In this document: in pieces, positions 1 through 64,000 of the stretch
Layout of the letters: the number at the start of each line of letters is the position of its first letter
Numbering within the stretch: position 1 is the first letter of the stretch
Source: Acidobacteriota bacterium
GTDB taxonomy: Bacteria; Acidobacteriota; UBA6911; RPQK01; JAJDTT01
Length of the DNA: 64,000 bases
Assembly (NCBI GenBank): GCA_965209055.1
Contig: OZ242374.1
Span: forward strand, 160,001-224,000
Direction: 5' to 3'
The notes under the pieces: model-generated
What the model saw: the letters and a program-made list of their open reading frames with translations, nothing else
The model's database searches: none
What the model was told of the DNA's origin: nothing
Position numbers and translations under genes: made by a program

Positions 1-1
1 C

Positions 2-946
2 TCCGTCAGCAAGGACTTCGTGAACTGGTCGGAGCCCCGATTCTTCTTCAGCACCGACGATCGGGACCAGGAGCACGCCCTTGAAGTGATCCGGAGACGG
101 ATCGCCGATCCGGGTCTGGCCCGGCCTCTCTTCGTGGACCCGGACCCGTCCTTGGGATGGACACCGCCCGAAGTGGAGTTCCGAAACCGGGGGATCTGGA
201 ATGCCCAGTCCTACAACATCGGCGTCTTCCCTTACGAAGGCCTCTACATCGGACTGCCCATGATCTTCTACCCCACCGGGAGACGGCTTCCGGAGCGACG
301 CAACGCCGACGGCTTCCACCTGATCCAGTTGGCCATGACGCGGGACCTGCAGCATTGGGAGCGCCTGGGGAACCGCGAGCCCTTCATCGGGCCCTCGCGC
401 CTGGACCAGGGCCTGGCCGGCAACTACGACCGGATGCAGTTGATGCCCACCAACCGTCCCGTGGAGAAGGACGAAGAACTGTGGTTCTACTACTCGGGCT
501 TCAAGTGGCGGGTCTGCCCCTATGACCGGTACCTGGACGGGAGCCCGCGCAGCCCCGAAACCCTGAATCCGCAGGAGCGCGCCGACTACGTGGAGGACGC
601 CCATTCCGCCATACACGTGGCGGTTCTGCGCCGGGACGGCTTCGTGTCGCTGGACGCGGGACGGAGCGAAGGGACCCTCACCACCCGTCCCCTGGTGATG
701 AGCGGCAGTCGCCTCTGGGTCAATCTGGACGCCGCGGAGGGCCGGATCCGGGTCGAGATCCTGGATGCCGGCGGACGGCCCATCCCCGGGTTCTCCGGCG
801 GTGACAGCCTCTCGCTCGGCGGCGACCGGACCCGGTTCCCGATCCGGTGGAATGGATCCGATTCCGTGGCCCGCTTGAGCGGACAGACCGTGGTTCTGAG
901 GATTCACCTCCGAAAAGGCTCCCTCTACGCGCTCTGGACGGAATGA
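2..946 (+). CDS. Glycoside-hydrolase-like five-bladed beta-propeller protein (GH32/43/130-like clan), 5'-partial
   Basis: Frame is open from position 2. Motifs YEGLYIG, QLAMTRD..HW and LRRDGFVSL plus a C-terminal beta-sandwich are shared with five paralogs in the window. Confidence 0.7.
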   Translation, partial: SVSKDFVNWSEPRFFFSTDDRDQEHALEVIRRRIADPGLARPLFVDPDPSLGWTPPEVEFRNRGIWNAQSYNIGVFPYEGLYIGLPMIFYPTGRRLPERRNADGFHLIQLAMTRDLQHWERLGNREPFIGPSRLDQGLAGNYDRMQLMPTNRPVEKDEELWFYYSGFKWRVCPYDRYLDGSPRSPETLNPQERADYVEDAHSAIHVAVLRRDGFVSLDAGRSEGTLTTRPLVMSGSRLWVNLDAAEGRIRVEILDAGGRPIPGFSGGDSLSLGGDRTRFPIRWNGSDSVARLSGQTVVLRIHLRKGSLYALWTE

Positions 947-2604
947 GCCGGCCTGGGACCCAGGTGCCGTTGCCTCCGGCGAAGGGATTGTTGCCGGTCC
1001 TCCTTCTGGTCCTCCACGCCCAACTTCCGGCGAGAGACGGGGCCACGCCCCGGTTCGCCGACGTCAGCCGGGAGGCGGGGCTGGAATTCGTCCATCGAAA
1101 CCAGGTCGCCGAACCCGATCCGGCGGCCAAATACCTGATCGAGACCATGGGGTCCGGAGGCGGTTTTCTGGACTTCGACGACGACGGCTGGATGGACATC
1201 TATCTCGTCAACGGCCGCGGTTCGAACCGCCTCTACCGGAACCGCGGGGACGGGACCTTCGCCGACGTCACCGGGGAGGCGGGAGCCGGGGACTCGTCCT
1301 ACGGCATGGGGTGCACCTTCGGCGACTACGACAACGATGGCCGCGTGGACATCTACGTCACCAACGTGGGCCCCAACGTGCTCTACCGGAACCAGGGGGA
1401 CGGCGCCTTCCAGGACGTGAGCAGGCGATCGGGGGTCGCGGATCCCCGATGGGGGACCAGCGCCGCCTTCGCCGATTACGACGGGGACGGTCTGCTCGAC
1501 CTCTACCTGGCCAACTACCTGGAGTTCTCCTTTCAGGACCATGAACCGTGCTATTTCCGGCAGATCCCCATCTACTGCTACCCCCATGGTTTTGACGGAG
1601 TGGGCAACGTCCTCTACCGGAACCTGGGAGGACGCACCTTCATCGACGTGACCCGGAGCGCCGGCTTGCGGGAGGAGGCCCGCTACAGCAAGAGTCTGGG
1701 AGTCCTCTGGCTGGATCTGGACCGGGACGGGGATCAGGACCTGTACGTGGCCAACGACACCACCGGAAACTACCTGTTCCGAAACTTGGGCGACGGCAGC
1801 TTTCAGGACGTCTCCCTGGAATCGGGGACGGCCCTGGGCGGCTCCGGCATGGCACAGGCCGGCATGGGGGTGGCCGCCGGCGATCTGGACGGCGAAGGCC
1901 GCTTCCACGTCCTGGTCACCAACTACTCGCTCCAGTACAACGCCCTCTATTGGAACGAGGACGGAGAATTCTTCAGCGACCGGATCATCGACTCGGGGCT
2001 CTCGGGGCCCAGCTTCGTTCCCCTGGGATTCGGGGCCAACTTCTTCGATGCCGACAACGACGGCGATCTGGACCTCTTCGTGGCCAACGGACACGTCCTG
2101 GAAGAGGCCGCCCGCGCCAATCCGGGCAGCCGGTACCGCCAGCCGAACCAGTTGTTCCTGAATGACGGAAAGGGAAGGTTCACCGAGGCTGGCGATCCCG
2201 GGGTCTACTTTTCGGTCCGGAACGTCTCCCGGGGCTCGGCCGTGGGGGACTTCAACAACGACGGCAAGCTGGACCTGCTGGTGACCAACTGCGGAGGCAA
2301 GGCCGACCTGTTGGAGAACCGCAGCGAGGGAGGCGGCAACTGGATCCGCTTCCGGCTGCGGGGAACCCACTGCAACCGGGACGCCGTGGGGGCCCGGGTG
2401 ACTCTTGGCGCCGGCGATCTGAAACTGGCCCGGGAACTGCGGTCGGCCAGCAGCTACCTGAGCCAAGACGACCCCCGGCTCCACTTCGGCCTGGCGCGAC
2501 GCACCAGGGTCGACTCGATCCGCATCGACTGGCCCTGCGGCAGGACGCAGGACGTGACGCCGCCCCAAACTCTGAACCAGACTCTTTCCATTCAGGAACC
2601 GTGA
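943..2604 (+). CDS. CRTAC1 family protein (FG-GAP/VCBS repeats + ASPIC/UnbV domain)
   Basis: Repeated DxDxDGxxDIY/LF motifs; C-terminal SYLSQDDPRLHFGL; ATG at 943 overlaps the upstream TGA (ATGA). Confidence 0.9.
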   Translation: MSRPGTQVPLPPAKGLLPVLLLVLHAQLPARDGATPRFADVSREAGLEFVHRNQVAEPDPAAKYLIETMGSGGGFLDFDDDGWMDIYLVNGRGSNRLYRNRGDGTFADVTGEAGAGDSSYGMGCTFGDYDNDGRVDIYVTNVGPNVLYRNQGDGAFQDVSRRSGVADPRWGTSAAFADYDGDGLLDLYLANYLEFSFQDHEPCYFRQIPIYCYPHGFDGVGNVLYRNLGGRTFIDVTRSAGLREEARYSKSLGVLWLDLDRDGDQDLYVANDTTGNYLFRNLGDGSFQDVSLESGTALGGSGMAQAGMGVAAGDLDGEGRFHVLVTNYSLQYNALYWNEDGEFFSDRIIDSGLSGPSFVPLGFGANFFDADNDGDLDLFVANGHVLEEAARANPGSRYRQPNQLFLNDGKGRFTEAGDPGVYFSVRNVSRGSAVGDFNNDGKLDLLVTNCGGKADLLENRSEGGGNWIRFRLRGTHCNRDAVGARVTLGAGDLKLARELRSASSYLSQDDPRLHFGLARRTRVDSIRIDWPCGRTQDVTPPQTLNQTLSIQEP

Positions 2605-3872
2605 AGACCGTCTCCGCGCTGCTGTTGCTCTTCCAGACTCTGGCCTCCCCGGGCGCACCGAACCCGCTGGAGAGCGTCCTGGCCAAGATGCGCGACGACA
2701 ACTACCTCGGCGCCCTGGAGGAGATTGAGGTCTTGCTGGTGAGCGGAGGGAGCGATCCGCGGCTCTACTACCAGAAGGGAGTCTGCGAGACGGTCCTGGG
2801 GCGTTATGCGGTGGCGCTGGAGAGCTTTGAGCGAGCCCGGGAGGCCGGGTTCGAGGACGCTTGGAGGATTCGCTCCCGGACCGGAATCGTCTACTTCCAC
2901 CAAGGCCGGCATCAAGATGCTCGGGAGGAGTTCCAGCGCATACTCGACGACCGGCCGGGAGACCCCGATGCGCTGTACTACCGGGGACGCATCGAGTTGA
3001 AGCAGGGCCGTTTTCGGAAGGCAGGGGAGACCTTTCTCGCGGTGTTGGATGCGAACCCCGAGTACGAGCCGGCTCTCTTCCATCTGGGACGGGCGCTCCT
3101 CCGGCAGGGCCGCCGCGACGAGGGCCGGGGCGTTCTTCGTTTCCACCGCAAGCGGGAACATCTGAAGAAGCAGCTGCGGACTCTGCTGAATCTGGCTGCC
3201 TCTCCCCAGGCATCCGCCTCCGTGCACCTGGAGCTGGCGGGCGTCTACCTGGAGCTGGGCCGGCCCAGTCTGGCTCAAGATGCGATCAAGAAGGCCGAAG
3301 AGCTGGACAGCGGCCACGCTGAAATAAACCTGTATCGGGGCGGGCTGGCCTGGCTCCGGGGCTCATATTCCGAAGCCGTCCGGCGGCTGAGCGAATACGC
3401 CCGTTCCCATCCCGGCGACTGCCGCCTGCTCAACTTTCTGGGCAGAAGCCTCAAGGCCGACGGCAGGAAGGGAGAAGCCCTCTCCGAGTTACGGAAGGCG
3501 GTCCGTCGATGCACTGTCGGCGCCGGCCTCCTGGCCGACCTGGCCGAGTTGGAGCTGGAAGCCGGCCAATTTCAGCGGGCCGCAACCCACGCGGGCAAGA
3601 TCATCGACCTCAACCCCCTGGCGCCGGTCGGCCCTTTTCTGATGGCCGTCGCCAGTCTCCACCGCCGGCAGTTCCATGAGGCCGAATCCTGGGCCTTAAA
3701 GGCGCTGGACCTGGAGCGGCGTCTGGCTCTCCTGCCAACGGACAGGGAAGGCTCGGTCGCCCGCTCGGAGCATCACCGGTTGCTCCACGCCGTCTACGTC
3801 AGGTTGGGCAATACGGTGAAGGCGCGGGAGCACGAGGAGAAGATGAAGCCTCTATCGAGCCCTGGAGAGTAG
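2601..3872 (+). CDS. Secreted tetratricopeptide repeat protein
   Basis: Signal-peptide-like N-terminus, multiple TPR-like helical repeats, GTGA coupling to the CRTAC1 gene. Confidence 0.85.
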   Translation: MKTVSALLLLFQTLASPGAPNPLESVLAKMRDDNYLGALEEIEVLLVSGGSDPRLYYQKGVCETVLGRYAVALESFERAREAGFEDAWRIRSRTGIVYFHQGRHQDAREEFQRILDDRPGDPDALYYRGRIELKQGRFRKAGETFLAVLDANPEYEPALFHLGRALLRQGRRDEGRGVLRFHRKREHLKKQLRTLLNLAASPQASASVHLELAGVYLELGRPSLAQDAIKKAEELDSGHAEINLYRGGLAWLRGSYSEAVRRLSEYARSHPGDCRLLNFLGRSLKADGRKGEALSELRKAVRRCTVGAGLLADLAELELEAGQFQRAATHAGKIIDLNPLAPVGPFLMAVASLHRRQFHEAESWALKALDLERRLALLPTDREGSVARSEHHRLLHAVYVRLGNTVKAREHEEKMKPLSSPGE

Positions 3873-3996
3873 TGTATGTCACCGAGATCGCGAAAAAGCT
3901 GTGGGTGCTGCACGCTTTCCAGAAGAAATCCAAAACGGGAATCCGGACGCCAAAATCCGAGATCGACCTCATCCGGGCGCGTCTCAGACGATTAAG
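3863..3996 (+). pseudogene. C-terminal fragment of a RelE/HigB (Gp49-like) toxin, 5'-deleted and interrupted by IS1634; last codons at 6035-6050
   Basis: Translates WRVVYVTEIAKKLWVLHAFQKKSKTGIRTPKSEIDLIRARLRRL. Removing the IS gives ...RLRKELM* with a TGATG overlap onto the antitoxin ATG at 6050. Confidence 0.85.
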
Positions 3997-6028
3997 CGGA
4001 ACTTCACTTCGGGTAGTCGGTCTAACTGTTTCTCTATCAGGAAGATAGAAGAAATCAACCTGGCCATTTACTGGCAACAAATCGGGTCGGATCCACGCCG
4101 AGCAAATCGAAAGCCTTCGCCTGCACCGGCGTCGGCTTGGCGAACATCGCAAACGGATGCTGCGGGGCGTTCGGCAGAGCCACCTGGTTCAGGGTGAGCG
4201 TTCCGAGATTCGCCAGCAGCGTCCGGAGGCTCTGCACCGGGAGCCCGTCAGTGGTCCGTTTGCGTGCGGCCTTGGCCTTCGTGCGCTCGGACACCTGCGC
4301 TTTTTCCACCGGGGATTTCCGCAGCGCTCGCGCCCCGACCCGATCCTCCTCCTCGAACAGCAGCGGCGCCAGGGCTCGTCGCAGGTGCCACTCCAGGTAA
4401 TACGCCAGCAGACACAGAAAGACATGCCCGCGCACATGGGCCTCGCTGTAGACGTACACCGGGCGCAGGGCCAGCTGCGCCGTCTTGAGCGAGCGAAACG
4501 CCCGTTCCACCCGGGAGAGACTCTTGTACGCCTCCACCGCCTCCGAAGCCCCGATCTCGGAGGCCGCCAGGCTGGTGCGAACGATGTAGATGCCATCCAG
4601 TTGAGCCTCCGCGTCGATCTTCTCCTGGTTCCTGGACCAGCGGATGTCGTCGTCTCTCACCTCGATCCGAAAGTGCTTGGCGACCTTCTTGCGGTTCACG
4701 TCCCGACCCACCCGGCGGTTGATCGCCTCCTGGCCGCGCAACCGCGATCTCGGGGAGCGCACGGCGCTGGCGATCGTCTCCAGGATCTTTTCGGTCGCGC
4801 GGAGCAGTTCCTCGCGCTTGCGGGCGCGGTCCTGGCGCAAGCGGGGATTGAGGCAGACCAGCAGGCGTTCTCCGGGAAATTCCGGGCTGAGGATCTCCGC
4901 GACCCCGTCCGGAACCAACTCGCCCGGCCGCAACGGAGCCGGCTGATCCCCTTCAGTGCCCGATTTGGACGGCCGCATCAGCTTGCGGATGGCGTCGGTT
5001 CTCAAGGCCGAGATCCAGGCCAGTCCGGCCGGCGAGAGATCCTCGCGCAGCCGCGCCGTGGTGAGCATGCCCCGATCCCCGACCAAGGCGATGGACTCGA
5101 TGCCGAAACGCCCCTGGATCTTCTCGACCTGCGACGCCACCGTCTTCGGATCCCCCGTGTTGCCGGAGAAGACCTCCACGGCCAGCGGGCAGCCGTCCTC
5201 GGCGCACAGCAGACCGAAGACGATCTGGGGCTTGCCTTTCTTGCCGTCCCGGTTATGGCCGAACGCGGCCAGAGGACAGGAGCGTCCCTCCAGATAGCTG
5301 GAGGAGACGTCGTAAAGCAGCAGGGTCCGGCCCTCCAGATGCCGTCGCGCTAAGCTCTTCTCGATCCAGACTTGGCGGCGAACCAACCAGTCGAGCATGC
5401 CGAGCATCTCGTTGCCGTGGACCGGACCGAGGCCGAGGAGCGGGCCGAGGCTGGTGGTGGCGGTCTGGGGAGACAGGTTCCGGGCGGTGGCGAGCTTGGA
5501 AGCGGGATCCAGCACGCGGGCGACGATGGCGGCGAGGGCGAGGTCGCGGTTGCGGCTGCGGTTGCGGTGCAGGAGGCGTGTCAGACCGAGTTGGCGGGCG
5601 AGGCCGAGGAGAGCGGCGACATGGCCGTGGGGCAGGGCGCGGCGAATGGAGAGGGTGTCGTCCAGGGGGTGGAAGACTTGGCCACCCTTGAGCAGGGCGC
5701 GGATGCCGTCGACGATCTCCGGGGGGAGCTTGGAGAGGTTGGCGAGGGTGGTGCGGCGGATGCGTTTGCCCTCGCGTTTGGCGTGGCGGAAGAGGATGGC
5801 AGGGGGGCTGTTGCGGTTGGGGATGACATCGACGTGGTAGGACATGGGGAGGCGACCTCTTACATGGAAACAGTAATGAGCACTGATATACAAATGATAC
5901 AGGATAATACTGACAAACACACCGATCCCATACATGGAAACAAATATCCAGTTAGAGAGTGAGTCTAGCGAACCGTAACCGGCGCTATTTCAATGATTTG
6001 CTAGGGTTTGGGGGGCAGTGAAGTTCCG
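3997..6028 (-). mobile_element. IS1634-family insertion sequence (2032 bp)
   Basis: 12-bp terminal inverted repeats CGGAACTTCACT (3997-4008) and AGTGAAGTTCCG (6017-6028); 6-bp target duplication ATTAAG at 3991-3996 and 6029-6034. Confidence 0.92.
4055..5845 (-). CDS. IS1634 family DDE transposase
   Basis: LLLYDVSSSYLEG, FGHNRDGK, VGDRGM, YKSLSRVERAFRSLK and HVRGHVFLCLLAY motifs. Confidence 0.92.
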   Translation of the reverse strand: MSYHVDVIPNRNSPPAILFRHAKREGKRIRRTTLANLSKLPPEIVDGIRALLKGGQVFHPLDDTLSIRRALPHGHVAALLGLARQLGLTRLLHRNRSRNRDLALAAIVARVLDPASKLATARNLSPQTATTSLGPLLGLGPVHGNEMLGMLDWLVRRQVWIEKSLARRHLEGRTLLLYDVSSSYLEGRSCPLAAFGHNRDGKKGKPQIVFGLLCAEDGCPLAVEVFSGNTGDPKTVASQVEKIQGRFGIESIALVGDRGMLTTARLREDLSPAGLAWISALRTDAIRKLMRPSKSGTEGDQPAPLRPGELVPDGVAEILSPEFPGERLLVCLNPRLRQDRARKREELLRATEKILETIASAVRSPRSRLRGQEAINRRVGRDVNRKKVAKHFRIEVRDDDIRWSRNQEKIDAEAQLDGIYIVRTSLAASEIGASEAVEAYKSLSRVERAFRSLKTAQLALRPVYVYSEAHVRGHVFLCLLAYYLEWHLRRALAPLLFEEEDRVGARALRKSPVEKAQVSERTKAKAARKRTTDGLPVQSLRTLLANLGTLTLNQVALPNAPQHPFAMFAKPTPVQAKAFDLLGVDPTRFVASKWPG

Positions 6029-6049
6029 ATTAAGGAAGGAACTGATGTG

Positions 6050-6778
6050 ATGACGGATGAGAACTTCGAACTGGTCGAGGGAAGCGGCAATATCTTTCGC
6101 GATTTCGGGGATCCTGAGGCCGATCTGAAGCAGGCCAAGGCCATCCTCGCAGCTCGGATCATCGCCGTGCTGGACGAACGCGGTCTCACCGTGCGAAAGG
6201 CGGCGAGTATCACCGGCTTCGCAGCCGCCGACTTCTCGCGTATCCGAAACGCAAATCTTGGACGGTTCACGCTGGACCGGATGATCAGGATGATTGGTGC
6301 GTTAGACGACCAGATAAGAGTAACGATTCAGGTCGGTCTGCGCGCGGAAGACCCAGCGACGACGACAGACGTCGGAGCGGGGAAATTCCTGTCCCCGGCA
6401 AGGGGGGGTAGGGGGGACGTTAGTCTCCCATTGCGCTTCCAACACAAAAGGGTGGGGGGACAAGGATGTCCCCCCTCCTCTCAGAACGAAAACCGGAACG
6501 CGAACTGGAGCCGGCGCGGCTGGGAGGCGGAAGAGACCCTTCCGGCACCGCCGCTCTCGATGGCGTCCTGTCCGCCCTTGCCACCGGGCGTATCGAAGAT
6601 GGGATGGTTGAAGGCGTTGAACATTTCCACGCGGAAATCCAACTCCTTTTCCTCTCCCAGGGCGAACGCCTTGTGGAGGCCGATGTCGAAGACGCTGATC
6701 CCGTCCCCCTCCAGCGGCCACATGTGGGAGTTGCCGAATCGTCCCACGGCCGGTATCGCGAAGGCGCTGACGTCGTAG
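6050..6778 (+). CDS. higA: XRE/HigA-type HTH antitoxin; the real domain ends near 6370 and the ORF reads through REP DNA
   Basis: GSGNIFRDFG...ADFSRIRNANLGRFTLDRM. It follows the toxin remnant; no stop occurs before the REP cluster at 6374. Confidence 0.7.
   Translation: MTDENFELVEGSGNIFRDFGDPEADLKQAKAILAARIIAVLDERGLTVRKAASITGFAAADFSRIRNANLGRFTLDRMIRMIGALDDQIRVTIQVGLRAEDPATTTDVGAGKFLSPARGGRGDVSLPLRFQHKRVGGQGCPPSSQNENRNANWSRRGWEAEETLPAPPLSMASCPPLPPGVSKMGWLKALNISTRKSNSFSSPRANALWRPMSKTLIPSPSSGHMWELPNRPTAGIAKALTS
6374..6479. repeat. REP-like palindrome cluster
   Basis: GGAGCGGGGAAATTCCTGTCCCCG, GTAGGGGGGACGTTAGTCTCCC and GGGGGGACAAGGATGTCCCCCCTCC. Confidence 0.75.
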
Positions 6779-9700
6779 TAGCGATCCACCGTCCTCTGGC
6801 TCTCGGGAAGCTGACCTGTACTCAACCGGTCGGGCATCAACAGGCGCCGGGAACCGATGTCGTTCACGTCTCGACCCACCCGGACGCCGAACGGCGACCC
6901 GGTGGCTGCGGTAATGACCGAGGTGGCCTCCCAACCTCCCAGCAAGGTCCTGGTGAGGCCGGTGGCGTTCCGAAAGATGGGCAGTCTCCAGGTGAAGGCC
7001 GTGTAATAGCTGTGGAGCCGGTCCCACTTGGTCCGGGTGTTGAGCGGCGTGCGGTCGAACTCGTTGGGCACCACCGCGATATAGGTTCCGGCGTAATTGG
7101 TGGCGAAGACCCGGCCGTAGGTCCAACCGGCCGAAATTCCAAGGCCGTCCCTCGGCATCCGCTCGATCTTGGCCTGCAGCGAGTTGTAGTGCTGCGACCC
7201 GTCGAAGCGGATCTGCAGGGTGGTGGCGATCAGCGGATAGGGGCGCCTCATATCCCGGTTCCCTTCCGCCCGGATCGTCTCTCCAGTGTTCAGGATGATG
7301 GGCTGCCCGGCGATCTGCGACACGTTCCAGGCCCGATGATTTCTCATGTGCCGGCCCTGATTGCCCACGTAGGCGATTTCCACCTTGGTGTCGTCGAACA
7401 GCTCGTGCTGAATCGACAGGTTGTAGCTGTAGACCTGGCCGGTCTGGGAGCCGCTGCCGTCATACGAGTAGGCGCCGTCGCTGTGCACTCTGGCCGCCGA
7501 CGTGGAGGGCAGGTCCAGGAAGCCGCCGTGCATGTACTCGGGAACCTGTCCCCGAGCCTGGATGCCGCGGACGGTGCCCACATAGGGGCCGACCCAGCCG
7601 ACGCCCACCTTCCAGCCGCCGTACTCCTGGTCGAAAGACAGGCCGCCACCGGCGCGCAGGACCGTCCGGTTGGTGCCGAACATCCGCCAGGCGATTCCCA
7701 CTCTGGGGGCGAAGCTCTGCCAAGGAACCCCCCGGCAGCGCTGGCTGTCCAGTTCCACCACCGGGACCACCAGGACCTCCCGCTGGCCGTTGGTCACCAG
7801 GGGAGAGTCATAGGGGAAACCCTTGGGCACCATGTGGACGGGGTTGTCCCGCCCTCCGGTCACGTCTATAAAACAGTTCCCCTTGTTGTCCAGCCAGTGC
7901 TCCGGAAGGGGGATTTCGTGCCTCAATCCAATGTTCAGGCTGAGGTCCGGCGTGACCTTCCAGTCGTCGTTGATGAACCAGTTGTAGGCCGACTGATTGT
8001 AGCCGCCGAAGTTTCCGAGGCCGTATCCGGCCCCTCCCGTGATCCTGGCCTGAGCATCCGACACGGTGCCGAGCAGGAAATCGGCGTAGGGCTGGCCGAA
8101 GGTGGACCCTGTGATGCCGCCGTCGGCGCCGTAGGTGATCTGCCCCGTCTGATAGCCGTTGAAGCTGACCCGAGCCGTGGGCCTCACCCAGCCCAGCCGC
8201 ACGTTCATGTTCCGAATGGTCCCGATTCCGACTTTCAGGTAGTGATTGCCCTTGCGCCAGGAGGCCGTCTCCTTGATGCTGAACCCCCAGTCGCCCTGGT
8301 CGAACTCGCCCTGGCCCTGGATGTTGGAATACCCGCTGATGCCGATGGAAGGCAGGTCGGCGGGACCGCGCTGGCCGTTGTCGCCGATGGCGAAGATGCC
8401 GTCCTGCCCCGCCAGGTCGTAGCCGAACTCCTGGAACCAATCCACCGTGTCGGCGCTGTTGTTGCCGAAGTCAGACTTCCAACCGGTGAAGTTCAACTCG
8501 TTCACCACGTTGGTCCCGATCGGCTTGACCCAGCCGCCGCTGGTCTGCCACCCGGTCTCCAGCTCGGTAAACACCTCGTAGACGTTGCTTCTCATCCCGG
8601 GAACGCCCAGGCGGCCGCGCCCGACGAAGAAGCCGAAGGATCCGGCCGACGCCGAGCCGTGGGAGATCTGCGGGTCGTTCTGCCAGGTCCAGCGCCCGAA
8701 GAGCGTCGAATCATCGCCCAAGTGGTGATCCCCTCGAATCGAGACCTTGTTCTTCACCTGGTCGATGACGTGGGGATAGGCGTAGTTGGGATAGACGTTC
8801 TGGTTTGGAGATGGCCAGGGCACCTTGTCCCGAACCGCCAGGGAGACGGGGTGGATTCTGCTGGTGGGGATGACGTTGTTGGGAAATTGGACCCGCTGCC
8901 CGTCGACCACGTTGAAGGGGTCGTAGATGGGAATCAGGCCGTGCTTCCCGTCGCCCGCTCCGAAATTTCCCGCCAACTCCGAGGCGGGAGGAACGTCCAT
9001 GAAGCCGGTCAGGTTCGACTCGTCCATGAAACGCTCGTAGCTGGCGTAGAAGAAGGTCTTGTCCTTGATGATGGGCCCGCCCACGGCGCCGCCGAAGGTG
9101 TGGCGGCTCAACGGCAGCTTGCCCAGTCCGGTCCGGTTGGCGAAAAAGCCGTTGGCGTCGAACGCTTCGTTGCGCAGATACTCCCAGGCGAAGCCGTGAA
9201 ACTCGTTGCTGCCGCTGTGGCTGGTCATGCTCACCACGGCCCCTCCGACCCGGCCGTACTCGGCCGAGAAGGTGTTGCTGATCACCTTGAACTGCTTGAC
9301 CGTCTCCGGCGTCGGATTCACGGTAGCCCGCTGATCGTAGAGCCTCTGGGCGCCGGCGCCGTCCAGCATGATCTGGTTGGAGTCGGGCCGCAGGCCGTTG
9401 ACCGACGGAAGACCACCCGAGTCACGGACGAAGCGGGGGTCCGTCGAGTAGCGAACGCTGACCGAACCGGTGGAGAGTTCCGCCAGCAGGATCAGGTTCC
9501 GGTCGTTGATGGGCAGCTCCGTGATCTGGGTCTCGTCCAGCGTGGTGCTGATGTCCGCCGTGTCCGTGTCCAGCGCCGTGGTCTGTCCCATGACGGTGAC
9601 CTGTTCGGCGATCTCGCCGGGAGCCAGGAGAAAATCGAGACGCGCCACCTGACCGGTGTTCAAGCGAACCTCGGCCACGTGGGTCTTGAATCCGGGCAAT

Positions 9701-9969
9701 TCCGCCCGGGCCTCGTAGACACCGGCGATGAGCTTGTCCACCAGGTAGTTCCCCGTGTCGTTGCTGACTGCGGCTCGGGGAATGTTGGTTTCCGTGTTGG
9801 TGACGGTGATTTCGACCCCTGGGACCACGGCTCCCGTCTGGTCGATGACGCGTCCCACGATCTGTCCGTACGTGGTCAACTGACCGTACGCGTGGGGCAG
9901 GGAGAGGCAAATGACGAGTGCCAGGGTGAGCGCCAGGATGCCGGGGCGCAGACGAGGTGCCTGATGCAT
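6481..9969 (-). CDS. TonB-dependent receptor with N-terminal carboxypeptidase-regulatory-like domain (Oar-type)
   Basis: Signal peptide, DQTGAVVPG, SAEYGR, C-terminal RRLQFAFRFSF; RBS AAGGAGG upstream. Confidence 0.92.
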   Translation of the reverse strand: MHQAPRLRPGILALTLALVICLSLPHAYGQLTTYGQIVGRVIDQTGAVVPGVEITVTNTETNIPRAAVSNDTGNYLVDKLIAGVYEARAELPGFKTHVAEVRLNTGQVARLDFLLAPGEIAEQVTVMGQTTALDTDTADISTTLDETQITELPINDRNLILLAELSTGSVSVRYSTDPRFVRDSGGLPSVNGLRPDSNQIMLDGAGAQRLYDQRATVNPTPETVKQFKVISNTFSAEYGRVGGAVVSMTSHSGSNEFHGFAWEYLRNEAFDANGFFANRTGLGKLPLSRHTFGGAVGGPIIKDKTFFYASYERFMDESNLTGFMDVPPASELAGNFGAGDGKHGLIPIYDPFNVVDGQRVQFPNNVIPTSRIHPVSLAVRDKVPWPSPNQNVYPNYAYPHVIDQVKNKVSIRGDHHLGDDSTLFGRWTWQNDPQISHGSASAGSFGFFVGRGRLGVPGMRSNVYEVFTELETGWQTSGGWVKPIGTNVVNELNFTGWKSDFGNNSADTVDWFQEFGYDLAGQDGIFAIGDNGQRGPADLPSIGISGYSNIQGQGEFDQGDWGFSIKETASWRKGNHYLKVGIGTIRNMNVRLGWVRPTARVSFNGYQTGQITYGADGGITGSTFGQPYADFLLGTVSDAQARITGGAGYGLGNFGGYNQSAYNWFINDDWKVTPDLSLNIGLRHEIPLPEHWLDNKGNCFIDVTGGRDNPVHMVPKGFPYDSPLVTNGQREVLVVPVVELDSQRCRGVPWQSFAPRVGIAWRMFGTNRTVLRAGGGLSFDQEYGGWKVGVGWVGPYVGTVRGIQARGQVPEYMHGGFLDLPSTSAARVHSDGAYSYDGSGSQTGQVYSYNLSIQHELFDDTKVEIAYVGNQGRHMRNHRAWNVSQIAGQPIILNTGETIRAEGNRDMRRPYPLIATTLQIRFDGSQHYNSLQAKIERMPRDGLGISAGWTYGRVFATNYAGTYIAVVPNEFDRTPLNTRTKWDRLHSYYTAFTWRLPIFRNATGLTRTLLGGWEATSVITAATGSPFGVRVGRDVNDIGSRRLLMPDRLSTGQLPESQRTVDRYYDVSAFAIPAVGRFGNSHMWPLEGDGISVFDIGLHKAFALGEEKELDFRVEMFNAFNHPIFDTPGGKGGQDAIESGGAGRVSSASQPRRLQFAFRFSF

Positions 9970-10027
9970 CAGCGACCTCCTTGAGTAGTGCGGACTGCCT
10001 GGGAATGCAGACTAATTGCTTGGAGGC

Positions 10028-10056
10028 ATGGTAGCCACAACGGGCCCATGAGTCAA
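10028..10056 (-). promoter_or_regulatory. sigma70-type promoter for the TonB receptor gene
   Basis: On the minus strand TTGACT-17 bp-TACCAT, about 60 bp upstream of the ATG. Confidence 0.6.
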
Positions 10057-10099
10057 CAAGGCATGTTCTTCTCCTGTTCGCCTCTCTGCTTTTTGGGGC

Positions 10100-11941
10100 T
10101 CACTGCACGACGACGCTGCGGGTGGAGGTCGCCATTCGGCCCGAAAGGCTCTGGCGCAGGACCACCACCAGATCGTATTTGCCCGGCGGAGCGTCCTTTT
10201 CGGAGCTGGAGCTGAAATCCCGGTAACGCTGAAAATGGTCCAGGCCCTCGCTGTCCAGGTCCAGATCCAGACGTTTGAAGAAGAGGAAGTCCTCGCCCAC
10301 CCACTTGCCCGAATCGTCGACCAGCGCACCGAACATCTCCATGACGCAGCGGTTCTTACGGCCGTTGCGCGAAAAAGCGAACGAACGCGTGGGGATCAAG
10401 GTGCGGACCTTCAGCTTGCCCGACGGGTTGGTGACCTGGACCCGGAAGGGAAAGTCCCGAAACAGTTCGGGAAACTTGAAGGCGTTGGCCAGATCCGCAT
10501 GCGCCGTCTGCTCCGGGTCCGCGTCGACGTAGCCTTGGCGGTAACGGAGCTTGACTCCCTTTCGCGCCAGCTTGACCCGGATCTCGTGGAACTTGCCCGG
10601 CTTCCGCTTCGCGCGGGGCGCATATCCCAGCAGGTAGTAGCTGCGCCCGTCGTCGAAGGCCTTCCCGATGCCTCGCGCCATGTCGTTGTCGTTCAGAAAG
10701 GAGAGTCCGCCGGTGCCCGACGACAGGGTAGTGAGAAAATCCTGGGGAGCCGTGATGTCCTGATTCGAGTGGGAAGCGTACATGTGGCTTCCCGACTGCC
10801 GGGTCGCGGCATTGGAAATGGCCGGAGGCATCAGGCCCCGGGGATCGATGCTGTAGATGGAGACCTGCGATCGATTCGCCTGGTCGATGACCGACCGCAA
10901 CCGGGACTCGAAGCTGGTCCGCCGGCCCGAACCCGCCATGCTGCTGTTCACCAGCATGTGGACCTGCGCGTACTGGCTGGGGGCGAACATTGCGGCGCGC
11001 TCGCGGATGATGTTCTTCATGACGGTGCGGGCGTTCAGCGGGTATCCGGCCGAGATCAGCATCAAGTGCTTGCGTCCCGGGAGGGAACGCAGATGGCGGG
11101 CCAGGGCGCCGATGGCGGCGCAACTGAACGCCACCTGGATTTCCATCTGGGAGAGGATCTGCCTCGATTCGCCCGCCGCCATCTGGATGGCTCCTTCGAT
11201 CTGCGGGACCAGTTCTTCCACGTTCCCCTGAGCCAGGCTCGGATCGTTGGCCACGCCGAGGGCGCCCATGTCGGCGAAGATGTCGTCCATAATCTCCATG
11301 AAACGACTCAGATTGCCCTCCAACCGAGGTTCGAAGGGGACCTTGTCCAGTGCCTGGCTGAATCTTTCCGTGTCCCTGGTAAAGGCCTGATTGATCCGAA
11401 GCCGGTGGCGGATGGTGGCCAGCATCACCTGGTCGTTCGGCCCCAGGCGCGACTCGACGAAGCTGCGAATGGCCTCTTTGCTGCGGCCCAGAGCGTCGAA
11501 GGGCATGCTGTGCAGGTCCATCAGGAAGACGTAGTACCCTTCTTCGATCGTCTGAACCGGGACGCTGCTGATGCTCGTGGCTGGTTTTCCCGGTCCCTCA
11601 GGCTCTCTCGCCGGGATCGGCGTCCCCCGGTCTTGCAGGCTGAAGAACATCACCGTCTGGCGTTTGCCGTCTTCCAGCACCTCCAGCTCATCGGGGCGCA
11701 GATCCCAGATGAAATTGCCGTCCCGGTCGGTTGCCACAAGGTCAACCAGAACCAGTTCCGTCGATGTCTTGAAGGAGGGGATGTCCTGGGCCGAGGCGGA
11801 CGGCCAGATGCTGCAGACGATCCAGAGGAAGGCGCCAAGCCGGCTTCTGACGGGAGGTTTCGTCTTCTTTCCCACGAGCGGTTCCGGGCCCTTCGGCCGC
11901 TCCGCGCCGGCCTTGTTGCAGGTTTGAGCGGATTGTACCAT
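10100..11941 (-). CDS. VWA domain protein (acidobacterial VWFA-related family); start uncertain
   Basis: ELVLVDLVATDRDG, PGRKHLMLISAG, IYSIDPRGL, YYLLGY and LRYRQGY motifs. Confidence 0.88.
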   Translation of the reverse strand: MVQSAQTCNKAGAERPKGPEPLVGKKTKPPVRSRLGAFLWIVCSIWPSASAQDIPSFKTSTELVLVDLVATDRDGNFIWDLRPDELEVLEDGKRQTVMFFSLQDRGTPIPAREPEGPGKPATSISSVPVQTIEEGYYVFLMDLHSMPFDALGRSKEAIRSFVESRLGPNDQVMLATIRHRLRINQAFTRDTERFSQALDKVPFEPRLEGNLSRFMEIMDDIFADMGALGVANDPSLAQGNVEELVPQIEGAIQMAAGESRQILSQMEIQVAFSCAAIGALARHLRSLPGRKHLMLISAGYPLNARTVMKNIIRERAAMFAPSQYAQVHMLVNSSMAGSGRRTSFESRLRSVIDQANRSQVSIYSIDPRGLMPPAISNAATRQSGSHMYASHSNQDITAPQDFLTTLSSGTGGLSFLNDNDMARGIGKAFDDGRSYYLLGYAPRAKRKPGKFHEIRVKLARKGVKLRYRQGYVDADPEQTAHADLANAFKFPELFRDFPFRVQVTNPSGKLKVRTLIPTRSFAFSRNGRKNRCVMEMFGALVDDSGKWVGEDFLFFKRLDLDLDSEGLDHFQRYRDFSSSSEKDAPPGKYDLVVVLRQSLSGRMATSTRSVVVQ

Positions 11942-12005
11942 TCGGTTCGTGACAGCTTCAGATCCCAGGCGTCCGGCGCGGGAGTTTCGCGGAACCTCGA
12001 AACGA

Positions 12006-12941
12006 ATGCTTGCAACACTGGTCTGGGGCCTCGGATTCCTGCCGCTCTGGAGCCAAACCTACGATGAGGCGGTCCGTCACTTTCAGCAGCGGAATTACCC
12101 TGAAGCTCTGGCCGTGACCTATGAAATCCTGGCGGAGGATCCCGGCAACGCTGCCGGCCATCACCTCCAGGGACTGATCTTCGCCCAGTTGCGGCAGTTG
12201 CCCGAAGCCGAAGCCAGCCTGAGACGATCCGTCGAGCTGGGGCCCGGCCAGCCGGGCCATCACTTCGATCTGGCCGTCATCCTGCTCCGGCAGCAGCGGC
12301 AGGAAGAAGCACTGCCCCTGTTGGAACGCGCCGTGGAGATGGATGGATCGAACCTGATGACCCGTTTCTACCTGGGCCGGACCTACCACGAACTCAACCG
12401 CCTCGAACGGGCGCTGGAGCAATTCAACACGATCGTCGAGAGCGACTACAGCTTTCCCGCGGTCCACTACCACCTGGCCCGGGTCCATCGGAACAACGGA
12501 GCGGCCGAGGAGACCATTCGAGAGCTCCGGTACGAGATCGAACTCTATCCGAAGAATGTCGTGGCCCGGCTCGAGCTGGCCGAAATGCTGCTCAAGCAGG
12601 GACAGGCAGCGGAAGCCCTGGAGCACCTGCAGGTTGCCGGGACAGGCTTCTACAGCCGCGACCGCCGGGCGGTGGCGGTGGCCAAGAGCCGCCGGCTCTA
12701 CGTCACGCTGACCGCCCTCCCGCCGAGTCATCTGCACCTGCTCCTGGCCAAGGCCTACCGGGAATTGGGACGGCTGGAGGAAGCCGTCTCTTCGGCCCTG
12801 AAGTGTGTGGATCTCGATCCCGATCTGGCGGACCCGCACTACATCCTGGCGCAGATCTACCAGGAGCAGGATCGGATGGAGAAGGCGGCGCGGGCGATGG
12901 AAACCTTCAACCGGTTGAAGGCCGGGAGGGGGGACTGTTAG
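12006..12941 (+). CDS. Secreted tetratricopeptide repeat protein
   Basis: TPR-like repeats after a short signal peptide; the stop codon lies inside a REP. Confidence 0.85.
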   Translation: MLATLVWGLGFLPLWSQTYDEAVRHFQQRNYPEALAVTYEILAEDPGNAAGHHLQGLIFAQLRQLPEAEASLRRSVELGPGQPGHHFDLAVILLRQQRQEEALPLLERAVEMDGSNLMTRFYLGRTYHELNRLERALEQFNTIVESDYSFPAVHYHLARVHRNNGAAEETIRELRYEIELYPKNVVARLELAEMLLKQGQAAEALEHLQVAGTGFYSRDRRAVAVAKSRRLYVTLTALPPSHLHLLLAKAYRELGRLEEAVSSALKCVDLDPDLADPHYILAQIYQEQDRMEKAARAMETFNRLKAGRGDC

Positions 12942-13020
12942 TCCCCCCGTCTTCCCTCTTCCTCGTCGCTGCGGGGATAGGAAAACCCCCGCTACCAGCG
13001 ACTGGGAAGTTGCCATTCCC
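12925..13020. repeat. REP-like palindrome cluster
   Basis: GGAGGGGGGACTGTTAGTCCCCCC, GCGGGGATAGGAAAACCCCCGCTAC and a degenerate GCGACTGGGAAGTTGCCATTCC. Confidence 0.7.
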
Positions 13021-13028
13021 CGGATCTC

Positions 13029-13051
13029 GAAGCTCGCCGGCTCCACCAGGG
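13029..13051 (-). repeat. Duplicate of the GWxTD gene 3' end (exact 23-mer, partner at 16715-16737)
   Basis: GAAGCTCGCCGGCTCCACCAGGG occurs at both positions; both encode LVEPASF on the minus strand. Confidence 0.85.
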
Positions 13052-13307
13052 GTTGGCTCCTGAACGCCGACGCACCCTTTTCCCCTTCCATGGAAACAGT
13101 CCTGCGGGGCCCAGACAGCGATGGCCGCCACCACGCCGCCCCGTCACCAGAGCACGGCGCTCGCCCGGCTCGTCACACAGCGCTTGGTGTATCAATACCG
13201 GCATTCAAGCCCATCACGCCCACTGAGTCCTCCATCCGGAGAACTGCTGAGCCCACACGGTTTGCTCGGACCGTTGGACGGTATGATATTGCTTGCATGG
13301 GACTCTG

Positions 13308-16300
13308 ATGGAGTTGAATCGGCTAGGACAGCGGATATGTCTGGCTACGGTATTGTGCGTTGTTCCGTTGGCGATGCCTTCGGCAACTGCGCAGTCCACA
13401 TCGGGGTCGATCCTGGGCGACGTGGCGGACCTGTCGGGAGGATTCCTGCCGGGGGCGATCGTGAGCGTTAGAAACAACGCAACCGGTTCGACCCGAGAGG
13501 CGTTGACCAATGAAGTGGGAGCCTTCCGGTTCTCGGGGCTGCCACCGTCCAACTACTCTGTGACGGTAGAGTTTCCCGGCTTTCAGACCGTAACGCGGCC
13601 GTCGGTGACGCTGGCCGTGGGCGGCACGACGAAAGTCGATTTCGAGTTGAATGTGGGGTCGGTCGCCGAGTCGATCACCGTCGCCGGGGCGGTGCCGCTG
13701 GTGCAGCCGACGGAGAACACGATCCAGGTTGTGGTGGCCAACCAGCGAGTGCAGGAACTGCCGACCAAGAGCCGCGACTTCATGAATCTGATGCTGCTGG
13801 CGCCGGGCGTGACGGTAGACCAGAGCTCGGCCCGCATTGGCAACAGCGACTCGGTCAGCTTCTACGGCATGGACGAACGGAACAAGTCGGTATGGCTGGA
13901 AGGCGTGGACTTCAATGACGAGGTCACGATGGGCGGTTCGGACATTTCCGAGGCGACCCGGACGCGATTGGGGCAGGAAGCGATTCAGGAGTTTCAGGTG
14001 TTGTCGTCGGCCTTTTCGGCCGAGTTCGGCCGGACCGGCTCGGGGGCGATCAATGTTGTCGTGAAGTCGGGAGGCAACGACATCCACGGCAGCGGCTTTT
14101 ACTTCGTCCGCGACGACGCCTTCGACAAGGATCCGTTCCAGGTGGTCCGGGGTGAAGCAGTGCCGGATGCCAACCCGCCGCCGTTCCAGACCCAGCAGTA
14201 CGGGTTCACGATAGGCGGCCCGTTCGTGCGGCACAAGGTGTTCTACTTCGGATCCATCGAACGCCGCACCGAAGCGAACAGCTCGCAGGTGACGATTCCA
14301 GATTCGGTGAAGGCGTTCGTGGATTCCCTGAATGCCGGCTACGACACGTCCAGCGCGCTGCCGCGGTCGGTGGACGAGCGGAACGTGTTGGGCAAGTTCA
14401 CGCTCAACCTGCATCCGAGGCACACGATGAACGTCATGTACCTGTACGACGACAGGGAGTTCACCAACAAGCGGACCGGGCAGACCAACGGAGCCGACAA
14501 CGGGTTCGACGACACGCGCAGCTCCTATTACGCAACGGCGAGCCTGACGTCTCTCATCAGCAACAGATTCGTGAACGAATTCCGGGCGAACCGCTCGATC
14601 CAGCGCCTGTTCCGGGATTTGCAGGCCAGTGCGAGCGGACGGTTTCTGCCGACGCTGGATTTTCCCTCGGTCGACCTCGGAGCGGCGAGCGATGTCCCGC
14701 AGGGCCGGGTCCAGGCGAACTGGATCTTCTCGGACACGATGAGCTGGGAGTGGGGCAACCACTCGTTCAAGTGGGGCTGGGAATCGAATCGGATCCTGGC
14801 AACGGCCGACGCGAACGTGGATTTCCAGGGGGTCTACCGGTTCCCATCCGATACGGCGACGTTGCCGGACCGCTATACGGCGAACTTCAACCTCCCGTTC
14901 GAGAACGGCAATTCAACGGAGCCGAGGTTCATCAGCATCCGCCGCGACGTGGCCTCCTACGCCGCATTCGTCAACGACACGTGGCGGGTGACGCCGAGCT
15001 TCACGATCAACATGGGACTGCGCTGGGACAAGCGGACCTACCTGGATGTGGACGGCGTGGCGTCTATCGGCGGACCGGACGCTTTCGAACAGCCGGGTTT
15101 CTCGCGGGACCGGCCGCAGGATGTCTGGGTGTCAGTGGCGCTGGGCGAACTCGGCGCCTTGCCGGTGAGGGACTGGCGTCCGGGTGTCGAGGACAAGCTG
15201 GACCTCTCGCCGCGTTTCGGTTTCTCCTGGGATGTGACCGGCAACGGTCACGCGGTGGTCCGGGCCAGCTACGGCATCTTCCATGACCGGATCAACACGA
15301 GCACGCTCCGGAGCCGGGTCTTGAGCTACAACGGGCTGTTGACTTCGGGAACCCAGTTGGACGCCTCGAACGCGGCGCAGAACGCGATCATCCAGAGGAA
15401 CTTCCCGAACCGGATCGCGACCCTGCTGTTGCCGGGAGGCGCCAGCGTCGGCGGAACCCCCGATGCGCCTTCGGCGCGGATGAACACGCCCTACACCCAA
15501 CAGTCCCACGCGGGCTTCCAGTACGGGATCAGGCAGGACTTGGCCGTGTCGGTGGACTTCGTGCACATCTTGGGTCTGAACTACGACTGGGGTCCGGGCC
15601 TGTCAACCTCATGGGAACCGAACGCGCCGCTGCCAGGGGCCACGTCGCCGTCAGGTCGAGTGTGCCCGTTCGCCCGCCAGATCGTTGCGCAGTTGGGGTT
15701 GCCGGCAACGGCGGCCAACCTGCGTTCCAACAGTGCGGGCTGTCTGCGGATCCAGGTCGCCGACTTCACCAACCGGTTGCACATCAACAGCTTGAGTCTC
15801 CGGCTCGAGAAGCGGTTCACGCGGAACTTCGGTTTCCTGGCCGGGTACACGCTAGGCTCAGCGAAAGGCTTCGACTGGACCTCACCGCACATCAAGCACG
15901 GCGAGGCCAATTTCGGCCCGACCGAGAACGACGTGCGGCATCGTTTCACGGGCAACTTCATCTACCAGTTTCCCCACGACGTCCAGGTGTCGTCGATCCT
16001 TACAGCCAACAGCGCGCCGCCCTACGACATCACGACCGGCAACGACGACAACTTTGACTTCCTGCGCAACGACCGTCCGGAGGGAGTCGGGGCCTGGGCC
16101 GGCCGCGGCGCGAACTTCGTCCGGTGGGACCTGCGGTTGACGAAGAAGTTCGTCATTACCGAGGCGACGAGAGTGGACGTGATGTGGGAGATGTACAACA
16201 TTGGCAACCGGGCCAACTTCGTGAACTTCGATGGCAACCAGCGCTCCTCCAGCGCTAACCAGGCGCGGGGCGTCGTCCCCAGCGGTCAGTTCCAGGGTCA

Positions 16301-16325
16301 GTTCGGCCTGCGGTTCGTTTTCTGA
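13308..16325 (+). CDS. TonB-dependent receptor (Oar-type, carboxypeptidase-regulatory-like N-domain)
   Basis: Signal peptide, FSAEFGRTGSG, LSPRFGFSWD, C-terminal FQGQFGLRFVF. Confidence 0.92.
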   Translation: MELNRLGQRICLATVLCVVPLAMPSATAQSTSGSILGDVADLSGGFLPGAIVSVRNNATGSTREALTNEVGAFRFSGLPPSNYSVTVEFPGFQTVTRPSVTLAVGGTTKVDFELNVGSVAESITVAGAVPLVQPTENTIQVVVANQRVQELPTKSRDFMNLMLLAPGVTVDQSSARIGNSDSVSFYGMDERNKSVWLEGVDFNDEVTMGGSDISEATRTRLGQEAIQEFQVLSSAFSAEFGRTGSGAINVVVKSGGNDIHGSGFYFVRDDAFDKDPFQVVRGEAVPDANPPPFQTQQYGFTIGGPFVRHKVFYFGSIERRTEANSSQVTIPDSVKAFVDSLNAGYDTSSALPRSVDERNVLGKFTLNLHPRHTMNVMYLYDDREFTNKRTGQTNGADNGFDDTRSSYYATASLTSLISNRFVNEFRANRSIQRLFRDLQASASGRFLPTLDFPSVDLGAASDVPQGRVQANWIFSDTMSWEWGNHSFKWGWESNRILATADANVDFQGVYRFPSDTATLPDRYTANFNLPFENGNSTEPRFISIRRDVASYAAFVNDTWRVTPSFTINMGLRWDKRTYLDVDGVASIGGPDAFEQPGFSRDRPQDVWVSVALGELGALPVRDWRPGVEDKLDLSPRFGFSWDVTGNGHAVVRASYGIFHDRINTSTLRSRVLSYNGLLTSGTQLDASNAAQNAIIQRNFPNRIATLLLPGGASVGGTPDAPSARMNTPYTQQSHAGFQYGIRQDLAVSVDFVHILGLNYDWGPGLSTSWEPNAPLPGATSPSGRVCPFARQIVAQLGLPATAANLRSNSAGCLRIQVADFTNRLHINSLSLRLEKRFTRNFGFLAGYTLGSAKGFDWTSPHIKHGEANFGPTENDVRHRFTGNFIYQFPHDVQVSSILTANSAPPYDITTGNDDNFDFLRNDRPEGVGAWAGRGANFVRWDLRLTKKFVITEATRVDVMWEMYNIGNRANFVNFDGNQRSSSANQARGVVPSGQFQGQFGLRFVF

Positions 16326-16454
16326 TTGCGACACGGAGCCATGGATCCGTCCCGGATCCGGGACTCACCGCAACCTCCGCGGGCCCGCCCTATTCACCGC
16401 CATTTAGCGAAGGGGCTTATCTACGAAAGTGCCCCACGAATTGCAGCGGGCGGG

Positions 16455-16587
16455 AGTGATGCCGCCGCGCCATCAGGTTGCGGGAAATGCGCCGACGGCG
16501 CCGGTCGTAGACCGGCGTGGTGTCGGGATGTGCGTGACCGGCCAGGTTCTGGACGTCCTCAAGCGGCACGTTCTGGCTCGGCAAGGC
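16455..16587 (-). pseudogene. C-terminal remnant of a tyrosine recombinase/integrase
   Basis: Minus strand reads QNVPLEDVQNLAGHAHPDTTPVYDRRRRRISRNL, matching the LAGH..TT..Y catalytic segment. Confidence 0.7.
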
Positions 16588-16642
16588 AATGCACGGGACG
16601 TTAGTGCGCCATTCGTCTTTGTTGCTACGTGATTCAGGAGAG

Positions 16643-16706
16643 TGTAGAGGGGGACTGCCGTCGCCCCTAACCCCCCCGGTTCGGCGACAGGAAACTCGCC
16701 GCTCCT
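16643..16706. repeat. Composite REP unit
   Basis: GTAGAGGGGGACTGCCGTCGCCCCTA plus CGGCGACAGGAAACTCGCCGCTCC; same layout as 25942-25999. Confidence 0.75.
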
Positions 16707-18310
16707 TGGATCCGGAAGCTCGCCGGCTCCACCAGGGACTGGCCCGAGACCTGGTCCTGGACCTGCAGCATGATCCGGTAGGTGCCGGGAACCAGGTCCT
16801 TGAGCTCCATCTCCTGAATCAACACCACGCGGTCGTCCAGTTGGATCATCCGGGGCTCTTCCACCAGGATCTGGTCCCTTCCGCGGAAGACCAGGAGCTT
16901 GGCCTGAACCAGCGGCGCCAGCATGGCCTGGTCCACCTGGAGCTCGTAGATTTCGGTGTAGACGTGCAACTTCGATCCGGTCCGGAACTCGCGGGTGATG
17001 TTGGGAAAGACCTTCAGCCCGCTGGGCGTGTTGAACGGGTCCGACAGCGTCTCTTCCCGTGCGGATGAAGCCAACCCGTCCGCCAGGATGAGGCTGCTGG
17101 TGGCCAGGTTCCCGGCCTTCGACTCGCTGACGTGAATGGAGGTCGCGGCCTGGGACACCCGCTGGCTGCGCGTGTCCTTGGCCACCAGGTTGAACTTGAA
17201 GCGTCCCGGCCGGAGCGGAATCTGCTTCTGGTAGAGGAAATGGGTCTCGGTGCTCAGGATCTCGTCGACTCCCTTGTCTCCAGCCAGAGTGTCCTCGAAC
17301 TCGTAGACCACCTTCCCTGACAGGTCCTCGACCTTGCCGTAGATTTCGACCGTCGCCCGTTGGTTCGATTCGCCGAACTGCGCGTACGACAGCTCGGTCG
17401 CGGGAATCTGGACGGTCAGAGGAATCAGGAAGGCGTTCTGACCCACGCGGTAGACGGCGGAGACGACCTTCAGAGGGATCGGATTGTAAAGAATCCGGGT
17501 CTCCACTTCGGTGGCCAGCTTTTCGAACTTGAACTCGGGAGGCCTGCGAAGGTCGAAATATTGCCGCAGGCGGTCGAAGGGCTTGGCGCCCCTCATGTAC
17601 ATGGGCTCGGTTTCCAGACCCAGGCGCCGCATGGCCAGGTCGGAGACCATGCTTCCGTCGCGGGTCGCCAGGCCCATCTGTTCCCAGCGGGTCGGCCCTC
17701 CGCCGCTCACCCAGAGCGCGTCCTTCTCGGAGGGCCTCAGCGCCAGCTTGTATTCCCCCGTCCTGCTGGCGTCCACGAACTCGATCTCGATCCCCGATCC
17801 GATGCCGGGAATGTAGTTGTAGAACCAGCGCTGGAAGGCATAGGTGCTGGTCCAGCCGCCACCCTCTTCGGGCCGGCGCCGATACATGCCCCCCATATGG
17901 TCATCGATGGTGTTGGGGGGGCCGTAGGTGATGTAGATGCGGCCCCGGTCCGTGTACCAGCCCTCCACGCCGGAAGCGTAACGTTCGTTGGCGTAGGCGA
18001 CGCGGCGGTAGTGTTCTTCCTTGAATTCGTTGTAGGTGGTCCTGGGGTCCGGGTCCCTCCGCCTCCAGAACTGCTCGATGAAGGCGTCGCGCTCGTCGTC
18101 GGCAGTCAGGCTCTGGAAGATCTCCCGTTCCTCTTGGGTGATGATGTAGACCACGTCCTCCCGGAGCCACTTCCGGTAGTAGTCCTCCTGCTCCTCCCGG
18201 AGCATCTTCTCGCGGCGCTCTTCGTCGCTTTGGGATTGCCCGGCGGCGTCCGTCGAAGCGGACGCCAGCAGGATCAAGCCGGCGGCCACCGAGTTTCGAA
18301 GGGTGAGCAT
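16667..18310 (-). CDS. GWxTD domain-containing protein
   Basis: KWLREDVVYII, FW.RRDPDP and GWYTDRGRIYI signature; signal peptide. Confidence 0.92.
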   Translation of the reverse strand: MLTLRNSVAAGLILLASASTDAAGQSQSDEERREKMLREEQEDYYRKWLREDVVYIITQEEREIFQSLTADDERDAFIEQFWRRRDPDPRTTYNEFKEEHYRRVAYANERYASGVEGWYTDRGRIYITYGPPNTIDDHMGGMYRRRPEEGGGWTSTYAFQRWFYNYIPGIGSGIEIEFVDASRTGEYKLALRPSEKDALWVSGGGPTRWEQMGLATRDGSMVSDLAMRRLGLETEPMYMRGAKPFDRLRQYFDLRRPPEFKFEKLATEVETRILYNPIPLKVVSAVYRVGQNAFLIPLTVQIPATELSYAQFGESNQRATVEIYGKVEDLSGKVVYEFEDTLAGDKGVDEILSTETHFLYQKQIPLRPGRFKFNLVAKDTRSQRVSQAATSIHVSESKAGNLATSSLILADGLASSAREETLSDPFNTPSGLKVFPNITREFRTGSKLHVYTEIYELQVDQAMLAPLVQAKLLVFRGRDQILVEEPRMIQLDDRVVLIQEMELKDLVPGTYRIMLQVQDQVSGQSLVEPASFRIQGAASFLSPNRGG

Positions 18311-18344
18311 CCTTATGAAGACAATATAGCAGCCTGTGGAATGA

Positions 18345-19961
18345 TCATTGCGGGGGATCCGCCATGAGCCATTCCGAAAAGAACTGGAAGGAAAAGATCT
18401 TGCTGCGCTGCATGTGGAACCTGAGCTGGAGGACGCGCCCCTTCAGAGCCGTCAGGTCGAATTTTTTCTTCCAGCTCACGGTGTGCGCGATCGAGTCTCC
18501 CCGAAACGATTGGCAATCCTCTCGCGAATAGCCGGGCAGGGGCTCACCGGTCTCGGGGTCCAGGATCTCCACCTGGATGGCGCCCTCGTCTCCCGCCGTC
18601 GACCCGTTCAGTCTCAGCCGGTTCCCGGAGAATCTCAGCGGCTTGGTGGTGAAGCTGCCCCGTCCCGCCGCCAGCGAGAGGAAGCCGTCGAGGCGCAGGA
18701 CGGCCAGGTTCTGCGAACTCTCCTGGTTCTCACCCCGGCGCACCCCCCAATGGCCCTTCTTGAACCCGGTGTAGTAGAGCCAGATCTCGCCCCGGTCCTC
18801 CCGGACCAGGGGAGGCTGGGCCACGAAGATCATCCCCGAGTCGTAGCTGCCTTCCGGTCCGTTGGGAATGAAGGGCCGCCGCTGTCCCACCCGCTGCCAG
18901 TTCGTACCGTCGCGGCTGTAGGCCAACTGGATGTCGATGCGGTCCAACCAGGGGTTTCGCGCCAGATCCCGGCTGGGAGGCGTCATGGGCTCCATCCCCG
19001 GACAGATGTGATAGGGGGTCAGGAACCCGATGTAGATCCCTTCGTAGAGCAGGGTCTCGAAGGTGTAGAAACCGCCGGTGCAGGGGGCGTCCTTCTCGTC
19101 CGGGGGGACCAGGATGTATTTCCGGTTCACCTCCACCGGGTCCTTCATCTCCGCGGGGGCGTCCCAGGTCAGGAAATCGGGACTGGTGGCGATCCCCGGA
19201 GTCCTCACCCGGCCCTCGCGCCTTGTGCCCCGAAACAACGGATGGTCCTTGAAGATAGGCGGCCAGAGACGGATATGGGCCACGTAGAGGTTGCGCCGGG
19301 GGTCCCAGAAGAAGACCTGGTGGGTGTCGTTGTTCAGGAAGACCGGATTGACGCCGTCGTAGAGTTCCCATTGGATGCCGTCGGGCGAATGGGCCGCCCA
19401 GACTCCGTTCACCTTCGGGTCCTTGCTGTTGTGGCGGTAGAGCATCTTGTAGCGCTTGCGGGGATCCGACTCGTGCGGGTCGCGAGCCACGCCGGGGGCG
19501 CGGGCTCCAACGTCCTTCCCGAAGACGAAATTGTGCTTGCGGGAGGCTTCTCCCGGGCACCACTTGGAGTGGTAGTCGAACTGGCCCACCATTGGCTTGT
19601 CCCAGTTGAGGCCGTCGCGGGACTCGTAGTAGCCGACGAAATTGTCCGACCAGTCGTAGTTCACCACCTGGTGCCACATCTGGTAGACGTTCCGGTCCGG
19701 ATCGAAGGCCAGGTTGGGGGAATTGCCGAAGTGCATGTCCGCCTCCCAGCACCGGTCCATCCGGATTACCGGGTTCCCGGCATATTTGAGCGGCTGGTTC
19801 ATGATCCGGTAGACGCCCTGCATGGATTCGATCACGTGGTCGTCAAAGAAGAGCTGCTTCCGGGATCCCACGTCGACTGGATTGGCCCGGATCCCGGCTC
19901 CCAACACACCCAGAAGCAAAAAATAGCATTGAAGCCGACGGAATCCCCTGCGGACGAACAT
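18345..19961 (-). CDS. Glycoside-hydrolase-like beta-propeller protein (close paralog of 33028-34653)
   Basis: KQLFFDD, KYAGNPVI, IDIQLAYSRDG, LRLDGFLSL. Confidence 0.75.
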   Translation of the reverse strand: MFVRRGFRRLQCYFLLLGVLGAGIRANPVDVGSRKQLFFDDHVIESMQGVYRIMNQPLKYAGNPVIRMDRCWEADMHFGNSPNLAFDPDRNVYQMWHQVVNYDWSDNFVGYYESRDGLNWDKPMVGQFDYHSKWCPGEASRKHNFVFGKDVGARAPGVARDPHESDPRKRYKMLYRHNSKDPKVNGVWAAHSPDGIQWELYDGVNPVFLNNDTHQVFFWDPRRNLYVAHIRLWPPIFKDHPLFRGTRREGRVRTPGIATSPDFLTWDAPAEMKDPVEVNRKYILVPPDEKDAPCTGGFYTFETLLYEGIYIGFLTPYHICPGMEPMTPPSRDLARNPWLDRIDIQLAYSRDGTNWQRVGQRRPFIPNGPEGSYDSGMIFVAQPPLVREDRGEIWLYYTGFKKGHWGVRRGENQESSQNLAVLRLDGFLSLAAGRGSFTTKPLRFSGNRLRLNGSTAGDEGAIQVEILDPETGEPLPGYSREDCQSFRGDSIAHTVSWKKKFDLTALKGRVLQLRFHMQRSKIFSFQFFSEWLMADPPQ

Positions 19962-20134
19962 GATTGATTTCTCCGTTGGACCGGCTCGATGTGTTCGGGG
20001 CCTGGATGCCACCCCGCGACTTGCTAAAACTCTACAGGGTCGCCGCCGCATTGTCATTTGATCGGACGGGAAAGACCGGTAGACTGGTTGATAACACCGG
20101 CCGTTGGTATGAGACTTCCGCGAGAGGTTCAGTG

Positions 20135-20935
20135 ATGCATGAAGATCCGATGGACGTGCTCCGCCGTGACGGTTATGTGATTCTGCGATCGGTCATTCCG
20201 GTCGACAAGGTGGGTGCGGTTCGAAGAAGTGTCGCCGCGACGGTTCGCGAGCACACGAGCCTGCCCCTGCCCCAGGGATACGTCACCGGTTTCCTCCGCT
20301 TGAATCAGGCCATCGCCCCCTACCTGACCCATCCCCGGATCATGGCCGTCGTCGACGAGCTCTTCGGCGACAACGCCCGCATCTCCATGCTCACCGGAAC
20401 CATCAACGGTCCCGGACTTCAGCGGGGGACAGTCCACGCCGACTGGCCCTACAACCAGGACCAGTTCTCCTGCGTCCGTGCCCCCTATCCCGACGTGATC
20501 TTGAATCTGGTGACCATGTGGATGATGTCCCGGTTCACCCGGGCCAACGGCGGAACCATGGTGATCCCCGGCAGCCACTTGCGGAACCGGGCTCCCCGAA
20601 AAGGGACCGACCTGGATCCCAACTCGGTATTCGAGGGGGAGACCCAGATCGAGGGAAACCCCGGAGACGTGGCCGTCTTCGATGCCCGGACCTGGCACAG
20701 CATCGCGCCCAACGTGACCAACGAGGAGCGGGTCGGGGTCCTGGTTCGATACGCTCCCTGGTGGGTCAACCTGGGGCCGCTGCGCCCCGGCAGCCGCGAC
20801 CGGAAGCAGATCATCGAGGATCGGGGAGGAGGCGACCATACCGATCCCAAGGTCCAGCCCCTGCCGGAATCGGTCTATCAACGCCTCCCCGCCGACGTGC
20901 AGCCCCTCGTCTACCACATGGTGGTTCCGGACTAG
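20135..20935 (+). CDS. Phytanoyl-CoA dioxygenase (PhyH) family Fe/2-oxoglutarate oxygenase
   Basis: HADWP, NGGT.VIPGSH and FDARTWH iron-binding motifs. Confidence 0.88.
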   Translation: MHEDPMDVLRRDGYVILRSVIPVDKVGAVRRSVAATVREHTSLPLPQGYVTGFLRLNQAIAPYLTHPRIMAVVDELFGDNARISMLTGTINGPGLQRGTVHADWPYNQDQFSCVRAPYPDVILNLVTMWMMSRFTRANGGTMVIPGSHLRNRAPRKGTDLDPNSVFEGETQIEGNPGDVAVFDARTWHSIAPNVTNEERVGVLVRYAPWWVNLGPLRPGSRDRKQIIEDRGGGDHTDPKVQPLPESVYQRLPADVQPLVYHMVVPD

Positions 20936-20995
20936 TCCCCCAATGCGAGCGGAGAGACCCGCCGCCGCGCAGAGCGAACGTCCGCACGACAGGCA

Positions 20996-21730
20996 ATGGA
21001 ACAATACGACTCCATCGCTGAAGCCTACCGGGATTCCAAGCAACTCCCGTTTCGGCACCTGATCGAGCGGTTCACACTGTTCGAGCTCCTGGGAGACGTT
21101 CGAGGAAACAGGGTCCTGGACCTGGCCTGCGGGGACGGCTTCTACACGCGGCTGCTGAAACGGGCCGGCGCGTCCGAGGTCACGGGCGTCGACGTCTCCA
21201 GGGAGATGATTCGATTGGCGGAACGGGAAGAAAGGAGCAATCCTCTCGGTTGCACTTATCTGCAGCGGGACGCCGCGGCCTTCGCACCGGCGGAGCCGGT
21301 CGACCTGGTCGTCGCCACGTACCTCCTGAACTACGCTAGCACTCGGGAGCGGCTCCTCCGCTTCTGCCAGGGCTGCCACGACGCGCTGCGGCCGGGAGGA
21401 CGTTTCGCCGGCGTGAACGACAACGTCCGGAATCCGCCCGTGGAGTCCGTTTCCCTGCAAAAATACGGCCTGGAGAAATCCTGCCCGCCCCGGCCGAAGG
21501 AAGGGGACGTCATTCTGTACGCCATCACCAACGAGGACGGGCAGCGATTCGAGTTCGAAAACTACTACCTCGAACCGCGCAGCTACGAGCGCGCCTTCCG
21601 CGCCGCCGGTTTCCGGGACTTCCGATGGGTGGAGCTGTCGCTGCACCCGTCCCAGCAAGACAATCCCTTCTGGGACGATTTCATGGCCTCCCCGCCCATC
21701 ACCGCCTTCGCGGCGTCAAGACCGGTGTGA
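20996..21730 (+). CDS. Class I SAM-dependent methyltransferase
   Basis: VLDLACGDG motif I, GVDVS, LRPGG. Confidence 0.9.
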   Translation: MEQYDSIAEAYRDSKQLPFRHLIERFTLFELLGDVRGNRVLDLACGDGFYTRLLKRAGASEVTGVDVSREMIRLAEREERSNPLGCTYLQRDAAAFAPAEPVDLVVATYLLNYASTRERLLRFCQGCHDALRPGGRFAGVNDNVRNPPVESVSLQKYGLEKSCPPRPKEGDVILYAITNEDGQRFEFENYYLEPRSYERAFRAAGFRDFRWVELSLHPSQQDNPFWDDFMASPPITAFAASRPV

Positions 21731-21749
21731 AACCCTCCCCGCCGCGCCG

Positions 21750-23366
21750 TCAGGTCCCGACATAGAGGGCGTAGACGCGGATTCCAGCCACCTTCTCTCC
21801 CTCGAAGCTCACCTTGATCTTGAAGGGTTTCTTCATTCCCGGGATCCCGTTCCCTTCCGGCCATGAGACCGGGACCCGCAACCCCGATTCCGTCAACAAG
21901 GCGGCCCCCTCGCCCGAATAACCGGCCATCGGCCGCTCCAACGCGTCATAGAGTTCCAGCCGAAGCGTGGCGTCTTCGGAAACTCCCTCGGCATTGACCC
22001 ACAGCGTCGCTTCGCCGCGGGCCTCGACGGCGGCCGTCATGAAGGCCGCCGGAATCGAGTCGTCCCGCACCGAGAAGGAGCCCAGGCGGTCCCGCTCCAG
22101 CGTAGCCAGACCCACGCCGCCCCGGGGCTCCAGCGACCCCGGGTCCCAGGCGCCGTACCAGATATAGGTCTCCTCTCCCACGTTCTCGAACCCCTGGCCC
22201 TGGATCAGGCCGCCCTGGTCCCATTCGTGGTCCTCCCCACGCCGGATGAAGATGAAATCGGTGAGAGGCTCCCGGAAATGGACGCCGTCGTTGCTGACGA
22301 CGAAACCCAGGTCCACGGTCCTGCCACGCCAATCGGGCGAGCCGTGCCAGACTCCGTAGAGCCCCAGCAGCACATTGCCCCGGTTCCAGACGCTGATCCC
22401 TTCGTGTGACTCTTCCCCGGAGCCGCTGGGGACTTTCTTGTGCTGTCCCTCCCGGGAAAAGGAGAGGGTCCCGGTGTGTTCCCACCGGACGAAATCGGGT
22501 GAGCGGTAGGTGCCCACCGACCGGCCCCAGGAGTCGACCGCATAGACCGGCCGGGCTCCCTGGCCCGATGCGTGAAACAGTCCGCCCCACTTGTAGAGTC
22601 CCCCGGCGGCCTCGAAGTGGTCGGTGGGGATGATCGTGTTTCCCTTGGGCAGGAGTCCGTTCTCGGGTGTCCCGGGAATGGCCAAACGCCAGCGCAGGCC
22701 GTCGCCGCTCACCGCGGGGGCCAGGGTCGCCAGCCCCTTCTTCCCGTCCTCGTGCCACCAGGTGTGCAGCGACATCTTGAACTGCCGGGAGGGATCGGGG
22801 TCTTCGGGGTCGTGGATCACCTTCAGGTTGATGACTCCCAGAGGCGCCGGCTCCATCAGCACCAGGTTGTTGTCCCGGCTGCCGTCGTACTCCTCCAGTC
22901 CCAGCGCGGGACGCGTCCAGTGAATTCCATCGGTGCTCTCGGCGTAGGCGGCGCGCCACTTCAACGGGATGATGTCCACCCGGGGAGTCCACATCATGTC
23001 CTCCTCCACGACTGTGAAGGGATCGCGGCCGATGGCCACGTACCAGAGCTTGAACTTCCCCTCGTGGCGAACCACGGAGCCGTAGAACTGGACCCCGAAC
23101 TCGTCCGGCGCCCCTTCCGGCCCCCGGGGCAGGACCGGATTGCCGGGATGCTTGCGCGGCGGATGCAGTTCCAACCCGACGTTCTGGGTGAAGGGAATCG
23201 AATGGTTGTCGAAGGGGAAGAGCGAAGCCTCCGCAACCGTCGGCCGGGTTCCCACCAGCACCGTCACCCCGTCCGGGCGATCGCCGGTGGGCGCTCCCGG
23301 CTGGCATGCGGCGCCCAGCACTAACCCGAGCAGCGGAATCATCCTCACTGAAAATGCCAGCTTCAT
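21750..23366 (-). CDS. Glycoside-hydrolase-like beta-propeller protein, probable lipoprotein
   Basis: LGAAC lipobox-like end of signal peptide; KHPGNPVL, AYAESTDGIHW, LATLERDR. Confidence 0.7.
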   Translation of the reverse strand: MKLAFSVRMIPLLGLVLGAACQPGAPTGDRPDGVTVLVGTRPTVAEASLFPFDNHSIPFTQNVGLELHPPRKHPGNPVLPRGPEGAPDEFGVQFYGSVVRHEGKFKLWYVAIGRDPFTVVEEDMMWTPRVDIIPLKWRAAYAESTDGIHWTRPALGLEEYDGSRDNNLVLMEPAPLGVINLKVIHDPEDPDPSRQFKMSLHTWWHEDGKKGLATLAPAVSGDGLRWRLAIPGTPENGLLPKGNTIIPTDHFEAAGGLYKWGGLFHASGQGARPVYAVDSWGRSVGTYRSPDFVRWEHTGTLSFSREGQHKKVPSGSGEESHEGISVWNRGNVLLGLYGVWHGSPDWRGRTVDLGFVVSNDGVHFREPLTDFIFIRRGEDHEWDQGGLIQGQGFENVGEETYIWYGAWDPGSLEPRGGVGLATLERDRLGSFSVRDDSIPAAFMTAAVEARGEATLWVNAEGVSEDATLRLELYDALERPMAGYSGEGAALLTESGLRVPVSWPEGNGIPGMKKPFKIKVSFEGEKVAGIRVYALYVGT

Positions 23367-23390
23367 TTGTCCGATCTCTCTTCCTTGGCC

Positions 23391-23470
23391 AGGAGGGGGG
23401 ACATTCCTGTCCCCCTGTCTTCTCTTTTGCGGTCAGGAAGCGTACAGGGGGGACTGCCGTCCCCTCTACG
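23391..23470. repeat. REP-like palindrome pair
   Basis: GGAGGGGGGACATTCCTGTCCCCC and GGGGGACTGCCGTCCCCTCTAC. Confidence 0.75.
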
Positions 23471-24258
23471 GGAAGAATCTGTTAAGTATCTGATATTAAA
23501 GGAGTTATGATCTATCCTCCCGAGCAGGTTACATCATTGCATCCCACCTTCTAAACGGGATTCCATTCGACCCTATTGGAGGTCCGTGGACTCCAGGGAC
23601 GAGTTTCGCGCCTCGACTCCCAGGTTTCAAGCGCCTGCGCGCTCCAGGAATTGGGGGCCTACATTCGGAGCCGACTGGGTCCGTATGGCCAGGACTTCCG
23701 GAAACGGGCGAACGTCCCACTCCCGGTTGGAAGCCCGTCGAGACCGCGCGAGGGTCCCATTCTCATGGGACGCGCGACGAACAGAAGCGCCAGGTTCACT
23801 GGCGGCAAGGTGAGCCGCCAGGGGTTCTGGCGCCACTGGGGGGTCTGGGGTGATAGGGCCTCCCGGTCCGTCCTCCGTTCCGGGTTGCCGGAGAAACCGC
23901 GCCCTGCGCTTCGTCCGCCGCCTGCTCCGGTGCCGCCACGGCGTGGAGGCGGCTCTCGACGGCCGGGCCACCACCCGCACCGGCCGCCTCGTCGGCCAGG
24001 CCCTGTACCGGGGGCTGGGCCTGGAGCGGACCCCGACGCGGACCTCCACCTGCCGTTCCGAGTTCAGACCTTCCGGGGTTCGGTCCCGATCCTCGTCCAA
24101 GAGGACGCCGAAGATCCACCTGCACCTGCGGACCCCAGTGGCACGCGTCGCCTGTGGTCATCCCTGGATCCTGCGGAAGGGATGTGAACGGAGGCCTGGC
24201 AGAGCCCTAACAGGTCTTCCGGATTCTTCTCCGGGGCCTTCCCGCAGGGATCAATGAA

Positions 24259-24355
24259 GAAGTGAGCGACCCCCCCAGGGGGTATTGCGCAGATGTAAAT
24301 TGCGCAATACCCCCGCGCCCGCACCGGGCGGGAAAAAGGGGGGGTCGCTCACTTC
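24259..24355. other. Nested perfect inverted repeats (three-way junction)
   Basis: 18-bp outer IR (24259-24276 / 24338-24355), 14-bp inner IR (24278-24291 / 24301-24314) and a 5-bp third hairpin (24316-24330). Confidence 0.85.
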
Positions 24356-24601
24356 CACCTCCGCTTTCCCCGTGCGGGCGCGGCGAAGCCGGGAATGTGG
24401 CCGTAACTGATTGAGCGACAAAGAGATCGGGGAAATTGGAGGTGTGAGTCAAAAGGCGTCCGGGATGGAACTCGGGTCCAATGTCTCACTCACACTCCCG
24501 GATCGACACCGTACCCCACTTTTCAGCGGTCAAATTCGAGCTCCCGGACGCCGGCTCGAACGCCCGATCCCGAAGCCTGCCGGGGGGGCCACCACGGTGG
24601 C

Positions 24602-25801
24602 TCAACGGAGCCGGACGGACGCCCGAGGCCGGCTCCCGCCGGCCAGATAGCTCGCCCATTCCTCCATGAGCACGCGCCGCCGCTCGAACAGGTCCGTGCG
24701 CCGGTACGCCGCCTCGACCACCTCGCGCGGATGGTCCGTCTCCTCCGCCGCCCAGTCCCGGAACGACGACCGGAACCCGTGCGGCACGGCTGCGATCCCG
24801 TTCCGGCGCAGCAGCTTGCGCAACCGGCCGGAGCCGAGCGGTCTTCCGCCCCTTCGGGCGAAGATCAACCGGGCTGCTCCATGATCCAGCGTGCGTGCCT
24901 TCTCCAGGATTTCGTTCGCCCGGCGGCACAAAGGCACCCGGTGCGCCCGTTTGGTCTTCATGCGCATTCCGGGAACCGTCCACATCCCTTCCGCCGGATC
25001 GATCTCCGACCACTCGGCCCACCGCACCTCGCCCCACCTCGCTGCCGTGAGCACCAGGAACTCGAAGGCCAGCAGGGACACGGGCATCGCGTTGGAGGCC
25101 CGCACCTTCCGGAGGGCCGGCCCCACCTCGCGATGCGGCAAGGCCGGCATGTGCCGCACCACGTCGTCCTGTGCTCCGAGGACCGACACGACCCGGTCGC
25201 AGGGGTTGTCGGTCCGGTATTCCATCGCCACGGCCCACTCCAGGACCGTGCGGAGGCGCTGACGCACGGTTCGGGCCGTGCGCGACTTCACGTGCCAGAT
25301 GGGCACGAGGATCTCCAGGACATCGCCGCTGGTCACCTCCGAGACCGGCATCCGGCCGATGCACGGAAAGGCGTAGCGTCGAAAGCTCGCCATCCAGTCG
25401 TGGGCCTGCCTTTGATTGCGCCAGCCGGACCGCTTCTGCTCCACCACCCGCTCGGCGGCTTCGGCGAAGGTGGGCATGTTCCGGGTGCGGCGTCTCTCGG
25501 TCAGGGGATCCCCACCCTCGCGGGCCAGCTTGCGGTTGGCCCGCGCCTTCTGGCGCGCCTCGGCCAGGGACACCAGCGCCACACCGCCGAGACCGAAGTC
25601 GCGGCGGCGACCGCGGATGACGAGGCGTTGGATCCAGCTTCGAGCTCCGTTAGGCTTGACGTAGAGGTAGAGGCCGTTGCCGTCGCAGTGTTTGCCCGGT
25701 GGGGCGGAGCGCACGAAAGCGGCGGAAAGCGCCTTGTGGGGATGGCGGCCCTTCGGCTTGGTTTTCCGGGCCGAAAGGGGAGAATCAGTTACATCGAACA
25801 T
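24602..25801 (-). CDS. P4-like phage integrase (arm-binding domain + tyrosine recombinase), probably inactivated by an internal deletion
   Basis: DGNGLYL, LTAARWGE and PHGFRSSFRDW are present. EVVEAAYRRTDL lacks the usual intervening LAH segment. Confidence 0.85.
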   Translation of the reverse strand: MFDVTDSPLSARKTKPKGRHPHKALSAAFVRSAPPGKHCDGNGLYLYVKPNGARSWIQRLVIRGRRRDFGLGGVALVSLAEARQKARANRKLAREGGDPLTERRRTRNMPTFAEAAERVVEQKRSGWRNQRQAHDWMASFRRYAFPCIGRMPVSEVTSGDVLEILVPIWHVKSRTARTVRQRLRTVLEWAVAMEYRTDNPCDRVVSVLGAQDDVVRHMPALPHREVGPALRKVRASNAMPVSLLAFEFLVLTAARWGEVRWAEWSEIDPAEGMWTVPGMRMKTKRAHRVPLCRRANEILEKARTLDHGAARLIFARRGGRPLGSGRLRKLLRRNGIAAVPHGFRSSFRDWAAEETDHPREVVEAAYRRTDLFERRRVLMEEWASYLAGGSRPRASVRLR

Positions 25802-25941
25802 TACGCCATAATAAACGGGATGGAGTAGGATATCAAGGGACGTCAGGGGAGGCCGAAACGGGGTAAGTTCGGGTCTAAACTGAAGAAATAAAACCACTTA
25901 AAAGGAATTCCGGGATCTCTGTGGATCTCTCTGGATTCAAT

Positions 25942-25999
25942 GGGAGTGTTGCCGTCCCCCCGACCCCCCCTAATCGGCGACAGGAAAGTCGCCGCTCCT
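25942..25999. repeat. Composite REP unit
   Basis: TGCCGTCCCCCC plus CGGCGACAGGAAAGTCGCCGCTCC. Confidence 0.75.
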
Positions 26000-26003
26000 C
26001 CCC

Positions 26004-27701
26004 TCATTCGTCCCTCGTCGCTGCGACCCGCTCGATGAGCATTCCAGCCGGGTCCGGCGACGCCGCGCTGGAGCGCAGCCGCAAGTAGCTCAGAGGATCA
26101 TTGTCGTTATTCAGCCGGGGCAGGTCCAATGCGGTCTTGCCGTCGACCGCCACCGAGCAGCGGTTGCGATTCAGGTCCCAGGCGAGGCGGAGAGCATGCC
26201 AGCGGCCCTTGGCCAGGACCGGTCCGCCCTCGATCCTTCCAGCGGCGTCTAAATGAAGCCGGAAAACCTCCAACCGTTCGGCCGCCGGCTCAGCCGGCTG
26301 AATAAACCGGTCGGCGAGAGCGATGACTCCGCCCCCGAAGCCTTCCGGCAGCAGGACCCGGAGTGAGACCTGCCCTCGCCTTCCGGCCGGAAAGTTCCAG
26401 ACGGCCTCGTCGCCGCTCTTCTCATCGGGCCGCCGCACCTGAAGCGACTTGGCGCCCTCCCGGGTGGGATGATCCACCAGCCGGGGACCCTGGACCCGGT
26501 CGCGCCAGTAGTATTCGGCGGGCCCGAAGGGCTTGAAGACGCTCCAGCCTTCCAACCCCGCCGAGAAGTCGTCCTCCCGGGTGGTGGCCCCGATCCATTC
26601 CGGGTCGATGCGCACCAGGGCGATCCGGCCCTGTCCCTGACCCGTCGCCAGGATGACCTTTCCGTCTCGGGTCGCCGTGGAAAAGGGATAGGCGGTCCCG
26701 CGGTCGCCGCGCCGGGGAGGGGGCCGGTTGCGGTTGGGATCCCGGAAGGCCTCCCGGTATCCCTTCCAGGTCCTTCCTTCGTCGCCGGAGATGGCCACGT
26801 GGAGGGCATCGCGCGTCGTGTACACGGCCTCTCCGTCCACGCGCGACGGGTTCTCGCAGTTGTTCCAGAACACCACCAGCCGGCCGTCGGGCAGGCGCAA
26901 CAGGTTGGCCGGAGAGTTGGAGGAGCGGAAGCGTGTGGGCCTGGCCTCGGACCACTCGACCCCGTCCGGGGAGAACGATTCGTAGAGGAAACTGGTCTGG
27001 GTCCGGATCAACATCCAGACCCGGCCGTCCCGAAGCTGGACCGCTACCGGCTCGGTCGCGCCGTAGTTGCTGCCGATGTAGCCGCTGCGGCAGGGAGAGG
27101 TGAGCCGCGCCGGCGAGAGCCGCCAGCTCCGGCCGCCGTCGTCCGAGGTGCTGGTGGTGACCACGTGGGACCCCGTGGGCGGCTCCGACCGCAATCCCGG
27201 AACCCAGAACTGCTGGGGCAGCACGATCCTTCCGCTCTCGAGTTGGAGGACCCCGTTCAAGGCCCCCACGTAGCCTTCGAAGATCCTCTTGGGATCGGAC
27301 CACCGGGACCGGCCGTCCCGCGTCGCCGCATGCCAGATGTCGTAGAAGTAATCCACGGTCGGCGTCCGCCCGGCGCCCCGCAGCACCAGCATGAAGGCGT
27401 GCAGCTCTCCCTCCCGGTCTACCAGCACCACCGGAACGCCGGCGGGATTCCTGAACTCGAACTCGACCCGGGGCTCGCTCCAGGTGACTCCTCCGTCACT
27501 GGAGCGGATCGAGGCGCAGTGTTTTCCGGAGACCATGTAGAGAATGCAGAGTTCGCCTCCCGGCAGCGTCACGATGGCCTTGCCGGGCGGAGACGCCCGG
27601 AGCAACACCGGCGGGTCGGCACCTCGGACCGGAAATCCCAGAGCGACCAGTAGCAGGGTCGAAACCCAGGTGATTCGAACTGCGCGGCTGGAACTGCCCA
27701 T
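26004..27701 (-). CDS. Sialidase-like (BNR/Asp-box) secreted protein
   Basis: Asp boxes SSDGGVTW, SDDGGRSW, SPDGVEW and SGDEGRTW; signal peptide. Confidence 0.85.
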   Translation of the reverse strand: MGSSSRAVRITWVSTLLLVALGFPVRGADPPVLLRASPPGKAIVTLPGGELCILYMVSGKHCASIRSSDGGVTWSEPRVEFEFRNPAGVPVVLVDREGELHAFMLVLRGAGRTPTVDYFYDIWHAATRDGRSRWSDPKRIFEGYVGALNGVLQLESGRIVLPQQFWVPGLRSEPPTGSHVVTTSTSDDGGRSWRLSPARLTSPCRSGYIGSNYGATEPVAVQLRDGRVWMLIRTQTSFLYESFSPDGVEWSEARPTRFRSSNSPANLLRLPDGRLVVFWNNCENPSRVDGEAVYTTRDALHVAISGDEGRTWKGYREAFRDPNRNRPPPRRGDRGTAYPFSTATRDGKVILATGQGQGRIALVRIDPEWIGATTREDDFSAGLEGWSVFKPFGPAEYYWRDRVQGPRLVDHPTREGAKSLQVRRPDEKSGDEAVWNFPAGRRGQVSLRVLLPEGFGGGVIALADRFIQPAEPAAERLEVFRLHLDAAGRIEGGPVLAKGRWHALRLAWDLNRNRCSVAVDGKTALDLPRLNNDNDPLSYLRLRSSAASPDPAGMLIERVAATRDE

Positions 27702-27892
27702 CCCGCGGTAAATGGTAGTGGAATGTAGCCGGGAAGTGGAATCGGGAAGCCGTTCGCAAATGCCAAGGGGACTCCGTAAGAGCACCTGTCCCTCAATTCC
27801 CAAGGTCTGAATTTCCGGGGAACGGTCTTCGCGCTGGGGTTTGGCTTCCGGGCATCTTGCCTGTACATGTATCCTTCTCCTTTGGGCTTCAA

Positions 27893-27990
27893 GGCGGCCA
27901 GTTCCGCATCCGGATCAATGCGCAGAGGCGAATCTGCTTCCGCCGGTGGGAAGATGGACCCTGCAAAGTCGCGATCGTGGACGATAATCG
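27893..27990 (+). pseudogene. HigB toxin C-terminal relic
   Basis: GQFRIRINAQRRICFRRWEDGPCKVAIVDD resembles the HigB consensus GQxSIRINxQWRICFxW...VEIVDYH; followed by GGAGG and an ATG stub. Confidence 0.65.
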
Positions 27991-28043
27991 TGGAGGTCAT
28001 GGCCCATATCGCGAGGCCGCATCGCCTTTAGGAGACGGAGACG

Positions 28044-29309
28044 ATGATTCAGAACCTGACTGTTCGTAGTTTCAAATCACTCTCCAACATTTCAATGGAA
28101 TTTCCCCGGCTGACGATTCTCTTCGGACCTAATGCCGCGGGAAAGAGCAACCTCCTCGACGCGATCCAAGCTCTGTCGAGGATCGGTACAGAGCGCACGC
28201 TGATGGATGCCCTCGGTGGACAAATGATTCGGGGATACCCGATCGAAGCATTTGCTCTGCCGGCCGGTGGAATCCCGGAATTACTCTCGAAATCTACCGC
28301 CAGGTTTTCGATTTCTGCAGACTTGGCAATCCCTGACGGGCGAAAAATCAGAAAGAACCGTTACCGTTATCGAATCGAGGTGGAAATCGCCTCCAAGTCG
28401 GGTGCTCTGGCCAACTGTGACGAGTATCTGTCGGCTCTGTCAACGACCGGAAATGAGAAAGGAGTGCCGGCAATTGAAGTGGAATCGGAGCCTCAGCGTT
28501 TGAAGATCCGGCGCCAGAGTGGGGGCGGGAGACCTCGTTTCGAGGACCTCAATCAGAACTACGCCATCCTCTCCGACCCACGGTTAGGAAGCCCGGCACA
28601 CAAGTACATCGAACGGGTTCGGGAAGAACTCTTCGGCTGGAGAACCTACTACCTGGATCCGCGGCTGGCGATGCGGCGTGCGTCGCCACCACTGGATGTG
28701 TTTGATATAGGTGTGTTCGGAGAGGACATCGCAGCCTTCCTCTACAAACTCAAGGCAGAGCGCAGAAAGAACTTTGAATCGGTCGTCCGAACTGTGCAAT
28801 CGATAATTCCAAGCGTCGAGGCATTCGACATCGATCTGGACGAGCGTCGAGGCATTCTTGACATCAACGTTCAGCAGAACGGCACCAACTACTCTTCCCG
28901 CGTCGTTTCCGAGGGGACACTCCGAGTGCTGGCGCTCTGTGCAATCTCAGCGAATCCGTGGAGTGGCTCGCTTCTTGCGTTCGAGGAACCCGAGAATGGT
29001 GTGCATCCGAGACGGATAGAACTGATTGCCAAAATGCTGACGGCAATGGCTGTGGAGCAAGAACGCCAAGTCGTCCTGACGACCCACTCGCCGCTTTTTT
29101 GCGATGCCGTGCTCAAAGAAGCCCGGGGGCGGCCACATGGCGATATCGCTTTGTACAACGTTCGCCGCGTAGGCCGGGAAACTCAAATCCAGCGCTTCGA
29201 TCCCCCTGTCGAGTTGTTCGATCAGCCCGACATCATGAGCAATCTCACGAGTAAGACGGAAGATGGCATCTTCGAATTCATGGTCATGCGTGGATGGCTC
29301 AATGAATGA
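28044..29309 (+). CDS. ABC/SMC-like AAA ATPase (AAA_21-type)
   Basis: Walker A GPNAAGKS, signature VSEGT, Walker B AFEEPENGVHP, TTHS switch; RBS GGAG. Confidence 0.9.
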   Translation: MIQNLTVRSFKSLSNISMEFPRLTILFGPNAAGKSNLLDAIQALSRIGTERTLMDALGGQMIRGYPIEAFALPAGGIPELLSKSTARFSISADLAIPDGRKIRKNRYRYRIEVEIASKSGALANCDEYLSALSTTGNEKGVPAIEVESEPQRLKIRRQSGGGRPRFEDLNQNYAILSDPRLGSPAHKYIERVREELFGWRTYYLDPRLAMRRASPPLDVFDIGVFGEDIAAFLYKLKAERRKNFESVVRTVQSIIPSVEAFDIDLDERRGILDINVQQNGTNYSSRVVSEGTLRVLALCAISANPWSGSLLAFEEPENGVHPRRIELIAKMLTAMAVEQERQVVLTTHSPLFCDAVLKEARGRPHGDIALYNVRRVGRETQIQRFDPPVELFDQPDIMSNLTSKTEDGIFEFMVMRGWLNE

Positions 29310-29910
29310 AGCTCTGGCCGTCGAGCTGTTTATGGAAGACGCAGCGCACGAGAATCTGCTTGTGCCATTGGTGAAGCGCATTGCCTTGGAAGAAGGCGTA
29401 GACGTCCGTAGCCAAGTACGAACGGCGCGCGGTGGTCACCCACGGGTGTTCAGTGAACTTGAATTCTATCTGCGGTATCGGCGACATCTTGGCCTCGATG
29501 CTACCCTGGATATGATCATTGTCGCGATCGACTCCAACTGCAATAGCTTTGCACAAACCAGATCCAGGATCGAAGATGCAGTGGGGCAAGAGCATCTTCA
29601 TCTACTGGTTGCGGCCTGTCCGGACCCCCATATCGAGCGTTGGTATATGGCAGATGTGAATTCCTTTTACGAAGTTGTCGGCTATCAACCTGATCTCGGT
29701 TCCGAAAAATGCGAGAGAAACTACTATAAGGCGATTCTTCGAAAAGCGGTTCAGATGGGAGGGCATCCGCAGACCCTCGGTGGGATTGAGTTCGCGGCCG
29801 AACTCGCAGAAAAGATGGATCTGTACCGGGCCGGAAGAATGGAGCGATCACTGAAAGTGTTCGTAGAAGATTTGCGGAGCAAATATCGAATTCGAGTCCC
29901 GGCTCCGTAA
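29302..29910 (+). CDS. DUF4276-like (TOPRIM-like) partner of the AAA ATPase
   Basis: Overlaps the ATPase stop; LFMED, IIVAIDSN, HIERWYMAD and SLKVFVEDL pattern. Confidence 0.65.
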   Translation: MNEALAVELFMEDAAHENLLVPLVKRIALEEGVDVRSQVRTARGGHPRVFSELEFYLRYRRHLGLDATLDMIIVAIDSNCNSFAQTRSRIEDAVGQEHLHLLVAACPDPHIERWYMADVNSFYEVVGYQPDLGSEKCERNYYKAILRKAVQMGGHPQTLGGIEFAAELAEKMDLYRAGRMERSLKVFVEDLRSKYRIRVPAP

Positions 29911-30111
29911 CGACATCGGCCGAAAGAGTTGTTCCGGGCGAGTTGTTCCCAAGGATTCTCCTCGCCGGAACAGGCGCTGCGGGAACCGCCAGTGGTGACC
30001 CTTGTGACCTCGTACCCCGGAGCCTTTCAATACCGGCGGTCGCCGGCACTGCTGCGGCAACATGGTCGACGATCGGGCTACTGAGAGCCAGAAAGAAATC
30101 CAGATAGATCA

Positions 30112-30423
30112 ATGACATCACGCATCGCCCTTCCAGAGGAAGAAATCGCTGCCTTTTGCCGGCGTTGGCGCATCATTGAATTGGCGGTGTTTGGTTCAGT
30201 GTTGCGAGACGATTTTGGTCCCGAAAGCGACGTGGATGTACTCGTCCGCTTTGACCCGCAAGCGCGTCACACTCTTCTGGATGTTGCACAGATGCAGGAC
30301 GAGTTGAGTTCGACGCTCGGCCGGGAGGCGGACTTGGTCGAGAGAGCCGCCGTCGAGCGAAGTCCAAACTACATTCGCCGCAGGGCCATTCTCCAGTCTG
30401 CCGAGATCGTATATGCGGCGTAG
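30112..30423 (+). CDS. Minimal nucleotidyltransferase (MNT) antitoxin
   Basis: FGSVLRDDFGPESDVDVLV motif. Confidence 0.9.
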   Translation: MTSRIALPEEEIAAFCRRWRIIELAVFGSVLRDDFGPESDVDVLVRFDPQARHTLLDVAQMQDELSSTLGREADLVERAAVERSPNYIRRRAILQSAEIVYAA

Positions 30424-30535
30424 CGACGCCTATCTCCTCGACATGTGGATGGCGGCGCGCGAGGCGAGACGATTCGCCGTGAGCCTGACGTTTCCGGAGT
30501 TCGAGCAAAACCGCATGCCGCAATCTGCCATAGTC
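30413..30535 (+). pseudogene. Truncated HEPN/DUF86 toxin
   Basis: MRRSDAYLLDMWMAAREARRF...FEQNRMPQSAIV stops resembling HEPN where the convergent DUF1295 gene ends; no RxxxxH motif. Confidence 0.75.
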
Positions 30536-31388
30536 AGTTGTCAAGTTTCTTGCAGCCGATCCGAGTCAAGGGAATGAACCGAGGCGTCGAGGCCTGATAG
30601 TCGCGGTACGAGGGGTATCGATCCAGAGATATGGATTCGGTCAATCTTGTCGACCCGCCAAAGATGAACATCAGGAAAATGAATCCCAGGCCGGACCAAT
30701 GGATCCATTGGCCGGTTGCCGCGACCCCGAACAGGTAGAACACGGTCCACATGCCCATCTCGCAGACAAAACTGGGATGGCGGCAATACTGGAACAAGCC
30801 GCTGGTGACGAAGGGCTGCGTCACGGGTTCACCCGCCTCGATCCTGCGCTTCTTGTCCTGCTGAAACGTCCACATCTGCTGGTCGTTGATCGCTTCCACG
30901 ACCCAAAACGCCACGAACAGTGCCATCGCGGCGGCATCCAGGACATTCAGGGGCCGATCCTGCCGGGTCCAGGCCTGATGCACCGGAGACGTGAACAGCC
31001 AGATGACGAGCAACTGCCCGGGTGCGACGAAGGTGAGATTGAGGATTTGAAACTTGATCGGACCAAGCTGTTCCCGCAAGACTTTCCAGCGATAGTCTTC
31101 ACCGCCGCGCCGATACCCGCCCTTGCGAGCCAGATTGAAGGTCAATCGGACCCCCCACGCAAAAACCAGGAGCGCCATGACGTTGAGCCGCGCCGAACCG
31201 AAGTCCGAGTCGGCGGCCACCATCAGGCAATAGATGGGGGGACAGACGGTCCAGATGCGGTCCACCCAGGAATATTCGCGGGTGATGACCGACAAGAGCC
31301 AGCAGGCGATGGCGAGAACCACCGTCAGGTCGAGGGCTGCTCCGTACGGAGTGCCCTGAAGCGGATGGGAAATGAGGTTGATGTCCAT
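30534..31388 (-). CDS. DUF1295 (steroid-reductase-like) membrane protein
   Basis: YSWVDRIW, WGVRLTFN, EDYRW, GLFQYCRHP, YQASTPRFIP. Confidence 0.88.
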   Translation of the reverse strand: MDINLISHPLQGTPYGAALDLTVVLAIACWLLSVITREYSWVDRIWTVCPPIYCLMVAADSDFGSARLNVMALLVFAWGVRLTFNLARKGGYRRGGEDYRWKVLREQLGPIKFQILNLTFVAPGQLLVIWLFTSPVHQAWTRQDRPLNVLDAAAMALFVAFWVVEAINDQQMWTFQQDKKRRIEAGEPVTQPFVTSGLFQYCRHPSFVCEMGMWTVFYLFGVAATGQWIHWSGLGFIFLMFIFGGSTRLTESISLDRYPSYRDYQASTPRFIPLTRIGCKKLDN

Positions 31389-31439
31389 TGACCTGATCTT
31401 TTTGGCCCGGGCTGGACCCGGAGCGCCGTTTTTCGGCTG

Positions 31440-32948
31440 CTATCGGAACCTCAGGGAGTAGAGATCCGCGTCCTTCATCACCAGGCGCAGGCGCACCGGA
31501 TTCCCGGCGAGGCGCCGGAGAGGCCTGTCCGAAATCGCTTTGCGGTGACTTCGCTCCCACCGGACCACCTGCTCGATCTCGTCCCCCCAGATCAGCGGCG
31601 ACTCCTCCAGGGAGAACCCGGGAACGGGGTGGCCGCGGACATCCTGTATCTCCACCCGGATGCTGCCGGCGGCCGAGGTGGCGAAGTTGAGCACCAGGTT
31701 GTCCCCCTCGAAGAGCAGCGGCTTGGTGATTATTTCGCCCCCGGACCAGCCGGCGTGGACCGAGACGAACCCATCGGTGCGCAGCACCAGCCGCTGCAGG
31801 TGGTTGGTGGGCGCCGAGCGGTGACGCTCGACGTAGAGGGAGATTTCGTCCTCGGCGGTGGGGACGATGCCCCGCGCCGGCGTATTGGTCCGCTGGGGCC
31901 AGTTGCGCGGGTCGCGGCCGGGCCGGATGAACGACTCCAGGAAGCGCCGGTCCCAGCGGACCCCGTCGCGGCTGCTCATGAAGACGCCGTCGGACGCGCC
32001 CGGCACCGGGGCGTCCGGGTAGAGCTGCCGCCAGGGGAGAAAACGTCTCGGCAAAGCCAGAAAGAGGTGCGGGGCGCGGAAATAGGCGACGGTGCCGTTG
32101 GTGTAGAGGTGTTCCGGAGGAGTGTCTCCGAAGTCGCCCCACTGCCCGGCCGTCCAATCCAGAAAATTCGCTGAGGTGGCGTGCTTGATGGTTCGCACGC
32201 CGTGGCGGAAGTCGCGGTAGAAGGCGACGTAGCGGTTTCGCACCGAGTCCCAGAGGGTGACGTTCAGGGAATCGAATTTCCCGTCGGTGAGAAGCGGCTC
32301 CTCCCGCAGCCGCTTCCAGCGGATGCCGTCCGGGGAGACGTAACCCAGCAGCACCGGTTGTCCGTCCATCCGGCCGCTGCCCACCGCCTTGTAGCGCTGC
32401 CCGGGAGGGGCGTCGGGATTGGTGTCCTTGAAGGGGGAGAAGTTGTGCCCGCCGGAGCCGGTCCAGACGATGTTGTTGTCCGTGGAGCCGTTGAACTCGA
32501 ACCGGCCGAGCGACGGCCGGGTCCAGATGATCCCGTCACGACTCTCGGCGTAGCAGGCCACCTGGGGGTGATCCGGCACGGACGTTTCACCCGGCCTCAA
32601 AAGGGAGGGGACCGCGTATCCCCCGGAGCTGGCGCCCCGGTAGTACATGCGGTAACGGCCGCCGTCCCGGAACACGGTGACGTAGCCGCTGTTTCCCCCT
32701 TCCCATTCCCGGTCGAAGGAGAGCACCCGCTCCGCCGGACGGGGAGAGTGAAGCTTCAGCCGCACTCCCTTCAGCGACTCGATGAGGTGGCCGTCCACGA
32801 ACAATTCGAGCCGGGAGCCGATGGACAGGGAGTCGGGCTGTGTCTTCGGAGAGGGCTCGGCAACCGCGGCGAGGGACACGGAAACAAAACAGGCGGCCAT
32901 CGGTGCCGCCCTCATCGTTCCTCTTCCGTTCCGCCGAGGGACTTCCAT
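31440..32948 (-). CDS. Glycoside-hydrolase-like beta-propeller protein
   Basis: RLELFVD, YAESRDGIIWTRP, FDSLN, LRTDGFVSV. Confidence 0.75.
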   Translation of the reverse strand: MEVPRRNGRGTMRAAPMAACFVSVSLAAVAEPSPKTQPDSLSIGSRLELFVDGHLIESLKGVRLKLHSPRPAERVLSFDREWEGGNSGYVTVFRDGGRYRMYYRGASSGGYAVPSLLRPGETSVPDHPQVACYAESRDGIIWTRPSLGRFEFNGSTDNNIVWTGSGGHNFSPFKDTNPDAPPGQRYKAVGSGRMDGQPVLLGYVSPDGIRWKRLREEPLLTDGKFDSLNVTLWDSVRNRYVAFYRDFRHGVRTIKHATSANFLDWTAGQWGDFGDTPPEHLYTNGTVAYFRAPHLFLALPRRFLPWRQLYPDAPVPGASDGVFMSSRDGVRWDRRFLESFIRPGRDPRNWPQRTNTPARGIVPTAEDEISLYVERHRSAPTNHLQRLVLRTDGFVSVHAGWSGGEIITKPLLFEGDNLVLNFATSAAGSIRVEIQDVRGHPVPGFSLEESPLIWGDEIEQVVRWERSHRKAISDRPLRRLAGNPVRLRLVMKDADLYSLRFR

Positions 32949-33027
32949 GGGTCGGAATCCATATTGAGCTATTCTTGTACCAACTCTGACATTTCCTCGC
33001 TACGTCCGAGCAGCAAACGGAGGCGCC

Positions 33028-34653
33028 ATGGATCACAGGATGAAATCTCGTCGACGGTTTGGAGCATCCCGGGCCGCGGGCGCCGCTGGTCCGGCCCTGA
33101 TCATGGCGCTCTTGTCCATGCCGCCGCTATCCGCCACGGTCCTGGAAATCGGCACCGGAAAGCAACTCTTCATCGACGACTACGTCATCGAGTCGCTGGA
33201 CGGCACCGTCTTCAAGCTCTTGAACCAACCTCTCAAATATGCCGGGAATCCGGTGATCGAGATGGACCAGTGCTGGGAGGCGGACATGCATTTCGCCAAC
33301 TCTCCCAATCTGGTCTACGACGAGGCGGACCGCCGCTTCAAGATGTGGAATCAGGCGGTTAACTACTCCTGGTCCACCAGCCTGCTGGGCTACTACGTCT
33401 CGGAAGACGGCCTGAGCTGGGAGAAGCCGCCGGTCGGACAGTTCGAGTACAAGTCGGACTACTGCCGGAGAGAGGCGTCCGGTTCCCACAACTTCGTGTT
33501 CGGCAACGCCCATCGGCTGGGTGCTCCCGGAGTCTTCAAGGATCTTCACGAAACCGATCCCGCGAAACGCTACAAGATGCTCTACAACCGGAGGCGTCCC
33601 GAGAGCGGCGTCTGGGCCGCGTACTCGGCCGACGGAATCCAATGGAAGGACTACCCGTACCCGGAAGTGAATCCGGTCTACCTCAACAACGACACCCACC
33701 AGGCGGTGTTCTGGGACGAACGACGGGAGAGCTATGTGGCCCACATCCGGCTCAAGCCGCCCCTTTTCGCCGACGACCCCAGGTTTCACTTCAGGAACCG
33801 GAAAGGGAACGTCAGGACTCCCGGAATCGCCACCAGTCCCGACTTCATCCACTGGGACGCCCCCAAGGACATGCGGGATCCGGTGGAGGTGAACCGGAAG
33901 TACATCCTGGTGCCGCCCGACGCGGAGGACGGCCCCTGCACCGCCGGGTTCTACACCTTCGAGATCCTTCAGTACGAGGGGGTCTATGTGGGCTTCCTCA
34001 CCCCGTATCACGTCTGTCCCGGGATGGAGCCCGAGATTCCTCCGGTGCGGGGGAACGCCCGAAACCCCTGGATGGATCGGATCGACATCCAGTTGGCCTT
34101 CAGCCGGGACGGAAGGGTCTGGCAACGCGTGGGGAATCGGCGCACCTTCATCCCCAACGGTCCCGAGGGGAGCTACGACGCCGGCATGATCTTCGTGGCC
34201 CAGCAGCCGGTCGTGCGGGAGGAGCTGGAAGAAATCTGGATTTACTACGTGGGGTTCGAACGGGGCCACTGGGCCGTCCGGCGGGGCGGGAATCAGGAGA
34301 GCTCGGTGTCGCTGGCCACGCTGCGGCTGGACGGGTTTGTCTCGCTGACCGCGGGACAGGGATCGGTGACCACCAAGCCGCTGGTCTTCGCGGGAGAACG
34401 GTTGGAGATCAATGCCGACACGGCCGGACCTCAGGGCGAAGTCTCCGCCGAAATCCTGGACCCCGAGACGGGGCGGCCGATACCGGGCTACGCGAGAAAA
34501 GACTGCGACGCCTTCCAGGGAGATTCGGTCCGCCATGCCGTGACCTGGAAAGGCAAGGGGCGGGTGGGGCGGCTGGCCGGGCAACCGGTCCAACTGCGCT
34601 TCCATCTGAAGCAGGCCAAGCTCTTCTCCTTCCGCTTTCGTTACGGGGGATGA
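33028..34653 (+). CDS. Glycoside-hydrolase-like beta-propeller protein (close paralog of 18345-19961)
   Basis: Long near-identical peptide blocks shared with the 18.3-20 kb gene, e.g. DPVEVNRKYILVPPD and FIPNGPEGSYD. Confidence 0.75.
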   Translation: MDHRMKSRRRFGASRAAGAAGPALIMALLSMPPLSATVLEIGTGKQLFIDDYVIESLDGTVFKLLNQPLKYAGNPVIEMDQCWEADMHFANSPNLVYDEADRRFKMWNQAVNYSWSTSLLGYYVSEDGLSWEKPPVGQFEYKSDYCRREASGSHNFVFGNAHRLGAPGVFKDLHETDPAKRYKMLYNRRRPESGVWAAYSADGIQWKDYPYPEVNPVYLNNDTHQAVFWDERRESYVAHIRLKPPLFADDPRFHFRNRKGNVRTPGIATSPDFIHWDAPKDMRDPVEVNRKYILVPPDAEDGPCTAGFYTFEILQYEGVYVGFLTPYHVCPGMEPEIPPVRGNARNPWMDRIDIQLAFSRDGRVWQRVGNRRTFIPNGPEGSYDAGMIFVAQQPVVREELEEIWIYYVGFERGHWAVRRGGNQESSVSLATLRLDGFVSLTAGQGSVTTKPLVFAGERLEINADTAGPQGEVSAEILDPETGRPIPGYARKDCDAFQGDSVRHAVTWKGKGRVGRLAGQPVQLRFHLKQAKLFSFRFRYGG

Positions 34654-34699
34654 GGAAACCGAACGAAGAGAAGTGGCTGGTTTGAGGTGGGTTGACCCT

Positions 34700-34735
34700 T
34701 TACGGGGCTGAAGTGCCGACGAAGATCGACGTCAT
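34700..34735 (-). pseudogene. VapC/PIN toxin N-terminal stub
   Basis: MTSIFVGTSAP* (compare IFVDTSA), ATGA-coupled to the antitoxin stop. Confidence 0.55.
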
Positions 34736-34977
34736 TCGTCGTAGATTTCCGCCAGGTAGTCGTCGTGACGACGGCCCAGATCCTTCACGCCGCTGGATGC
34801 AATACCGGCAATGCTCAACAGCCCCTCCACGCCGGACTGTTTTTCCTTTAATCCTTCTCGGAGACTCTGTCGGACGAGGCGGCGAACCGCTTCGGAAATT
34901 GAAATCCTCTTCCGATGAGCCAGAGATCGGATCTGCTGATATTGCCTTTCTTCGAACTGAATCTGAGTTCGTACCAT
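34732..34977 (-). CDS. CopG/RHH-type antitoxin
   Basis: MVRTQIQF...ISISEAVRRLV...DLGRRHDDYL, a typical VapB-like ending. Confidence 0.8.
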   Translation of the reverse strand: MVRTQIQFEERQYQQIRSLAHRKRISISEAVRRLVRQSLREGLKEKQSGVEGLLSIAGIASSGVKDLGRRHDDYLAEIYDE

Positions 34978-35152
34978 GTCGTCATGCTGGGTTCGTGTCA
35001 TATCCCGGCCCGGCCGGACCGCCGCGGACACCCCTCGCGCCCCACCCGAACATTGCCGCCCACGCCACCAGTTTCTCGGGGGATCATGCCGGAGGGCCGC
35101 CGGTGCGGGTCGCTAATGAGGGGGATTCCAACAATGGCGCCCAAGGGCGGGG

Positions 35153-35719
35153 CTACGACTTGCTCAACTCGTCTCGAAGCACAATCGCCAAGACCTGCAA
35201 GATGCCGTCCATTTGCACTCCCATTTCAAAAGCGCATTTTTCCAGCACAGCCAAATAGGATTCGGAGGGAGTGTACTCAAACAGGCAATATCGAATGCAG
35301 TATTCTTGAATCCGGTAGTCAGACTTCCCGGCGACTTCCGCTCGGTGCTTTTCCACTTCACCCTTGGCCCATGAAGACGCATCAATCGAGCGTGCCGCCT
35401 CTTTGCCATGAGAGGTCAAGGTCATTGGGCTGTTCGTTCCAAACAGAGCCTCCCTTGGTCCTCCCAACAGAAACAAGATGAGGTTTCCGATTTTGTCTTC
35501 GATTTTGGCAAGGCGTCTGTCAACGCGCCCCCTCCACTCTGGAAAATCCTCGGTTGCCGTCAATAGGTCGTTGATTTTTTGTCTCCGTGCCCCTGCCTTC
35601 ATCAGTCCATTGATTGCGGCCGCAATAGCACAAAGAATCGCAGTGATCCCTGCCCCGACACCGATCACGTGGGTCAAATTCCAATTCGTCTCGTCAACCG
35701 TGATGGATTCAAGTGTCAT
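35153..35719 (-). CDS. Hypothetical membrane-anchored protein (start uncertain)
   Basis: One N-terminal hydrophobic helix, a short coiled coil and an SPMTLT..G motif; visibly lower GC than its neighbours. Confidence 0.55.
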   Translation of the reverse strand: MTLESITVDETNWNLTHVIGVGAGITAILCAIAAAINGLMKAGARRQKINDLLTATEDFPEWRGRVDRRLAKIEDKIGNLILFLLGGPREALFGTNSPMTLTSHGKEAARSIDASSWAKGEVEKHRAEVAGKSDYRIQEYCIRYCLFEYTPSESYLAVLEKCAFEMGVQMDGILQVLAIVLRDELSKS

Positions 35720-36204
35720 TGCCCAAAAGTTTGCGGGCAAGCTGGGGGATAGTGCGAGGGCTTCGGGCATTTGAGACTCCGATTCTCAGTTGTGGTTCAA
35801 CGAGGTCCCAGTCGTAATTATACCTTCGCTACCGAAAAGTTAACACAGGACTCGATGGCAGCGACGGATGGTACCACCATGGGAGCATGGACCACGTGCC
35901 AGATCGAATCGGACAGCCCGGCTTCCATTTTCTATCCCGGCCCATGGCGATGAAGATCCACTGGCTGCCGGCCGTCTCCGGGTCCGCCGATGTCCGACGC
36001 TGATCCTTGCTGGCGACATAGGACCAGGGTTCGTCTATCTCAACGACTGAGGCACTGGAACCACGAGACTCCGGTGCGCACGGAGTCAGGCCAGGACGTT
36101 AGTTGGGTTCCCAGGAGCACGAACGCCGATGCCGCGGTATGGCTGGAATACGGACGTCCCGGTTCGCTTATACGATCCGGAATCGGGGGTTAAAAACCTC
36201 ACTC

Positions 36205-37701
36205 CTACCCTTTTCGCCGGTCCCAGACGGTCAGTCCCGTGACGTCGCGCTCCCGGTTCGACCTTGATCTCAACAGCAGGCTGAAGAGCCAGGACCCGCA
36301 GAGGCAACTCAACAGCGCGACGGGCGTGTAGAAGATCCAGTGCATCTCGACGAAGTTCTGCACGTAGATGCTGAGCGGAAGCGAGATCCCCAGGGTGGCG
36401 GCCAGCCAGGCCGGGAAATGTCCCCTCCGGGTCAGGACTCCCAGCAGAAAGAGGCCCGTGACCGGCGCGGCCGTGAGGCCGCCCACCTTGCTCATGGTTT
36501 CCAGAATGCCGGCGCCTTCCGACACCAACAGGGCGGCGGCGGTGGCCAGCAGGCCCAGCCCCGCCGTCAAGGCCCGGGCCAGCATCAGGCTCTGCCGCTG
36601 GGTCAGGGGACGGTTCCTGAGAGGTGTCACGAAATCGACCTGGATCATGGTGGCTGAGGAGTGGATCCCCGAATCCACCGTGGACATGGCCGCGGCGAAG
36701 ACGGCGGCGATGAGCAGGCCCGAGAAGCCGGCCGGAAGGGCATGGATGATGTAGTAGGGCAGGATCCGGTCGCCGGCGACTCCCGGAGCGAGATGCTCGG
36801 GAAACACCTGGAAATAAGCGAAGATCCCGAGTCCGATCATGTAGAGCAGCGCGGCCAACAGGATTTCCAGCACCCGGTCCAGCAACAGCGCCCGCGTCAT
36901 CTCGCCGAGGCTCCTGGCCGCGAGCAGACGCTGCATGACCACCTGGTTGTTCCCGTAACCGAAGCCGGTGATGAAGTAACAGAGTAAGACCGCCAGTCCG
37001 GTGGCCTCGGCCCAGTCGAACCGGAGATCGGTCACCCCCAACTTGTCCGCGGTCAGGACGATCTCGAAGAATTGATCCAGGCCTCCCGGGAGCCGGTCGA
37101 CCAGCGAGAACGCGACCACCACCGCGCCCGTGGTCAGGATCACGAACTGGATCACGTCGGTCCAGATGACGGCCGCCAGTCCCCCCGTGCAGGTGTACGC
37201 CGTGGCCACCAGCCCCATGACCAGGATGGCGCGGGTCAGATCGATCCCGGTGACGGTGGAAAGAGCCAGGGCGGGGGCGTAAAGGGCGATTCCCATCCAG
37301 CCCTGGATCTGAAGCACGGCCAGAGCCGAGGCGGCGTAGCGGGCACGGTTCCCGAAGCGTGCGTTGACGTACTCGTAGATGGTGGTGACCTTGAGCCTAC
37401 GGTAGATGGGAAAATAGAGAGCGATCATCAGCGGCGTGGCCAGCAGCGCCGCCGGTCCCGCCAGCATGAGGGAGGCGTTGTCCTTGTAGGCGGCCGCCGG
37501 AGCTCCCAGGTAGGTGAGGCCGCTCAGCATGCTGGCGACGGTGCTCAATGCGACGGCCAGCCACGGCATGCTGCGTCCGGCCAGAAAATAGGACTCGGTG
37601 TTCCGCTGGCGTCCGGCCAGCGCCAGCGCCAGCACGGTGACTCCCAGCAGATAGGCCACGAGAACCAGGGCGTTGAGGGTGCCGAAGCTGGCTTGGTCCA
37701 C
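36205..37701 (-). CDS. Sodium:solute symporter (SSS family)
   Basis: YFLAGRSMPW, GGLAAVIWTD, AAAMSTVDS; many transmembrane segments. Confidence 0.92.
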   Translation of the reverse strand: MDQASFGTLNALVLVAYLLGVTVLALALAGRQRNTESYFLAGRSMPWLAVALSTVASMLSGLTYLGAPAAAYKDNASLMLAGPAALLATPLMIALYFPIYRRLKVTTIYEYVNARFGNRARYAASALAVLQIQGWMGIALYAPALALSTVTGIDLTRAILVMGLVATAYTCTGGLAAVIWTDVIQFVILTTGAVVVAFSLVDRLPGGLDQFFEIVLTADKLGVTDLRFDWAEATGLAVLLCYFITGFGYGNNQVVMQRLLAARSLGEMTRALLLDRVLEILLAALLYMIGLGIFAYFQVFPEHLAPGVAGDRILPYYIIHALPAGFSGLLIAAVFAAAMSTVDSGIHSSATMIQVDFVTPLRNRPLTQRQSLMLARALTAGLGLLATAAALLVSEGAGILETMSKVGGLTAAPVTGLFLLGVLTRRGHFPAWLAATLGISLPLSIYVQNFVEMHWIFYTPVALLSCLCGSWLFSLLLRSRSNRERDVTGLTVWDRRKG

Positions 37702-37746
37702 GGTGTGGAAAACTTCTGGGAAAACTGTGGAAAGGTTGTAGCCGAC

Positions 37747-38793
37747 TTAGAGCGGACGGCCCCAGGAGTCCATCTTCGGCTCCGGCGGCATCGAAATCCT
37801 CCTGCCTTCGTAGATCGACTGGGCCACCGCCTCGCAGAATTCCATGTAGCGGATCCCTTCTGCGAAATCGGGAGCCACCGGCGTGCCGCGCCGGATGGCC
37901 TCGATGAACTCGGCGTCCATGGTTCGGTCCCGCCGTTCTTCCCGCGGCATTTCGATGGGGTGCATCCCAGTATCGCCGCGGGTCATGCCGAACAGTTCTT
38001 CGTCTTCCACCAGCCCTCCCGGTTTTTCAACCAGCAGCTTGTAATCCAGCGCTCCCCGCGTGCCGTAGATCTCCACCGAGCTGCCCGGACCCCGGGGGAC
38101 CCGGAACGAAAGGTGAAAGCTGGCGGTGGCTCCTCCCTGCAACTCGGCCCCGATGGACAGGGACTGGGGCACGGACAACAGGTCTTCGCCGGTGGTGGCG
38201 ATCAGGGAGACGGGAGGGTCGATCCAGCGGTAGACGACCTCGGCCAGGATCCCCAGCATCATGGTGTTGACGCCCACCACCTCCGGGTCCAACAGCCAGG
38301 CGCCGGACTCGGGAAGGGCCGGAACCAGCGACGTGACCCGCACTTCCCGGAGGTCTCCCACGTAGCCCTGACTGAGCAGCCGGCGCATCACCCGGTCCCC
38401 CTTGAGGCCGAATCCGGCCGCATAGAGGGAGGTGACCAGGTCGGTCTTCCGGGAGGCTTCCAGCATCTGCCGGGCCTCGTTGAGGTTACGCGCCATCCTC
38501 GCCTGACAGAGGACGTGCTTGCCGGCATCCAGGGCGGCCACGGTGGCCGGCAGGTGGAGGTGAGGCGGGGTGGCGATCACCACGGCGTCGATGTCGCGGT
38601 TTTCGATGATCTGCACCCAGCGGTCGACCAGGTTGGGAATATTGAACTTCCGGGCCGCCGTTCGAGCCGTTTCCTTCCGGCGGGACCAGGCGTGGGTGAT
38701 CTCGACGCCGGGAACCCTCAGCAGCAGAGGGATGTGCCGGGCCTGGGCGATCTTTCCCGCTCCGATGATGCCGACCCTGATGATGTCCGTCAT
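37747..38793 (-). CDS. Gfo/Idh/MocA family oxidoreductase
   Basis: GIIGAG, IATPPHLH, GKHVLCQARM (variant of the usual EKP). Confidence 0.9.
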   Translation of the reverse strand: MTDIIRVGIIGAGKIAQARHIPLLLRVPGVEITHAWSRRKETARTAARKFNIPNLVDRWVQIIENRDIDAVVIATPPHLHLPATVAALDAGKHVLCQARMARNLNEARQMLEASRKTDLVTSLYAAGFGLKGDRVMRRLLSQGYVGDLREVRVTSLVPALPESGAWLLDPEVVGVNTMMLGILAEVVYRWIDPPVSLIATTGEDLLSVPQSLSIGAELQGGATASFHLSFRVPRGPGSSVEIYGTRGALDYKLLVEKPGGLVEDEELFGMTRGDTGMHPIEMPREERRDRTMDAEFIEAIRRGTPVAPDFAEGIRYMEFCEAVAQSIYEGRRISMPPEPKMDSWGRPL

Positions 38794-38817
38794 GGCGATT
38801 CTTCTCCCGGCAAATGT

Positions 38818-39531
38818 TCAGATCCACTCGCCCCGCCGGCGGGCCCGGTGGATCAGGATGCGGAGTTTGTCGGCCTCGTTGAGGTAGGGCTCGAACTTTT
38901 CCAGGAACCGGGCCAACGTCTCCTCCGGTGTCCTGCGGGTCGTGTCGATGCTGAACTTGTTGCGCATGGACGACCGTTCGAACTCGGCCTCGAACTCTTC
39001 CAGCACCCGCTCGATGTCGGGTTCCTGCAGCACGCCGTTGGGATGGGGGTTCTCCTTCATGCGCCGGGCGATGGTCTCGGGCGAAGCCTTCACCAGCACC
39101 AGCGGCATGTCGGGCGCGAACTCCAGGATGCTCTCTTCGAAGTGGTCCAGAACGGCCCGGCGCATCCAGGCCTGCTCTCCGGTGTAGTACCCGAAGTACA
39201 GCGCCCCGTAGATGGCGTTTTCGATGTGGAGGCCGACGGAAACGTAGTCCGGATTGCGAAGCGCGCCCGGCGTGAGGTGGTAGGTGACGCTGTAGCGCTG
39301 GATCATCTCCTTGGTCTTGGGGGTCAGGGCCAGGAACTGCTCCTGCTCTTCCGGCGTGAACAGGTTTTCGTCGTCGAGTCCGGGATGCCCGCTGACGTGC
39401 GGGATCTTCCAATGGTCATGGAAGGCCCTGAGACCGTTGTCCTCGCCCATGACCTCATGGCTCCAGCGCTGGATTCCGTCGGCCAGCGTTGTGGTCCCCG
39501 CGTATTCGCAGCCAATCAGAATGACTCTCAT
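38818..39531 (-). CDS. P-loop NMP-kinase-like protein with atypical Walker A
   Basis: ILIGCEYAGTTT, LVKASPETIARR, IDTT. Confidence 0.65.
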   Translation of the reverse strand: MRVILIGCEYAGTTTLADGIQRWSHEVMGEDNGLRAFHDHWKIPHVSGHPGLDDENLFTPEEQEQFLALTPKTKEMIQRYSVTYHLTPGALRNPDYVSVGLHIENAIYGALYFGYYTGEQAWMRRAVLDHFEESILEFAPDMPLVLVKASPETIARRMKENPHPNGVLQEPDIERVLEEFEAEFERSSMRNKFSIDTTRRTPEETLARFLEKFEPYLNEADKLRILIHRARRRGEWI

Positions 39532-39542
39532 CTCGTCTCCTT

Positions 39543-39672
39543 GGAGGGGGGACCGTCTTGTCCCCCTTCGTCCTTATTCCCGGTCCTGCTACGGCTCGTT
39601 TCTCCGCCGGAGTTCGGCGGTTAGGAAACCGCCGCTCCCGCTCCGGCCGGAAGGGCGATTTCCTAATCGCCC
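39543..39672. repeat. REP-like palindrome cluster
   Basis: GGAGGGGGGACCGTCTTGTCCCCC, CGGCGGTTAGGAAACCGCCGCTCC and GGGCGATTTCCTAATCGCCC. Confidence 0.75.
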
Positions 39673-41759
39673 GGTCCCCCCCGTTCGCCGACCGATTCCA
39701 ACAAGGCGCCGGATGCGGTCCGGATCCTGTCGAAAACGACCCGGTCCTTCCCCGCCAGCCGGGCCAAGTCTCCCAGATCGTACCAGCGGAGTGCTCCGTG
39801 GACCGTATTCTCGAGTTGATCCACGGTGACGTCGGTTTCGACGACGCGCCGCCAACTGTCGATGGAGTCCCGGATGCCGATCCGGCCAAACAGTTCCGGC
39901 TCCACGGCCGCGGCATGCAGGGCGGCAACCCCCGCCCTTCCCACGGCGACCAGGTTCACTCGCTTCGCCTCCTCGGCCGCTTCGCGCAGGTAACGCGCGC
40001 AGGCGAGTATGTCCTCAGCCCGCATGCCGACCAGTGAACGTCCCAGCATGTAGGCGATGAAATACTCTGCCGAGTTTCTGCCGATGTATCTCGGGTCGTA
40101 CCGCCACGCCGTGGACTCGGTCTCCCCCAAGCCGGTCAGATCCACGGCCAGCACCGGATGCCCGCCGCGCGCCAGCGACTCTATGGGCCCTCCGGGACCC
40201 GCGTCGATCTGCTTGCCCCGCCCGTCCAGGTACAGCGTCCACTCGCTTCGCGAGCGTTCGGGAACGAACCGCAGCGCCGGCAGTGGAAACCCGCCGGCGG
40301 ACTGCAGGATCAACTTCTCGATGCGGTAACCGGTGCGCCGGACCGTACCGTACGTTTGGACTGCAGGTGGCGGGATCTCCGAGAGGGGACGGATGCCCGC
40401 GGTTTCCCTCACCTTGGTTCTTCGCTCCTGGTCGGTCATTGGCTGCCACGACCGCTCGCGATGCCGCCGGAGCCTCTCCTCCTCGGCACGGTAGAGTTGG
40501 AACACCGAGCGTGCGCCCTCCAGCAACAGAACCTGCCCCTGGGGCGTGCATTGAAGCTGCCGGTCGGAGAAGACGTCGAAGTCCGGCTCGTTCACCTCGT
40601 CGACCCGGTTCAGCAGCCACCGACGCATCCAGCGGCAGGCGCCGGTGCGCAGATGGAGGGAGAACCCGTGCTTCTCGTCCGCCTCAACCAGGCCGACCCG
40701 CTCCGCGACGCCCAACCGCGTGTAGAGCCGTTTGGCTTGCCGGTACGTCTCCCAGGCGCCCGCGATGGGCACGAAGTCCTTGGTGGCGGCAAGAATCAAC
40801 GCAGGCTTAGGCGCTCTCATCAGGATGTAGTCCGCGTGGTCCATGCCGTAGGCGGTCTGTGCGTAGATGTTCTGCTCGGCGTCGCCCGGACCGGGGTCGT
40901 CGTTCTTGCGGCGGGTGGTGGTGATGAAACAACTGGACGCCGCAGCGGCGATCCTCTGGTCGAGCGCCATCAGGTAGGCGGTCATGAGGCCGCCGCCCGA
41001 GTTTCCGGCGCAGCCGATGCGCGACTCGTCGACGTCGTCCCGTCCCGCCAGGTAATCGATGCTGCGGATCCCGTCCCAGATGCGATAGGTCGCCAGGTTC
41101 CGGCCCAGCAAAATGGGGGCGACGCCGGCCAGGTTGTGTTCTTCGGTGGGCCGAAACCGCCCCTTCGCGGTCTCCGACCGTGCCGCGCCGTCCTCGAGAA
41201 TCTGCTTCCGCTCCCCTTGGCCGACGGGGTCGTAGCAGAGCACCGCCAGACCGTTCCTGGCCATCAGTATGGCCGCCCGCTGGTAGAGTTCGGCCGCCTT
41301 TCCGTTCTCGCTGTGGCCGCAGGGGACCAGGACGCCGGGGTACGGCGGTTCGGCCTCCGGCAGGTACAGGACCGCCGTCACGTGGAAGCCGGGCCGGCTC
41401 TCGTAGATCAGCTTTTCGGCTCGAAACCCGTCGCCCGTCAGCCGGCCCACGACTCGGGGACGCAGGGGAGTGCGTTCCGGGAATCCCCCCAGGCTTTCGA
41501 TGAATTCGGCTCGCAGGCGCTCCTGGTAATCCCGGATCTGCTCCGGGGTCTTCAGTGCTTCGTACGCCTGCAGACGCCGGTCCAGCGCGGCGTGGACGAG
41601 TGGCCGGAGATGATCCTGAAGCAACCGGACTTCGCCGTCCGGCTGTGCCGATGCCGGCAGCACCCGGAGATCGGTCCCGAGCGCGATTTCGGGCGTCAGG
41701 GTCCAGACAAGAACGACAAGGAGTATGCGGGCTGTGCTGGGCGCTCGGCTGGATAACAC
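39663..41759 (-). CDS. Acetylxylan-esterase-like tandem alpha/beta hydrolase
   Basis: VPCGHS, YDPVGQGER, nucleophile GNSGGG and a second degenerate hydrolase domain. Confidence 0.85.
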   Translation of the reverse strand: MLSSRAPSTARILLVVLVWTLTPEIALGTDLRVLPASAQPDGEVRLLQDHLRPLVHAALDRRLQAYEALKTPEQIRDYQERLRAEFIESLGGFPERTPLRPRVVGRLTGDGFRAEKLIYESRPGFHVTAVLYLPEAEPPYPGVLVPCGHSENGKAAELYQRAAILMARNGLAVLCYDPVGQGERKQILEDGAARSETAKGRFRPTEEHNLAGVAPILLGRNLATYRIWDGIRSIDYLAGRDDVDESRIGCAGNSGGGLMTAYLMALDQRIAAAASSCFITTTRRKNDDPGPGDAEQNIYAQTAYGMDHADYILMRAPKPALILAATKDFVPIAGAWETYRQAKRLYTRLGVAERVGLVEADEKHGFSLHLRTGACRWMRRWLLNRVDEVNEPDFDVFSDRQLQCTPQGQVLLLEGARSVFQLYRAEEERLRRHRERSWQPMTDQERRTKVRETAGIRPLSEIPPPAVQTYGTVRRTGYRIEKLILQSAGGFPLPALRFVPERSRSEWTLYLDGRGKQIDAGPGGPIESLARGGHPVLAVDLTGLGETESTAWRYDPRYIGRNSAEYFIAYMLGRSLVGMRAEDILACARYLREAAEEAKRVNLVAVGRAGVAALHAAAVEPELFGRIGIRDSIDSWRRVVETDVTVDQLENTVHGALRWYDLGDLARLAGKDRVVFDRIRTASGALLESVGERGGPGD

Positions 41760-41875
41760 GAACCCGAATCCTCACAGGAATTGTGTCTGCGGTCAAACGA
41801 CTTCAGAATGCGGTTCGCGGGGTTCCACAGTCTGTGGAGAAAGCCCCGCCTGGGACCGGGAGCGAAGGAACGGGA

Positions 41876-43492
41876 ATGAAAGCGGACAGCGGGAAAGCGC
41901 ACGATATCGACGTTCTCATCGTCGGAGGGGGGCACAATGGGCTGGTCGCCGGGAGTTACCTGGCGCGGGCCGGCCTGGAGGTCCAGGTCCTGGAGCGGCG
42001 GTCCGTGGTCGGCGGGGCCTGCATCACCGAGGAGCTCTTTCCCGGTTTCCACTTCTCCAGTTGCTCCTTCATGCTCTACGCGCTGCACCCCAGGGTTGCG
42101 GACGACCTGGAACTGCACCGATACGGTTTCCAGGTCTTTCAGGTCGATCCCTTCCTGTTTCGCCCTTACCCCGACGGCCGGCGCCTGGTGCTGCACCAGG
42201 ACCCGGAGCGCAACGCGGAAGCCATCGGCGCGTTCTCCCGCCGGGACGCGGAGAGCTACCGGCGATGGAACCGGTTGTGGGAACGGTTCCATTCCATCGT
42301 GCACGCTTACGTGCTCACGCCCCCTCCCGCCTACGTCGATCTGGTGAGGAGGGCCAGGGAGACCGGCAACCTCGAGATCTTCAAGAAAGTCCTGATCACC
42401 AGCCACGCCGACCTGGTCGAGGAGTTCTTCGAGTCGGAACACGTCCGGGCCGCCATGATCCATTCCGGAGACCATGGCGACCCCCGGTCCATCGGAAGCG
42501 CCCTGCCGGCGGCCTTCCTGCCGGGCGACGTGGAACCCGAACGGCGGATCGTGGGCATCGTCAGGGGAGGAATGGGCGCGGTCACGCGGGCCATGGCCGG
42601 TTACCTGGAAAGCCAGGGCGGCGCCATTCGCACCGGGTGCCAGGTCCGCCGCGTCCTGGTGGAGGACGGCCGCGCCCGGGGTGTCGAACTGACCAGCGGA
42701 GAGACGATCCGAAGCCGCCTGGTTGTCTCCAACGCCGACCCCAAGCGCACCTTCCTGGACCTGGTCGAACCGGAACATCTCCCCCCGGGCTTCCGCCGTA
42801 GGGTCCGCGGCCGGCGGACCGAGATCGGGTACTTCAAGTTCCACGCCGCCATGGATGAATTGCCCGACTTTTCCTCCTGGCTGGGAAGGGACTACGATCC
42901 GCGAATCACGGCCCGCGTCTGGATCTGCCCCTCCATCGAATACGTGCGGCGCGCCTGGCGGGACGCCCGGCGGGGCCGTCCTTCGAGGCAGCCCGTCATG
43001 TCGATCCAGATCCCCTCCGTCTACGACGACAGCATCTGCCCGCCGGGCAAGCACGTCCTGTCCATCTTCGCCGAATACGCGCCGGTCCGTCCGGCCCGGG
43101 GCAATTGGGATGAACGCCGGGAGGAGGCGGGAGAGCGGCTGATTGACGCGGTGACGGCGTATGCGCCCAACTTTCGCCGTGCCATCGCAGACTGGATGCT
43201 CTTGACGCCTCTGGACCTGGAACGCCGCGTCTCCCTGACCGCCGGCAACATCCACCACCTGGACATGACGCCGAGCCAGGTCTTCTCCCGCCGGCCGCTC
43301 ACGGGCTGGGCCGAGTACCGGACCCCCGTCGAGGGCCTGTGGCTCTGCGGCGCCGGCACCCACCCGGGCGGCGAGGTCTCGGGAGCGCCCGGTCACAACG
43401 CGGCCCACGCCATCTTGCGGGATCTTCGGAGGGGCGATTTCCAATCGCCCGGTTCCCCCTCGTTTTCTGATGTCGAAAGAACCGGCGGTTAG
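41876..43492 (+). CDS. Phytoene-desaturase-like NAD(P)/FAD-dependent oxidoreductase
   Basis: GGGHNGL, ERR..VGGA, GGMG, LCGAGTHPGG.VSGAPGHNAA. Confidence 0.9.
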   Translation: MKADSGKAHDIDVLIVGGGHNGLVAGSYLARAGLEVQVLERRSVVGGACITEELFPGFHFSSCSFMLYALHPRVADDLELHRYGFQVFQVDPFLFRPYPDGRRLVLHQDPERNAEAIGAFSRRDAESYRRWNRLWERFHSIVHAYVLTPPPAYVDLVRRARETGNLEIFKKVLITSHADLVEEFFESEHVRAAMIHSGDHGDPRSIGSALPAAFLPGDVEPERRIVGIVRGGMGAVTRAMAGYLESQGGAIRTGCQVRRVLVEDGRARGVELTSGETIRSRLVVSNADPKRTFLDLVEPEHLPPGFRRRVRGRRTEIGYFKFHAAMDELPDFSSWLGRDYDPRITARVWICPSIEYVRRAWRDARRGRPSRQPVMSIQIPSVYDDSICPPGKHVLSIFAEYAPVRPARGNWDERREEAGERLIDAVTAYAPNFRRAIADWMLLTPLDLERRVSLTAGNIHHLDMTPSQVFSRRPLTGWAEYRTPVEGLWLCGAGTHPGGEVSGAPGHNAAHAILRDLRRGDFQSPGSPSFSDVERTGG

Positions 43493-43505
43493 GAAACCGC
43501 CGCGC
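43428..43505. repeat. REP pair overlapping the oxidoreductase 3' end
   Basis: GGAGGGGCGATTTCCAATCGCCC and CGGCGGTTAGGAAACCGCCGC. Confidence 0.8.
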
Positions 43506-43521
43506 CTGCGGGAGGCCGCCC

Positions 43522-44979
43522 ATGCCCCGTCCCAATCTTCTGGTGCTGATGACCGATCAGCAGCGAGCCGACACCGTGGGTCCCGCCTCTCCCTGCCGGA
43601 CCCCCCACCTGGACGGCCTGGCTGCTCAGGGAACCCGGTTTCTCCGCGCCTACTCTTCCAACCCCATCTGCTCCCCCAGCCGGGCGAGCCTGATGACGGG
43701 GCTCCTGCCCCACAGCCACGGGATGGTCGACTGCACCCATACGGTGGAGCCCTATCGCGCCGACCTGAAGCCGGGACTCCCCTTCTGGAGCCGGGAGCTT
43801 CGGGACGCCGGGTATCGCACCGGCTACTACGGGAAATGGCACATCGAGCGCTCCAATCGGCTGGAGGATTTCGGATTCGATTCGTACGAGCTGATGGAGA
43901 CCTTCGAGGCGGCCGATGTGGGATGCCAACGGGTTCCCGACGCCGGCTACCTGGCGCGCCGCCGGAGCCTGGGACTCCCCGAATCGGATCGCCGCTGGGA
44001 ACGCAAGGGGATGGTTCGCCATCCCGGATACCGGGACCTGTTGCTGCACGGCGTCGTGGACGAGCCCGTGGAGGGAACCCGCGAGCACCACGTCTTCTCG
44101 CGCGGGATCGATTTCCTGAATGAACCGGCCCGCGGCGACCAGCCGTGGTGCCTCTTCCTGAGCACCGCCGGTCCTCACGATCCCTACGTCGTGCCGCGGG
44201 AATACCGTCGCCGCTACGACGCCCGTTCCCTGACGCCTCCCCCCAGTTTCCAGGACGACCTGGCCGGCCGTCCCGCCATCTACCGGCGGATGCAGAGGGT
44301 GTGGAACCAGATGCAGTGGTCCGATTTCGCCGAGGCCACCGCCTGCTACTACGCCTTCTGTTCCCTCGTCGACGACCAGATCGGGAGGATTCTGAGGGTC
44401 CTGGAGGAGTCGGGCCAGTCGGAGAATACGCTGGTGCTGTTCCTGTCGGACCACGGTGACTACATGGGGGCCCACCGGCTGATGCTCAAGGGGGTCCCCG
44501 CCTTCGAGGAGGCTTATCGCGTGCCCCTGATTCTGAAAGGTCCCGGGGTGAAGCCGGGACAGAAGGTCCCCGAGATCGTCAGTCTGCTGGACGTGGCGCC
44601 GACCCTGACGGAGTTGACGCTGGGAGAGGACTTCTCCTGCCACGGGCGGTCGCTGCGTCCGCTGTTGGAGGGAGACGGATCCGGCTGGGACTCGGAAGCC
44701 TACGCCGAAATGCAGGGCCAGAGAATGGCGTACACGCAACGGGTTCTCTGGAGAGACAACCACAAGTACGTCTTCAATGCCTTCGACGAAGACGAGGTCT
44801 ACGACCTGGAACAGGATCCCCACGAACTGCGCAACCTGGCCGGAAGCCGCGAGTCCCTGTGCCGGGAGATGGCGGCTCGGATGTGGGAAATCGCCCGAGC
44901 CACCGGCGACTACAACCTCTACGAGTCCCAGTACGGCTGCTTCCGCTGGGCGCCCGTGGGACCGGAGTTGGGGGTGTAG
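43522..44979 (+). CDS. Sulfatase (formylglycine-dependent)
   Basis: TDQQR, CSPSRASLMTG, GKWH, SDHGD. Confidence 0.93.
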   Translation: MPRPNLLVLMTDQQRADTVGPASPCRTPHLDGLAAQGTRFLRAYSSNPICSPSRASLMTGLLPHSHGMVDCTHTVEPYRADLKPGLPFWSRELRDAGYRTGYYGKWHIERSNRLEDFGFDSYELMETFEAADVGCQRVPDAGYLARRRSLGLPESDRRWERKGMVRHPGYRDLLLHGVVDEPVEGTREHHVFSRGIDFLNEPARGDQPWCLFLSTAGPHDPYVVPREYRRRYDARSLTPPPSFQDDLAGRPAIYRRMQRVWNQMQWSDFAEATACYYAFCSLVDDQIGRILRVLEESGQSENTLVLFLSDHGDYMGAHRLMLKGVPAFEEAYRVPLILKGPGVKPGQKVPEIVSLLDVAPTLTELTLGEDFSCHGRSLRPLLEGDGSGWDSEAYAEMQGQRMAYTQRVLWRDNHKYVFNAFDEDEVYDLEQDPHELRNLAGSRESLCREMAARMWEIARATGDYNLYESQYGCFRWAPVGPELGV

Positions 44980-44981
44980 GT

Positions 44982-45062
44982 GCTTCCCCACCGGCCCATG
45001 CCCGGCGAAATGCCGGTAGAAAAAGGAAAGGAGCGGCGGTTTCCTAACCGCCGAACTGGAGC
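44982..45062 (+). repeat. 81-bp direct repeat, copy 1 (contains a REP); copy 2 at 48220-48300
   Basis: 78 of 81 bases identical by manual alignment. Confidence 0.9.
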
Positions 45063-45069
45063 CCGCTCC

Positions 45070-46509
45070 CTACGGCGCGCCAAATCGAAACGAATAAAGA
45101 TTCGAGTCCCGAAGCACGAACCGGAGGCGCACCACCTGTCCCTCCAGTTCGCTCAGATCCTCCCTCTCCCCCCAATTCACAACCCGATCCAACTCATCGC
45201 CGTAGATCTCTTCGCTGTTCTCCAGATTGAAGCCCAGCACCGGACGGGAAAAGTGGTTGAGCACCTCCACCCGGACCGATCCCGTGACCGATGTGGAGTA
45301 GTTGATCCGCAGCCGGCTCCCCTTGAATTTCAACGGCCGCGTCGTGAGCTCTCCTCCCAGATCGGGGGCATGAACCGAGATGAACCCGTCCTGCCGCAGC
45401 GTCACCCGCCGGATGTGGGCGTGGGGCGTCCGGTAGTTGTGGGTCATGTACATGGACAGCTCTCCCGGTGCGGTCCGGACCAGGCCCGAACCGAAGGACA
45501 TGGCGCGCTCATGCCAGTTGTTCTCGTCGAATCCGGGACGGATCCAGGCCTCGCGAAAGGTCCGTTGCCAGCGGAGTCCGTCGCGGCTGCTGAGCAGGGC
45601 GATGTCCGAGAGGCCGGGGAAGGGCCAGCCCTCGGCTCCCCGGTCCAGGATGAAGCGCATGGGGAACATGAGGTAGACGTTTCGCGCCCAGGGATAGGGG
45701 ATGGCGGCGCTGCTGTAGAACTGTTCCCGGGGTTGGGTCCCGAAGGGGATCTCCACCCATTCGGGGCCGTCCCAGGTGCGGAAGTCGGGGGAGGTGAAAC
45801 GGCGAATGGTCCGGTTGGCCTCTCCGCTGGTTCCCGAAGCGTCCAGCTGTTTCTCCGGGGTCGATCCCCACCAGCCTCGCTTGTAGATGACGTACCGGGA
45901 CTGCCAGGGGTCCCAGAACGCGGCATGCGGACCGTCGTTGACCTGATCCTGGAGCCTCCGGATCAGGGGATCGGGCTGGATCGGTTTCCACCGGATCCCG
46001 TCCGCCGAGACCAGTCCGTGGATGTCCCGGGTCTGGACGATGGCCTTGTACCTCTCCCCCTCCGGGACCCCGGGGTTCGGGTCCTTGAAGACGCACATGT
46101 TGATCCCCTGGTTCCCGGGAGTGGGCCAGACCAGGTTGTTGTCCGTGGAGCCTTGCGACTCCACCAGCCCCAACGAGGGCCGCTCCCAACCGACCCCGTC
46201 CTTGCTCTCGGCGTAGGCCGTCTGGGCCACGCCGTCATGGTTGCCCTGGGAGACCCGGTACCACATCCGGAAACGGTCGCCGTCCCGGATCACGATGGGA
46301 TGCCAGGAGGTATCCCCCTCCCAGGGCTTCTCGTATCGCAGCACCTCTTCCCGCAGAACCGGCCGATGCAGCTCGAACTCGGCGCCGCGCATCTCGCCGA
46401 TGAGACCCCGGTCCAGAAAGAGCTGTCGGTCGGACCCGATATTGACGAAGGACTGTCCACCCAGTACGGGCAGCGAGGCCAGCAGGCAAGCGAATAGAAC
46501 TCTTTTCAT
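45070..46509 (-). CDS. Glycoside-hydrolase-like beta-propeller protein
   Basis: RQLFLD, AYAESKDG..WERP, LRQDGFISV; signal peptide; RBS GGAG. Confidence 0.75.
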   Translation of the reverse strand: MKRVLFACLLASLPVLGGQSFVNIGSDRQLFLDRGLIGEMRGAEFELHRPVLREEVLRYEKPWEGDTSWHPIVIRDGDRFRMWYRVSQGNHDGVAQTAYAESKDGVGWERPSLGLVESQGSTDNNLVWPTPGNQGINMCVFKDPNPGVPEGERYKAIVQTRDIHGLVSADGIRWKPIQPDPLIRRLQDQVNDGPHAAFWDPWQSRYVIYKRGWWGSTPEKQLDASGTSGEANRTIRRFTSPDFRTWDGPEWVEIPFGTQPREQFYSSAAIPYPWARNVYLMFPMRFILDRGAEGWPFPGLSDIALLSSRDGLRWQRTFREAWIRPGFDENNWHERAMSFGSGLVRTAPGELSMYMTHNYRTPHAHIRRVTLRQDGFISVHAPDLGGELTTRPLKFKGSRLRINYSTSVTGSVRVEVLNHFSRPVLGFNLENSEEIYGDELDRVVNWGEREDLSELEGQVVRLRFVLRDSNLYSFRFGAP

Positions 46510-47085
46510 ATCTCCTCCCGTGGGCAGGATAGGTTCGGGACGACAGCCGGTCAACGAACCCCTGCGCTCTGGCTCTCCGCAGCGCGGGGGACGGATCGAC
46601 CTTCGTTTGCATAAAGGAGGACCGATTGGTAGAGTAAATCACTGGAAAATCACCATAATGGTCAACTTAATCACCCCATAATCACCGTTTATATGTAAAA
46701 ATACTATCCTTTTTTCAGCGCATTTCGGAGACCGGCGCCGGACGCGCCTAGCCACGGGGAAACGTGGTATTGGGGGTCAGGAAGAACATGGATAAAACAT
46801 TCCAGGTCATTCAGTTCCGGAAAAACTTCGGGTGGATTGCAATTCCACGGCAGGCGCCCGGGACGCCGCGTCCGCCGGTGAATTCCTTGATCGTGAGGAG
46901 ATAATCTCATTTTGCCCAAGGCTTCATTTTCAGCTCTGATCAAAAAAGTTACTATCCTTTGTTCAGATATTTCACCTGAATCCACGAGTCCATCTTTTCT
47001 TGCCCTCCCTGATTCCTCCCTGGAGGTGGCGGACACGGCTAATGGGCTGAACGGATGTTCCCGATTGGGGAGAAATGGAAGAGTT

Positions 47086-48099
47086 ATGCCCAAACCGCAA
47101 ACTGCTGATGCCTGTCCAACCGACCGCCATTCCGGGATCAAAGCAGATGCAGCCGCCGTCGCGGCTTCGGAATCTTCCTTGGCCGATGCTCCCGGGAGAG
47201 TCGTCGAGCTTGCCGCCGCGTCCCTGTCGAAGAACACGCGCCGCGCCTATCGAGGCGCCTTGCAGCGGTTGCAGCACTATCTGGACAAACACGATGCCAG
47301 CCTCACGGATGGTTGGCTGGCCAGCTACCTCGCCTCTCTGTTTCATCGGGGCCGCTCCCCCTCCTCAGCCAGCATGGTCGTGGCAGCCGTCCGCTTTCAG
47401 GCCAGGACCACCGGCGCGCCTTCACCCGTGGGGCCGGCCACCGATCGGGTCCTGGCCGGGTTCCGGCGCGAGGGACGCCGGAGGGGCCGGGGGCAAGTCG
47501 AAGGGATCAGTTGGGAGATGGCCGACGTCATCGCCGCCCTCATCACTGCCGTCGAGACGGGCTCTCTTGCGGCCTTCCGTGACGCCGCCCTGATCTCCAT
47601 CATGTCTGACGCCATGCTTCGGGTTTCGGAAGTCGCCGCGCTTCAATGCGCCGACATCCGGGAGGACGATGGAGGCGCCGGCTTGCTCACGATTCACAGT
47701 TCCAAGACCGACCAGGAGGGGGAAGGGACGATCCTGTTTCTTGGTGCGCTCACCATGAGGCGGATCCGCGCCTGGATCGTCGCCGCCGGCTTCAATTCAG
47801 GACCCCTGTTTCGGCCGGTGCGGGTCGGAGGCATCGTGGAGGATGGGGCCCTCAGTTCCCGAAGCATCCGGAACGTCATCCAGAAGAGGGCGAAGCAGGC
47901 CGGCATCGACGGTGGGCGGATCTCCGGGCACTCGCTCCGGGTCGGGTCGGCTCAGTCCCTGGCCCTTCGGGGAGCCTCCCTGGTGGAGCTCCAACAGGCC
48001 GGACGCTGGACCTCGCCGCACATGCCGGGCCGGTATGTCCGGGGGCAACTTGCCTCCCGTGGACCCATGGCCCGGATCCGGTACGGGAAGGGGTCCTGA
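47086..48099 (+). CDS. Cre-like tyrosine recombinase
   Basis: RDAAL..LRVSE, SKTDQ, SGHSLRVG and AGRW...M..RY give an intact R-K-H-R-W-Y set. Confidence 0.9.
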   Translation: MPKPQTADACPTDRHSGIKADAAAVAASESSLADAPGRVVELAAASLSKNTRRAYRGALQRLQHYLDKHDASLTDGWLASYLASLFHRGRSPSSASMVVAAVRFQARTTGAPSPVGPATDRVLAGFRREGRRRGRGQVEGISWEMADVIAALITAVETGSLAAFRDAALISIMSDAMLRVSEVAALQCADIREDDGGAGLLTIHSSKTDQEGEGTILFLGALTMRRIRAWIVAAGFNSGPLFRPVRVGGIVEDGALSSRSIRNVIQKRAKQAGIDGGRISGHSLRVGSAQSLALRGASLVELQQAGRWTSPHMPGRYVRGQLASRGPMARIRYGKGS

Positions 48100-48219
48100 A
48101 CGAATCGCCCGAACCAGCCTGAGCCGGGAGGTCATCAGCGCCGCCGGCATGACTGCGAAGCAGCCGGGAGGGGTCCGGCGCATGGGAGCGATGGTGCCCC
48201 GAGTCCTGTGATCCCAGGA

Positions 48220-48375
48220 GCTTCCCCACCGGCCCATGTCCGGCGAAATGCCGGTAGAAAAAGGATGGGAGCGGCGGTTTCCTAACCGCCGAACTGGAGC
48301 GGCGATTTCCAATCGCCGAACTCCTGACTGACAAACTTGGCGACAAAGATTGGGCGATTGGAAATCGCCCCTCCT
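48220..48375 (+). repeat. 81-bp direct repeat copy 2 followed by a REP array
   Basis: GGAGCGGCGGTTTCCTAACCGCCG, GGAGCGGCGATTTCCAATCGCCG and GGGCGATTGGAAATCGCCCCTCC. Confidence 0.88.
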
Positions 48376-48504
48376 TTTTCTTAGAAGACGGGAAGACCGG
48401 CCTGGTTCCGGCCGAACGCGACACAGGCTCCGTCCCCATACTCGAAGCTGGCGAACCAGAGCAACTCCGGTCCGCATCTTCATCCCCTCAGGAACCGAAC
48501 GGCC

Positions 48505-48687
48505 TCAATCCCTCGGGTTGCTGACGATACGCCGGCCCGGGTCGGGGGGCTCCTGCTGCTCGAGGAGGCGGCTGGCAATCTCGACGGCGGACAGATCCAC
48601 CTTGAGATTGCGAATTTGCAGAGCCTTCAGGGCGCTGCCCTTCCGGCCCCAGGGACGGCCGTCGCTGCGGATTCTATGCGGTTTCAT
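48505..48687 (-). CDS. Small hypothetical protein (60 aa)
   Basis: Strong RBS GAGGAG 4 nt before the ATG; no recognisable domain. Confidence 0.4.
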   Translation of the reverse strand: MKPHRIRSDGRPWGRKGSALKALQIRNLKVDLSAVEIASRLLEQQEPPDPGRRIVSNPRD

Positions 48688-48927
48688 ATTGCTCCTCTCG
48701 ATTGGCCGGATGGCCTGCTGTCAATCCAATCAGCCATTCCGGAACTACCCACCGAATCATCTCTGTAGCTCGTCGACGGTGGATCGGGCTGCGCCGAGCG
48801 GCATGCCCGGCGTCGCCCGTCGACCCTGTTGACGGGCCCGGCTTGGCAATAGCGTTCTCGAAACGCCTCACCAGAAAAAACGCTGCCATAAACGCCCAAA
48901 AAAAGTGACTTGCGCGCCGTATTGGGA

Positions 48928-48955
48928 GCTTCCGATAACGGGAATTATCGGAAGT
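48928..48955 (+). other. dif-like tyrosine-recombinase site A (11-6-11)
   Basis: GCTTCCGATAA-CGGGAA-TTATCGGAAGT with 10-bp perfect inverted arms. Confidence 0.7.
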
Positions 48956-49044
48956 CGGGAGAGGAGCACTGCCTATGGGGGAGGCGTGAGGATTCTGGTC
49001 TCAACAGGTTTTTAGTTTCAACCAAACAAGCAAGGAGTTACACA

Positions 49045-50904
49045 ATGAAATCGATTTTCAAAATTCTGGTTTTGGGCGTCGTCCCGATCCTCGCGCTCAC
49101 TGCGGTCGTGGATCAGGGTCTCGCCGCCGACAAGGGATCGCAGTTGATCTTCCACAGCAACATGTACCACAAGAACTTCATCTCCGTTGCCAACGCCAAC
49201 GATGGCAAGGCGGTTACGTTGCTGACTCAGTACTACAACGACGAGATGGCAATGGTTCTCTGGTACCTGAGAGTCATTCCCGGCGGCGGAAACCTTTTGG
49301 TCGACCCCTTCGACCATTCGATTCCGGGCACGGCAGAACAAGATGATGACGGTGAGGACATTGCGGGATCGGAAACGAACGTCAGCGATATTCTCGGCGA
49401 ACTCGCCGCAATGAGCCACAAGGATGAGGACGGTACGCAGCACCACGGAGTCAATTCCGGTCGTTTTCTGATCGTCATTACGGCGGTGGGGGCAAACACG
49501 AAAGAAGATCCGGATACTACTGCCACCGAACTCAATGGCGTGACCACGGCGAACATCCTCTTTCCAGGCTTCCTGGCTGCGGACATGCATGCTGTCGACA
49601 ACATCGACAATTGCGGAAATCTTTCGATCGACGGCATGGGGCTCGGGCTCACCCGCCACCCCACGGATAAAGCCTGGGACTGTCGTAAGGATGATCCCAC
49701 CACTACGGGAGTCAATGAAGCCGATGTGACTACCAAAAACGTCGGTGCTTTGTCTGTATCCAACGCCGAACCCGTCGCCTTCAACCACCTTACCGGGCAT
49801 TTCACGGAGGCGCTGGTTGGGACCGCCGAGGGGGGTTCCGATCAGACCGCATCCTGGGGTGGCGCGCCAGTGATCCGGCCAGCTGTTACCAATGCGGCCA
49901 ACGCGGCGATGATAGGCGTCGACTACCAGACTCTGAACGGCATAGACAACGGAGGGACTGCGAACTACTACCATTCCTCTGGCGCTGCTACCGCAATATC
50001 GGTTGATGGCACCGGTCGTCTGGCAGAAAAGGATGCCGGTGGTCAGGGTATAGTTGATATTACGACGGGAGAAGATCGTGCCGACTTTACAGCTCCCTCA
50101 CGTATCGCTGAGCAACCGGACGCTGTCACCAACAGGGGGCTAGCCGGTGTAGGCAATATGAACGCTGCAACGCCACCAGCCCAGCTCGAACACGGGGCCT
50201 TGGTCCTGCCGGCTCTCCACGGAGGAGGAATGGAGACCACACAGGTCGCGATCTTGTTGTCAGTAGCCGACGATTATGGCGACCCGAGAAGAAACGCGGG
50301 TGGCGATTACAAGTTGATCCCCGCCATGACCGGGTACAAGGTGACCGTGCAGGACAATATGGGGGATGTCTTGCCGGATCCTGCTGCCGAGGACGATCCC
50401 GTATTTGGTGGCACGGACTCTGCCGATGCTCCGGCGGGTGTCAGTATCATCGTCAATGGAATCGGTGTCATGGTCAATGCCAACCTTGGCAAGTGCACTG
50501 GAACCATGATCGACGGCGCTTGGACCCTCGACCAATTGACGAGCCTCGTTCCCACGGCGGCTTCGGGCGCCAAGACCTTTGGTGGTGTTGGTGCCATGCT
50601 GGATCCGATGATGAATGCCACTCCCGGCTTGATCAAGTTCGTGCGTACCTCAATGACGTGCAAGATGAACTACGGCGACGGCGACGGCACGACTCTTACA
50701 GGGATTGAGGAGGCGGATGGTGTCCCCACAAAGAGTGAGCGGACCTACACGGCCGGCACGTTGATCAGGGAACAGGCAGACTCGAATCGTACATTCGTTA
50801 CGACGGGACAAGCCGTTTTGAAGTTCATCACGCCGGATTCGACTTTCGGGGCCTCATGGTCACTGAAGTCTCCCGCGGCTACCGCAGCCGACTTCACCCC
50901 CTAG
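49045..50904 (+). CDS. Large secreted/surface hypothetical protein (619 aa)
   Basis: RBS AAGGAG, signal peptide ending GLA-ADKG, acidic and T/A/G/D-rich, atypical codon usage. Confidence 0.85.
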   Translation: MKSIFKILVLGVVPILALTAVVDQGLAADKGSQLIFHSNMYHKNFISVANANDGKAVTLLTQYYNDEMAMVLWYLRVIPGGGNLLVDPFDHSIPGTAEQDDDGEDIAGSETNVSDILGELAAMSHKDEDGTQHHGVNSGRFLIVITAVGANTKEDPDTTATELNGVTTANILFPGFLAADMHAVDNIDNCGNLSIDGMGLGLTRHPTDKAWDCRKDDPTTTGVNEADVTTKNVGALSVSNAEPVAFNHLTGHFTEALVGTAEGGSDQTASWGGAPVIRPAVTNAANAAMIGVDYQTLNGIDNGGTANYYHSSGAATAISVDGTGRLAEKDAGGQGIVDITTGEDRADFTAPSRIAEQPDAVTNRGLAGVGNMNAATPPAQLEHGALVLPALHGGGMETTQVAILLSVADDYGDPRRNAGGDYKLIPAMTGYKVTVQDNMGDVLPDPAAEDDPVFGGTDSADAPAGVSIIVNGIGVMVNANLGKCTGTMIDGAWTLDQLTSLVPTAASGAKTFGGVGAMLDPMMNATPGLIKFVRTSMTCKMNYGDGDGTTLTGIEEADGVPTKSERTYTAGTLIREQADSNRTFVTTGQAVLKFITPDSTFGASWSLKSPAATAADFTP

Positions 50905-50975
50905 GCTGATTCAGCACATCCAAGGACCGTCGCTCTCCTCAACCAAGTGAGATCGACGGATCGGGTGGAAACGAA

Positions 50976-51012
50976 AAGGGGGAGGCCTGCTATCAGGTCT
51001 CCCCCTTCTTTA
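50976..51012 (+). terminator. Intrinsic terminator
   Basis: AAGGGGGAGGCCTG-CTAT-CAGGTCTCCCCCTT stem followed by CTTTATT. Confidence 0.75.
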
Positions 51013-51212
51013 TTCACCATGCTGCAACGAATTCCAGAATGCAGGGGCAGATTTTCAACCATCCTTTCTACCCCCACGTTCTGGAGAAACCCGATGTGGA
51101 GCCCTATCCCGAGCTCTTCGTTACCGGACAGTGACGACGCGCAAGCTCTCTCGGGTTTCCCTGTGGCACCCCTGAAGGGGCCGTATGAATCGGCCCCGCC
51201 GCAGGCCTCATC

Positions 51213-51611
51213 ATGACATTGCCTGAACTCTTCCAAACCTTTCCCGACGAGAAAGCCGCCGAGCAATGGCTCGCCGCCATCCGCTGGCGGGGCCAACTCT
51301 GGTGTCCGGCCTGCGGCTCCGACCGCTGGTACCACCACCGGACCCGGGATCCGCGCCAGGTGGCCATGCGCTACCGGTGCAAGGATTGCAAGGGGTACTT
51401 CAGTGTCCGCAAGGGGACCCACCTGGGGCAGAACAAGACCAAGCTCAGGACCTGGGTATTGGCGATTCACCTCGTCTCCTCCGATATGTCCCTGAGGACA
51501 TCCATGATGACCTTGCATGAGGGATTGGGAATCTCCCGCGTCACGGCCTGGAGGATGGCGAAGAAGATCCGGGAAGCCCTGGCGGCTCCCGGGGGGCCGC
51601 CGCACGGGTGA
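51213..51611 (+). pseudogene. IS1595-family transposase N-terminal fragment
   Basis: FPDEKAA...RW, CPACGS...RYRCKDC..YFSVRKGT zinc ribbon and an HTH; the DDE domain is absent. Confidence 0.85.
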
Positions 51612-51697
51612 CGACGGCGTGTCCCGTGCTTCCAAGGGCGAATTGATGACTTTCGAGAAGGGATTTCGGGTCCGGATGCGTGCCCTGTTTTTACCTC

Positions 51698-51725
51698 GGT
51701 TCCGATATTTCCCGTTAACAGAACC
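51698..51725 (-). other. dif-like site B, inverted partner of site A
   Basis: GGTTCCGATAT-TTCCCG-TTAACAGAACC; 22 of 28 bases match the reverse complement of site A, including the whole spacer. Confidence 0.6.
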
Positions 51726-51876
51726 TTCGGTCCAAATTTTCACGCCGTATGAAATCTAAGGATGCACGAACCCGCTTCGGGTTGCAAGTTTCGTGCAGGT
51801 AGCCGTCCTCAGGGGCTCGTCCGGCAGCCGCAGTGTATCCTAAACGGCATCCTTACTGGAACTTGGGGAGATTGCC

Positions 51877-52425
51877 ATGAATCGAGGACTGCTGTCACTG
51901 ATCGAAGCCGAGTACCAGCGCTACAAGGCTCTCGGCGAGGGAACGTTCCGCCAGTTGAGCGCCGAGGAGCTGGTGACGGACTCCGCGGGGGCCAACTCCA
52001 TTGCGATGATCGTCTGGCACGTCGCCGGCAATCTGGAATCCAGGTTTACGGATTTTTTGACCACGGACGGCGAGAAACCCTGGCGGCAGCGGGATTCCGA
52101 ATTCGAGCCCCGGACGCCATCGCGCGACGAGATCCAGGAGAAGTGGGACCGGGGGTGGCGGGTGCTCTTCGGCTCGTTGCAAGAGCTCACGGATGACGAT
52201 CTGAGCCGTCCCGTGACCATCCGGGGGGTGTCCATGGGCGCCGATGAGGCGCTGCTGCGCTCCGTGGCGCATGCCGCTTATCATGTCGGACAGATCGTCT
52301 ACCTGGGCAAGTGCTTCCGGGGGGATTCCTGGGAATCGCTGAGCATTCCGCCGGGAAAGTCCGAGGAATACAATGCCAATCCGGTATTCGAGAAAGCCGG
52401 CGGGCACGCGAAGAGGTTGTCGTAG
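51877..52425 (+). CDS. DinB-like (DUF1572) protein
   Basis: NSIA.IVWHVAGN.SRFTDFLTTDGEKPWR.RD.EF and HAAYHVGQIVY. Confidence 0.88.
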   Translation: MNRGLLSLIEAEYQRYKALGEGTFRQLSAEELVTDSAGANSIAMIVWHVAGNLESRFTDFLTTDGEKPWRQRDSEFEPRTPSRDEIQEKWDRGWRVLFGSLQELTDDDLSRPVTIRGVSMGADEALLRSVAHAAYHVGQIVYLGKCFRGDSWESLSIPPGKSEEYNANPVFEKAGGHAKRLS

Positions 52426-52487
52426 ACCGGGGTATCCGGCTTTTTGGGAGTGCGGGAACAACAGGGGCAGGAAGGGAGAGGGCAATA

Positions 52488-53150
52488 ATGGACTTTGATG
52501 TCGAAGGAAACCTTGGAGCTGCGGCGCGTTCCGTGTCTTCGCTGGAACGCGACGGACGGCCGGCTCGCGCGGTTACTCTTGCCCGGAGCTACGCGGCGAC
52601 GGCTGCGGACCTTTGGGACGCTGTGGCCAACCCGGAGCGGATTCCACGCTGGTTCCTGCCGGTCAGCGGCGAGCTGGAAGTTGGGGGCCGCTACCAGTTG
52701 GAAGGCAACGCAGGCGGCGTGATCACGGCTTGTGAACCTCCAGTCCATTTCGCGGTGACCTGGGAGTTCGGCGGCGACGTCAGTTGGGTGGAGGCACGCG
52801 TTTCGGACGACGGAGCCGGCCGCGCGCGGCTGACGCTGACGCACATCCAGCATCTCTCGGACCACTGGGACACGTACGGGGCGGGCGCGGTCGGCGTGGG
52901 GTGGGAGTGTGGTCTTTTGGGGCTCGCGATCCATCTCGCGGACCCGGACGAGCCGATGCCTGACCCGGCCGCGTTTGCCGTTTCTCCGGACGGCAAGGCG
53001 TTCATCACGGGCAGCAGCGACGGGTGGGAGCAGGCGGCGGTCGCCTTCGGAACAGACCCCGGCGCCGCCCGTTCCAGGGCAGAGCACACGACCGCGTTTT
53101 ACACTGGTGAACCGCCCGAGTCTGCGGGTTGTGAAAACTCGGGGAATTAG
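52488..53150 (+). CDS. SRPBCC/AHSA1 family protein
   Basis: DLWDAVANPERIPRWFLPVSG, YQLEGNAGG, GAVGVGWE. Confidence 0.85.
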   Translation: MDFDVEGNLGAAARSVSSLERDGRPARAVTLARSYAATAADLWDAVANPERIPRWFLPVSGELEVGGRYQLEGNAGGVITACEPPVHFAVTWEFGGDVSWVEARVSDDGAGRARLTLTHIQHLSDHWDTYGAGAVGVGWECGLLGLAIHLADPDEPMPDPAAFAVSPDGKAFITGSSDGWEQAAVAFGTDPGAARSRAEHTTAFYTGEPPESAGCENSGN

Positions 53151-53160
53151 GACGCCAACC

Positions 53161-53694
53161 ATGAATCTACAGATGCCCGATCTTCGCTATCCCATTGGTA
53201 AATTCTCGCTCAAGGGCGATGTGGTCCCTGACCGGGTCGCCGTCTGGACCGACGACATCGCGGCGCTGCCGGCGGAACTTGGTCGTACGGTCTCGCCTCT
53301 GACCGACCGCCAACTCGACACCCCGTACCGTCCGGGCGGCTGGACCGTCCGGCAAGTGGTCCACCACCTGGCCGACAGCCACATGAACAGCTACATACGG
53401 TTCAAGTTGGCGCTCACGGAAGACCGGCCCGTGATCAAGGCCTACGACGAGAAGAGCTGGGCCGAGCTGCCGGACAGTAAAGAACCGATCGCCCCGTCCC
53501 TCGACCTTCTCGCGTCCCTCCACCGCCGCTGGGCGGACCTGTTGCGCAGCCTGAGCTGGGCGCAGTTGCAGCGGGAGTTCGTGCATCCCGAGTCGGGCGC
53601 CTCCAGGCTGGCGGTCATGGTCGGCGCCTACTCCTGGCACGGCCGGCATCATCTCGCCCACATCCAACGGCTTATGGAACGGGAGGGTTGGTGA
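53161..53694 (+). CDS. bstA: YfiT/BstA family bacillithiol transferase-like (DinB superfamily)
   Basis: DLRYPIGKF, LDTPYRPGGWTVRQVVHHLADSHMNSY, WHGRHHLAHI. Confidence 0.88.
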   Translation: MNLQMPDLRYPIGKFSLKGDVVPDRVAVWTDDIAALPAELGRTVSPLTDRQLDTPYRPGGWTVRQVVHHLADSHMNSYIRFKLALTEDRPVIKAYDEKSWAELPDSKEPIAPSLDLLASLHRRWADLLRSLSWAQLQREFVHPESGASRLAVMVGAYSWHGRHHLAHIQRLMEREGW

Positions 53695-53695
53695 G

Positions 53696-53765
53696 CGGAG
53701 CGGAGCGGCGGTTTCCTAACCGCCGATTCCGCGGACTGAAGAGGGCGACTGGAAATCCGTCGCTC
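53696..53765. repeat. REP pair
   Basis: GGAGCGGCGGTTTCCTAACCGCCG plus a degenerate GGGCGACTGGAAATCCGTCGCTC. Confidence 0.8.
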
Positions 53766-53938
53766 GGTCCCTTTTTAAGAACGGGCTGAGCAAAGGAACG
53801 GACAAATCCGCCTCTAGTGAAGGACAGACGCCGTCCTGGGAAACCGGAAACCGTCCCCGGAGTGGAGAAACGCCCCGACTCCAACTGACCGTAGAATTTA
53901 AGGGGAGACGTTCCCTGACACCCCTTCCTGGTCGGTCA

Positions 53939-55462
53939 TCATGGCACTGGAACCACGGGCAAGGTGGTGAAAATCCGGTTGGTGGCGTCCAGCTCCAGGG
54001 CGATTCCGGCGAACCGTTCCCCTTCGGGAGCGGTGCAACGGACCGACCCGACGAAGTCGGACGTATCGGTCTGGGTGAACAGCTCATGGATGAACTTGGC
54101 CGTCTGACCGTTGCCGGCCAGTGGAATGTCCTCCGTCTCCAATACCGCGCCGTCTTTCATCAATTGGCAACTCACGTCGATCGGGTGCTCTCCCAGGTTC
54201 CGGACTGCGGCTCCGGTGTTGATTCCGCCCGCTTGCCGCCGCGCCGGGAAAATGACGTCGTTGACGGGCGCGCTGGCGCCCACGCCGGCCACGCCCAGAC
54301 CCGGGGCGTCGAACCGAAGGACCCCGCCGATACGGGCCGCTCCGCCCGCGTCCTCGCGGTTTTTATCGCCCGCCATATTAAAGCGCACGATGTCGGAGAA
54401 CACCGTGACCGACCCGGTCACCAGCTCGCCTCGGCCATGGGTCGATATCACGAGTTCGCCCAGAGGCTCCATCCCCGTTCTGGTCGTCAATGATCCGTCC
54501 TCCCGGACTTCCATATCTTCCGTCACGTCTACCACTGATTCGGGGTCGATGAGTTCACCCATTGGATTGTGAAAGTAGATGGCCGGGTAAGTCGCCGAGG
54601 GCTCCACGTTCAGCAGCACCAGGTCCGAAGTGAAGGACCCTCCATTCCCGAAGTGCGCGAAGCTCAGAGACTGTCGAAGATCCATCGTGATGGGATGCAT
54701 GGTGTTGTCCGGTTGAGTCCGCAAGAGCCGGTCGAAGTAAGCGATCCGATTCGGAATCGCCTCCAATGTCTTCCGCTCGTAAGGCCGGGAGACTCGAGCC
54801 GTGCGGTATCGCACAGCCATGTAGGGCAGGAACGACTCGGCGATGTCTTCTCGTTCGGGATGGTCTCGTGCGTAGTTGGAGATGAAGTTGCCATCGGCCG
54901 CCTGGGCGGCGCGCCAATCGTCGGTATCGACAATTCCCATCCAGACCGGGTCCAGGGAAGTATGAGTCCCCTCATGGAACAATTCCTCCTCCAAAAAGCC
55001 CCTCGCAATGGACCGTTCCGCATGATCGGTATGTATGAGAATGGAGTTGTTTCCACCCCCGAGAGGGTGATCCCCTTTGTGGATCCAGACCGCCTCCATA
55101 TTGGTTCGAAGAACGGTTGGCAATTGGCCGATGGCTCTCCCGTATTTGCTTGCTTCCGCCATCGCGGCCGTCGCACTGCCGAACTCTGGATTGACCTGAA
55201 TCTCGGCCGTCAGACCATCATCAAATCGGGCCATGAACAAATAGGCGTCGATCACGATCCAGTCATTGGACCGCCGGTCGAACATCCTCCGCTGTCCCCG
55301 TCCGGCATCCGTCAAGCTCACGAGTGCCGTCGGATCGGATGGGGTGATGATGTCCGGGTCGATCCAGACGGTGCCGGCATAAGGTGGTTCGGCTTGGTCC
55401 TCGCTGAGGGCCTCTCGGCCGAGCGTGAGGATCAGGAACACAGCTAACAGTAGGTTTTTCAT
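53939..55462 (-). CDS. Secreted protein: HExxH zinc-metalloprotease-like domain + C-terminal beta-rich domain
   Basis: Signal peptide; EEELFHEGTH and EDIAESF; the C-domain runs from LSFAHFGNGG to TTLPVVPVP. Confidence 0.7.
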   Translation of the reverse strand: MKNLLLAVFLILTLGREALSEDQAEPPYAGTVWIDPDIITPSDPTALVSLTDAGRGQRRMFDRRSNDWIVIDAYLFMARFDDGLTAEIQVNPEFGSATAAMAEASKYGRAIGQLPTVLRTNMEAVWIHKGDHPLGGGNNSILIHTDHAERSIARGFLEEELFHEGTHTSLDPVWMGIVDTDDWRAAQAADGNFISNYARDHPEREDIAESFLPYMAVRYRTARVSRPYERKTLEAIPNRIAYFDRLLRTQPDNTMHPITMDLRQSLSFAHFGNGGSFTSDLVLLNVEPSATYPAIYFHNPMGELIDPESVVDVTEDMEVREDGSLTTRTGMEPLGELVISTHGRGELVTGSVTVFSDIVRFNMAGDKNREDAGGAARIGGVLRFDAPGLGVAGVGASAPVNDVIFPARRQAGGINTGAAVRNLGEHPIDVSCQLMKDGAVLETEDIPLAGNGQTAKFIHELFTQTDTSDFVGSVRCTAPEGERFAGIALELDATNRIFTTLPVVPVP

Positions 55463-55635
55463 GGAGGAATGGTATTTGTGCTCTTCGTGTTTCGGCAACA
55501 GGCGCTTCACCAGGGTCCCTCTTATGGACGGGACCTCAATAGGAGATCTCCCGAAGTCAGGGTCACCAGCCGTGAAAGGAGTCCGGTCTGGCTGTCTGTT
55601 TTCTCGGCCGGTTGCTGATAGTGCGGCGCCCCCAT

Positions 55636-55881
55636 CTGCTGGACAGTAAAGAACCGATCTCCCCGTCCCTCCACCGCCCCTGGGCGGACCTGTTGCGCAG
55701 CCTGAGCTGGGCGCAATTGCAGCGGGAGTTCGTGCATCCCGGGTCGGGCGCCTCCCGGCTGGCGGTCATGGTCGGCGCCTACTCCTGGCACGGCCGGCAT
55801 CATCTCGCCCACATCCAAAGGCTGCTGGCACGAGAGGGTTGGTGAGCGGAGCGGAGCGGCGGTTTCCTAACCGCCGATTCC
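55636..55881 (+). pseudogene. Duplicated 3' part of the yfiT/bstA gene plus REP
   Basis: Near-identical to 53467-53730 with scattered substitutions and an 18-bp deletion between GTCCCTC repeats. Confidence 0.92.
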
Positions 55882-56015
55882 AGGAAGTGAAGGTGAGTGA
55901 AGAGGGCGATTAGAAATCGCCCCTCCAGCGCCCCTCCTGGTTCTCCCGCGAGCGGGAAGTTAGACTTGCCCGGTTCATTTCAACGGGCTGAACCTGATCC
56001 CGGTGGTGTCTTCTC

Positions 56016-57116
56016 ATGGCTATTCGACCCAAACGACCCGGTTCATTCCGCATCCGCCTGGGGGTCGCCCTCGCGTTGCTGGCGGGCTCCTTGATGTTCG
56101 GTCTTGTGAGTACCGGTCCGCCCGCCACGAACGACCCTCATACTGCGGTCGTTCCCGCCCGGGTCCAGCCCGCCTTTCCGCAACCGATCCGGGGAAAGGC
56201 GGTCCGCTCCAAGGTGATCGAGTTGATGGGGATGGATGCGATCCCCCCGAGGGAGATCCGGTATTCAACCGGGGAGACGACGCGTACCGAAGACGGACTC
56301 CTGAGAACGCCCGTGACCTTCGTCAATTCCTTGGGAGAGACGGTGCCCGGGATCCTCCTCGTTCCCGCCGGGGCAAGTCCCGGATCGCTGGCGGGAGTCG
56401 TCTGCATGCCGGGAACCAGCGGCGACGCCGAACGCTTGACCGAGGAGCGATTCCACCGGGACCAGCCGGACCAGGGACCGCTTCGCGGTTGGGCGCGGGA
56501 GCTGTCGAGACGGGGCTTCGCCACCCTCTCCTTCACCCTGAAGGGGACCGTTGCCCGGCGCCGCAACCTGGACGAGTGGGAGACCGAAGCCAAGCTCCTG
56601 GCCCCCTACGGTCGCCCCCAGATGGGGATCCTGGCGGAAGAAGCCCTGCGGGCGGCCCGGGTCCTGGGTGCGCAAGAACAGGTGGACCAAGCCCGAGTCG
56701 GACTGACCGGATTCTCGCTGGGGTCGTACGCCTCCTGGTGGGCCATGGCGTGCGATCCTTCGATTCGGACCGCGGCCATACTCTGCGGGGGATTGGGCAG
56801 TCTGGCGCGGGACATCCACGAGGGACAGCCGGACCGGCACAGTTCCTGCCACTACATACCGGGACTGCTCCGCCATTTCGACCATCCCGAGATCGTGGCG
56901 GACTGCGTCGCGCCCCGCCCGCTGATGGTGCTGGCTCCGCTGCGGGACCCGGACATGGCGGCGTCCGGAGTGGATCAGCTGGTTGACCTGGTTTCGCCGG
57001 TCTACCGGAAGGCGGGCCGGTCTCATCTGTTCCAGGTCCATCGCCCCGACGACGGCCACGTCTTCCGGGTGGAATACTTCAACTGGATGGCGAAGTGGTT
57101 TGAAGAGCAGCTCTAG
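56016..57116 (+). CDS. Alpha/beta hydrolase (dienelactone hydrolase-like)
   Basis: GFSLG nucleophile, YIPGLLR.FD, APRPL, terminal GH.F. Confidence 0.8.
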   Translation: MAIRPKRPGSFRIRLGVALALLAGSLMFGLVSTGPPATNDPHTAVVPARVQPAFPQPIRGKAVRSKVIELMGMDAIPPREIRYSTGETTRTEDGLLRTPVTFVNSLGETVPGILLVPAGASPGSLAGVVCMPGTSGDAERLTEERFHRDQPDQGPLRGWARELSRRGFATLSFTLKGTVARRRNLDEWETEAKLLAPYGRPQMGILAEEALRAARVLGAQEQVDQARVGLTGFSLGSYASWWAMACDPSIRTAAILCGGLGSLARDIHEGQPDRHSSCHYIPGLLRHFDHPEIVADCVAPRPLMVLAPLRDPDMAASGVDQLVDLVSPVYRKAGRSHLFQVHRPDDGHVFRVEYFNWMAKWFEEQL

Positions 57117-57144
57117 GGAGATCCGAACGGCGGCAAAACCGGGG

Positions 57145-58254
57145 CTGGGAATCCTGGACGAGTATCCCCGGGTGAGGCTGTGCCGCCTGCCCACGCCCTT
57201 GGAGGCGATGCCCAATCTGGGTCGTGCGCTGGTCGGGGCGCGGGTCTACGTCAAGCGGGACGATTGCACCGATCTGGCGTTCGGCGGCAACAAGGTGCGC
57301 CAACTGGAGTTCTACCTGGGCGAGGCGAGGCAACAGGGCGCCGACACGATCCTCATCACCGGCGCCGTCCAGTCCAACTTCGTCCGTCTCGCCGCCGCGG
57401 CCGCCCGCAAATCGGGCATGGACTGCCACATTCAACTGGAGGAGAGGGTCGCCAGGGACGATTCTCTCTATAGGAACTCCGGAAACGTTCTGCTGGACCG
57501 GATCCTGGGGGCGACTCTCTATTCCTATCCCGAGGGCGAAGACGAGGAAGGGGCGGACCGGCGGGTGGCGGAGATCGCCGAGGAGCTGAAGGGGGAGGGA
57601 AGACGTCCTTACATTATCCCCCTCGGTCCGGGGCACCCGCCTCTGGGCGCCCTGGGATATGTCGTGGCGGCGGAGGAGCTGCTGGAGCAGATTGCATCGG
57701 GGCAGCTCTCCATCGATGAGGTGGTGGTGCCCTCCGGGAGCGGCCACACGCATGGCGGGTTGTTGTTCGGGTTGAGAGCGCTGGGTTCGCAGGTGCGGGT
57801 GACCGGGGTTTGCGTTCGCCGGAACGCCGGGCCGCAAAAGGAGCGGATCCGGGACCGCTGCGGCGAGATTGCCGAGTTGCTGGAGACGGCGAACCCGGTG
57901 GCCGACGAGGACATCCGTATTGTCGACGACTTCCTGGCGCCGGGGTACGGGCGGTTGAATCCGCCGACGCTGGAGGCGATCCGGATGGCCGGCGGCCTGG
58001 AGGGGCTGATCCTGGATCCGGTCTACACGGGGAAGACGATGGCGGGGCTGATCCATCGGGCTCGGAATTCCGACCCAGGGCGATCGTTCGTGCTGATGCA
58101 CACCGGCGGGACGCCGGCGATCTTCGCTTATGGTGCGGAACTGACCGCCGAATTGGAGCGCCGGTTTCCAACTGCCGATTCCGATTCGGAGCGGCGGTTT
58201 CCAACCGCCGATTCTTGCGGGGACAAGGATGTCCCCGCGCCTATGGGGGACTGA
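57145..58254 (+). CDS. D-cysteine desulfhydrase / ACC deaminase family PLP enzyme (start uncertain)
   Basis: KRDD, FGGNKVRQLEF, SGSGHT, LDPVYTGK, HTGG. Confidence 0.88.
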   Translation: MGILDEYPRVRLCRLPTPLEAMPNLGRALVGARVYVKRDDCTDLAFGGNKVRQLEFYLGEARQQGADTILITGAVQSNFVRLAAAAARKSGMDCHIQLEERVARDDSLYRNSGNVLLDRILGATLYSYPEGEDEEGADRRVAEIAEELKGEGRRPYIIPLGPGHPPLGALGYVVAAEELLEQIASGQLSIDEVVVPSGSGHTHGGLLFGLRALGSQVRVTGVCVRRNAGPQKERIRDRCGEIAELLETANPVADEDIRIVDDFLAPGYGRLNPPTLEAIRMAGGLEGLILDPVYTGKTMAGLIHRARNSDPGRSFVLMHTGGTPAIFAYGAELTAELERRFPTADSDSERRFPTADSCGDKDVPAPMGD

Positions 58255-58377
58255 CAGTCCCCCCTTTTGAGAAAAAGGGGGCAATTTCAATCGCCCGGTC
58301 TTCGTCGCCAAGTTTGTCACAACGGAGTGCGGTGGTAGGAAAACCGCCGCTCCACCGGCGACAGGAAAGTCGCCGCT
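58155..58377. repeat. Large REP array, continued at 59818-59878 beyond the IS110
   Basis: At least six palindromes; the 58-bp block 58208-58265 recurs identically at 59819-59876. Confidence 0.85.
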
Positions 58378-58391
58378 TGTCTGTTTAAATA

Positions 58392-58555
58392 AGTCCGCCC
58401 GGGCCGCTCATGAGCGGCCCGGGCGGCGGTGGCTGGACCGTGTCGCCGCTGACCGTTAGATCCGGATGTGGAGTAAGGTCGGCCACCGTCTTTCCCGATG
58501 TCCTGAATGGATACGAGGGCATCAAGGCCCGAATGACAAGCATAGGAGACCGGAA
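58392..58555 (+). ncRNA. Predicted IS110 bridge RNA (ends approximate)
   Basis: 5' hairpin at 58395-58426; target guides GTCGCCGCT (58442-50) and GGAG (58470-73); donor guides ATGGATAC (58507-14) and GACAAG (58535-40). Confidence 0.8.
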
Positions 58556-58557
58556 AG

Positions 58558-59505
58558 ATGAAACAGCATACCGTAGGCATCGACATCTCGAAAGCGCACC
58601 TGGACGCCCACCGGCTGGCCGACGGCCGATCCGCCCGGTTCGACAATGACCCGGCTGGCTTCCGGGCGCTGATCGATTGGATCGGAACTCCGGTCGAGTG
58701 CGTCGCCTACGAGGCCACCGGCCCCTATCACCGGAACCTCGAGGAAGCGCTGTGGAAAGCGAAGCTGCCGCTGTCGAGAGTGAATCCCTGGCAGGCCCGG
58801 TGTTTTGCTCAGGCGACCGGGAGCCGCGCGAAGACCGACACCGTAGACGCCCGGATGCTGGCCCAGATGGGGGCCAGCCTGGATCCGCGCCGGACCCCGG
58901 CGCCGTCCAAGACGCAACGCCGGCTCCAGGAACTGCAGGGGTGCCGGGACGCGCTGATGCGCCAGCGCACGGCCGCGCTGAACCGCCGCGCCCATTTGCG
59001 CGATCCCCTGCCCAAGCGGCAGAACCAGACCCAGATCAACCTGTTCGAGCGCCAGGCGAAGGCCATTGACCGAAAAATGCAGCAACTGATCGCGGCCGAT
59101 CCGGAGCGGGCGCGCAAGTTGGAGATCCTGACCTCCATTCCCGGGATCGCGGCCACCACCGCCGCGGGTCTACTGGCCGAGATGCCGGAGCTGGGCACCC
59201 TGAGCGGTAAGGCCGTCGCCAGTCTGGCCGGGTTGGCCGCCGTTCCTCGCGAGTCGGGGGCTTGGCAGGGACGGGCCTTCATCCGGGGCGGACGAGCGCG
59301 GGCGCGACGGCTCCTGTACATGCCGGCGGTGGCCGCCCTGCGCTGGAACCGCGACCTGGCCGAGGTCTATGGGAGACTGACCGGGCGTGGCAAGCCCGGC
59401 AAGGTGGCCCTGGTCGCCGTCATGCGCAAGCTCATCGTCCTAGCCAACACCCTGGTGAGTCAGGACCGCACCTGGTTGCCCGAAGCGCCCCGTGTGGTCT
59501 GCTGA
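58558..59505 (+). CDS. IS110 family DEDD recombinase/transposase
   Basis: GIDISK, YEATG and KTDTVDA give DEDD; also SIPGIA, PRESG serine and AVMRKL. Confidence 0.95.
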   Translation: MKQHTVGIDISKAHLDAHRLADGRSARFDNDPAGFRALIDWIGTPVECVAYEATGPYHRNLEEALWKAKLPLSRVNPWQARCFAQATGSRAKTDTVDARMLAQMGASLDPRRTPAPSKTQRRLQELQGCRDALMRQRTAALNRRAHLRDPLPKRQNQTQINLFERQAKAIDRKMQQLIAADPERARKLEILTSIPGIAATTAAGLLAEMPELGTLSGKAVASLAGLAAVPRESGAWQGRAFIRGGRARARRLLYMPAVAALRWNRDLAEVYGRLTGRGKPGKVALVAVMRKLIVLANTLVSQDRTWLPEAPRVVC

Positions 59506-59887
59506 AGCGACGGAGCGAGATGAGGAGGAAAGGGGGCGTGACGGGTCCCCCGAGGAATGATCTGTAGAACTTCCGGTCAGGCCTGGCCGGAAGCTTGCTT
59601 ACGGCCTTGAAAGCTCTTCACGCCCTGGGGAGCGTCGGGTCACCCGAAGGGCCGCAGCGAAGCGGAGGAGCCGTAGGCTTGACCCGAGGCTCCCCAGGGC
59701 GTACCCGCGCCCAGTGGACCGGACAGATCACGTGCCAACAGGAAACCGGACACCTCACTGACTAACGACCCGGGATGGAATCACCGATGAGAACCCACCC
59801 CTTGCAACATGGATACTCCCGATTCTTGCGGGGACAAGGATGTCCCCGCGCCTATGGGGGACTGACAGTCCCCCCTCCGAGGACTGT

Positions 59888-61663
59888 ATGAACCAACTCA
59901 GCGAGCACCTGTTCCGGGTTGACGACACCTGCAGCGTCTACGGCGTCCGGGCCGGCGGAAAGACGCTCTTGATCGATTGCGGGACCGACCTGCGGACCCG
60001 CGACGTGGGAGCAGTCGACCGGGTCCTGCTCACCCATTTTCACCGCGACCAGTGTTCCGGAATCCGGCACTGGCAGGAGCAGGGCGCCGGCGTCTTCATC
60101 CCCGGCGCCGAGCGGCGCTACCTGGAGGAGGCCGACCTGCAGCGGGCGGCCTACTACACTTACGACAACTACACCGCCTACTACCCGGACTTCGGCCCCT
60201 TGCAGGACGTCCGGGGCGCCAGGATCGCCCGCGACTACGAGACCATCGACTGGCAGGGAATCCGCTTCGAGGTCGTCCCGCTGCCCGGACACACCTTCGG
60301 CTCAACGGGATACCTGTTCGAAATCGACGGCCGCCGCGTCCTGGCCTGCGGCGACCTGATGGCGGCGCCGGGCCGCCTCGGCGACTACTACTGGCTGCAG
60401 TGGAGCTACATGGACTTCCAGGGGCACGTCAATCAGCTCGAAAGCCTGGCCCACGCCGCCGATTTGGAGTGGGACCTCATGCTGCCGGGGCACGGAGCGC
60501 CCTTCTCCCGGGAGGAGGCCCGCATCGGCGAACTGAGCGAACGGCTCGCCCGGCTCCACGGCATGTTCTTCGACCAGCCGTACACCCCCTTCCAGGTGGA
60601 GTTCCGCCGCCTGTCGCCCCACGTCTACGAGGTCAACTCCATGGCCAACTCGTATGTCGTCAAGGACGACGCCGGTCACGCTCTTCTCATCGACTGCGGC
60701 TACGTCTCCGGGGCGCCCATCACCGCCAATCCGCACCGCTACATCGACCACCTGACGCCGCGCCTGCGAAGTGAGCTGGGTGTCGAGACGGTGGAATATT
60801 TCCTGCCGACCCATTTCCACGACGACCATCTGGCCGGCTACCCCATGCTCCGGGCGCGTTACGGCGCCAAAGTGGCGGCCGCGCCGGAACTGCGGGACCT
60901 GCTCGAACACCCGGAGCGGTACGACATGCCCTGCATGGTTCCCGACGGGATGCGGGTCGACCGGGTCGTGGCCCGGGGGGAATCTTTCCACTGGCGCGGG
61001 ATCGACTTCCGGATCGAGCAGTTCCCGGGACAGACCTGGTACGACCACCACATCACCTTCCAGGTCGACGGGCGGCGTTTCCTGGCCATCGGCGATGCGA
61101 TATCGGGGCTCCCGTTCCGGGAGAAGCGGGACTACATCCATTCCTTCATCCCGAAGAATCGAACGCCGCTATCGGCATACGGGTCCATACCGCGCAAGAT
61201 CGCGGAGCGGCGTCCGGACGTGATTCTGACCGGGCATGGGGGTGGAGTGGCGTTCGAACAGGCACGGATCGATCTCTGGACCCGGTGGATGGACCGCTGG
61301 CAATCGCTGTTCACCGGTATCGTCGAGGCGCCCCACCCCGACATGGCCATGGATCCCCACTGGGTCGAGTTCCGGCCCTACAAGGTCCGGATCCGCCCCG
61401 GCGACGCCGTGGACTTTCGCCTCTACGTCAAGAATCACGCAGACGAAGAAAAGAGCTGCCGGGTCCGGTTCCGCTCAGTGGATGGCGTTTCCATCGATCC
61501 CTTGGAGCGGGACCTGGTCCTGGCGGCGGGAGAGACCAAGGAGACCGCCGTCCGGGTCCGCTTTCCGCGGGAGTTCTCGACTCATTCCCTGCCGATCCTG
61601 GCCGACGTGGAATGGGACGGACAGAGACTGGGCGAGGTGGCCGAGGCCATCGCCTACTGGTGA
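59888..61663 (+). CDS. Tandem metallo-beta-lactamase-fold hydrolase with C-terminal Ig-like domain
   Basis: THFHRDQ...PGHT...GD...PGHG and a second THFHDDH...GD...TGHG. Confidence 0.85.
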   Translation: MNQLSEHLFRVDDTCSVYGVRAGGKTLLIDCGTDLRTRDVGAVDRVLLTHFHRDQCSGIRHWQEQGAGVFIPGAERRYLEEADLQRAAYYTYDNYTAYYPDFGPLQDVRGARIARDYETIDWQGIRFEVVPLPGHTFGSTGYLFEIDGRRVLACGDLMAAPGRLGDYYWLQWSYMDFQGHVNQLESLAHAADLEWDLMLPGHGAPFSREEARIGELSERLARLHGMFFDQPYTPFQVEFRRLSPHVYEVNSMANSYVVKDDAGHALLIDCGYVSGAPITANPHRYIDHLTPRLRSELGVETVEYFLPTHFHDDHLAGYPMLRARYGAKVAAAPELRDLLEHPERYDMPCMVPDGMRVDRVVARGESFHWRGIDFRIEQFPGQTWYDHHITFQVDGRRFLAIGDAISGLPFREKRDYIHSFIPKNRTPLSAYGSIPRKIAERRPDVILTGHGGGVAFEQARIDLWTRWMDRWQSLFTGIVEAPHPDMAMDPHWVEFRPYKVRIRPGDAVDFRLYVKNHADEEKSCRVRFRSVDGVSIDPLERDLVLAAGETKETAVRVRFPREFSTHSLPILADVEWDGQRLGEVAEAIAYW

Positions 61664-61793
61664 GAGAATCGGCGGTTTTCCAATCGCCGATTCTTCTCCT
61701 CTTCGCGTGCAAGAGATTCTCTCTCGATCGCAATCTTTACCATCGTTGAAATCATTGGCATCATCCCTATCGGATATCTGCCGGAGGAATTTC

Positions 61794-62039
61794 TTGGCCA
61801 GCATCACGATTCGAAACCTGCCAGGCGGGCTGAAACGACGTCTTCGCATCCGCGCGGCCTTTCACGGCCGCTCGATGGAAGAAGAAGTCCGACAGATCCT
61901 GAACAACGTACTTGCCCAGGAGCTATCTGCACCCGTAGACCTGGCCAGCGCCATCCGTTCGCGATTCGCACCTCTGGGTGGGGCCGAACTGGAATTGCCG
62001 TCCCGCGAGCCAATGCGCGATCCACCCCCTTTCGAATGA
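61794..62039 (+). CDS. fitA: FitA-like RHH antitoxin (plasmid stability protein)
   Basis: TTG start after GGAGG; ASITIRNL...LRIRAA.HGRSMEEEVRQIL. Confidence 0.85.
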   Translation: MASITIRNLPGGLKRRLRIRAAFHGRSMEEEVRQILNNVLAQELSAPVDLASAIRSRFAPLGGAELELPSREPMRDPPPFE

Positions 62040-62049
62040 GCCATGCCAG

Positions 62050-62466
62050 ATGATTTTGCTCGACGCGAACGTAGTCTCGGAGTTGATTCGCCCCAACCCC
62101 GACCCCAAAGTCGAAGCTTGGTTGGCGGAACAGTATTTCGCGAATGTATTCCTGACCGTCATCAGTGAGGCCGAACTTCGATACGGTGTTGCGATCATGC
62201 CGGCAGGTATACGGCGGGACAGGCTCGCCAACGAGATTGAGGGTATGCTCCGCGAAGACTTCGCCGGGCGCATCCTGGCCTTCGATAGTGAGTGTGCCCG
62301 CGCCTATGCCGTGATTGCGTCCGACCGCCGCGCCGCGGGTCTCCCAATCCACCATGCCGACTGTCAAATTGCGGCAACTGCTCGCGCTCGAGGGGCTAAA
62401 ATCGCGACCAGGAATGTGGCGGATTTCCACGGATGTGGGGTCGATGTGATCAATCCTTGGGAATGA
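62050..62466 (+). CDS. vapC: FitB/VapC PIN-domain toxin
   Basis: MILLDANVVSEL, AELRYG, DCQIAA, ATRNVADF, INPW. Confidence 0.92.
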   Translation: MILLDANVVSELIRPNPDPKVEAWLAEQYFANVFLTVISEAELRYGVAIMPAGIRRDRLANEIEGMLREDFAGRILAFDSECARAYAVIASDRRAAGLPIHHADCQIAATARARGAKIATRNVADFHGCGVDVINPWE

Positions 62467-62624
62467 CGTGGAGTGAAAGAAGTAGAGGGATTGGCAGGGA
62501 TTCTCGGAACAGCGGTTTTCCGTCCGCCGGATTCCAGTTGAGCTACTCCCTCCGTGGTCCGGGGGTTATCTCTTGTCTCCGGGACCGTTTTGGATGTTCG
62601 GTTCACGGTTCGTCGCCTCCGGAT

Positions 62625-63159
62625 TCAACAGAAATAACTCCATCGGTCAAAGGCTTCCTGAAGCTCATTGACCCGTCCGGGCTGGCGCTCCGCCAGGTTC
62701 TTGCGCTCGTAGGGATCGCGGCTCAGGTCGAACAACTCCTTGCCGCCGACCAGCTTCCAGGGGCCCCTTCGCACCGCGTAGTTCCGGCGCAGGCCTTTTT
62801 CCGTGTATTCCTGCTCGTACGTCAGCGGAACCTGGTTGGGAATGTGGGGGGGCGTTGTAGGACAGGAAGAGGAAGAAGGGGCGGCTCCGGTTGGACTCGA
62901 CGAAACGGAGGGCGGCATCGGTCAAGGCGTCGGTGATGTAATTGCTGATGCGCGCCGGAAGGCCGTTGTGCTCCAGGGCCGTGTCGAATTAGTCGTCGTT
63001 GCCATGCACGCCCACGTCCCCGTAACCCCGGTCGTCGGTGAGAATCAAGATGACGTTCGGCCGGCGGGTGGACTTCCCGGGCGCGAAACAGAGACCGGCG
63101 CCGACCGCGAGGAACAAGGCCGCCGTCCACGCCATGCCCTTCATCACGTTGGAACTCAC
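62625..63159 (-). pseudogene. Collapsed arylsulfatase pseudogene
   Basis: Fragments [26 protein letters not shown]...[11 protein letters not shown] and [10 protein letters not shown]...[11 protein letters not shown] are separated by a stop and a frameshift; the CxPxR core is missing. Confidence 0.85.
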
Positions 63160-63217
63160 CTGAAAACCTCCTTTCACGGAGCTTGTCCCATGCTTCGGAT
63201 CCACTGAGGCCGGATCC

Positions 63218-64000
63218 TCAATAACGCCAGAAGACCACGCCCATGTGATACCGCTGGTGCGTCGGTAGCCGGGAGCAATAGTAGGCGGTGAGGATGCTTC
63301 CGTCGTCCAACTGGACGCTAGACGGATAGCCGCCGTCCAATCCGCCGGCGCCGCTGCTGGAGACGTGGGCGGCTGTCTTGAAGAGGACCCGGGGAGCGTC
63401 CCAGGTGAGCCCGCCGTCCCGGCTGATGCGCGCATGCACTCCGAGGGCGCCCCGAAGGCGTGAGCCGTAGCTGAGCAGGATCGAGCCGTCCCGCAGTCTC
63501 AACAGGTCCGCCGGGATCTCTTTCGGCAACGAAACGGGACCGAGTCCGTTCCAGGTCTGCCCGCCATCGTCGGAGGAGAACAGCTCCAGGTGCTCGTTCT
63601 TCATCCCGCCCCAGCGGATGGTGCGGCTGGCGGCGAGCATCTTCGCGCCGTCCAGAGGCAGCAATGCCGTTTCGTTGAAGCTGTCCGCGGCGATCAGGCG
63701 CGGCTTGCCCCAGGTGCGGCCGTCGTCGTCGCTGAAGAAGATCCAGGCCGTATTCCTGGCCAGATCCCCGGGGCCCTGGGAATAAATGGAAACGGCGAGC
63801 CGTCCTCGCGGAAGCATGACGATGCCGCCGTACGGGATCGGATCCTCCATATTCGGCGGAACCTTCATCGGCGTGCGGGTCCAGGTCCTGCCGCCGTCTT
63901 CGGACCGGCAGATTATGGGTGTCAGGAGGAATCTCTTCTTGTTGGGGACGGGCGGTTCGCCCCCGCGCGACGGGACATTCCCCCAGCCTCCCGCCAGGAC
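63218..64000 (-). CDS. Sialidase-like BNR-repeat protein, 5'-partial
   Basis: SEDGGRTW, SDDDGRTW, SDDGGQTW, SRDGGLTW and GYPSS; frame open to the window end. Confidence 0.85.
   Translation of the reverse strand, partial: VLAGGWGNVPSRGGEPPVPNKKRFLLTPIICRSEDGGRTWTRTPMKVPPNMEDPIPYGGIVMLPRGRLAVSIYSQGPGDLARNTAWIFFSDDDGRTWGKPRLIAADSFNETALLPLDGAKMLAASRTIRWGGMKNEHLELFSSDDGGQTWNGLGPVSLPKEIPADLLRLRDGSILLSYGSRLRGALGVHARISRDGGLTWDAPRVLFKTAAHVSSSGAGGLDGGYPSSVQLDDGSILTAYYCSRLPTHQRYHMGVVFWRY

What the first reader, a model, noticed from the sequence alone, without database searches (positions are those of the whole stretch)
58376..59817. REP-targeting IS110 with a fully readable bridge RNA
Seen: the element is bounded by CT on both sides. 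The empty target reconstructs as GTCGCCG-CT-CC, a REP end, and the circle junction as ATGGATA-CT-TGTC. The 180-bp leader has a 32-bp perfect palindrome (58395-58426). A stem (GGCGGTGGCTGGACC / GGTCGGCCACCGTC) then encloses GTCGCCGCT (left target + core) and GGAG (reverse complement of CTCC). A second loop holds ATGGATAC (left donor) and GACAAG (reverse complement of CTTGTC). Circularisation would join TTGCAA (59802-07) 17 bp upstream of TTAAAT (58385-90). Known: this is the target-loop/donor-loop and junction-promoter architecture of IS621-type bridge recombinases. Inference: an intact, compact (315 aa) programmable recombinase aimed at this genome's GGAG-REP family. An exact empty target lies at 25988-25998 and one-mismatch sites at 16695-16705 and 48296-48306.
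Basis: partly seen in the sequence, partly recalled or inferred. Interest (0 to 1): 0.85.

Follow-up and report, generated by a model that had tools for sequence, protein, structure and literature searches.

The report
REP-targeting IS110 element with bridge RNA
This is an intact mobile element of the IS110 family that carries its own guide RNA, matched to the small repeated hairpins it inserts into; it is a clean but ordinary example of a system first described in 2024.

Summary
Window 58378-59817 is a 1,440-bp IS110-group insertion sequence with CT on both sides. Its 315-aa recombinase matches the IS621 and ISCro4 transposases (E about 1e-36) and keeps all five catalytic residues.

The 180-nt left end folds into a 5' stem-loop, a target loop and a donor loop. 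Covariation supports this fold: 25 of 40 pairs show compensatory changes.

- **Copies:** the genome holds three, all inserted at GTCGCCG-CT-CC in the tail of a REP hairpin.
- **Target guide:** across 23 insertions in this and three related genomes, it occurs in five sequence classes. It equals the 7-nt left flank in 21 cases and differs by one base in 2.
- **Donor guide:** in 16 of 24 valid more distant relatives it changes together with the element's own right end.

Bridge RNAs and REP targeting by IS110 elements are already published (IS621, ISPpu9, ISPpu10), so this is a new member of a known kind. Expression, circle formation and programmability were not shown here.

One thing is unexplained. 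At this locus the element lies inside a 1,611-bp gain flanked by a perfect 58-bp direct repeat, which sister genomes lack.

The parts
58357..58375 (+). REP hairpin that carries the left target: GGCGAC (58357-62), loop AGGAAA, GTCGCC (58369-74), then G. The left target GTCGCCG is 58369-58375.
   Evidence: Read. The same hairpin flanks all 3 genomic copies. 36 of the 62 exact 11-mer sites in the genome have the GGCGAC arm 4-8 nt upstream.
58376..58377 (+). Left copy of the CT core dinucleotide.
   Evidence: It is identical at all 3 copies and in the relatives L017-L035.
58378..58557 (+). Left non-coding end (180 nt), which encodes the predicted bridge RNA. The right donor sequence TGTCTG is at 58378-83.
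   Evidence: The covariance model R1 finds this leader only at the three IS copies in the genome.
58382..58390 (+). -10-like TTAAAT (58385-90), preceded by TG-n (58382-84), which reads as an extended -10.
   Evidence: Direct reading. It is conserved in the 17 short-left-end relatives. Function is inferred.
58395..58426 (+). 5' stem-loop of the bridge RNA (a 32-nt perfect palindrome).
   Evidence: (I4). In helix 1, 11 of 12 pairs carry compensatory changes across 13 sequences.
58425..58490 (+). Target-binding loop module: outer stem 58425-39 with 58477-90, left target guide GTCGCCGCT 58442-50, inner hairpin about 58453-67, right target guide GGAG 58470-73.
   Evidence: helices 2-4.
58501..58547 (+). 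Donor-binding loop module: outer stem TCCTG 58501-05 with TAGGA 58543-47, left donor guide ATGGATAC 58507-14, inner hairpin GGGC 58517-20 with GCCC 58527-30, right donor guide GACAAG 58535-40. The 3' stem overlaps the ribosome-binding site AGGAG (58544-48).
   Evidence: helices 5-7.
58558..59505 (+). Recombinase gene, 315 aa. It has a DEDD RuvC-like domain and a Tnp domain. The catalytic residues are D9, E52, D94, D97 and S233.
   Evidence: ORF. (PF01548 at 8.5e-22, PF02371 at 7.8e-19). (NF033542, 205 bits against a cut-off of 140). (alignment to IS621 and ISCro4). (IS621 residue numbers).
59506..59815 (+). Right non-coding end (310 nt). The left donor ATGGATA is at 59809-15.
   Evidence: It holds no donor match of 6 nt or more and only 6-7-nt target matches.
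59620..59702 (.). Imperfect hairpin nested in the right end (23-nt arms, 96% complementary). This part of the right end varies between relatives.
   Evidence: I1; only chance-level miRNA-model matches. Element positions 1245-1370 are absent or unaligned in L017, L030 and L034. An 86% copy of 66 nt lies elsewhere in the genome.
59802..59807 (+). -35-like TTGCAA. It would lie 17 bp upstream of TTAAAT only in the circular form.
   Evidence: Direct reading. It is conserved in all relatives whose right end was identified. Function is inferred.
59816..59817 (+). Right copy of the CT core, followed by the right target CC(C).
58208..58265 (+). First copy of a perfect 58-nt direct repeat (X). The second copy is at 59819-59876, directly after the element.
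   Evidence: D1. No other full-length copy exists in the genome. Sister genomes carry a single copy at this locus.

Best explanation
Window 58378-59817 is an intact IS110-group insertion sequence, the IS621 type of 'bridge recombinase'.

**Proposed mechanism (inferred from IS621 unless marked as shown).** The element excises as a circle. The circle junction ATGGATA-CT-TGTC brings a -35-like box in the right end next to an extended -10 in the left end. This promoter drives a non-coding RNA of about 150-160 nt, starting near 58397.

The RNA folds into three parts:
- a 5' stem-loop;
- a donor-binding loop, in which AUGGAUAC and GACAAG pair with the element's own joined ends.

The DEDD/Ser recombinase, bound to this RNA, would then exchange strands at the CT core. 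The result is insertion of the element into the tail of REP hairpins of the form GGCGAC-AGGAAA-GTCGCC-GCTCC.

**Shown here:**
- the anatomy;
- three near-identical copies in the same target;
- conserved catalytic residues;
- stem covariation in the RNA;
- co-variation of both guides with their DNA partners in natural relatives.

**Inferred from IS621:** transcription, circle formation, RNA-guided strand exchange and reprogrammability.
For: **Protein**
- PF01548 and PF02371 both match.
- NF033542 'IS110 family RNA-guided transposase' scores 205 bits against a cut-off of 140.
- The IS621 transposase 8wt6 matches at E 2.6e-36 and ISCro4 9t56 at E 1.8e-37, over residues 3-297.
- D9, E52, D94, D97 and S233-G234 align with IS621 D11, E60, D102, D105 and S241-G242.

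**Copies**
- There are 3 in the genome, with identical ends and the target GTCGCCG|CT...CT|CCC.
- Copies 1 and 2 differ at 3 of 1442 nt and encode identical proteins.

**Target**
- 62 exact 11-mers occur against about 12.5 expected.
- 36 of these 62 lie in the REP hairpin.
- A strict pattern finds 266 REP hairpin units.

**RNA**
- The leader folds at z = -5.3.
- The consensus fold is a 5' stem-loop plus two stem-loops with internal loops.
- On 13 sequences, 93.6% of cells are paired and 25 of 40 pairs carry compensatory changes. No shuffle of 500 reached this, and slid controls gave 28-46% paired.

**Target guide**
- There are five guide classes: GTCGCCG, ACCGCCG, ACCGACG, CACGCCG and GACGCCG.
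- The guide equals the left flank 7/7 in 21 of 23 distinct insertions and 6/7 in the other 2.
- The right target guide matches at least 4 contiguous nt in 18 of 20 insertions.

**Donor guide**
- An 8-mer of the right end, anchored on the -35 box, is found in the leader in 17 of 25 loci. One of these, L065, is a low-complexity artefact.
- Controls gave 3 of 25 (ORF), 3 of 25 (reverse-complemented leader) and 7.4% of shuffles.
- At least 9 different donor 8-mers are involved.

**Location of the guides**
- Donor and target matches lie in the left end, not the right end.
Against: - No direct evidence for the RNA, the circle or activity was obtained.
- The junction promoter is weak: TTGCAA and TTAAAT each match 4 of 6. 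By the criteria of the scan (9 of 12, A at position 2 of the second hexamer) it would not be called. The joined sequence itself was not scanned.
- The second core base is mismatched in the donor guide (G against T).
- The same base is mismatched in the target guide of two of the five classes, which read CG against CT.
- The right target guide of the window element matches only 4 nt.
- In 2 of 20 insertions (L030, L031) it matches only 2 nt.
- The right end (310 nt) is longer than the left end (180 nt). This is the opposite of the IS110-group tendency described in PMC11208160 (passage seen).
- No Rfam family matched.
- Relatives are kin, so the counts of insertions overstate the number of independent events. 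The independent units are the five guide classes and about nine donor variants.
Confidence: 0.9

Rival explanations
1. The element is a genuine IS110, but it is now a fixed and inactive resident. On this view the guide/flank matches record past insertions only.
For: Copy 3 is disrupted by a 1189-bp IS5-family insertion inside its target loop and carries two amino-acid changes. A solo right-end relic and a partial relative exist elsewhere in the genome.
Against: Copies 1 and 2 differ at 3 of 1442 nt, have intact and identical ORFs and keep all catalytic residues. Sister genomes lack the element at the orthologous locus (0 of 7), so the insertion post-dates the split of these species. Relatives reach at least 15 copies in one genome.
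Confidence: 0.06
2. The target-like and donor-like segments in the leader are captured REP or end fragments without a guide function. On this view the recombinase recognises DNA directly, for example the REP hairpin.
For: REP-like sequence is abundant in this genome (266 strict units), so a REP fragment in a leader is not very improbable in itself. A target stem-loop is reported to contribute to specificity in ISPpu10 (abstract seen).
Against: The segments sit at fixed positions in internal loops of a structure that is conserved through compensatory changes. They change with the flank in five classes, including a non-REP target, ACCGACG. The donor segment tracks at least 9 different right ends. 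The homologous IS621 system works by RNA guides, by experiment (PMC11208160, passages).
Confidence: 0.03
3. The element is an IS1111-type element whose guide RNA (seekRNA) lies in the long right end.
For: The right end (310 nt) is longer than the left end (180 nt) and contains a strong hairpin. IS1111 elements have longer right ends (PMC11208160, passage).
Against: The right end holds no donor match of 6 nt or more and only 6-7-nt target matches. The left end holds the 9-nt target run and the 8-nt and 6-nt donor runs. The long part of the right end is variable and is absent in L017, L030 and L034. The best structural relatives are IS621 and ISCro4.
Confidence: 0.01

Closest known systems
IS621 (Escherichia coli) bridge recombinase and bridge RNA (PMC11208160, PMC11208158)
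   Same: - The protein has the same two-domain architecture and the same five catalytic residues.
- The core is CT.
- The guides are a 9-nt left target guide and a 4-nt right target guide, read against an 11-nt target.
- The RNA is encoded in the left end and has a 5' stem-loop, a target loop and a donor loop.
- A promoter is split across the circle junction.
- The targets are REP sequences. The reference to Choi et al. 2003 was seen.
   Different: - The protein similarity is only at the family level (E about 1e-36).
- The host is an Acidobacteriota-type genome with its own REP family.
- The right end is longer than the left end.
- The second core base of the donor guide is mismatched.
- No experimental data exist for this element.
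ISCro4 transposase (PDB 9t56)
   Same: It is the best solved-structure match by sequence (E 1.8e-37, residues 3-297).
   Different: Only the depositor's molecule name was seen. Its RNA and its target were not examined here.
ISPpu9 and ISPpu10 of Pseudomonas putida (PMC12288879; bioRxiv 10.64898/2026.03.19.712850)
   Same: - They are IS110 elements inserted in REP or conserved intergenic hairpins.
- ISPpu10's target carries a stem-loop 5' of the paired region (abstract). Here the left target is itself the 3' arm of the REP stem-loop.
- ISPpu9 carries extra RNA-coding sequence downstream of the transposase (abstract start). Here a variable hairpin sits in the right end.
   Different: The sequences were not compared. 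Whether the hairpin contributes to specificity here is untested.
IS1111 group / seekRNA elements
   Same: They share the DEDD recombinase family and RNA-guided targeting.
   Different: In IS1111 the guide RNA lies in the right end and there are long subterminal inverted repeats (PMC11208160, passage). Here the guides are in the left end, and only a 4-bp inverted repeat, AACA/TGTT, flanks the donor (read).

Membership tests
IS110 family, IS110 group (IS621-type bridge recombinase) | DEDD RuvC-like domain plus a C-terminal Tnp domain | tested here: met
   PF01548 at 8.5e-22 and PF02371 at 7.8e-19. NF033542 at 205 bits against a cut-off of 140. IS621 8wt6 at E 2.6e-36.
IS110 family, IS110 group (IS621-type bridge recombinase) | Catalytic residues D11, E60, D102, D105 and S241 of IS621 | tested here: met
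   D9, E52, D94, D97 and S233 (followed by G234) occupy the aligned positions. These were counted by hand on the phmmer alignment. The residue list comes from PMC11208158.
IS110 family, IS110 group (IS621-type bridge recombinase) | No terminal inverted repeats; a 2-nt core present at both junctions; site-specific insertion | tested here: met
   CT lies at both ends of all 3 copies, in the same 11-nt target. The same ends occur in 17 relatives.
IS110 family, IS110 group (IS621-type bridge recombinase) | [quoted passage not shown] | tested here: met
   In one search, 93.6% of cells are paired, 25 of 40 pairs are compensatory and 0 of 500 shuffles are as high. That alignment was fitted to the model, which favours the structure.
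IS110 family, IS110 group (IS621-type bridge recombinase) | The target-loop guides match the target and co-vary with it | tested here: met
   Of 23 insertions, 21 match 7/7 and 2 match 6/7, across five guide classes. The right guide matches at least 4 nt in 18 of 20.
IS110 family, IS110 group (IS621-type bridge recombinase) | The donor-loop guides match the element's joined ends and co-vary with them | tested here: met
   In the window, 8 nt (ATGGATAC) and 6 nt (GACAAG) match. In relatives, 17 of 25 loci match (one is an artefact), against 3 of 25 in each of two controls.
IS110 family, IS110 group (IS621-type bridge recombinase) | A sigma-70 promoter reconstituted across the circle junction | tested here: inconclusive
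   TTGCAA-17 bp-TTAAAT, each matching 4 of 6, with TG-n before the -10 (read). It is conserved in close relatives. More distant relatives show TTGACT-17-TATGTT (read). No circle and no transcript were observed.
IS110 family, IS110 group (IS621-type bridge recombinase) | Left end longer than right end (a group tendency, not a strict criterion) | tested here: not met
   The left end is 180 nt and the right end 310 nt. The excess is a variable region that some relatives lack.
IS110 family, IS110 group (IS621-type bridge recombinase) | RNA-dependent, reprogrammable recombination | not testable with these tools
   This needs plasmid recombination assays. Only natural guide variants were seen.
REP (repetitive extragenic palindromic) elements, as the target | A short imperfect palindrome in high copy number, often in arrays | tested here: met
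   266 strict hairpin units were found, 135 of the ACCGCC type and 36 of the GTCGCC type. Tandem arrays are visible. Extragenic location was not tested systematically.

The most novel reading that the evidence does not exclude
This is the most novel reading that the evidence leaves open.

This IS110 lineage follows its hosts' REP repertoire through one- to three-base changes in its guide. Five guide classes occur within one genus, and two classes can share one genome.

At the window locus the element did not arrive by a simple core-only insertion. It arrived as part of a 1,611-bp unit that carries its own REP landing pad. That unit consists of the Y repeat, the IS and one extra base, and it is bounded by a perfect 58-bp duplication.

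This would mean that flanking DNA was mobilised together with the element. One possible route is a larger circle that integrated by homology or by half-matched recombination.
Probability: 0.12. Interest if true: 0.55.

Novelty: new member of a known kind. Interest (0 to 1): 0.3.

Why it matters
The element adds a well-annotated natural bridge-recombinase system from a phylum far from the enterobacterial models.

It also comes with a ready-made natural 'reprogramming series'. Elements about 88% identical carry five different target guides, and each sits in its matching target. This gives a matched set of guide/target pairs for testing specificity rules. Those rules include the role of the target hairpin and the tolerance of a mismatched second core base.

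For genome annotation, it shows that the 180-nt 'leader' should be annotated as a non-coding RNA gene. It also shows that REP tails of the GTCGCCGCTCC type are insertion hotspots in this genome.

It does not change what is known about how such elements work.

Tried and rejected
**Rfam.** Only chance-level matches were found (best mir-939, 29 bits against a gathering score of 84, on the right-end hairpin). No bridge-RNA family was hit, so homology to the IS621 RNA could not be tested this way.

**IS621 DNA.** I built model R1 from this family instead.
- In the own genome it found only the three IS copies.
- Among 23 non-training relatives it found a leader directly upstream of the ORF at E < 0.01 in 5 (L043, L044, L046, L047, L048).
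- The other 18 were not detected. L051 scored only E 0.27.

**Public reads.** All four runs laid (X1, X5, X7, X19) are Logan contigs.
- No joint corresponding to the circle junction or to an empty site was listed.
- Contigs drop rare variants, so this says nothing either way.
- RNA-library contigs (X19) cover parts of the leader of a relative, but contigs cannot show a start or expression.

**Unconstrained longest-common-word test.** This compared the leader with the right end. The donor 8-10-mers were the top word in 10 of the 22 loci that were scored. Words of that length are not significant on their own (shuffle mean about 7.6). I replaced it with the -35-anchored test.
- L040 is missed by that test, because its -35 box overlaps the donor word.
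- L065 is a low-complexity artefact.
- L052 and L060 were skipped for short flanks.

**Promoter scan of the integrated element.** It gave 0 promoter-like sites. The joined junction was not scanned.

**Long direct repeats around other Y-family repeats.** None were found apart from tandem Y arrays, so the 58-bp duplication is not a general property of Y.

**Supplementary files.** The orthologue tables of PMC11208160 might already list this element or its relatives.

**Alignment A2.** It contained minus-strand matches to the palindrome and second modules, and was not used for counting. A3 was used instead.

**Dropped rows.** L038 and L039 gave rows identical to L034 and L035 and were dropped as duplicates.
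Full report
**What is there**

- CT lies at 58376-77 and again at 59816-17.
- Between them is a 1,440-bp element that begins TGTCTGTTTAAAT and ends CTTGCAACATGGATA.
- The only long ORF in a sensible position is 58558-59505 (+), 315 aa.

The protein evidence is consistent.
- It carries PF01548 (DEDD_Tnp_IS110, 8.5e-22) and PF02371 (7.8e-19).
- It passes NCBIfam NF033542 'IS110 family RNA-guided transposase' at 205 bits against a cut-off of 140.
- Its only relatives with solved structures are the ISCro4 transposase (9t56, E 1.8e-37) and the IS621 transposase (8wt6, E 2.6e-36), aligned over residues 3-297.
- On that alignment D9, E52, D94, D97 and S233-G234 stand at the positions of IS621 D11, E60, D102, D105 and S241-G242.
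- PMC11208158 shows these IS621 residues to be the composite active site and to be essential (passages seen).

**Copies and target**

The genome in which the window lies (6.08 Mb, one contig) holds three copies.
- The first is the window copy.
- The second is at G000:4550362-4551803.
- The third is at G000:1170365-1172999 on the minus strand.

All three have the same ends. All three have the same flanks: GGCGACA(G/A)GAA(A/C)GTCGCCG before the left CT, and CCC after the right CT.

Copies 1 and 2 differ at 3 of 1442 positions and encode the same protein. Copy 3 has 6 differences and 2 amino-acid changes. It also carries a 1189-bp IS5-family element with a TTAG duplication, inserted inside the predicted target loop.

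The reconstructed empty target GTCGCCGCTCC occurs 62 times in the genome, against about 12.5 expected from base composition.
- 36 of the 62 sites have the complementary arm GGCGAC 4-8 nt upstream.
- A strict pattern finds 266 hairpin units of this REP family. The commonest variant is ACCGCC (135 units) and the second is GTCGCC (36 units).

So the left target is the 3' arm of a REP stem-loop plus one G, and the core and right target lie in the GCTCC tail. In the window itself there are 12 sites with at most one mismatch, against 4.47 expected.

**The leader RNA**

The 170 nt before the start codon fold at -86.5 kcal/mol, z = -5.3. I aligned 12 leaders: the window, eight close relatives, and three relatives at 43-57% protein identity. 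The consensus fold has three parts:
- a 5' stem-loop, which is the 32-nt palindrome 58395-58426;
- a long stem enclosing an internal loop with a small inner hairpin (58425-58490);
- a second stem with an internal loop and an inner hairpin (58501-58547).

I then built covariance model R1 from that alignment and made a model-fitted alignment of 13 sequences, A3. The counts on A3 are:
- 93.6% of cells are paired.
- 25 of 40 pairs carry changes on both sides.
- No shuffle of 500 reaches any of the five measures.
- Sliding the partners by 1-3 columns gives 28-46% paired.

One caveat applies: the alignment was fitted to the structure and the sequences are kin.

R1 finds nothing else in the genome apart from the three IS copies. 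It detects a leader directly upstream of the recombinase gene in 5 of 23 non-training relatives at E < 0.01.

**Guides against DNA: target side**

In the first internal loop the 5' side reads GTCGCCGCT (58442-50). This is identical to the left flank plus core. The 3' side reads GGAG (58470-73), the reverse complement of CTCC. These are the same lengths as the nine-base left guide and the four-base right guide of IS621 (passage).

The decisive evidence comes from relatives. One search returned 19 loci from three records titled Acidobacteriota MAGs, with 81-88% protein identity. One search added one more locus from a same-genus genome (L037). Their leaders are nearly identical except in this loop. 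There, five guide classes occur, each with the matching left flank:

| Guide class | Insertions | Match to left flank |
|---|---|---|
| GTCGCCG | 5 | 4 at 7/7, 1 at 6/7 |
| ACCGCCG | 12 | 11 at 7/7, 1 at 6/7 |
| ACCGACG | 3 | all 7/7; the target is a different repeat, not the REP |
| CACGCCG | 2 | both 7/7 |
| GACGCCG | 1 | 7/7 |

In total, 21 of 23 insertions match 7/7 and 2 of 23 match 6/7.

The right guide matches at least four contiguous bases from the core in 18 of 20 insertions, and up to 8 in L037. In L030 and L031 it matches only two.

Two guide classes can share one genome.

The second core base of the left guide is U in three classes and G in two. It is therefore not always paired.

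**Guides against DNA: donor side**

The second internal loop reads ATGGATAC (58507-14), which equals the last seven bases of the element plus the C of the core. It also reads GACAAG (58535-40), the reverse complement of CT plus the first four bases, TGTC. Among the close relatives both the loop and the ends are invariant, so they give no test.

Among 29 more distant loci in the same phylum (29-57% identity) the right ends differ. The word in the corresponding leader position differs with them. The words seen are ACGGATGC, ACAGTCGC, ACAGTTGC, ACAGATGC, ACAGTATC, ACCGTATC, ACGGTATC and TGACAACC. By eye, ACAGTACC and ACACCATC also appear.

A constrained test took 8-mers lying 0-10 nt after a -35-like box in the right end and asked whether they occur in the 140 nt before the ORF.
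- It found such a word in 17 of 25 loci. One of these, L065, is an artefact.
- The ORF control gave 3 of 25.
- The reverse-complemented leader control gave 3 of 25.
- 7.4% of shuffled leaders contained such a word.

In the window element, the left end holds the 9-nt target run and the 8-nt and 6-nt donor runs. The right end holds no donor word of 6 nt or more. This argues against an IS1111-type arrangement, even though the right end is the longer one.

**Promoter**

In a circle that keeps one CT, TTGCAA (59802-07) lies 17 bp upstream of TTAAAT (58385-90). I counted this by hand.
- Each hexamer matches the consensus in 4 of 6 positions.
- TG-n precedes the -10, so it reads as an extended -10.
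- Both hexamers are conserved in the close relatives.
- More distant relatives show TTGACT-17-TATGTT across their junctions (read). This resembles the conserved junction promoter of PMC11208160.
- In the integrated state no promoter-like site is called.

This part remains an inference.

**Most likely mechanism**

By homology with IS621, the element excises as a circle, and the junction promoter then transcribes the leader. The RNA binds the recombinase. One loop pairs with both strands of the REP tail around CT, and the other pairs with the circle junction around CT. Ser233, together with the DEDD site, exchanges the strands.

The anatomy, the target specificity and the co-variation are shown here. 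The chemistry and the RNA dependence are inferred.

**Comparison with the known**

- REP targeting by IS110 elements is in print for IS621 (Choi et al. 2003, reference seen).
- It is also in print for ISPpu9 (PMC12288879, abstract start).
- A target stem-loop is reported as a second specificity determinant for ISPpu10 (abstract).
- Natural concordance between guides and targets was the founding observation of PMC11208160.

The element therefore passes every membership test that could be run, with one exception: the left end is not longer than the right end, which is a group tendency rather than a strict criterion. It is a new member of a known kind.

Its modest added value is the genus-level series of five natural guide variants, each in its matching target.

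**What remains odd**

The 58 nt directly after the element (59819-59876) repeat perfectly at 58208-58265. They occur full-length nowhere else in the genome.

Between the first copy and the element lies a 110-nt member (Y) of a repeat family with about 52 copies. Y supplies the REP target.

I examined the orthologous intergenic region in seven sister genomes.
- Five have a single X-like copy.
- Two have a partial one.
- None has Y or the element.

So this locus gained 1,611 bp with a 58-bp duplication, which core-only IS110 insertion does not explain. Other Y copies lack such flanking repeats. I could not check the X-Y junction in reads, so an assembly artefact is not excluded.

Noticed in passing
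window 58208-58265 and 59819-59876: A perfect 58-nt direct repeat brackets a 110-nt Y repeat plus the IS110 element. Five of 7 sister genomes have one X-like copy at this locus, 2 have a partial one, and none has Y or the IS. The mechanism of this 1,611-bp gain is unexplained.
   Followed up: partly
G000:C1:1171727-1172915 (inside IS110 copy 3; not in the window): A 1189-bp IS5-family element sits inside the target-binding loop of copy 3. Its ends read GGAAGGTCTGA... and it made a TTAG duplication. It has 9 identical copies genome-wide and at least 15 further copies at about 93% identity.
   Followed up: partly
window 58266-58375: Y belongs to a dispersed repeat family, sometimes in tandem arrays, with about 52 copies of at least 55 nt. 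Each unit is the hairpin GGGCGATTTCCAATCGCCC, a spacer and a REP unit. The nearest copy, at G000:2952857-2952944 (97.7%), carries an empty GTCGCCGCTCC target.
   Followed up: partly
window 59620-59702: An 83-nt imperfect hairpin is nested in the right end. Element positions 1245-1370 are absent or unaligned in L017, L030 and L034. A 66-nt copy at 86% identity lies at G000:2368165-2368230. It may be a small mobile palindrome or a passenger RNA.
   Followed up: partly
L020:1374-1479, L037:2894-3069 (minus strand), and L035: Relatives with a long left end (elements of 1.8-1.87 kb) carry a second, degenerate bridge-RNA-like module (R1 scores of 44-47 bits) about 300 nt upstream of the functional one. 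There the outer left terminus lies about 650 nt from the intact RNA.
   Followed up: partly
G000:C1:1111403-1111592: A solo right-end relic of a related IS110 ends in CTTGCAACATGGATACT|CCC. It lies directly after a REP unit, with the rest of the element missing.
   Followed up: no
G000:C1:2084976-2085542: A partial IS110-family ORF matches residues 118-310 at 46% identity. It looks like a second, decayed family member.
   Followed up: no
window 58148-58254: The upstream ORF (56983-58254) reads through two reverse-oriented REP units and part of X. This gives it a repeated ERRFPTADS tail. In several sister genomes the corresponding REP loop reads TTTCTAGCC, which contains TAG. REP variation may therefore alter this gene's C-terminus; I did not check the reading frame.
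   Followed up: no
window 58356-58387 and 58395-58436: Two sites look like intrinsic terminators. One is the REP hairpin followed by the T-rich start of the element, on the + strand. The other is the 5' palindrome followed by TTATTTAA, on the - strand. They could insulate the element from outside or antisense transcription.
   Followed up: no
window 58100-60100 in runs X1, X5, X7, X19: In run X1 the word depth of the element interior (73) is about six times that of the unique flanks (11-13), although the assembly holds three copies. The tool warns that depth sums over organisms, so no copy number is claimed. Runs labelled marine, coral-reef and sponge metagenomes hold half or more of the stretch's words.
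   Followed up: no
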